A stretch of DNA of 24,000 nucleotides, from assembly GCA_025355835.1 (NCBI GenBank), contig JANXYW010000301.1:1-24000 (forward strand). The letters run 5' to 3'. The translations under genes and the position numbers were made by a program. The stretch is from Chloroflexota bacterium (GTDB lineage: Bacteria; Chloroflexota; Dehalococcoidia; DSTF01; JACRBR01). Below, in pieces: positions 1-24,000 of this stretch (the stretch's first letter is position 1; each line of letters begins with the position of its first letter). The notes under the pieces are model-generated. The model had not been told where the DNA came from, made no database searches, and saw nothing but the letters and a program-made list of their open reading frames with translations.

Positions 1-82
1 TTCGATCGGGGTTCCACAGCGCCATCGTACCGGGGCCGCCGTATGAGTCACAGCCGCGTCGCGGTGTGCGGTGACGGACGGC

Positions 83-147
83 AACCCGCCGAAGGGGGCG
101 GCGGGGAGCGTCCCTGCTTCGGACGCCACCTTACCCTTCGGCGGGTT
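83..147. repeat. Long compound inverted repeat (GC-rich extended hairpin), function unknown
   Basis: Outer arms AACCCGCCGAAGGG (83-96) and CCCTTCGGCGGGTT (134-147) are perfect 14-nt reverse complements. An inner pair GCGTCC (108-113) / GGACGC (121-126) is nested inside. An unusually AT-rich stretch follows at ~165-215. Confidence 0.6.
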
Positions 148-235
148 ACTTCGTCGAACGGATACTAATCCAAGAATGCGCGTACGTGTTGAAATATTAT
201 GTGTAATCCGCAGGTGGACGGGTGGTCCGAGCGAA

Positions 236-397
236 TTACGCAGCTTTGAGGCGGCTCGGCTGCTCGTCGGCGTCCGTGTGCACCGCATCGGTCGCGCCGG
301 CGTCGTCGTTCGACGAGAGGCTGCGGCTCCAGAATTGGTGCAAGAGATACGCGCTGGATGCGACGACGAGAATGCCGAGTGCGATGAAGAACTGCAT
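236..397 (-). CDS. Hypothetical small membrane protein (53 aa; one N-terminal TM helix, acidic tail)
   Basis: Internal ATG of the 236..520 ORF, preceded by AAGAAGGA with a 4-nt spacer. Product is MQFFIALGILVVASSAYLLHQFW... followed by a D/A/T-rich tail. Third codon positions are mostly G/C like neighbouring genes. No family recognised. Confidence 0.4.
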   Translation of the reverse strand: MQFFIALGILVVASSAYLLHQFWSRSLSSNDDAGATDAVHTDADEQPSRLKAA

Positions 398-422
398 GTC
401 GTCCTTCTTTGCTGCGGTTGGT

Positions 423-456
423 GTGGCCTGGCCTTGAACGGCCAAGGCCAGGCCAC
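423..456 (-). terminator. Candidate intrinsic terminator hairpin (14-bp perfect stem, 6-nt loop, no U-tract)
   Basis: GTGGCCTGGCCTTG (423-436) / CAAGGCCAGGCCAC (443-456) are perfect complements. Lies downstream of the H1-like gene. Confidence 0.45.
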
Positions 457-489
457 AAAGTCGTACGTCGTTCGGTTTCGGAGGCGTGC

Positions 490-517
490 GGGTGGCGGCC
501 GGGGACTGCCGCCACCC
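490..517 (-). terminator. Candidate intrinsic terminator hairpin just after the H1-like gene stop (10-bp GC stem, 8-nt loop, no U-tract)
   Basis: GGGTGGCGGC (490-499) / GCCGCCACCC (508-517) are perfect complements. The hairpin begins 8 nt after the TAG at 525-527. Confidence 0.5.
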
Positions 518-524
518 CACAAAC

Positions 525-821
525 CTACTTCTTCTTCGCCGCCGGCTTCTTGGCCGCAGTCTTCTTTGCGGCCGGCTTCCGGGACTTCGCCGCAGCAGCC
601 TTCAACGGCTTCTTGGCGGCCGGCTTCTTCTTTGCGACAACCTTCTTCTTGGCGGCCGGCTTCTTCTTTGCGACAGCCTTCTTGGCTGCCGGCTTCTTCT
701 TGGCTACGGCCTTCTTGGCCGCCGGCTTCTTCGCTGCCGGCTTCTTGGCTACGGCCTTCTTGGCCGCTGGCTTCTTCTTGGCTGCCGGCTTCTTCGCTGC
801 CGGCTTCTTCGCTACAGCCAT
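525..821 (-). CDS. Histone H1-like Lys/Ala/Pro-repeat basic protein (98 aa)
   Basis: Product MAVAKKPAAKKPAAKKKPAAKKAVAKK... is almost entirely AKKP/AKKA repeats. AGGAGG lies 9 nt upstream of the ATG at 821. The ORF-track start at 899 would overlap the nrdJ 3' end and lacks an SD. Confidence 0.8.
   Translation of the reverse strand: MAVAKKPAAKKPAAKKKPAAKKAVAKKPAAKKPAAKKAVAKKKPAAKKAVAKKKPAAKKKVVAKKKPAAKKPLKAAAAKSRKPAAKKTAAKKPAAKKK
540..815. repeat. Degenerate 15-18-nt tandem codon repeats (GCCGGCTTCTT-type units) encoding the (P)AAKK repeats
   Basis: Repeated cttcttggc(c/t)gccggcttctt units are visible across 540-815. They generate low-complexity shadow ORFs on the opposite strand. Confidence 0.8.
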
Positions 822-864
822 TGTTCCCTGCCTCCTGTCTTCCTTGACTCTTGTGCTCCCACCG

Positions 865-3654
865 TTAGGAGCAGCCACTCGTACTACCGCAGTTATCACA
901 GCGGTAACACGTCCCCGACCTCATCATGATCCAGCCGCAGCTGGCACACGCGGGCGCATCCGCGTGCCCGTTGCCACGCGAGGCCTTGTACACAAGCGGC
1001 ACCACATCGGCCGCGCTGGTCTGCGCGTGTCCGTTGGTGCTGCCGTTGCTACCGGCGGCCGCTGTCGCGGGTGTTCCTCCGAACGGTAGCGGGTACTGCC
1101 CCGCCGCAAGCGCGGCCTTGATCTCCGGCGTCATCACGCCGACTTCATACGCTTCTTCCGGCGACATGTAGCGGCTCGCCAGCCACCGGAAGACGTAGTC
1201 GATGATCGATTGCGCGACCGGGATGTCCCGGTTCTCCGTGCGCCCCATCGGCTCGAACCGCATGTGGCTGAAGTTGCGCACCAGGTCTTGCACGGGAACG
1301 CCGTACTGCAATGCGTACGACACCGCGCGCCCGAACGCTTCCATCAGCCCGCTCACCGTCGAGCCCTGCTTTGCCATCGACAGGAAGATCTCGCCCGGCG
1401 TTCCGTCGTCGTACAGGCCGACGGTGATGTACCCGTCGTGCCCTTCGATGCAGAACTTGTGCGTGACCGAACTGCGGGTATCGCTCATCTTGCGGCGGAT
1501 TGGCCGCTGTTCTTCGGGCACATCCGCGGCGGCTACTTTGCCGCTCGATGTCGAAAGCGGCTGCACCGTCTTCGAGCCGTCGCGGTAGATGGCGATAGCT
1601 TTGATCCCGTGGCGCCACGCCTCAACGTAGGTGCTGGCAACATCCTCGATAGTTGCCTCGTTAGGGAGGTTCACCGTCTTGGAGATCGCACCCGAGATGA
1701 ATGGCTGTGCGGCGCCCATCATCTTGATGTGGCCCATGTGGTGGATCGAGCGCTCACCATGCTCGGCGCGGAACGCGCAGTCGAACACCGCCAGGTGTTC
1801 CGGCTGCAACGCGGGTGCGCCTTCGATGGTGCCGGTGTCGTCGATGTGGCGGATGATCGCTTCGATCTCCGCAGGTGCGTAGCCCAGACGCTTCAGTGCG
1901 CGCGGTACCGTCTGGTTGACGATCTTCATCATGCCGCCGCCGACGAGCTTCTTGTATTTCACCAGCGCGATGTCCGGCTCAACACCCGTCGTGTCGCAAT
2001 CCATCATGAACGCAATTGTCCCTGTTGGTGCGAGCACAGTGGCCTGCGCATTTCGATATCCAAACTTCTGTCCCAACTCCAACGCATCATCCCACGCACG
2101 TTGCGCCGCGTCGACCATGTGCGACGGCGCAAGTGCTGTATCTATTGTACGCGATGCGTCACGGTGTTTCGCAATGACGCGCAACATCGGCTCGCGATTT
2201 TCGTGGAATGCGTCGAACGGACCGACCCGCTGCGCGATCGCGGCGGACGTTGCGTACGCGTGTCCCGTCATCAGCGCCGTGATCGCGCCGGCGTACGCGC
2301 GGCCTTCATCGGAGTCGTACGGAAGTCCCAACGACATCAACAGCGCGCCGAGGTTCGCGTATCCCAGACCGAGCTGCCGCATCGCCCGCGTGTTCTCTTC
2401 GATCTTCTTCGTGGGATAGCTGGAGTTGCCGACGATGATCTCCTGCGCCCAAATCGAAACCGTCACGGCGCGCCGGAACATCTCGACATCGAACGTTCCG
2501 TCCTCATCGATGAACTTCATCAGGTTCAGCGAAGCGAGATTGCACGCCGAGTTGTCGATGTGCATGTACTCCGAGCACGGGTTGCTGGCGTTGATCCGCG
2601 CCGTGTTCGCGCAGGTGTGCCAGGCGTTCACCGTCGTGTCGTACTGCATGCCCGGATCGCCGCACTCCCACGCCGCCGCGGCCATCCGCTGCAGCAGGTC
2701 GCGCGCGTTAACCGTGCGCACAGTCGCGCCACCGACGGTCGCCTTCAGATCCCAGTCGCGGCCATCGACCGCCGCCTCCATGAAGGCGTCGGTCACGCGG
2801 ATCGAATTGTTGGCGTTCTGGAACTGGATCGACGACCAGGCGTCGCCGTTGAGCGACATGTCCCAGCCCGCCTGACCCAGCGCGAACGCCTTGCGCTCCT
2901 CGTTCACCTTGCAGTCGATGAAGTCCTCAATGTCGGCGTGATCCGCGTTCAAGACGACCATCTTGGCCGCCCGACGCGTCTTGCCGCCCGACTTGATGGA
3001 GCCGGCGATGCTGTCCGCTCCACGCATGAAGCTAATCGGTCCCGAAGCCTGGCCGCCTGCCGAGAGCTGCTCCTGGCTGGATCGGATCGGTGAAAGGTTG
3101 ATGCCCGAACCGGAACCGCCCTTGAAGATCATCCCCTCGGTCTTGCACCAATCGAGGATCGATTCCATCGTGTCGTCCACCGACAGGATGAAGCAGGCCG
3201 AACACTGCGGCTTTTCTTCGACGCCGACGTTGAACCAGACCGGACTGTTGAACGCCATCTTCTGGTTCAGCAGCAAGTGCGTCAACTCGTCGCGAAACGT
3301 CTGCGACTCCGCCGCGTCGTTGAAGTAGTTGTCCTTGATGCCCCAGTCCGTGATCGTCCCCGCGACGCGGCCGATCAATTGGCGCACGCTGCGCTCGCGC
3401 TGGTCGCTGCCCAGTGGCCCCCGGAAGTACTTCGACACCACGACGTTCGTCGCCGTCTGCGACCACGTTGCGGGGATCTCCACGTCCTTCTGCTCGAAGA
3501 AGGCGTTGCCGCTCTCGTCGGCGATGATGGCGGTGCGCATCTCCCATTCGAGTGCGTCGTACGGATCATCGCCGCTGCGCGTGAAGAAGCGCTCGACGGT
3601 GAAGGCAGTGCTCGTAAGTGTTCGTCGTACGTCTGGTTCGGCCTGGAGCACCAT
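865..3654 (-). CDS. nrdJ: Class II (adenosylcobalamin-dependent) ribonucleotide reductase NrdJ, 929 aa
   Basis: N-terminus FTRSGDDPYDALEWEMRTAII...VVVSKYFRG, then GGSGSGINLSPIRS and the active-site NPCSEY...CNLASLNL. C-terminal Cys-rich tail CASCGWIMMRSGTCYRCDNCGSTSGCS (CX2CX10CX2CX2C). SD GAAGGAAGGGA sits ~9 nt before the ATG at 3654. Confidence 0.95.
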   Translation of the reverse strand: MVLQAEPDVRRTLTSTAFTVERFFTRSGDDPYDALEWEMRTAIIADESGNAFFEQKDVEIPATWSQTATNVVVSKYFRGPLGSDQRERSVRQLIGRVAGTITDWGIKDNYFNDAAESQTFRDELTHLLLNQKMAFNSPVWFNVGVEEKPQCSACFILSVDDTMESILDWCKTEGMIFKGGSGSGINLSPIRSSQEQLSAGGQASGPISFMRGADSIAGSIKSGGKTRRAAKMVVLNADHADIEDFIDCKVNEERKAFALGQAGWDMSLNGDAWSSIQFQNANNSIRVTDAFMEAAVDGRDWDLKATVGGATVRTVNARDLLQRMAAAAWECGDPGMQYDTTVNAWHTCANTARINASNPCSEYMHIDNSACNLASLNLMKFIDEDGTFDVEMFRRAVTVSIWAQEIIVGNSSYPTKKIEENTRAMRQLGLGYANLGALLMSLGLPYDSDEGRAYAGAITALMTGHAYATSAAIAQRVGPFDAFHENREPMLRVIAKHRDASRTIDTALAPSHMVDAAQRAWDDALELGQKFGYRNAQATVLAPTGTIAFMMDCDTTGVEPDIALVKYKKLVGGGMMKIVNQTVPRALKRLGYAPAEIEAIIRHIDDTGTIEGAPALQPEHLAVFDCAFRAEHGERSIHHMGHIKMMGAAQPFISGAISKTVNLPNEATIEDVASTYVEAWRHGIKAIAIYRDGSKTVQPLSTSSGKVAAADVPEEQRPIRRKMSDTRSSVTHKFCIEGHDGYITVGLYDDGTPGEIFLSMAKQGSTVSGLMEAFGRAVSYALQYGVPVQDLVRNFSHMRFEPMGRTENRDIPVAQSIIDYVFRWLASRYMSPEEAYEVGVMTPEIKAALAAGQYPLPFGGTPATAAAGSNGSTNGHAQTSAADVVPLVYKASRGNGHADAPACASCGWIMMRSGTCYRCDNCGSTSGCS

Positions 3655-3678
3655 GGTCGCGGAGTCCCTTCCTTCTTA

Positions 3679-3948
3679 CTAGCCTGCCTGTGATCTCATA
3701 TCGATAGTCGTGCCGGCGAGCCTTGCGACCGCGCGCCAACTGGTGATGTTCGCCTTGTATGCGGGAAGATCGTCCAACGCCGCGCCTGTCGTGCGCGCGA
3801 ACTCCCGCAGCTGGTGCATGTGCGCATCGGCCCGCGCGTGTATGTCATCGATCGTGCTGTTGTGAACCGCGCAGAGGAACGTAAACGCTTCCGCGCTGAT
3901 GTCAGCGACAGCCTGATTGAGAACCGCGTCCGCTGCAACAGTTGTCAT
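3679..3948 (-). CDS. Hypothetical protein (89 aa, probably helical), directly upstream of nrdJ
   Basis: Internal ATG (MTTVAADAVLNQ...) preceded by GAGAGGTGGA. The stop TAG lies 24 nt before the nrdJ ATG. GC3 is ~71% by hand count, lower than its neighbours. No family recognised. Confidence 0.55.
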   Translation of the reverse strand: MTTVAADAVLNQAVADISAEAFTFLCAVHNSTIDDIHARADAHMHQLREFARTTGAALDDLPAYKANITSWRAVARLAGTTIDMRSQAG

Positions 3949-4041
3949 TCCACCTCTCGAAGCGCTAACTCCACGCTCCGCATAACAAATCGACGCCGCC
4001 GGAGTCGCTGCTCGCGACTCACGCACGGCGTCGCTCCGAAC

Positions 4042-4332
4042 CTAGTTCCGCGCAGTGACCGCAGCCGCTGCCTGATACTCCTGCCAATTACGCGTCAGCT
4101 CGCGCGCGATGACGTCCGGCTTCAGCACCGCAAGACCGGCCGGCGAACGTCCCGCACGCAGCATCGAGAGCAGCATCTCGAACCGCGCTTCATCCATGCC
4201 GTCACGCAGACAGCTCGTCAGCAGCGCGATGCCATCCTCGATCGCGCGCCGGTCGCCGCCGTCGGGAAGCAGGGCGAGACGCCGCCGGAACCCGGTCACG
4301 ACTTCATCCATGAAGATCTCCATGCCTGGCAT
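4042..4332 (-). CDS. Hypothetical protein (96 aa)
   Basis: ATG at 4332 preceded by GAAGGGG; alternative ATGs at 4323 and 4311. G/C-rich third positions. No family recognised. Confidence 0.6.
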   Translation of the reverse strand: MPGMEIFMDEVVTGFRRRLALLPDGGDRRAIEDGIALLTSCLRDGMDEARFEMLLSMLRAGRSPAGLAVLKPDVIARELTRNWQEYQAAAAVTARN

Positions 4333-4375
4333 CCTGCCCCTTCACACCCGCTCCACCGCGGGTGCAGCTGCCTGC

Positions 4376-4765
4376 TTAACGCCCGCGCTCGGGCCGCACC
4401 GTGCTGTCTACGAGCCGCAAGCGCGGCTCTGCGACGGCATCCGGCTCCGTTGCTGCCTCGGATTCGCCGACGGGCTCGCTGTAGCCCGCCGCCATGTGCT
4501 CCGGCACGCTCTCGATGATTCGCAGCCGGTACACCGATACCCGCTGCTCCGTCGGTCCCTGGAGCTTGAACGTCAGATGCTTGTCGCTGATCGTGTACAT
4601 CGTGCCGTCGCCCAGTTCGAGGCGCAGCTCGCCACGCTCGCGCTCGAGCATGTGCATCTCCCACGAGGGCCACATCGTCACTTCGCCACGCTCACGGTTG
4701 ACCTCGCAAGGACCGTTCGCGATGAACTCGCCGGCTGCGTTCAGAAGTTTGCCTTCGATGCGCAC
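4376..4765 (-). CDS. Hypothetical protein (129 aa, acidic C-terminal tail)
   Basis: GTG at 4765 lies 6 nt after a perfect AAGGAG that overlaps the upstream gene's stop. Third positions are very G/C-rich. The ORF-track start at 4876 would overlap the upstream gene by ~100 nt. No family recognised. Confidence 0.65.
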   Translation of the reverse strand: MRIEGKLLNAAGEFIANGPCEVNRERGEVTMWPSWEMHMLERERGELRLELGDGTMYTISDKHLTFKLQGPTEQRVSVYRLRIIESVPEHMAAGYSEPVGESEAATEPDAVAEPRLRLVDSTVRPERGR

Positions 4766-4776
4766 GATGCTCTCCT

Positions 4777-5052
4777 TCAGCCGCTTACGCTGGCGACAAA
4801 GTCGCTCGGAATCCGCACGATCGGCCGCCACTCTTCGTCGGGCGCGTTCCGCACCCACGCCGTCTCGCAATCGCACGCCTCGCGGTTCGGCATGTTGATC
4901 AGCTTCACGCAGTGGATCACGGAACGCACTTCCATGCCCTCAGGCGCGGCCCCGTCGACGCCCTTCGCGTTCCAGAACGCCTTCGCTTCTTCGACCGTAG
5001 CGGCGCGGTTGTAGGCTTCCGACTTGCAAATGGCGCAACCCAACGTGTCCAT
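4777..5052 (-). CDS. Hypothetical small Cys-rich protein (91 aa; N-terminal CxxC, later HC and CxC)
   Basis: ATG at 5052 preceded by GGAGGTGAGGAG with a 4-nt spacer, 25 nt after the nrdR stop. Product is MDTLGCAICKSEAYNRAATVEEAKAFWNAKG...IHC...ACDCETAW. G/C-rich third positions. The longer ORF-track form overlaps nrdR out of frame. Confidence 0.65.
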   Translation of the reverse strand: MDTLGCAICKSEAYNRAATVEEAKAFWNAKGVDGAAPEGMEVRSVIHCVKLINMPNREACDCETAWVRNAPDEEWRPIVRIPSDFVASVSG

Positions 5053-5077
5053 AACGCTCCTCACCTCCACACTGCTG

Positions 5078-5719
5078 CTATCTGGCCTTACGTCTCTTCG
5101 TCTGCTCCCGCGGCGCATCGGCCTTGTCCCCGAGCGGGACAGGAGTCTGCACCGGCCGCACCGGGCGGCGGGTACGGGTTCGTACATTCGGTGCGGCCGG
5201 GCGCAGCCGAAGAGAAGGGGGAGAGAACTCGGGATCCATGAACGGCAGCTGCGCATCCGCAGGCCGCACGCCGGACGCCATCGATTCGAGCTCCTCCTGA
5301 AACGCAGCCAGGTCGGCGAATTGCCGGTACACACTGGCGAAACGCACGTACGCAATCGGGTCGAGCGTGTGGAGCCGTTCCATCACCAGCTCGCCGATCG
5401 TGGTCGACGGGATCTCCGGCACATTCGTCTGGTACAGCGCCGACTCGATGTCGGCTGCCAGCGCCTCGACGGCCCCGGCCGGCAGCGGACGCTTCTCGCA
5501 CGCCTTCCGCAGCCCGCCGAGTAGCTTCTCGCGAGAGAACTCCTCGCGGCGACCGTCCTTCTTCACCACGAACAGCGCCACCGACTGCACGCGCTCATGC
5601 GTCGTGAAGCGGCTCGCGCAGTCCGGGTTCAGACATTCGCGCCGGCGTCGAATCGTGTCGTCGACATCGCGAGAGTCGACCACCTTCGAATCGTGATAAC
5701 CGCAGAACGGACAACGCAT
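5078..5719 (-). CDS. nrdR: Transcriptional repressor NrdR (213 aa) with a long Arg/Pro-rich C-terminal extension
   Basis: Zn-ribbon MRCPFCGYHDSKVVDSR...CLNPDCASRFTTHERV followed by ATP-cone VVKKDGRREEFSREKLLGGLRKACEKRP...IAYVRFASVYRQF. About 60 extra residues follow the conserved core. Confidence 0.93.
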   Translation of the reverse strand: MRCPFCGYHDSKVVDSRDVDDTIRRRRECLNPDCASRFTTHERVQSVALFVVKKDGRREEFSREKLLGGLRKACEKRPLPAGAVEALAADIESALYQTNVPEIPSTTIGELVMERLHTLDPIAYVRFASVYRQFADLAAFQEELESMASGVRPADAQLPFMDPEFSPPSLRLRPAAPNVRTRTRRPVRPVQTPVPLGDKADAPREQTKRRKAR

Positions 5720-5776
5720 TGGCGGGGTGTGCCCTCTCCCTGCCGCCGGACGCCCTCGTCGTAGGCGGCAAGCGCG

Positions 5777-5805
5777 AGATTAACACTACATCTGGTATTT
5801 GTCAA
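5777..5805 (-). promoter_or_regulatory. Sigma70-type promoter of the nrdR operon (-35 TTGACA, 17-nt spacer, -10 TAATCT)
   Basis: The minus strand reads TTGACA (5805-5800), aataccagatgtagtgt, then TAATCT (5782-5777). It lies ~55 nt upstream of the nrdR ATG. Confidence 0.6.
5783..5798 (-). promoter_or_regulatory. NrdR-box-like palindrome 1 (ATACCAGATGTAGTGT), filling the -35/-10 spacer
   Basis: 12/16 match to the NrdR box consensus as I recall it (acaCwAtATaTwGtgt). Shares ACCAGAT.T.GTG with box 2. Confidence 0.55.
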
Positions 5806-5824
5806 CGGGGGGAACGCTGAATCA

Positions 5825-5840
5825 CCACAATATCTGGTGT
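5825..5840 (-). promoter_or_regulatory. NrdR-box-like palindrome 2 (ACACCAGATATTGTGG), upstream of the -35
   Basis: 13/16 match to the recalled consensus. Centre-to-centre distance to box 1 is 42 bp, about four helical turns. Confidence 0.55.
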
Positions 5841-5907
5841 CTGTTCACGCACAAGTCACATGTCCGCCACTCGCGCCGGCGGCTCAACACGACATAAGAA
5901 TCCTATA

Positions 5908-6139
5908 ACGGTGACCAAAGCAGCCAGCATGCCGCCAGATCGCCGTAGGGACAGGTCTTCAGACCTGTCCGTCTCCCCGAACCGCGGCCAGACGCCTTGC
6001 CCGGAAATGTGGGACATCCGCCCCCGACTGTTGAGCGCTGCTCGATCTGGTCGATCGTTCGGACATAAGGAGAGATGTCCCTGTTGCGGCACGCCACGGC
6101 GCGCCCGCCGAACGTCCGATCCCGAAGTCGTCACGCCGT
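5908..6139 (+). ncRNA. Candidate cobalamin-riboswitch-like structured RNA (tentative, no downstream plus-strand gene)
   Basis: Plus strand 6003-6037 GGAAATGTGGGACATCCGCCCCCGACTGTTGAGCG resembles the conserved GGGAA..GGTG.GAA.TCC..GC.G.CCCCGC.ACTGT.A core. GCCACGG (6093-6099) resembles GCCACTG. CCCGAAG (6121-6127) resembles the first half of the B12 box. ACGGTGAC (5908-5915) can pair with GTCAC/CGT (6130-6139) as a P1-like helix. The GGGAAGGC motif and the ACCTGCC half of the B12 box are absent. Confidence 0.3.
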
Positions 6140-6530
6140 CCGTGCTGTCGGCGCGAATTCGAACGTTCGGCGGCGGACCGAACGCGGGCGCAACAGGTTG
6201 CGCCCCTACAGCGAGGTGCCGGTCGACGCCAATGTAGTTGCCATAATCGACGGAGCGCCTTGGCAGAGATCGTGAGTTATGGAAATCTAACGCCACCGGC
6301 GCTACAATATCCGTCAGTAGCCTAGGCTCCCGGTTCTGTGGTATCTGCGCGTATCACCTCATCGGGTCGGGCTACTCTTTTCTTTCAGGCGCGAAGCGGG
6401 GCCGGATGTAGCGCGGACTTCTGTCCAGGCGATGCTCGACCGCCTCCAGCGCGAGAAATGGGTAGGCCGTGAGCGGCGTCATCTCCCAATTCCGACGCTC
6501 ACGGCCCTGTCTCTCCCTGGTGGGGGAGTT

Positions 6531-6552
6531 CCCGAGGCACCTCTGCCCCGGG
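6531..6552 (-). terminator. Candidate terminator hairpin downstream of ftsZ (9-bp stem incl. one G-U, GAGG loop, no U-tract)
   Basis: The minus strand reads CCCGGGGCA-GAGG-TGCCTCGGG. It starts ~50 nt after the ftsZ TAA. Confidence 0.35.
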
Positions 6553-6602
6553 CAAATGCTGGCTAGACAGGCTCCTCCTTTCCCTACTCCTCCAGACGTT
6601 CC

Positions 6603-7973
6603 TTAGCGCGCCGCAACGGTGCGGCGCAGAAACGTCGGCAACTCGGTGTCGGTCGGGTCCGGCGCCGCCGCGGCAGCTGCGTGGACCGCTTCCAGAGGCT
6701 GCGGGTCGCTCGGGCGGTCATCGCCCGGCGTCTCGCGCCGGTACATCTCGGGAATCGGGTGCACGGCCACCGGCCGCGCGAAGCCCGTCGCGATGAGCGT
6801 GATCTGCACTTCGTCGCCCATGTTCGGGTCGACGGCTGTGCCGAAGATGATCTCCGCATCAGGGCTGACGACGTCGGCGATGATGCGCGCCGCCGCGTTG
6901 ATCTCGTGCAGCCCCAGGTTCTTGCCGCCGGTGATGTTGTAGAGCACGCCCTTCGCGCCATCGATCGACACTTCCAGCAGCGGGCTGCTGATCGCCATGC
7001 GCGCCGCGTCTTCCGCGCGATTCGGCCCGGTGCCCGTACCGATCGCCATCAGCGCCGGCCCCGCTTCCGACATGATCTTCCGCACGTCCGCGAAGTCGAG
7101 GTTGATGTCGCCCGGCAGCGTGATGATCTCGCTGATGCCGCGGATGCCCTGCAGCAGCACATCGTCCGCCGTGCGGAACGCGTCTTCGATGCTCGCCTTC
7201 TCGTCGCAGATCTCCAGCAGGCGATCGTTCGGGATGACGATGAGCGTGTCGACCTTCTCCTGCAGCCGCTGGATGCCCTCTTCGGCCTGCGCGCGGCGCT
7301 TGGCGCCCTCAAAGCTGAACGGCTTGGTCACGACGCCGATCGTCAGCGCGCCGGCCTCCTTCGCCACCTGAGCGACCATGGGCGCTGCGCCCGTGCCCGT
7401 GCCGCCGCCCATGCCGGCGGTGACGAACACCATCTCGCAGCCGCGTACGGCCTCCAGCAGCTCGTCGCGGCTCTCCTCGGCGGCGCGCAGTCCGCGCGCC
7501 GGGTCGCCGCCGACACCGAGGCCCTTCGTCAGCTTGTCGCCGACGCGGATCTTCACCTCGGCCGCCGAGTGCTGCAGCGCCTGCGCGTCTGTGTTGACCG
7601 CGACGAACTGCACGCCGGGGATCCGCTCCGCGATCATCCGGTTGACCGCGTTGCAGCCCCCTCCTCCAACTCCTACGACTTTGATTGGCGGCAGTCCGTC
7701 TGTGTATGTCTTGCTCATCGCCGACTCCCTTCGCTCCGTCTCTTGCTGCAGCTCGCGTACCTCTTCTTCGAACATCGCCACCTGCGTGTAGTGCGGACGT
7801 CCGTCGTCGCCGATCGTGTGTCGTCGCGCCTGCGCTTGCGGCTGTCGCGCCGGTTGCGTCGTCGGAGGCGGCGCTTCCGCCTGCCGAGGCGGTTCCATCG
7901 CCGGAGGCGGCGCTTCCGCGGGTTCATACATGAACCCGCCGCCCGTCATCATGTCGTCGCCAAATCCCGCCAT
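6603..7973 (-). CDS. ftsZ: Cell division GTPase FtsZ. The long form is 456 aa from ATG 7973; the canonical-length form is 371 aa from ATG 7718.
   Basis: [17 protein letters not shown], tubulin signature [12 protein letters not shown], and C-terminal FtsA-binding-type peptide [13 protein letters not shown] 7973 has AAGGAGG 4 nt upstream. ATG 7718 has GAAGGGAG 6 nt upstream and gives the usual ~11 residues before IKVVG. Confidence 0.95.
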
Positions 7974-7994
7974 CCTGCCTCCTTGCGCTGCGTT

Positions 7995-8029
7995 TCGGTC
8001 GTCGGTCGTCGGTCGTCGGTCGTCGGTCC
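7995..8029. repeat. 7-bp microsatellite, about five copies (plus TCGGTCG; minus CGACCGA) in the ftsA-ftsZ spacer
   Basis: tcggtcg x4 followed by tcggtcc, read directly. It ends ~15 nt upstream of the AAGGAGG preceding ATG 7973. Confidence 0.9.
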
Positions 8030-8051
8030 GCCATCAACCAATCACCAGCCA

Positions 8052-9296
8052 CTACTCCGGCAGCAATACGCGCGCCCAGTTGCCCAGCCGCCGCCACACG
8101 CCGCTCAGATCGAGCGACGCTTTCGGCGTCCGGTGCCACGCGCTCGCCTCCGCCTCGTTCACGGCCCACTGCAGCAGCCCGACGCTCGTCGCGTACGCCG
8201 GATCGATCAGCAGGTCCGTCAGCCCGTGCAGGTTCCGCGGCATGCCGACGCGCGCCGGCCACCCCGTCACCTGCTCCGCCAGCAGATCGATGCCCTGAAG
8301 CTTCGCCCCGCCGCCCGTGATCACGATGCCGGCCGAGATCACGTCGTCGTGTACGGCGCGCTTCACCTCGGCGGTCACCATCTCCAGAATCTCTTCGTTG
8401 CGCGCCTGCACAATCTCGCACAGCCGCCGCCGCAGCTCCGTCTTCGAGCCCTCGGAACCGAACGCTTCGAGCGTGATCTCTTCGCGCGCGTCCACCATGC
8501 TGGGGATCGCGTGGCCCCACTTCCGCTTCGCTTCCTCCGCCGCTTGAAACGGCGCGCGAAGCCCTACGACGATGTCGCGCGTCACGTGGTTGCCGCCGAC
8601 CGGCAGCACCGCCGTGTGGTATACGCTGCCCTCAAGGAACAGCGCGATATCCGTCGTGCCGCCGCCGATATCGACCAGCACGACGCCCTGCTCCTTCTCC
8701 TCCTGATCCAGCACGGCCTCAGCGCTTGCCAGCGGCTCCAGGATCAGCCCGTCGACTTGCACGCCGACGTTCTCGACGCACTTCGTCAGGTTCTGGATGC
8801 TGCTGTCGACGCCGGTGACGATGTGCGTCTCGACGTCCAGCCGCGTGCCGTACATGCCGACCGGGTCGGAGATGTGATCCTGCCCGTCGACGACGTAGTA
8901 GCGCGGGATGACGTGAATGATTTCGCGATTCGTGGGAATGCTCACGACACGCGCGCCGTCCAGCACGCGCGTCACATCATCAGGACTGATCGGCCGCGTC
9001 CGATCAGGAATCGCGATGATGCCGCGGTTGTTCAAGCACGCGATGTGCTGCCCCGCGACCCCGACGTGCGCCGACAGGATGCGCGTCCCGCTCGACTTCT
9101 CCGCCTTGTCGATCGATGTCTTGATCGCCTCCGTCGCGTCACGGATGTTCTCCACCATGCCGCGCGAAAGCCCCTCCGAGGGCGCGATGCCCACGCCGAG
9201 GATCCGCATATCGTTCTCGGCCGCCATCTCACCGACGACGGTGCAGATCTTCGTCGTGCCAATGTCTATCGAAGCGAATGTTCCGCCGCGGGTCAT
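8052..9296 (-). CDS. ftsA: Cell division protein FtsA (414 aa)
   Basis: Actin-fold motifs SIDIGTTKICTVVGE and VLVDIGGGTTDIALF. C-terminal amphipathic segment SGVWRRLGNWARVLL. GGGGAGG lies 5 nt upstream of the ATG. Confidence 0.95.
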   Translation of the reverse strand: MTRGGTFASIDIGTTKICTVVGEMAAENDMRILGVGIAPSEGLSRGMVENIRDATEAIKTSIDKAEKSSGTRILSAHVGVAGQHIACLNNRGIIAIPDRTRPISPDDVTRVLDGARVVSIPTNREIIHVIPRYYVVDGQDHISDPVGMYGTRLDVETHIVTGVDSSIQNLTKCVENVGVQVDGLILEPLASAEAVLDQEEKEQGVVLVDIGGGTTDIALFLEGSVYHTAVLPVGGNHVTRDIVVGLRAPFQAAEEAKRKWGHAIPSMVDAREEITLEAFGSEGSKTELRRRLCEIVQARNEEILEMVTAEVKRAVHDDVISAGIVITGGGAKLQGIDLLAEQVTGWPARVGMPRNLHGLTDLLIDPAYATSVGLLQWAVNEAEASAWHRTPKASLDLSGVWRRLGNWARVLLPE

Positions 9297-9354
9297 AGCT
9301 GCCTCCCCACTCGTTGCCGGTTCGTCTGTCGCGGGTGCATAGACCCTCCCTTAC

Positions 9355-10218
9355 TCACTGGAACGTCAGTCTGTCGCCGAAGCGTAGGTCCACTACATGC
9401 AGGGCCAGATCGGACTGCGCCGCCTGCTCGATCAGCACGTACAGCGCCGCGATTTTGTAGTCGTAGTCGCGCGAGTCGCCGAACGTCACCCACAGCGCCT
9501 GGTCGCTGGTGTCGGAACCCGACAACACCGCCGTCAGGCCGGAGTTCTGCTTGTACACCAGCGACAGCACCGTGCGTCCGAACGCCGTCTTCGATTCGCG
9601 CAAAAGCCGCGCCGCGAGCTGCACCGCTCCCGGATCGAGCCGGTCGCCTGTGTTGATCACGCGCTGCGGTTCAATCTCGACGATCACGGGCGCGCCGTCC
9701 GGGGCGGGCGCGCCGTCGAGCACGGTGCCGTCGATGTCGATCGGCACGTTGATGCCGTTGATCTGCCACGAACCCCACGCAACGCGCTCCTCGATGTCGA
9801 TCAAGACGGCGTTCCAGCTTTGCTTCGTCACGGAGACGCTGCGCACCTTCGGCAGGGCCGCGATGCGTGTGCGCGCGCCGTCGACATCCAGCGCGAACGT
9901 GCTGTGCCCGTCGAGAGCGGCGGCGGCGCGCACCTGCTCCGGCGTCAGCGTCACCGTGCCGTTCACCGTCACCGTCCGCACCGTTAGCCACGGCGAGTGA
10001 TACGCCCACCAGCCGCCCGCAACGATCGCCGAGAGCATCGCCGCGAGGACGATCAGCCGCGCCTGCATCGGCGTCATGAACGGCCGCGGCACCGGCTTCT
10101 CGCGCCGCTGCACGCCGTGCTGCTCCGGCTCGCGCGTCTTGATCACGCGGCGCCCGCGGCTCGGCTTCGCCGCTCGATATGGCCACTTGCCCGGTGTGCG
10201 CGCGTCAGGCATGCGCAC
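9355..10218 (-). CDS. ftsQ: Cell division protein FtsQ/DivIB (287 aa; alternative ATG at 10212)
   Basis: Basic cytoplasmic N-terminus, TM segment LIVLAAMLSAIVAGGWWAY, then a POTRA-like VRTVTVNGTVTLTPEQVRAAA. Conserved position between ddl and ftsA. The start overlaps the ddl stop. Confidence 0.85.
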   Translation of the reverse strand: MRMPDARTPGKWPYRAAKPSRGRRVIKTREPEQHGVQRREKPVPRPFMTPMQARLIVLAAMLSAIVAGGWWAYHSPWLTVRTVTVNGTVTLTPEQVRAAAALDGHSTFALDVDGARTRIAALPKVRSVSVTKQSWNAVLIDIEERVAWGSWQINGINVPIDIDGTVLDGAPAPDGAPVIVEIEPQRVINTGDRLDPGAVQLAARLLRESKTAFGRTVLSLVYKQNSGLTAVLSGSDTSDQALWVTFGDSRDYDYKIAALYVLIEQAAQSDLALHVVDLRFGDRLTFQ

Positions 10219-11299
10219 GCCCGTTCGCCATGTGCCCGCGCGACCGCATGCGTGCGAAGCGCTCGATCGCCAGATCGACGATGCGGCTGATCAAGTCGCG
10301 ATACGCGACGCCGGCTTTCGCCCACAGCAGCGGAAACATGCTGACCGGCCGGAAGCCGGGCAGTGTGTTGATCTCGTTGACCAGCAGCTTGCCCTCTGGC
10401 GTCAGGAAGAAATCGACGCGCGCGAACCCCGCGCCGTCGATCGCCTGAAACGCCCGCACGGCGTCGCGCTGCAGCTGCGCCGCCACGCCGTCCGGCAGCT
10501 CCGCCGGCGCGACGAGGCTCGCGCTGTCGTCCAGATACTTCGCGTTGTAGTCGTAGAACTCGCCGCTCGCGACGATCTCGCCGATCGGCGACGTCTGCGC
10601 GTCGTCGTTGCCCAGGACGCCGCACTCGACTTCGCGCACGTCGATGGCCTCTTCGACCAAGACTTTGCGGTCCAGCTCGAACGCCGCTCGCATCGCGTCG
10701 CCGAGGTCCTCGCGCGAACGTACTTTGCTGACGCCGACGCTGCTGCCGCCGTTCGACGGCTTGACGAACGCCGGGTACCCCAACGTCGTCTCGATGTCGC
10801 GCGTCGCAGCGTCGCGGCCGTCCGCCCACTGGCGTTCGAAGAGCGTGATGCCGCGCGTGACGTTGAGGCCCGCGCGCACGAACAGCTCCTTCTGGAGCGC
10901 CTTGTCCATGCCGATCGCACTCGCCGCGACGCCACAACCCGCGTATGGGATGCCGAACATCTCCAGCATCCCTTGCAGCGTGCCGTCCTCGCCGTTGACG
11001 CCGTGCACCAGCGGAAACACCGCATCGACCCGCCGCAGCGCGTCCAGCACGTCGCTGCGCTCCAGTAGCGGCGGCACGTCGGCCTCCATCCGCTTCTGAA
11101 ACGGCGCGTCGGTGCGATCGAGTTGCGCCTGCGTCTCGGCGGGCGTCAGCCATCGGCCGCCGCGCGTCACGCCGAATGGCACCGTCTCGAAGCGCGCGGG
11201 ATCCGCGGCTTGCAGCATCTCCATCGCCGAGACGACCGACACTTCGTGCTCGACCGACTGGCCGCCAAAGACGACGCCAAGGCGCAGCTTCGATGTCAT
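10205..11299 (-). CDS. ddl: D-alanine--D-alanine ligase (364 aa)
   Basis: LGVVFGGQSVEHEVS, GEDGTLQGMLE, KPSNGGSSVGVSKV, NEINTLPGF. ATG 11299 overlaps the murB TGA (ATGA). The 748-aa ORF-track form is an upstream read-through artefact. Confidence 0.95.
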   Translation of the reverse strand: MTSKLRLGVVFGGQSVEHEVSVVSAMEMLQAADPARFETVPFGVTRGGRWLTPAETQAQLDRTDAPFQKRMEADVPPLLERSDVLDALRRVDAVFPLVHGVNGEDGTLQGMLEMFGIPYAGCGVAASAIGMDKALQKELFVRAGLNVTRGITLFERQWADGRDAATRDIETTLGYPAFVKPSNGGSSVGVSKVRSREDLGDAMRAAFELDRKVLVEEAIDVREVECGVLGNDDAQTSPIGEIVASGEFYDYNAKYLDDSASLVAPAELPDGVAAQLQRDAVRAFQAIDGAGFARVDFFLTPEGKLLVNEINTLPGFRPVSMFPLLWAKAGVAYRDLISRIVDLAIERFARMRSRGHMANGRAHA

Positions 11300-12321
11300 G
11301 CGAAGCCCTCCCCGACCAGCTCGACTTCGGTCTCCAGCTCGATGCCGAACTGCTCTTTCACGCGCCGCTGCGCCTCGTGCATCAGCGCCGCCACGTCGAC
11401 CGCCTTCGCAGATCCCAGGTTCTCGATGAAGTTCGGGTGCTTTTCGGACAGCCTCGCGTCGCCGATCCGCCGGCCACGCAGTCCCGCGGCGTCGATCAGG
11501 CGCCACGCGTTGTCGCCGGCTGGATTCTTGAAGGTGCTGCCGGAGTTGCGCCCGCGCGGCTGCGCCGAAAGTCTCCGCGCGTCCAGCTCGGCGATGCGCC
11601 GCATCAGCGTCCCGCTCACACCCTTCGTCACGGCGATCTCTACCGACAGCACGACGCATCCCGCGCACTCGCCGCGCAGAATCGCGCTCGATCGATACGC
11701 GAGCTTCATCTCGGCGGCGGGCAGGTAACGCTCCGCGTTCTTCCTGTCCAGAACCGTCACAGCGAGCAGCACATCCGCCAGGCAGCGTTCGTACGCCCCG
11801 GCGTTGTAGACGACCGCGCCACCCATTGTGCCGGGGATGCCCGCCGCCCACTCGATGCCGCTGTACCCGTCGCGCGCCAGCTGCCTCGCCAGCGACGCGA
11901 ACGGCACGCCCGACTCCGCCCACACGACGGCGTCGCCCTCGCGCGCTTTGCCAAACGCGGTTGGCAGCGTCACGCGGCTCTTCGGATCGATGTGCAGCGG
12001 CTCCACGCGCGTGGCTTTTGCCTGGTTGTCGATGACGACGCCGCGGATGCCCGCATCGCCGACCAGAATGTTGCTGCCTGCACCGAGAATGAGGACGGGC
12101 TCGCCAGATGCGCGCGCCGCCGTGACCGCGCGCGCCAGCTCGTCGGCGTTCCGCACCGTCACGAACACGTCCGCAGGCCCGCCGATGCCGAACGTCGTGT
12201 GACGCGACAAGACTTCGCCCGTCTTCACCGGCGCAATCGCCCGCAACTGCTCGATCAATCGGTTGTCCATAACCTCCGCGCGTTTCCGTTCGCGCACTGC
12301 GTCCTGCATCACCAGCGTCAT
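11296..12321 (-). CDS. murB: UDP-N-acetylenolpyruvoylglucosamine reductase MurB (341 aa from 12321; ATG alternatives at M5 and M18)
   Basis: HTTFGIGGPADVFV, LILGAGSNILV, GSTFKNP. ATG 12321 overlaps the murC TGA (ATGA). Confidence 0.93.
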   Translation of the reverse strand: MTLVMQDAVRERKRAEVMDNRLIEQLRAIAPVKTGEVLSRHTTFGIGGPADVFVTVRNADELARAVTAARASGEPVLILGAGSNILVGDAGIRGVVIDNQAKATRVEPLHIDPKSRVTLPTAFGKAREGDAVVWAESGVPFASLARQLARDGYSGIEWAAGIPGTMGGAVVYNAGAYERCLADVLLAVTVLDRKNAERYLPAAEMKLAYRSSAILRGECAGCVVLSVEIAVTKGVSGTLMRRIAELDARRLSAQPRGRNSGSTFKNPAGDNAWRLIDAAGLRGRRIGDARLSEKHPNFIENLGSAKAVDVAALMHEAQRRVKEQFGIELETEVELVGEGFA

Positions 12322-13703
12322 CGCCTCCGGAGTCGCTCCAAGACCATCGGCCCCACGCTGTCCACATCGCCTGCGCCGACCGTGAAGAACACATCGCCGT
12401 CACGAAGATCCGCGGCGATACCATCCGCGGCGTCGTCGAACGCATCGACATACACCGCCCGAGGCGATGTCACCACTGCCGCAAGGTCCGCGCCGCTCAG
12501 CCCCGCGCTCTCGTTCTCGCGCGCCGCGTACGTGTGCGTGATAAACAGCGCGTCAGCGCCCTCGAAGCACGTCTTCCATTCGTCGAACAAGTACGCCGTG
12601 CGCGTAAACGTGTGCGGCTGGAACAACAGCACGATGCGCCGACCGGGGAAGCGTTCGCGCGCCGCTGCAATCGTGCCGACGCGCACCTCGGTCGGATGGT
12701 GCGCGTAGTCGTCCATCACGGTCACGCCCGCCGCATCGCCGACGTACTCGAACCGCCGCTGCGCGCCCCGATACGACGCCAGCGCCGCCTGCATCACGCC
12801 CGTCGCGATGCCGATCGTGCTGCCTGCGGCGATGCCCGCCAGCGCGTTGCTGACGTTGTGGCGCCCCGGCAGCGAAATCGTGAACGAACCGAACGGCCGG
12901 CCGTCGCGGCCCACGTCGAAGCTCTGTCCGCTCTCGTGCTGCGTGACCCCGCTGGCGCGCCAGTCCGCCGGGCCGTCGATGCCATACGTCTGCACGTCGC
13001 GCGCTTCGATGCCGCCTGCGGCGACGGTCTGCCGCACGCGCGCGCTGTCGACGCAGGCGATCACGTGCCCATCGATCGGCGCGCTCGCCATGAACTGCGC
13101 GAACGCCGCCGTCATCTCCTCGACGGTGCCGTAGATGTCCAGATGATCCGGCTCGATGTTCGTGACCACCGCCACGTCCGGCGTGTAGCTCAAAAACGCG
13201 CGGTCGTACTCGTCCGCCTCAACAACGATGTATTTGCCATCGCCCGGCGCCGCGTTGCTGCCCAGGCTGCGCACTTCACCACCGATCAAATACGTGGGAT
13301 CGAGTTTCGCCTCCACGAGCATGTGCGCGATGAGGCCGCTCGTCGTCGTCTTCCCATGCGTGCCCGCCACGGCGATGCTGAAGCGCCCTTCCATCAGCCG
13401 CGCCACCATCTCGGCGCGCTTGATCGCTGGTATGCCGCGTGCCTGCGCCTCCGCAATCTCCGGATTGTCATCGTGCGCCGCCGACGTAAACACAACCAGC
13501 TCTGCGTCGCCGACGTTCTCCGCCGCATGCCCGATCGCGACGCGCACGCCCAGCGCGACGAGCTTCTCCGTCATCGCGCTCGCGCGTTGGTCGGAGCCCG
13601 TGACGCGATGCCCCCACGCGTGCAAGATCTGCGCGATCGCTGACATGTGCGCGCCGCCAATGCCGACCAGGTGTACGCGCTCGGGCACGTTGGTTGCCTT
13701 CAC
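12318..13703 (-). CDS. murC: UDP-N-acetylmuramate--L-alanine ligase MurC (461 aa, GTG start)
   Basis: VHLVGIGGAHMSAIAQIL and AVAGTHGKTTTS. GTG 13703 overlaps the murG TGA (GTGA), with GGAGG 7 nt upstream. The longer ORF-track N-terminus lies inside murG. Confidence 0.93.
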   Translation of the reverse strand: MKATNVPERVHLVGIGGAHMSAIAQILHAWGHRVTGSDQRASAMTEKLVALGVRVAIGHAAENVGDAELVVFTSAAHDDNPEIAEAQARGIPAIKRAEMVARLMEGRFSIAVAGTHGKTTTSGLIAHMLVEAKLDPTYLIGGEVRSLGSNAAPGDGKYIVVEADEYDRAFLSYTPDVAVVTNIEPDHLDIYGTVEEMTAAFAQFMASAPIDGHVIACVDSARVRQTVAAGGIEARDVQTYGIDGPADWRASGVTQHESGQSFDVGRDGRPFGSFTISLPGRHNVSNALAGIAAGSTIGIATGVMQAALASYRGAQRRFEYVGDAAGVTVMDDYAHHPTEVRVGTIAAARERFPGRRIVLLFQPHTFTRTAYLFDEWKTCFEGADALFITHTYAARENESAGLSGADLAAVVTSPRAVYVDAFDDAADGIAADLRDGDVFFTVGAGDVDSVGPMVLERLRRR

Positions 13704-14797
13704 GCTGCCGCCTCCATCAATACGTGCGCGAGGTCGCGCGCTGCATCGGGCCGTGCGAGTCGCTTCGCCGCCGCGCGCATGCTCGCCAGCCGTGCATCGT
13801 CCGCAAGCAGATCGAGCACCGTCGCCGCCAGTCGATCGAGTTCGCTGTTGCGCAGCATCACCGCCGCGCCCTCGGCTTGCAGGAACTTCGCGTTCGGCGC
13901 CTGCGACCATCCTTCGTACTCGCCCGGCACCAGCACGCCGGGCGTACCCGCTGCCGGCAGCTCGCCCAGCGTCGATGCGCCGGAGCGCGCCACCACCACA
14001 TCGGCCGCGATCAGGGCCGCCGGCATCTCGTCGAGGTAGCCGCGCACGTGGTAACGCGCCTGCTGCTCCGCCGTCAGCCGCGCGCGTTGCCCGTTCGCTG
14101 ATGCTTCATCCGCAGCGCCGGTCACGTGCAGCACGTCGCATCGTTCGAGCAGTTGCGGCAGCGCCGCCCAGATCGCGTCGTTGATCTTGCGCGCACCGAG
14201 GCTGCCTGCCGTCACCAGCAGCACCTTGCCGTCGAGCGGCAGTCCGAGCCGCGTGCGCGACGCCGCGCGATCGAGCGTCCAGAACTCGTCGCGCACCGGG
14301 TACCCGACGACGGCCGTCTTCTTCGCCGGCAAGTACGTCAGAGCGCGGTCAGATGTCGTCGTCATCTTTGTCGCCAAGCGCGACAGCAACCGCACCGCCC
14401 AACCCGGCGTCACGTCGGGCAGGTACACAACCAGCGGCCGTCGCAGCAGTCGCGCCGCGACTCCCACAGGCACGCTTGCGTAGCCGCCCGTCGCGAACAC
14501 GGCGTTCGGCTTGAAGCGCAGCATGATCCACGTCGATTGCGCGACGCCCCACGCCAACCGCAGCGCGTTGCCAGCGAACGTGAGCGGCGACGACACGCGC
14601 AGCGCGCCCGCCGAGATCGCGCGGAACGCGATCCCCTCCGCCGGCACGATCGTCTCGTCGACGCGGCCGCGGATGCCGATGTACAGCATCTCGACCGTGC
14701 CGCCCGCCGAAGCAACTTCGGTCTCGAGCGCGCGAGCGACGCAGAGGCTCGGGTACACGTGACCGCCGGTGCCGCCGCCCGCGAGTATCACCCTCAC
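13700..14797 (-). CDS. murG: Undecaprenyldiphospho-muramoylpentapeptide beta-N-acetylglucosaminyltransferase MurG (365 aa from GTG 14797; alternative GTG 14833)
   Basis: ILAGGGTGGHVYP near the N-terminus. GTG 14797 overlaps the ftsW TGA (GTGA), with GGGAG 4 nt upstream. Confidence 0.93.
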   Translation of the reverse strand: MRVILAGGGTGGHVYPSLCVARALETEVASAGGTVEMLYIGIRGRVDETIVPAEGIAFRAISAGALRVSSPLTFAGNALRLAWGVAQSTWIMLRFKPNAVFATGGYASVPVGVAARLLRRPLVVYLPDVTPGWAVRLLSRLATKMTTTSDRALTYLPAKKTAVVGYPVRDEFWTLDRAASRTRLGLPLDGKVLLVTAGSLGARKINDAIWAALPQLLERCDVLHVTGAADEASANGQRARLTAEQQARYHVRGYLDEMPAALIAADVVVARSGASTLGELPAAGTPGVLVPGEYEGWSQAPNAKFLQAEGAAVMLRNSELDRLAATVLDLLADDARLASMRAAAKRLARPDAARDLAHVLMEAAA

Positions 14798-16062
14798 CGC
14801 GCTCCCTTCCGGTCCGTCGCGCGTTCCAGCCACGTACGCGCCTCGCCGCGCTGCTTCTTGCTCGATGTCTTGCGCGCGGGCCGCACGATCTTGTCTGAGC
14901 CATCGACCGCTTGCGGCCGCTGCCCGACCGATTTCGCATCAACGCCGAATCGCGACACGCTGAGCAGAATGCCAACGCCGGCCATCATCGCCAGCAGCGC
15001 CGAACCGCCATAGCTGAGGAACGGCAGCGGGATGCCCGTCAGCGGCAGCGTGCGCGTGATGCCGCCGATGTTGATCAGCGTCTGAAATCCGATCCACGAG
15101 ACGATGCCGACGGCGAGCAGCGAGCCGAAATCGTCGCGCGCTCGGAAGACGACGCGGAAGCCGCGGATGAGCAGCACCGCGAACAGCAATAGTACGACGG
15201 CGCAGCCGATGAACCCCAACTCCTCGCCGATGATCGCGAAGATGCCGTCGGTGTGCGCGCCCGGCACGTAGAAGAACTTCTGCCGGCTCGCGCCCAGGCC
15301 GAGCCCGTGAGCGCCGCCGCTGCCGAGCGCGATCAGCAGTTGCAATGTCTGAAAGCCGCGCCCGCTCGGATCGTCTTCAGCGCTGATGAATGCGAAGATG
15401 CGGTCGGTGCGGTACCCGCCCGTCAGGATCAGCATCGACGCCGCGACGCCGCCGACACCGCCGAACGCCGCGAGGTGCGTGAGCGATGCGCCGGCGACGA
15501 ACACCAGTGTTCCCGTCGTGAGCACCACCACCATGGTGGTGCCGAGATCCGGTTCGAGCATGATCAAGCCGGCCGCGATGCCGACGAGCACGACGAATGG
15601 CACGAACCCCGTCCAAAGGTCCTTCACATTCTCACCGCGCCCGGCCAGCCACGCCGACACGTAGATGATCAGCGCCAGCTTGGCGAACTCGCTCGGCTGC
15701 AGTGGCGGAATCGGTCCGCCGATGCGGATCCAGCGCGTTGCGCCGTTGCTCTCCACCCCGATGCCCGGAACAAGCACCGCCGCCAGGCTCAGTAGTGCGC
15801 CGAGCATCAGCACCGGGCTGATCACGCGCAGCTGGCGATAATCGCTCTTCATCAGCACCCACATCACCACCGCGCCGACGATCGCGAACATCACCTGACG
15901 CAGCAGAAAGTAGTTGGCGTCGCCGAACTCCAGCAACCCTAGCGCAAAGCTCGAGCTGTAGACCGCGACCACACCCATCACAACGAGCACGCCGACCGAG
16001 ATCATGATCACGTAGTCGGGTCCGCTCGTCCGCAGTCGAGAAGGATGCGCCGTGATGCCCAT
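14794..16062 (-). CDS. ftsW: SEDS-family peptidoglycan glycosyltransferase FtsW (422 aa)
   Basis: Polytopic membrane protein with LQPSEFAKLALII and LPLTGIPLPFLSYGGSALL. ATG 16062 shares one nt with the murD TGA (TGATG), with AGGAGGGG upstream. Confidence 0.93.
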   Translation of the reverse strand: MGITAHPSRLRTSGPDYVIMISVGVLVVMGVVAVYSSSFALGLLEFGDANYFLLRQVMFAIVGAVVMWVLMKSDYRQLRVISPVLMLGALLSLAAVLVPGIGVESNGATRWIRIGGPIPPLQPSEFAKLALIIYVSAWLAGRGENVKDLWTGFVPFVVLVGIAAGLIMLEPDLGTTMVVVLTTGTLVFVAGASLTHLAAFGGVGGVAASMLILTGGYRTDRIFAFISAEDDPSGRGFQTLQLLIALGSGGAHGLGLGASRQKFFYVPGAHTDGIFAIIGEELGFIGCAVVLLLFAVLLIRGFRVVFRARDDFGSLLAVGIVSWIGFQTLINIGGITRTLPLTGIPLPFLSYGGSALLAMMAGVGILLSVSRFGVDAKSVGQRPQAVDGSDKIVRPARKTSSKKQRGEARTWLERATDRKGAR

Positions 16063-17492
16063 CAGCGCCCCTCCTGACCCGGACCGCGGGCATTCAGCCC
16101 GTGTTCCATGTCGCGAACCAGCCGCCGGAACTCTTCGCCGCGAGCCTCGAAGTTCGCGTATGCATCGAAGCTCGTACATGCGGGCGAGAGCAGCACGACG
16201 TCGCCCGCGCTTGCCATGGCGTGCGCTTTGGCAACTGCTTCGGCCAGCGTTGCGACGCGCGCCATCTGCGGCCGCTCGTCTTGCGATACCAATGCCGCGT
16301 TCGCCTCGACCGCCGCTTCAAACAGCGCGCCGTCCGCGCCAAAGAACACGATGGCCACGCAGCGCCGCAGCGCTTCCTGTGCCAGCTCGTCCAGCGGCAG
16401 ATTCTTGTCTTTGCCACCCAGCAGCAGCACGATCGGCTCGTCGAACGAACGGATGCCTGCGAGCGTGCGCTCCGGCGTCGTCGCGATGCTGTCGTTGACG
16501 TAACGCACGCCATCGACTTCGCCGACGACCTCCAACCGATGCGCTACGCCCTGGAACGAGCGGATCGCCAGCGCAATCGCATCGACAGATACGCCGGCAG
16601 CGGCGGCGATCGCCGTCGCGGCGAGCACGTTCGCGACGTTGTGCATGCCCCGCAGCGGAATCTCGTCGAGCGGAAGCACCATCGTCTCGATGCTGTCGTG
16701 GCGCAGGAAGACGGCTCGATCCTGCACGAAGGCGCCGTTTCCGGGCACCCGGTCACCCAGCGTGAAGAACGAGGCTGCGGCCGGCGTGAGGTCAGCCATG
16801 CCGGCACTCAGCGGGTCGTCGAAGTTCAGAACGACATAATCGCCGGGGGTCTGGTATTGCACGAGCTTCTGCTTCAGCGCGACATACGCGTCCCACGAGA
16901 ACTGATCGAGGTGGTTCGGTGTCACGTTCAAGACGGCCGCGATGTGCGGGCTGCGGTCGACGAGCTGGAGCTGCGTGTGGCTGATTTCCATAACGGTCCA
17001 CGTGCGCTCGTCGATGCCGTCCAACAGCCCTAGCAGGCCGGTGCCGATGTTGCCGCCAACGCGATACGCGCGGCCGTCCGCGGCCATCATCGCCGCCACG
17101 AGGCTGGTCGTCGTCGTCTTGCCACTGCTGCCAGTGATGCCGATCGTAGGCCCCGGGCAGTGTTCGAGGAAGTAGCGGGTCATCGAGCTGACGGGTACGC
17201 CGCGCTCGCGCGCAGCTTCGAACGCGGCGAGGGTGAGGGGCACGGACTGGGAAGCGAAGATGATATCGCTCTGGGCGATGTCCTCAACGCGCTGCGGCCG
17301 GCCAAGTGCGTATTCGATAGGTAGGCCCTCGAGCTGCGTCATGCGCTCGGTGAGGGCAGCGGGAGATTTGGAATCGAAAACCGTGACAGTCGCGCCGTGC
17401 GTCGCCGCATATCGCGCTACATCCACGCCTTCGATGCCGAGACCGATCACGGTCACCCGTTTCCCCACCAGGAAGTCTCGCTCACCTGTCAT
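16062..17492 (-). CDS. murD: UDP-N-acetylmuramoylalanine--D-glutamate ligase MurD (476 aa)
   Basis: VTVIGLGIEGV Rossmann-like N-terminus and GITGSSGKTTTTSL P-loop. Conserved position between mraY and ftsW. Confidence 0.95.
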   Translation of the reverse strand: MTGERDFLVGKRVTVIGLGIEGVDVARYAATHGATVTVFDSKSPAALTERMTQLEGLPIEYALGRPQRVEDIAQSDIIFASQSVPLTLAAFEAARERGVPVSSMTRYFLEHCPGPTIGITGSSGKTTTTSLVAAMMAADGRAYRVGGNIGTGLLGLLDGIDERTWTVMEISHTQLQLVDRSPHIAAVLNVTPNHLDQFSWDAYVALKQKLVQYQTPGDYVVLNFDDPLSAGMADLTPAAASFFTLGDRVPGNGAFVQDRAVFLRHDSIETMVLPLDEIPLRGMHNVANVLAATAIAAAAGVSVDAIALAIRSFQGVAHRLEVVGEVDGVRYVNDSIATTPERTLAGIRSFDEPIVLLLGGKDKNLPLDELAQEALRRCVAIVFFGADGALFEAAVEANAALVSQDERPQMARVATLAEAVAKAHAMASAGDVVLLSPACTSFDAYANFEARGEEFRRLVRDMEHGLNARGPGQEGR

Positions 17493-17542
17493 ATCACGTT
17501 ATCAATTCCTTGTCAAGCAATGCGAACCGCATTTCGAAGCCG

Positions 17543-18511
17543 TCACCACGCCGCCAGCGCCACACCGATCATCGCGCCGACCACGCCCAGCGCGATGAAC
17601 CGCGCCGTCACGGTCGTCTCGTGCCAGCCAAGCTTTTCGAAGTGATGGTGGATCGGCGCCATCAAGAACACGCGCTTGCCGCGCAGCCGGAACGAGCCGA
17701 TCTGGATCACGTCCGCCGCGATATTCATGACGAACACGACGCCAATGACAGGGATCAGCAGCCACCAACCCGTCATCAGCGCGACGACAGCCAGCGACCC
17801 GCCAAGGGCGATTGAGCCTGTATCGCCCATGAAGATCCGCGCCGGGTACGTGTTCCAATAGAGGAAGCCCAACAGCGCGCCCACCGTCACGAAACAGAAC
17901 GTCGCGACGCCCGTCTGGTGCTGCATCAACGCGATCGTACCGAACGCGGCGAACGCTACCGCCGACGTGCCGCCGCACAGCATGTCCAGCCCGTCCGTCA
18001 CGCCCACCGCGCTCGTCGTCGCGATGATCACGAATGCGGCGATGATGATGTACGCCGGCCCGATGTCGTACGCGCCGAGGTGGTGCGGCACCAGAAGCAG
18101 TGGTGCGTCGAAGCGGTCGTACAACACCCACGAAGCGATGAGCCCCACAGCCGCATAGCCGATCAGTTTGAGAATCATGCTCTTGCGGTCGTGCGCCTCG
18201 CGCTGCTCGCGATCGACCAACGTGCCGAGATCGTCGTAGAAGCCGATCGCGCAGAGCACGAGCATCACGACGAGTGGCAGCCATACGTCGCTGTCTTTCG
18301 GTATTGCGGCGATCAATGTGAACGCGGCGCTGACGCCGACGATCAGCAGTCCGCCGAGTGTCGGCGTTCCCGCTTTCGAAAGATGCGACTCCGGCCCGTC
18401 GGTGCTGATCGCCTTGCCGATCTTCCGCTCTCGCAGAAACGACACGAACGGCCCGCCGATCACGGCCGATGCGATCGCGGCGAGACAACCGAAGAGCAGC
18501 GCGTACGTCAC
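17543..18511 (-). CDS. mraY: Phospho-N-acetylmuramoyl-pentapeptide transferase MraY (322 aa, GTG start)
   Basis: KAGTPTLGG, FYDDL, YPARIFMGDTGSIALGG, APIHHHFE. GTG 18511 overlaps the murF TGA (GTGA), with GGAGG 7 nt upstream. Confidence 0.95.
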   Translation of the reverse strand: MTYALLFGCLAAIASAVIGGPFVSFLRERKIGKAISTDGPESHLSKAGTPTLGGLLIVGVSAAFTLIAAIPKDSDVWLPLVVMLVLCAIGFYDDLGTLVDREQREAHDRKSMILKLIGYAAVGLIASWVLYDRFDAPLLLVPHHLGAYDIGPAYIIIAAFVIIATTSAVGVTDGLDMLCGGTSAVAFAAFGTIALMQHQTGVATFCFVTVGALLGFLYWNTYPARIFMGDTGSIALGGSLAVVALMTGWWLLIPVIGVVFVMNIAADVIQIGSFRLRGKRVFLMAPIHHHFEKLGWHETTVTARFIALGVVGAMIGVALAAW

Positions 18512-19869
18512 GCTTCGACCTCCAACTCGCGCACGACCGTTTCCAGCGCCAGCGCGCGCGATCCCTTCACCAGCACGACGTCGCCCGGCGCGAGTTGCGG
18601 CAACAGCGCCGCTGCGATCTCCGACTTATCCATCACAATATGTACGTCGCCGTGCCCCGCTTGAAATGCCGCATCGCCGATCCAACGCCCCAGGTCGCCG
18701 ACTGCGAAGATCACGTCGGCGATCTCGGCGGCGCGCCGGCCGATCTGTATGTGGCCGTCGTGACCGGCGTCGCCTAGTTCGCGCATATCTCCCAGCACTG
18801 CAAATTTGCGTCCTGCTACCTCGCCCAGCAGGTCTAGCGCCGCCCGCATCGAATCCGGACTCGCGTTGTACGTGTCGTCGATGATCGTCGAGCCGTTGAA
18901 GCCGTGATGCGCGTTGAGCCGCGTCGGGATCTGCGTCTCGGTCAGCGCTTCGGCGATGTCATCGAGAGCAATGCCGTCCATCAGCCCGGCGGCCGCCGCC
19001 GCGAGCGCGTTGTGCACCATCGCCCGCCCCGGCAGCCGTGAATACACGGCCGCGCGATCGCCCTCGTGCACCAGCGTGAAGCGCACCCCGGCAAGGCCGC
19101 GACTGTCGATGTCTTCTGCGCGCACATCCGCCTCGGCGGAGATGCCGTACGTGGTCACGTTGGCGTTCGTCCGCTCGGCGAGCGCCGCAACGCGCGGGTC
19201 ATCGATGTTGAGGATCGCATCGCCGTCGGCCGGCAGCGCCTCCACCAGCTCCGCTTTCGCGTCAGCGATCGCTTCGATGCTCCCCAGCCGCTCCATGTGC
19301 GATGGCCCAATGTTCGTCACGATGCCTGTGTTCGGCTGCGCGATGTCGCACAGCAATGCGATCTCGCCGCGCGCCCACATCCCCATCTCCAGCACCGCGC
19401 GATTGTGCTTGCGCGTCGCCTCCAGCAGCACCAGCGGCAGGCCGATCTCGCTGTTCAAGTTGCCTTCGTTCTTCAGCACGTGGTAGCTCACGTCCAGTAC
19501 GGCCGCCGTCAACTCTTTCGTCGTCGTCTTGCCGACGCTACCCGTCACGGCGATCACGCGTAGCCGCGGCCGGGATGTCCGTCGCAGCCGCGCCAGATCT
19601 TGCAGCGCCAGCAGCGCGTGTGGCACGACGTACTGCGCGATATCAGCGTCCACCGCGCGCTCGACGATCGCCGCGGCCGCGCCCCGCTGTGCGGCATCGC
19701 TCACGTAGTCGTGGCCGTCGACGTTGTCGCCCTTCAGTGCCACGAAGATGTCGCCGCGCCCCGCCTTGCGCGAATCGACGACGGCGTGGCGAAACCGCAT
19801 CGGCCCGACAGAGGGCGCGCGGATCAACGCGGGGCGAAGTGCGGTGGCGAGTTCTTTCGCGGTGATCAT
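18508..19869 (-). CDS. murF: UDP-N-acetylmuramoyl-tripeptide--D-alanyl-D-alanine ligase MurF (453 aa)
   Basis: MITAKELATAL...DSRKAGRGDIFVALKGDNVDGHDYV, AVTGSVGKTTTKE, DTYNASPDSM. The ATG at 19869 matches usual MurF N-termini. The ORF-track TTG at 19968 adds an Arg-rich, non-conserved-looking 33 aa. Confidence 0.92.
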   Translation of the reverse strand: MITAKELATALRPALIRAPSVGPMRFRHAVVDSRKAGRGDIFVALKGDNVDGHDYVSDAAQRGAAAAIVERAVDADIAQYVVPHALLALQDLARLRRTSRPRLRVIAVTGSVGKTTTKELTAAVLDVSYHVLKNEGNLNSEIGLPLVLLEATRKHNRAVLEMGMWARGEIALLCDIAQPNTGIVTNIGPSHMERLGSIEAIADAKAELVEALPADGDAILNIDDPRVAALAERTNANVTTYGISAEADVRAEDIDSRGLAGVRFTLVHEGDRAAVYSRLPGRAMVHNALAAAAAGLMDGIALDDIAEALTETQIPTRLNAHHGFNGSTIIDDTYNASPDSMRAALDLLGEVAGRKFAVLGDMRELGDAGHDGHIQIGRRAAEIADVIFAVGDLGRWIGDAAFQAGHGDVHIVMDKSEIAAALLPQLAPGDVVLVKGSRALALETVVRELEVEA

Positions 19870-20012
19870 GTGCGGTGCCGGCCTGCCAGCGGCATCGTGT
19901 GGTGCGGAAGCCGCACCCTCATGAACTTGTCTGCGTCGACGACTGCTCGTGCCGCGACTGCGCCGCAACGGGCGCCGTCATGGCGTCGATCCGTATGTGC
20001 GCGCGGCGTTCG

Positions 20013-21746
20013 CTACGGCCCCGTCGCGACGAGCTGCGGGCCGTCCGGCTTCACGCCGAGGTATGCGAGGATGCTGGGCGCGAGGTCTGCGAACACCGGC
20101 GCCGAGACCTGGCCGCCAAGCCGGTCCTCTTTGAAGTCGAGCTTCACCAGCACGATCATCTTCGGGTCGGCTACCGGCGCAAAGCCGATGAAGGAAGCGA
20201 CGTTGCCGTCATGCACGGCGCCGTCCGCCAGCGTGGCGCCCGTCGTCGTGCCGGTCTTGCCGGCGACGTGATAGCCCTTGATCGCCGCCAGATGGCCTGG
20301 ATTGCCCTCGACCACCTGATTCATCATATCGGTTACCGTCGCCGCCGTTTGCTGGCTCATCACCTGTCGCACGACGACGGGGCTGAACGCGCGCGCGCCT
20401 TCCGGCGTCTCCATCTCCTGCACCACGTACGGCCGCATCAACTTGCCGCCGTTTGCTATCGACGAAATCGCCGTGATCACCTGCAGCGGCGTCGCCGCGA
20501 TGCCCTGGCCGAAGGCGTTCGTCGCGAGATCGACATCCGTCCACGCCGGGTCGGTGTTCGTGCGCACCAGCCCGTCCGGCTCGCCGCCCAGGCCGACATG
20601 CGTCGCCTCGCCGATGCCGAAGTTCCGCATGTAGCGATAGAACGCGTCCGGCCCAATCAGCCCGCTCATCCACACCGCGCCGGTGTTCAGGCTGCGCTGC
20701 AAGATCTGCGTCACCGATGTGATGCCGTTGACGCTGTAGTCCCAGTTGCGAATCGTCGATGGTCCGATGTACGCCGCGCCGGTGTCGTCGTACGTGCTCT
20801 CCGGTGTCACCAACCCCAAATCGATTGCCATCGATGCCGTCAGCGTCTTGAACACCGAACCGGGTTCGTACACGTCGGTCACCGCGCGGTCGCGGAAGAG
20901 CGCTTGATCCGGATGATTCAAGTCCAGCTGCGAGAGCTTGAAGCCAGGATTGCTCGCAACCGCAAGCAGCGCGCCCGTCTTCGGCGCCATCACGATGATC
21001 GAGCCGCCAAGCGCGCCGGTCTTGGCGATCTGCATCTCGAGTTCGCCCTCGACGAGGCGTTGGATGTAGCGGTCGATTGTCAGCTTGATGTCGCCGCCGG
21101 CCTTCGGCTCTTGGCCGATGCGCTCGGCGCCCAGCGAGAGCTTGTTGCCGATGCTGTCGCGCTCGAAGTAGATCGTGCCCGGGATGCCGCCCAGTTCGCG
21201 CTCGAAGTCGTGCTCGACCCCCGTCAATCCCGAGTGATCGCGCCCGACGAACCCCAGCAACGTCGATGCGAGATCGCCCTCCGGATAGAAGCGCTTCGTC
21301 GTCTGCACCATCCGCAAGCCAGGGGCGTCCGTGTTGTGCACTGTAGAGCCCTTCGCGAAGTCCAGACCCGCGTACGCCAGGTAGATGCCCTTGTTTTCTT
21401 TGCGTACTTCGTTCACCAGATCGTCGGGCTTCTGGCCAATCAGCGGCCCGATCGTCGCGGCGGCCTTGCGCGCATCATCCAGGCTCTGCCAGTCCGCGCG
21501 ATTGATGAACACATCGAACGCGTCGACCGTCGTCGCCAGCGGATAGCCGTTGCGATCGAGGATCGCGCCGCGCGCCGCGCGCACTTCCTGTTGGCCGAAG
21601 TGTTCGTTGTTCGCCACGGCGCGGTAGTGGTCGGCGTGCATCAGCTGTACATACGCAATGCGCGCGGTCAGCGCCGCGCCGCCCAGCGCGAAGATCGCGG
21701 CGAGCGTCCACAGACGCCGATTCATCCGCCCGCGCTGTCCGAACAT
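20013..21746 (-). CDS. ftsI: Class B penicillin-binding protein / peptidoglycan D,D-transpeptidase FtsI (577 aa)
   Basis: N-terminal TM anchor. Transpeptidase motifs SVFK, SLN and KTGT appear in the canonical order. Confidence 0.93.
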   Translation of the reverse strand: MFGQRGRMNRRLWTLAAIFALGGAALTARIAYVQLMHADHYRAVANNEHFGQQEVRAARGAILDRNGYPLATTVDAFDVFINRADWQSLDDARKAAATIGPLIGQKPDDLVNEVRKENKGIYLAYAGLDFAKGSTVHNTDAPGLRMVQTTKRFYPEGDLASTLLGFVGRDHSGLTGVEHDFERELGGIPGTIYFERDSIGNKLSLGAERIGQEPKAGGDIKLTIDRYIQRLVEGELEMQIAKTGALGGSIIVMAPKTGALLAVASNPGFKLSQLDLNHPDQALFRDRAVTDVYEPGSVFKTLTASMAIDLGLVTPESTYDDTGAAYIGPSTIRNWDYSVNGITSVTQILQRSLNTGAVWMSGLIGPDAFYRYMRNFGIGEATHVGLGGEPDGLVRTNTDPAWTDVDLATNAFGQGIAATPLQVITAISSIANGGKLMRPYVVQEMETPEGARAFSPVVVRQVMSQQTAATVTDMMNQVVEGNPGHLAAIKGYHVAGKTGTTTGATLADGAVHDGNVASFIGFAPVADPKMIVLVKLDFKEDRLGGQVSAPVFADLAPSILAYLGVKPDGPQLVATGP

Positions 21747-21780
21747 CTACACCCTCACCACGCGCGAGACATCTCGCTCA

Positions 21781-22215
21781 CTAGAAAAACGGCAACGACT
21801 TGAGCAGGCGCTTCCATAACGGATCTCCCGCCTGTCCCGCCAGCGCGGGCTCCGGCGGCAGGAAGCGCGTCGGCAATGTCTGCCGGTCCGGCACGCTGTG
21901 GTTCACCGTCAGGTACAACTTCTGCTGCGCCGGCTCCAAATGCAGCCGCGTGCGCGATTCCCAATCGACCCGCGCCAACGACGAGAGCTGCGCTACTTCG
22001 GCCTCTAACGCGTGATTCGCCGCTTCGCGATTGGCGCGCTGCTTGTTCAAATCGTTGATCTGGTAGCCCGTGCTCGTCAGCCGGCTGAACTGGTTCACTT
22101 GAAATCCCGCGGCAATGATCACGAGCGCGATCGCGCCGACAAGCATCAGTTTTCCCGTGCGCGGCCTCCGGAGAAGGCGAGGTGCCGCAAGAGCCGGCCG
22201 GTGAAGCGCCGCCAT
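21781..22215 (-). CDS. ftsL: FtsL-like cell division protein (144 aa; single TM plus coiled-coil-like segment)
   Basis: TM segment LMLVGAIALVIIAAGF followed by the heptad-like INDLNKQRANREAANHALEAEVAQL. Conserved slot between rsmH and ftsI. TAGGAGG lies 5 nt upstream of the ATG. Assignment rests on position and architecture, not sequence identity. Confidence 0.65.
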   Translation of the reverse strand: MAALHRPALAAPRLLRRPRTGKLMLVGAIALVIIAAGFQVNQFSRLTSTGYQINDLNKQRANREAANHALEAEVAQLSSLARVDWESRTRLHLEPAQQKLYLTVNHSVPDRQTLPTRFLPPEPALAGQAGDPLWKRLLKSLPFF

Positions 22216-22224
22216 CAGCGCCTC

Positions 22225-23160
22225 CTATGCCGCGTATTCGGTGATACGCTCTGCGGCCCGCAACTTCGCACTCCGCGCGCGCGGGTTCGCCGCGATCTCG
22301 CTGAGCGTCGGCTTCAGTGCGCCCTTCGTAACGGGACGCAGCGTCGCCTTGTGCTCGCACCGGCACTCCGGCAGTCCCGGAGGGCAGATGCAGTCCCGCG
22401 ATTCGCGGCGGATGTACTCCTTCACGATGCGGTCCTCCAGCGAGTGGTAACTGAGCACGGCAAGCCGTGCCCCAAAGCCGAGCAGGCCGTGGGCCTGAGG
22501 AAGTGCGGTGGTTAGCGAAGCTAACTCTTGATTGACCGCAATGCGGAGAGCTTGAAACGTCCTGGTGGCGGGGTGGGTGTTCACCTGTGCTCTCCTACCC
22601 ACGGCCTGCTCGACGGCTTTGGCTAATTCAGCGGTCGTCCGTAGCGGACGGCTCGCAACGATCCGGCGGGCGATCCTGCGGCTCGCCGGGTCCTCTCCAT
22701 ATTGAAAGATCAGGTCGGCCAACTCGGCCTCGCTGTACGTGTTGACGATCTCCTCGGCGGTGATCCCGTCTCCGCCGAAGCGCATGTCCAATGGCGTGTC
22801 GCTCCGGAAGCTGAATCCATCTCCTTCGGCCAGCTGATACGACGAAAGCCCCAGATCCATCAGCACACCGTTCACGGGAGCGAACTCCAGCTGACGACAG
22901 ATGTCGCCGACATCGCGGAAGTTGCCCTGCAAGTACTTGGCGGCGCCCTCGAAGGGAGCCAGCCGTGCCTTCGCCCGCTCGATTGCGGAGGCGTCGGCAT
23001 CGATGCCCAGAAGCGTGCCGCCCGGCTGTGCTCGCTCCAGAATTGCCTCCGCGTGCCCGGCGCCTCCGAGCGTGCAATCGACATAACGTCCACCTGGCCG
23101 CACATCGAGTGCGTCCAGCACTTCGTTCAGCATCACCGGAATGTGCGTCACACTCGACAT
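22225..23160 (-). CDS. rsmH: 16S rRNA (cytosine1402-N4)-methyltransferase RsmH/MraW (311 aa)
   Basis: HIPVMLNEVL, DCTLGGAGH, DLGLSSYQL, SYHSLEDRIVK. The ATG lies 2 nt after the mraZ TAG. The 483-aa ORF-track form reads through mraZ out of frame. Confidence 0.95.
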   Translation of the reverse strand: MSSVTHIPVMLNEVLDALDVRPGGRYVDCTLGGAGHAEAILERAQPGGTLLGIDADASAIERAKARLAPFEGAAKYLQGNFRDVGDICRQLEFAPVNGVLMDLGLSSYQLAEGDGFSFRSDTPLDMRFGGDGITAEEIVNTYSEAELADLIFQYGEDPASRRIARRIVASRPLRTTAELAKAVEQAVGRRAQVNTHPATRTFQALRIAVNQELASLTTALPQAHGLLGFGARLAVLSYHSLEDRIVKEYIRRESRDCICPPGLPECRCEHKATLRPVTKGALKPTLSEIAANPRARSAKLRAAERITEYAA

Positions 23161-23162
23161 AA

Positions 23163-23600
23163 CTAACGCTGTCGCGGTTCGATCGACTCCAGCAAGGCCG
23201 GAAGCTGCTCGTCGACCCGCACCATTTCCGCTTCGTAGGAAGCTGGGGACCAGATCTCCAGATACTCGCCCGCGCCCACCACCAACACCTTGGCTGAAAG
23301 CCCGGCGAACTCGCGCAACGGCGCGGGAATGAGAATCCGATTCTGCTTGTCCAGCTCGGCGTGCAGCGAGCGGGAGAAGAACACTGCTCGCAGGTCGCGA
23401 CCAGCCCGTCGCACCGCCGATTCGGCCGTATATTCGGACGCCAGCGCCGTAAAGGCCGCTTCCGTATACAAGCGCAGGCACCGGTCCGGGGAACCCTGGC
23501 TGAGCACGATCCCATCCCGGAAGGCGTCGCGATAGCGTGGAGGGAGCGGAAGCCGTCCCCTCTCGTCCATCGCATAGTCGAAGGTTCCGAGGAATAACAC
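23163..23600 (-). CDS. mraZ: Transcriptional regulator MraZ (145 aa, GTG start)
   Basis: FLGTFDYAMDERGRLPLPPRYR and a second half-repeat DKQNRILIPAPLREFAGL (duplicated SpoVT/AbrB-type fold). First gene of the dcw cluster. Confidence 0.93.
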   Translation of the reverse strand: MLFLGTFDYAMDERGRLPLPPRYRDAFRDGIVLSQGSPDRCLRLYTEAAFTALASEYTAESAVRRAGRDLRAVFFSRSLHAELDKQNRILIPAPLREFAGLSAKVLVVGAGEYLEIWSPASYEAEMVRVDEQLPALLESIEPRQR

Positions 23601-23642
23601 TGGGTCGCGTGTCCTGCCGGGTGCTCATCGGGTCCATCCGTA

Positions 23643-23676
23643 GCCAGATTTCCCACGAACTCCCAGATTCTACCAC
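23643..23676 (-). promoter_or_regulatory. MraZ-operator-like phased repeats (GTGGT / CTGGG / GTGGG / CTGGC)
   Basis: The minus strand reads GTGGTagaatCTGGGagttcGTGGGaaatCTGGC. Three pentamers sit exactly 10 bp apart and the fourth 9 bp away. They overlap the -10 and the predicted start site. Confidence 0.6.
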
Positions 23677-23694
23677 TCATTGGTCTGATGTCAA
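23667..23694 (-). promoter_or_regulatory. dcw/mraZ promoter (-35 TTGACA, 16-nt spacer, extended -10 TGgTAGAAT)
   Basis: The minus strand reads TTGACA (23694-23689), tcagaccaatgagtgg, then TAGAAT (23672-23667). It lies ~65 nt upstream of the mraZ GTG. Confidence 0.65.
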
Positions 23695-23800
23695 GTGCTT
23701 ATGCAGATATTTTTCCCATAACTCACCATATTCAGACCCACACTATCGCAATGCCGCCAGACACCGGCATCCGACGCGCGCCGCCTGCTACGATTGCGAC

Positions 23801-24000
23801 ATGATCCGAGCAGGAATCCTCACCGTCAGCGATGCTGGCAGCCGCGGCGAGCGCGAAGACACGAGCGGCGCGGCCATTCGCGAACTCCTCGTGGGAGTCG
23901 GTGGGGAAGTCGGGCGCTACGAGATCGTCCCCGACGAACGCGACGTCATCGCCGCGAAGCTACGCGACTGGTGCGACGGCGGCGGCATCGACCTTATCCT
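23801..24000 (+). CDS. mog: MogA/MoaB-family molybdenum cofactor biosynthesis protein (5' partial, runs off the window)
   Basis: My translation from ATG 23801 is MIRAGILTVSDAGSRGEREDTSGAAIRELL...VPDERDVIAAKLRDWCDGGGIDLIL. This matches the characteristic LTVSD..S.GEREDxSG N-terminus. It is open to the window end and absent from the ORF track because no stop is reached. Confidence 0.8.
   Translation, partial: MIRAGILTVSDAGSRGEREDTSGAAIRELLVGVGGEVGRYEIVPDERDVIAAKLRDWCDGGGIDLI

Follow-up and report, generated by a model that had tools for sequence, protein, structure and literature searches.

Four uncharacterised small genes between nrdR and the class II ribonucleotide reductase gene nrdJ in an uncultured Chloroflexota lineage

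Organization of the nrdR-nrdJ locus

The space between nrdR and nrdJ in the window, that is, the whole 24-kb stretch of DNA that was analysed, is filled by four ORFs on the same strand, designated here A to D, and nrdJ is followed by a gene for a small protein with KPAA repeats (Table 1). The deduced product of nrdR matched the Pfam families Zn_ribbon_NrdR (7.5e-17) and ATP-cone (6.4e-20), while that of nrdJ matched Ribonuc_red_lgC (3e-146), Ribonuc_red_2_N and TSCPD. The regulatory gene and the class II ribonucleotide reductase (RNR) gene are co-oriented and adjacent, an order kept in nearly all of 80 related loci, and the KPAA-repeat gene is also found directly 3′ of nrdJ in eight relatives. 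The host belongs to an uncultured soil Chloroflexota lineage.

All the ORF coordinates of the original prediction, the spacings of 25, 11 and 24 nt and the Shine-Dalgarno-like sites hold on re-reading the sequence. The tail of NrdJ contains the pattern C-x2-C-x9-C-x2-C-x2-C-x5-C, whose spacing equals that of Cys920/923/933/936/939/945 in the S. nassauensis domain (PMC5704485). Most class II RNRs are enzymes with a Cys-rich C-terminal domain, and their native electron donor is unknown (PMC5704485).

Table 1. Features of the nrdR-nrdJ locus, in the direction of transcription (positions in the window)
Feature	Position or length	Strand	Description
NrdR box 1 (predicted)	5825..5840	(-)	ACACCAGATATTGTGG; two mismatches to the consensus
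-35 hexamer TTGACA	5801..5806	(-)	In the linker between the boxes; invariant in 11/11 aligned relatives
NrdR box 2 (predicted)	5783..5798	(-)	ATACCAGATGTAGTGT; overlaps the -10 region; 26 bp after box 1
nrdR	5078..5719	(-)	213 aa; Zn-ribbon, ATP-cone and long basic C-terminal tail; ends in TAG
nrdR-A spacer	25 nt	(-)	Contains GGAGGTGAGGAG
ORF A	4777..5052	(-)	91 aa; five invariant Cys (C6, C9, C48, C60, C62); clade-restricted orphan family
A-B spacer	11 nt	(-)	AAGGAG overlaps the TGA of A
ORF B	4376..4765	(-)	129 aa; GTG start; all-beta core of ~85 aa, then disordered acidic tail
B-C spacer	43 nt	(-)	Carries GAAGGGG
ORF C	4042..4332	(-)	96 aa; clade-specific, always 3′ of B
C-D spacer	93 nt	(-)	Carries GAGAGGTGG
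Hairpin after the C stop	3991..4033	(-)	GC-rich; CGACGCCG...CGGCGTCG around GAGTCGC/GCGACTC, then ATTTGTTAT; inverted repeat I4
Block upstream of D	3949..3981	(-)	Non-coding; GCGGAGCGTGGAGTTAGCGCTTCGAGAGGTGGA; includes the Shine-Dalgarno site of D
ORF D	3679..3948	(-)	89 aa; conserved C-terminus NITxWRAxARLAG...QAG
D-nrdJ spacer	3655..3678 (24 nt)	(-)	nrdJ ribosome-binding site GAAGGAAGGGACTCCGC inside
nrdJ	865..3654	(-)	Class II (B12-dependent) RNR, 929 aa; C-terminal Cys-rich domain
KPAA-repeat gene	525..821	(-)	Lysine-rich small protein, 98 aa; starts 43 nt after nrdJ
GC-rich hairpin	~490-517		3′ of the KPAA-repeat gene; probable operon end

Promoter region and NrdR boxes

The two predicted NrdR boxes are partially palindromic 16-bp sequences that lie 42 bp apart from start to start, an integral number of helical turns, and the whole architecture of box pair, 26-bp linker and TTGACA hexamer is kept in 11 relatives. 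A pattern search yielded one hit for box 1, against 0.01 expected by chance, and this box is conserved in 11 relatives. The linker is longer than in the usual NrdR sites, in which 15–16 bp predominates, although linkers of 26–27 bp do bind NrdR in vitro (PMC13584703). On rescanning the 24-kb window we found no further box with four or fewer mismatches, and none before nrdJ; likewise, a consensus scan of the gene strand revealed no terminator and no internal promoter, including none before nrdJ.

Because the window has NrdR boxes only upstream of nrdR, we infer that nrdR, the four ORFs, nrdJ and the KPAA-repeat gene would be transcribed as one unit. NrdR is a sensor of ATP/dATP and a near-universal bacterial regulator of dNTP synthesis; if co-transcribed with nrdR and nrdJ, A to D would have their products made under its control.

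The four ORFs are protein-coding genes

A to D are genuine protein-coding genes, and codon-position GC, dN/dS and independent gene calls agree with their description from the sequence as long-resident and host-like. GC at codon positions 1/2/3 is.59/.50/.84 in A,.69/.45/.82 in B,.72/.47/.78 in C and.61/.50/.72 in D, with.58/.47/.83 in nrdJ and.71/.48/.86 in ftsZ as references, which bears out the strong third-position G/C bias that had been perceived in the first three. Gene callers applied to metagenome assemblies with identical proteins delimited the same four genes, of 91, 129, 93 and 89 aa; the shorter version of C starts at a later ATG, and we favor 96 aa because the 'MP' start is kept in relatives. 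Values of dN/dS versus relatives are mostly 0.06–0.47 across the four ORFs (A, 0.06–0.24; B, 0.15–0.34; C, 0.31–0.47, with 0.66 versus the distant locus L016 and 1.0 in L012; D, 0.31 versus L011 and 0.66 versus L016), with purifying selection on A, B, C and most copies of D. The selection and coding signal of the four ORFs is far above chance expectation.

Long spurious ORFs are common in the window, at 65% GC, and one could think of chance open frames in GC-rich DNA or of remnants of a degraded larger gene. Nevertheless, the low-GC2/high-GC3 pattern is limited to the four proposed frames and is absent in overlapping ORFs of other frames, the substitutions versus relatives are concentrated at third positions, family size ranges from 28 to over 500 proteins, with a constant length, and the AF2 folds of A and B are confident and compact; this explanation, whose probability we consider practically nil, is already refuted.

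None of the four genes, which had gone unrecognised in the original prediction, belongs to a described family: the proteins had no match in Pfam, NCBIfam, PHROGs (none significant) or PADLOC, sequence and profile searches of the PDB returned nothing credible, and Pfam searches with every sequence in the alignments of B, C and D yielded no consistent assignment. They are uncharacterised small genes. An identity as prophage remnant, which had been raised as a competing one, or as defence or toxin-antitoxin genes, found no support: PHROGs and PADLOC gave no phage or defence match, and B has no homologues in viral contigs or phage genomes and no viral fold match at E<=0.001. The composition of the four ORFs is also host-like.

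Gene C and the hairpin downstream of it

Gene C occurs only in the clade of the window, in L011–L017 and in 19/19 metagenome loci, and always after B. The only signal from outside the family came from its profile, which weakly matched designed alphaRep proteins (HEAT-like) with whole-sequence E values of 0.008–0.2, with no single stretch passing, and Pfam searches with the alignment of C found nothing consistent. A relationship of C to D was also considered, and profile-profile comparison showed none.

The region following the C stop codon folds, over 111 nt, with a dG of -49.1 (z -3.4). A hairpin of similar size, with different stems, is found at the same place in most of 22 loci, L012 and L016 being clear exceptions. 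This hairpin probably acts on relative gene levels, via partial termination or transcript stabilisation, and would set the levels of nrdR, A, B and C, which lie upstream, relative to those of D and nrdJ downstream. It could be a real terminator, in which case D and nrdJ would need their own promoter; none was found by the consensus scan.

Gene D and its relation to nrdJ

Gene D evolves fast: about 13 relatives have it at full length, and nine have a shortened version that is still in frame. An alignment of 13 members showed residues W71, R72, R76 and L77 to be invariant, together with conservative replacements. The D frame is open from a GTTGC motif to a conserved CAGGCAGGCTAG stop in 21/22 relatives, with lengths of 28–100 aa, and the stop lies 22–24 nt before the nrdJ ATG in 18/21 relatives. 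At the nucleotide level, the block preceding D is kept across relatives, the GAAAGGAATCCCGC block in the D-nrdJ spacer is conserved and the codons CAG GCA GGC in D are kept without synonymous variation.

With its fixed short distance to the nrdJ start and a frame retained regardless of sequence, D behaves as an upstream ORF. Open frames of ~50 codons are by no means unusual at 67% GC, so that retention of the frame is a moderate argument and not a decisive one. Translation of D is probably coupled to initiation of nrdJ, whatever the protein does, because copies with a decayed sequence still retain the frame and the position of the stop; ribosomes would translate D up to the nrdJ ribosome-binding site and would then initiate nrdJ. 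D resembles translationally coupled upstream ORFs in the position of its stop and in the frame kept despite decay, but differs from them in being long (89 aa) and conserved at the protein level in about half of the relatives.

D might even be mainly cis-acting, a translated leader that brings ribosomes to the nrdJ start and yields a peptide without function, a proposal that we take seriously but doubt. The retention of frame and stop position in the nine shortened or decayed versions, the nucleotide conservation of the start region, of CAGGCAGGCTAG and of the nrdJ ribosome-binding block, and a GC3 (0.72) below and a dN/dS above those of the other three genes would all be accounted for by it, whereas the 13 full-length copies with protein-like conservation, with a dN/dS of 0.31 versus L011, speak for a functional product; nor did we find a conserved RNA structure sequestering the nrdJ ribosome-binding site.

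A candidate long-range pairing of 8 bp, between GUGGGAUU upstream of D and AAUCCCGC in the nrdJ ribosome-binding region, can be formed in some loci and was rejected: there is almost no covariation, and the variable positions are uncompensated except in the window. No conserved structure was found at the D-nrdJ junction. Searches of the whole window against Rfam retrieved nothing at the gathering threshold, and at E<=10 a single chance hit in 3500–6000; a riboswitch or other RNA of a known family was therefore rejected for the stretch from C to nrdJ.

A nested, lineage-restricted set of genes

The arrangement between nrdR and nrdJ recurs in seven species-representative genomes and 19 metagenome contigs. 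The recurrence of the block in related genomes is thus confirmed as regards the arrangement, but there is no fixed block of four genes, only B being widely conserved. Similarly, the idea of a conserved set of small partners does not stand, with C confined to a clade, D often shortened and A present in 8 of the ~20 loci that cover the nrdR-B junction. The order A-B-C-D never varies among loci, and about half of the relatives have an intact D. Genes A to D form a nested set restricted to particular lineages of uncultured Chloroflexota (Dehalococcoidia-type MAGs): B is its old core, C joined it in the clade of the window, and D and A are younger and often lost. In particular, we infer that A is a recent addition to the operon.

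Gene B and its association with nrdR

The B family comprises 525 homologues, in 45 clusters at 50% identity, none of them annotated. It is confined to Chloroflexota, where it reaches distant lineages with 25–45% identity to B from the window. The AF2 model of B is all-beta (a beta-barrel), with high confidence to around residue 90, and the tail is net acidic in 55/68 members; Cys20 is near-invariant, being present in at least 90% of the diverse alignment and missing in a few members. The fold had no convincing match, with a best Foldseek E of 7.5e-3 and TM values of 0.3–0.4 for the best-supported matches. Matches of the B profile to two giant proteins (P0137 and P0164) correspond to LapA/Big-domain adhesins and were discarded as repeat artefacts. 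An NrdI-type flavodoxin was likewise rejected, there being no family match and the model being all-beta instead of alpha/beta.

In the contexts examined B is directly after nrdR, and no B homologue appeared elsewhere. Four of five distant homologues that were looked up directly follow nrdR (P0135, P0148, P0145 and P0136), and the fifth (P0160), on a contig of 1.1 kb, is flanked by a truncated upstream ORF and an nrdJ-like gene. Since nrdJ is also 3′ of B in every complete locus, adjacency cannot separate a partner of NrdR from a partner of NrdJ, and B may be either of them.

NrdR has 204–224 aa in loci where B follows (n=21) and 172–203 aa in the others (n=68), two ranges that do not overlap, and the charge of the tail is +7.9 versus +3.3, respectively. 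In an NrdR tree the loci with B form one large clade, with two inner sub-lineages lacking B and having an NrdR of 172–203 aa; phylogeny confounds the association of B with the NrdR tail, which comes down to about one gain and two losses. B is also found beside two nrdJ subtypes, with ~70–90% and ~31% identity to the enzyme of the window. Judging from these comparisons, B most likely works with NrdR, because it tracks the extra-long basic C-terminal tail of this protein and not the nrdJ subtype.

Gene A and its possible redox or zinc-binding role

The N-terminal CxxC and the HC/CxC motif that had been noticed in A are present as described (C6xxC9, H47-C48 and C60xC62), for an overall pattern C-x2-C-x38-C-x11-C-x-C. 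We found 28 homologues, with 57–92% identity, among 5.8 billion proteins, and in the alignment of 28 sequences the five Cys are invariant and His47 is variable. The AF2 model (pLDDT 82) contains one helix (residues 20–29) and a five-stranded sheet, with strands in residues 41–80, and places the CxxC (residues 6–9) in a coil that precedes a short strand.

The thioredoxin fold is beta-alpha-beta-alpha-beta-beta-alpha, with the CxxC at the N-terminus of helix 1. A had no Pfam or NCBIfam match at E<=1, hence no redoxin family, and its model matched no PDB fold and no thioredoxin fold; a search of the PDB with its profile gave one spurious antibody hit and no RNR chain. A thioredoxin, glutaredoxin or NrdH-type redoxin was therefore rejected for A on both family and fold (AF2, Pfam, NCBIfam). 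Four of the invariant Cys form two knuckles, CxxC and CxC, and A would most simply be a small Cys4 zinc-binding protein, a structural zinc site being no less likely than a redox pair. The class II Cys-rich domain and NrdJb from Pseudomonas aeruginosa offer a comparison, in that the NrdJb-type unit is small, Cys-rich, zinc-binding and turnover-linked (PMC5704485), but A has another Cys pattern and length and is a separate gene, two genes from nrdJ.

Tested thioredoxins and glutaredoxin failed with the enzymes that have the Cys-rich domain, whose native donor is unknown (PMC5704485), and NrdJ from the window has such a domain. With five invariant Cys in A, and Cys20 in at least 90% of the diverse B alignment, both proteins might pass reducing equivalents to this domain. 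We consider such a relay very improbable: A and B have neither a family match to nor the fold of thioredoxin, glutaredoxin or NrdH, the CxxC of A is in a coil and, paired with the CxC, resembles two zinc knuckles, A is confined to a tiny sub-clade whereas NrdJ with the Cys-rich domain is widespread, and B has one conserved Cys, missing in a few members, and tracks features of NrdR, not nrdJ subtypes.

Accessory factors or passengers

Other lineages carry unrelated inserts in the same slot. L037 and L038 have an IrrE/ImmA-like Peptidase_M78 gene accompanied by a small ORF, L017 has a DUF2188 gene that separates B from C, and further ORFs are present in L040, L043, L064 and L082. The slot therefore accepts passengers, and A to D could be unrelated to ribonucleotide reduction and simply occupy a permissive, well-expressed landing site. 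We regard this as somewhat unlikely. The patchiness of A and D, the mere 28 homologues of A and the neutral appearance of C in L012 fit such an origin, but B stays directly after nrdR at 25–45% identity and away from other examined contexts, the order of the four genes is invariant, A, B, C and the majority of D copies are under purifying selection, and the length of the NrdR tail tracks the presence of B.

The joint reading that the genes A to D would be co-transcribed with nrdR and nrdJ and would serve as accessory factors of NrdR/NrdJ rather than being passengers has, in our opinion, an even chance of being right. As accessory factors, B, together with A in its sub-clade, might be part of the missing re-reduction/turnover system of Cys-rich class II RNRs; or B might be the first protein partner of NrdR, with its acidic tail docking on the basic tail of the regulator and modulating DNA binding. 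We consider these bolder proposals, taken together, quite unlikely. In the literature searched, no protein partner of NrdR is described, and no paper was found that reports small genes in the nrdR-nrdJ interval of Chloroflexota. B is a concrete, cloneable candidate for the questions of an NrdR partner and of the class II RNR electron donor, since it follows nrdR, co-varies with the NrdR tail and would share the same, predicted NrdR-controlled promoter. Within the scope of uncultured organisms and phylum-restricted families, the locus illustrates how small, lineage-specific genes accumulate in an operon that is both essential and under tight regulation.

Comparison with known RNR operons

NrdH and NrdI are small accessory proteins of the class Ib nrdHIEF operons, and class II RNRs need neither. 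As with these, A to D are small proteins encoded together with an RNR and its regulation, and both NrdH and A have an N-terminal CxxC; however, there is no family match, A has a helix plus a five-stranded sheet and B is all-beta, with no thioredoxin or flavodoxin fold.

The closest layout to compare is the nrdRJ operon from Streptomyces coelicolor, an NrdR-autoregulated class II RNR operon named in a preprint. In both cases nrdR is upstream of nrdJ on the same strand, and tandem NrdR boxes overlap the promoter upstream of nrdR. The locus in the window differs in the four small genes (1.4 kb) between nrdR and nrdJ, in the KPAA-repeat gene after nrdJ, and in an NrdR with a basic C-terminal extension of ~60 aa.

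Four small genes between nrdR and nrdJ

The four same-strand ORFs predicted between nrdR, which codes for the repressor of ribonucleotide reductase (RNR) genes, and nrdJ, the class II (B12-dependent) RNR gene, were confirmed by their coordinates, codon composition, gene calls in other assemblies and dN/dS, and the SD-like site claimed for each is present as quoted. Their GC2 is ~0.45-0.50 and their GC3 is 0.84 (A), 0.82 (B), 0.78 (C) and 0.72 (D), compared with 0.83 for nrdJ; this coding signature, like that of the neighbouring core genes, is restricted to the A-D frames and absent from overlapping alternative ORFs. Identical proteins occur in other metagenome assemblies, where gene callers gave the same four genes. 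In comparisons with relatives, substitutions concentrate in third codon positions, with dN/dS values of 0.06-0.24 for A, 0.15-0.34 for B, 0.31-0.47 for C (0.66 against locus L016 and 1.0 in L012), and 0.31 and 0.66 for D, the value for nrdJ being 0.07-0.17. A to D are real genes with host-like composition and fixed order; that they are not genes is refuted and retains practically no probability.

Features of the nrdR-nrdJ region
Feature	Position	Strand	Length or sequence	Remarks
Structured non-coding element	6315-6602	minus	~290 nt	just 3′ of ftsZ stop at 6603
Perfect 8-bp GC hairpin	6186-6205	minus	GGGCGCAA-CCUG-UUGCGCCC	between non-coding element and nrdR promoter
NrdR box 1	5840-5825	minus	ACACCAGATATTGTGG	
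NrdR box 2	5798-5783	minus	ATACCAGATGTAGTGT	overlaps -10 region
nrdR	5719-5078	minus	213 aa	25 nt to A
NrdR C-terminal extension	5078-5270	minus	~60 aa	residues ~150-213
A	5052-4777	minus	91 aa	11 nt to B
B	4765-4376	minus	129 aa	GTG start; 43 nt to C
C	4332-4042	minus	96 aa	93 nt to D
Post-C hairpin	4033-3991	minus		followed by ATTTGTTAT
Conserved block before D	3981-3949	minus	GTGGGNTTAGCGCTTCGAGAGGTGG	strong nucleotide-level conservation
D	3948-3679	minus	89 aa	24 nt to nrdJ
Conserved block before nrdJ	3655-3690	minus	CAGGCAGGCTAG...GAAAGGAATCCCGC	kept at nucleotide level
nrdJ	3654-865	minus	929 aa	
KPAA-repeat gene	821-525	minus	98 aa	43 nt after nrdJ
Hairpin after KPAA gene	~490-517	minus		GC-rich, lacks U-tract

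Distribution and synteny

Most of the 80 nrdR loci that we gathered from species-representative genomes have an RNR gene directly after nrdR, with a gap of ~100-300 nt, and the small genes are confined to one part of the NrdR tree. Among these loci, B was found in L011-L017 and, as distant copies with 41-44% identity, in L024, L043 and L086, in all cases immediately 3′ of nrdR or of A; C was found in L011-L017, A only in L011-L013, and D was detected by tblastn only in L011 and L016. A metagenome scan seeded with C retrieved 19 contigs, all of them in the order nrdR-(A)-B-C-(D)-nrdJ. Taking all loci together, A occupies 8 of ~20 covered junctions, and D is full-length in 13 loci (window included), shortened in nine and gone from one. 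The recurrence anticipated in the original prediction was thus seen in relatives and in the 19 contigs, but the presence of A-D varies by locus, making them a nested set rather than a fixed quartet.

The nrdR-nrdJ slot takes varied insertions. In L017, a DUF2188 gene (5177-5425, E 5e-21) separates B from C; in L043, B is followed by a 122-129-aa ORF; and nrdR and nrdJ of L082 flank a 175-aa Cys/His-rich ORF. Two further Dehalococcoidia lineages have, between nrdR and the RNR gene (L037, 10579-11747; L038, 4462-5618), a ~105-aa ORF and an IrrE/ImmA-like metallopeptidase of 275 aa (Peptidase_M78, E 5e-15 and 1e-20, respectively). Proteases of this type cleave repressors in other systems, which makes the position of these genes beside nrdR suggestive by analogy. 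That other lineages carry such genes in the same slot favors A-D being passengers in a permissive site, a reading that suits A, perhaps C and D, better than B, and that we consider unlikely.

Protein B and the NrdR tail

A profile search of 5.8 billion proteins found 525 homologues of B; the 120 listed lack any Pfam domain and are unnamed or 'hypothetical', and the MAGs named among them are Chloroflexota. HMMER, run exhaustively over 1.84 billion representatives, yielded 45 clusters at 50% identity, two of which are repeat-adhesin artefacts. Four of the five distant members looked up (P0135, P0148, P0145 and P0136) lie directly 3′ of nrdR, with the start of the P0148 homologue overlapping the nrdR stop; the fifth, P0160, is flanked on its 1.1-kb contig by a truncated upstream ORF and an nrdJ-like gene. 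The flanking nrdJ genes are of two subtypes, one of them intein-bearing. One distant locus (L092, 4269-7844) shows the order nrdR-B-nrdJ, and its nrdJ (1191 aa) contains an intein that includes a LAGLIDADG endonuclease domain.

The family shares a core of ~85 aa, with N9, G12, E13, A16, G18, C20, G45, G54 and Y79-R80 near-invariant, and a variable, disordered tail whose net charge is acidic for 55 of 68 members. AF2 modeled an all-beta domain with high confidence up to ~residue 90. No sequence match was found in Pfam or PDB, and Foldseek against PDB and viral models gave nothing convincing (best E 6-8e-3), the best-supported fold matches (TM 0.3-0.4) being HtrA/DegS half-barrels, split barrels, and Hcp or tail-tube proteins. 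B is a previously undescribed protein family that adjoins nrdR in every context examined.

NrdR tail length and charge correlate with the presence of B. In the window's clade, NrdR continues beyond the QLPLL motif, common to the Dehalococcoidia NrdRs compared, in a C-terminal extension of ~60 aa rich in proline and arginine. Where B is present (21 distinct loci), NrdR is 204-224 aa long; at the 68 loci that lack B it is 172-203 aa, the two ranges being disjoint, and its net charge beyond residue 150 is +7.9 and +3.3, respectively. Phylogeny confounds this correlation, which comes down to about one gain and two losses, but it is consistent: inside the B-bearing clade, NrdR is shorter in the two sub-lineages that lack B. 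We infer that B acts on or with NrdR; in an attractive form of this idea, the acidic tail of B would engage the extended basic tail of NrdR, tuning its oligomerisation or DNA binding.

Protein A

A has just 28 homologues anywhere, all of 91-95 aa and 57-92% identity. Its predicted N-terminal CxxC plus HC/CxC holds for the five cysteines (C6, C9, C48, C60 and C62), invariant together with three Trp, but not for His47, which varies. The AF2 model (pLDDT 82) places the CxxC in coil, with one helix and a five-stranded sheet, and the fold search gave no match with E below 1. A does not have a thioredoxin fold. The economical reading is that two Cys knuckles form a zinc site, leaving the fifth Cys unexplained; A would then be a recent zinc-binding add-on.

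Alternatively, A or B could relay electrons to the Cys-rich domain of NrdJ, which in the window is exactly C-x2-C-x9-C-x2-C-x2-C-x5-C. Thioredoxins and glutaredoxin failed with class II RNRs bearing this domain, and their native donor is an open point (PMC5704485). However, neither A nor B has any redoxin-like feature, making such a relay very improbable; of the redox or metal role first proposed for A, the metal half fares better.

Probable operon organization

The window belongs to the genome of an uncultured, Dehalococcoidia-type member of the Chloroflexota, whose nearest species representatives are MAGs (NrdR identity 92% and 88%). Upstream, a complete dcw cluster has ftsA and ftsZ as its last genes. 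The only NrdR boxes (operator sites) in the 24 kb are the pair upstream of nrdR, separated by a 26-bp linker containing an invariant TTGACA, and this architecture is kept in 11 relatives. NrdR binds in vitro at linkers of 26-27 bp, the usual 15-16 bp plus one helical turn (PMC13584703). On the gene strand from nrdR to nrdJ, a consensus scan gave neither terminator nor promoter, and an Rfam search of the region gave no family match. The lysine/alanine/proline protein with KKPAA repeats encoded after nrdJ resembles histone H1/HU tails; its gene directly follows nrdJ in eight relatives and is therefore probably in the same operon. The simplest reading is that nrdR-A-B-C-D-nrdJ and the KPAA gene form one NrdR-autoregulated operon.

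This organization shares its frame, and those features that could be checked, with the Streptomyces nrdRJ-type operon. The genes inserted here belong to no described family: the small proteins are not of NrdH/NrdI type, and searches for phage, defence and toxin-antitoxin matches found none. The operon type is known; at least one protein family that it carries here (B) had not been described before, and it offers testable candidates for a protein partner of NrdR and for what reduces class II RNRs with the Cys-rich domain. Repression that senses ATP/dATP would govern the production of the small proteins along with that of NrdR and NrdJ. We give an even chance to the mechanism as a whole (this co-production, the action of B on NrdR, coupling of D to nrdJ and the zinc-binding A); within it, the genes and their operon stand on far firmer ground than the B-NrdR mechanism.

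Proteins C and D and RNA-level features

C has no family match, only weak alphaRep/HEAT-like matches (E 0.008) with no stretch passing, and a relationship between C and D was rejected. Conserved across the 13 full-length D copies are V4-A5, a helix pattern in the center, NITxWRAxARLAG and QAG at the C-terminus. Nine relatives have a deleted or scrambled D middle, yet their reading frame remains open between GTTGC (codons 4-5) and CAGGCAGGCTAG; the stop lies 22-24 nt before the nrdJ ATG in 18 of 21 loci, and CAG-GCA-GGC shows almost no synonymous change. The open frame and constant stop argue for selection on translation itself, up to a fixed stop beside the nrdJ ribosome-binding site, and D translation is probably coupled to nrdJ initiation. 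D could even be a purely cis-acting leader, a somewhat doubtful reading, compatible with our main model.

The blocks flanking D are conserved beyond coding need; long-range pairing between them was dropped because covariation is lacking. In most of 22 loci, with L012 and L016 as clear exceptions, a GC-rich hairpin of 9-17 bp begins 10-17 nt past the C stop, with stem sequences quite different between loci. It is similar to the hairpin ending the presumed operon and may terminate part of the transcripts, mark a processing site or stabilise the RNA.

The structured element 3′ of ftsZ has blocks 72-86% identical across relatives, separated by a variable insert. RNAalifold gave 76 pairs, 14 with compensatory changes, and its G-U pairs are consistent with the minus strand. 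It has no Rfam match even at E≤10, and nhmmer found it only in the window's clade plus one weak match in L043. The perfect hairpin between this element and the nrdR promoter, which came up solely through a chance Rfam match, may be a terminator of the ftsZ or RNA-element transcript.
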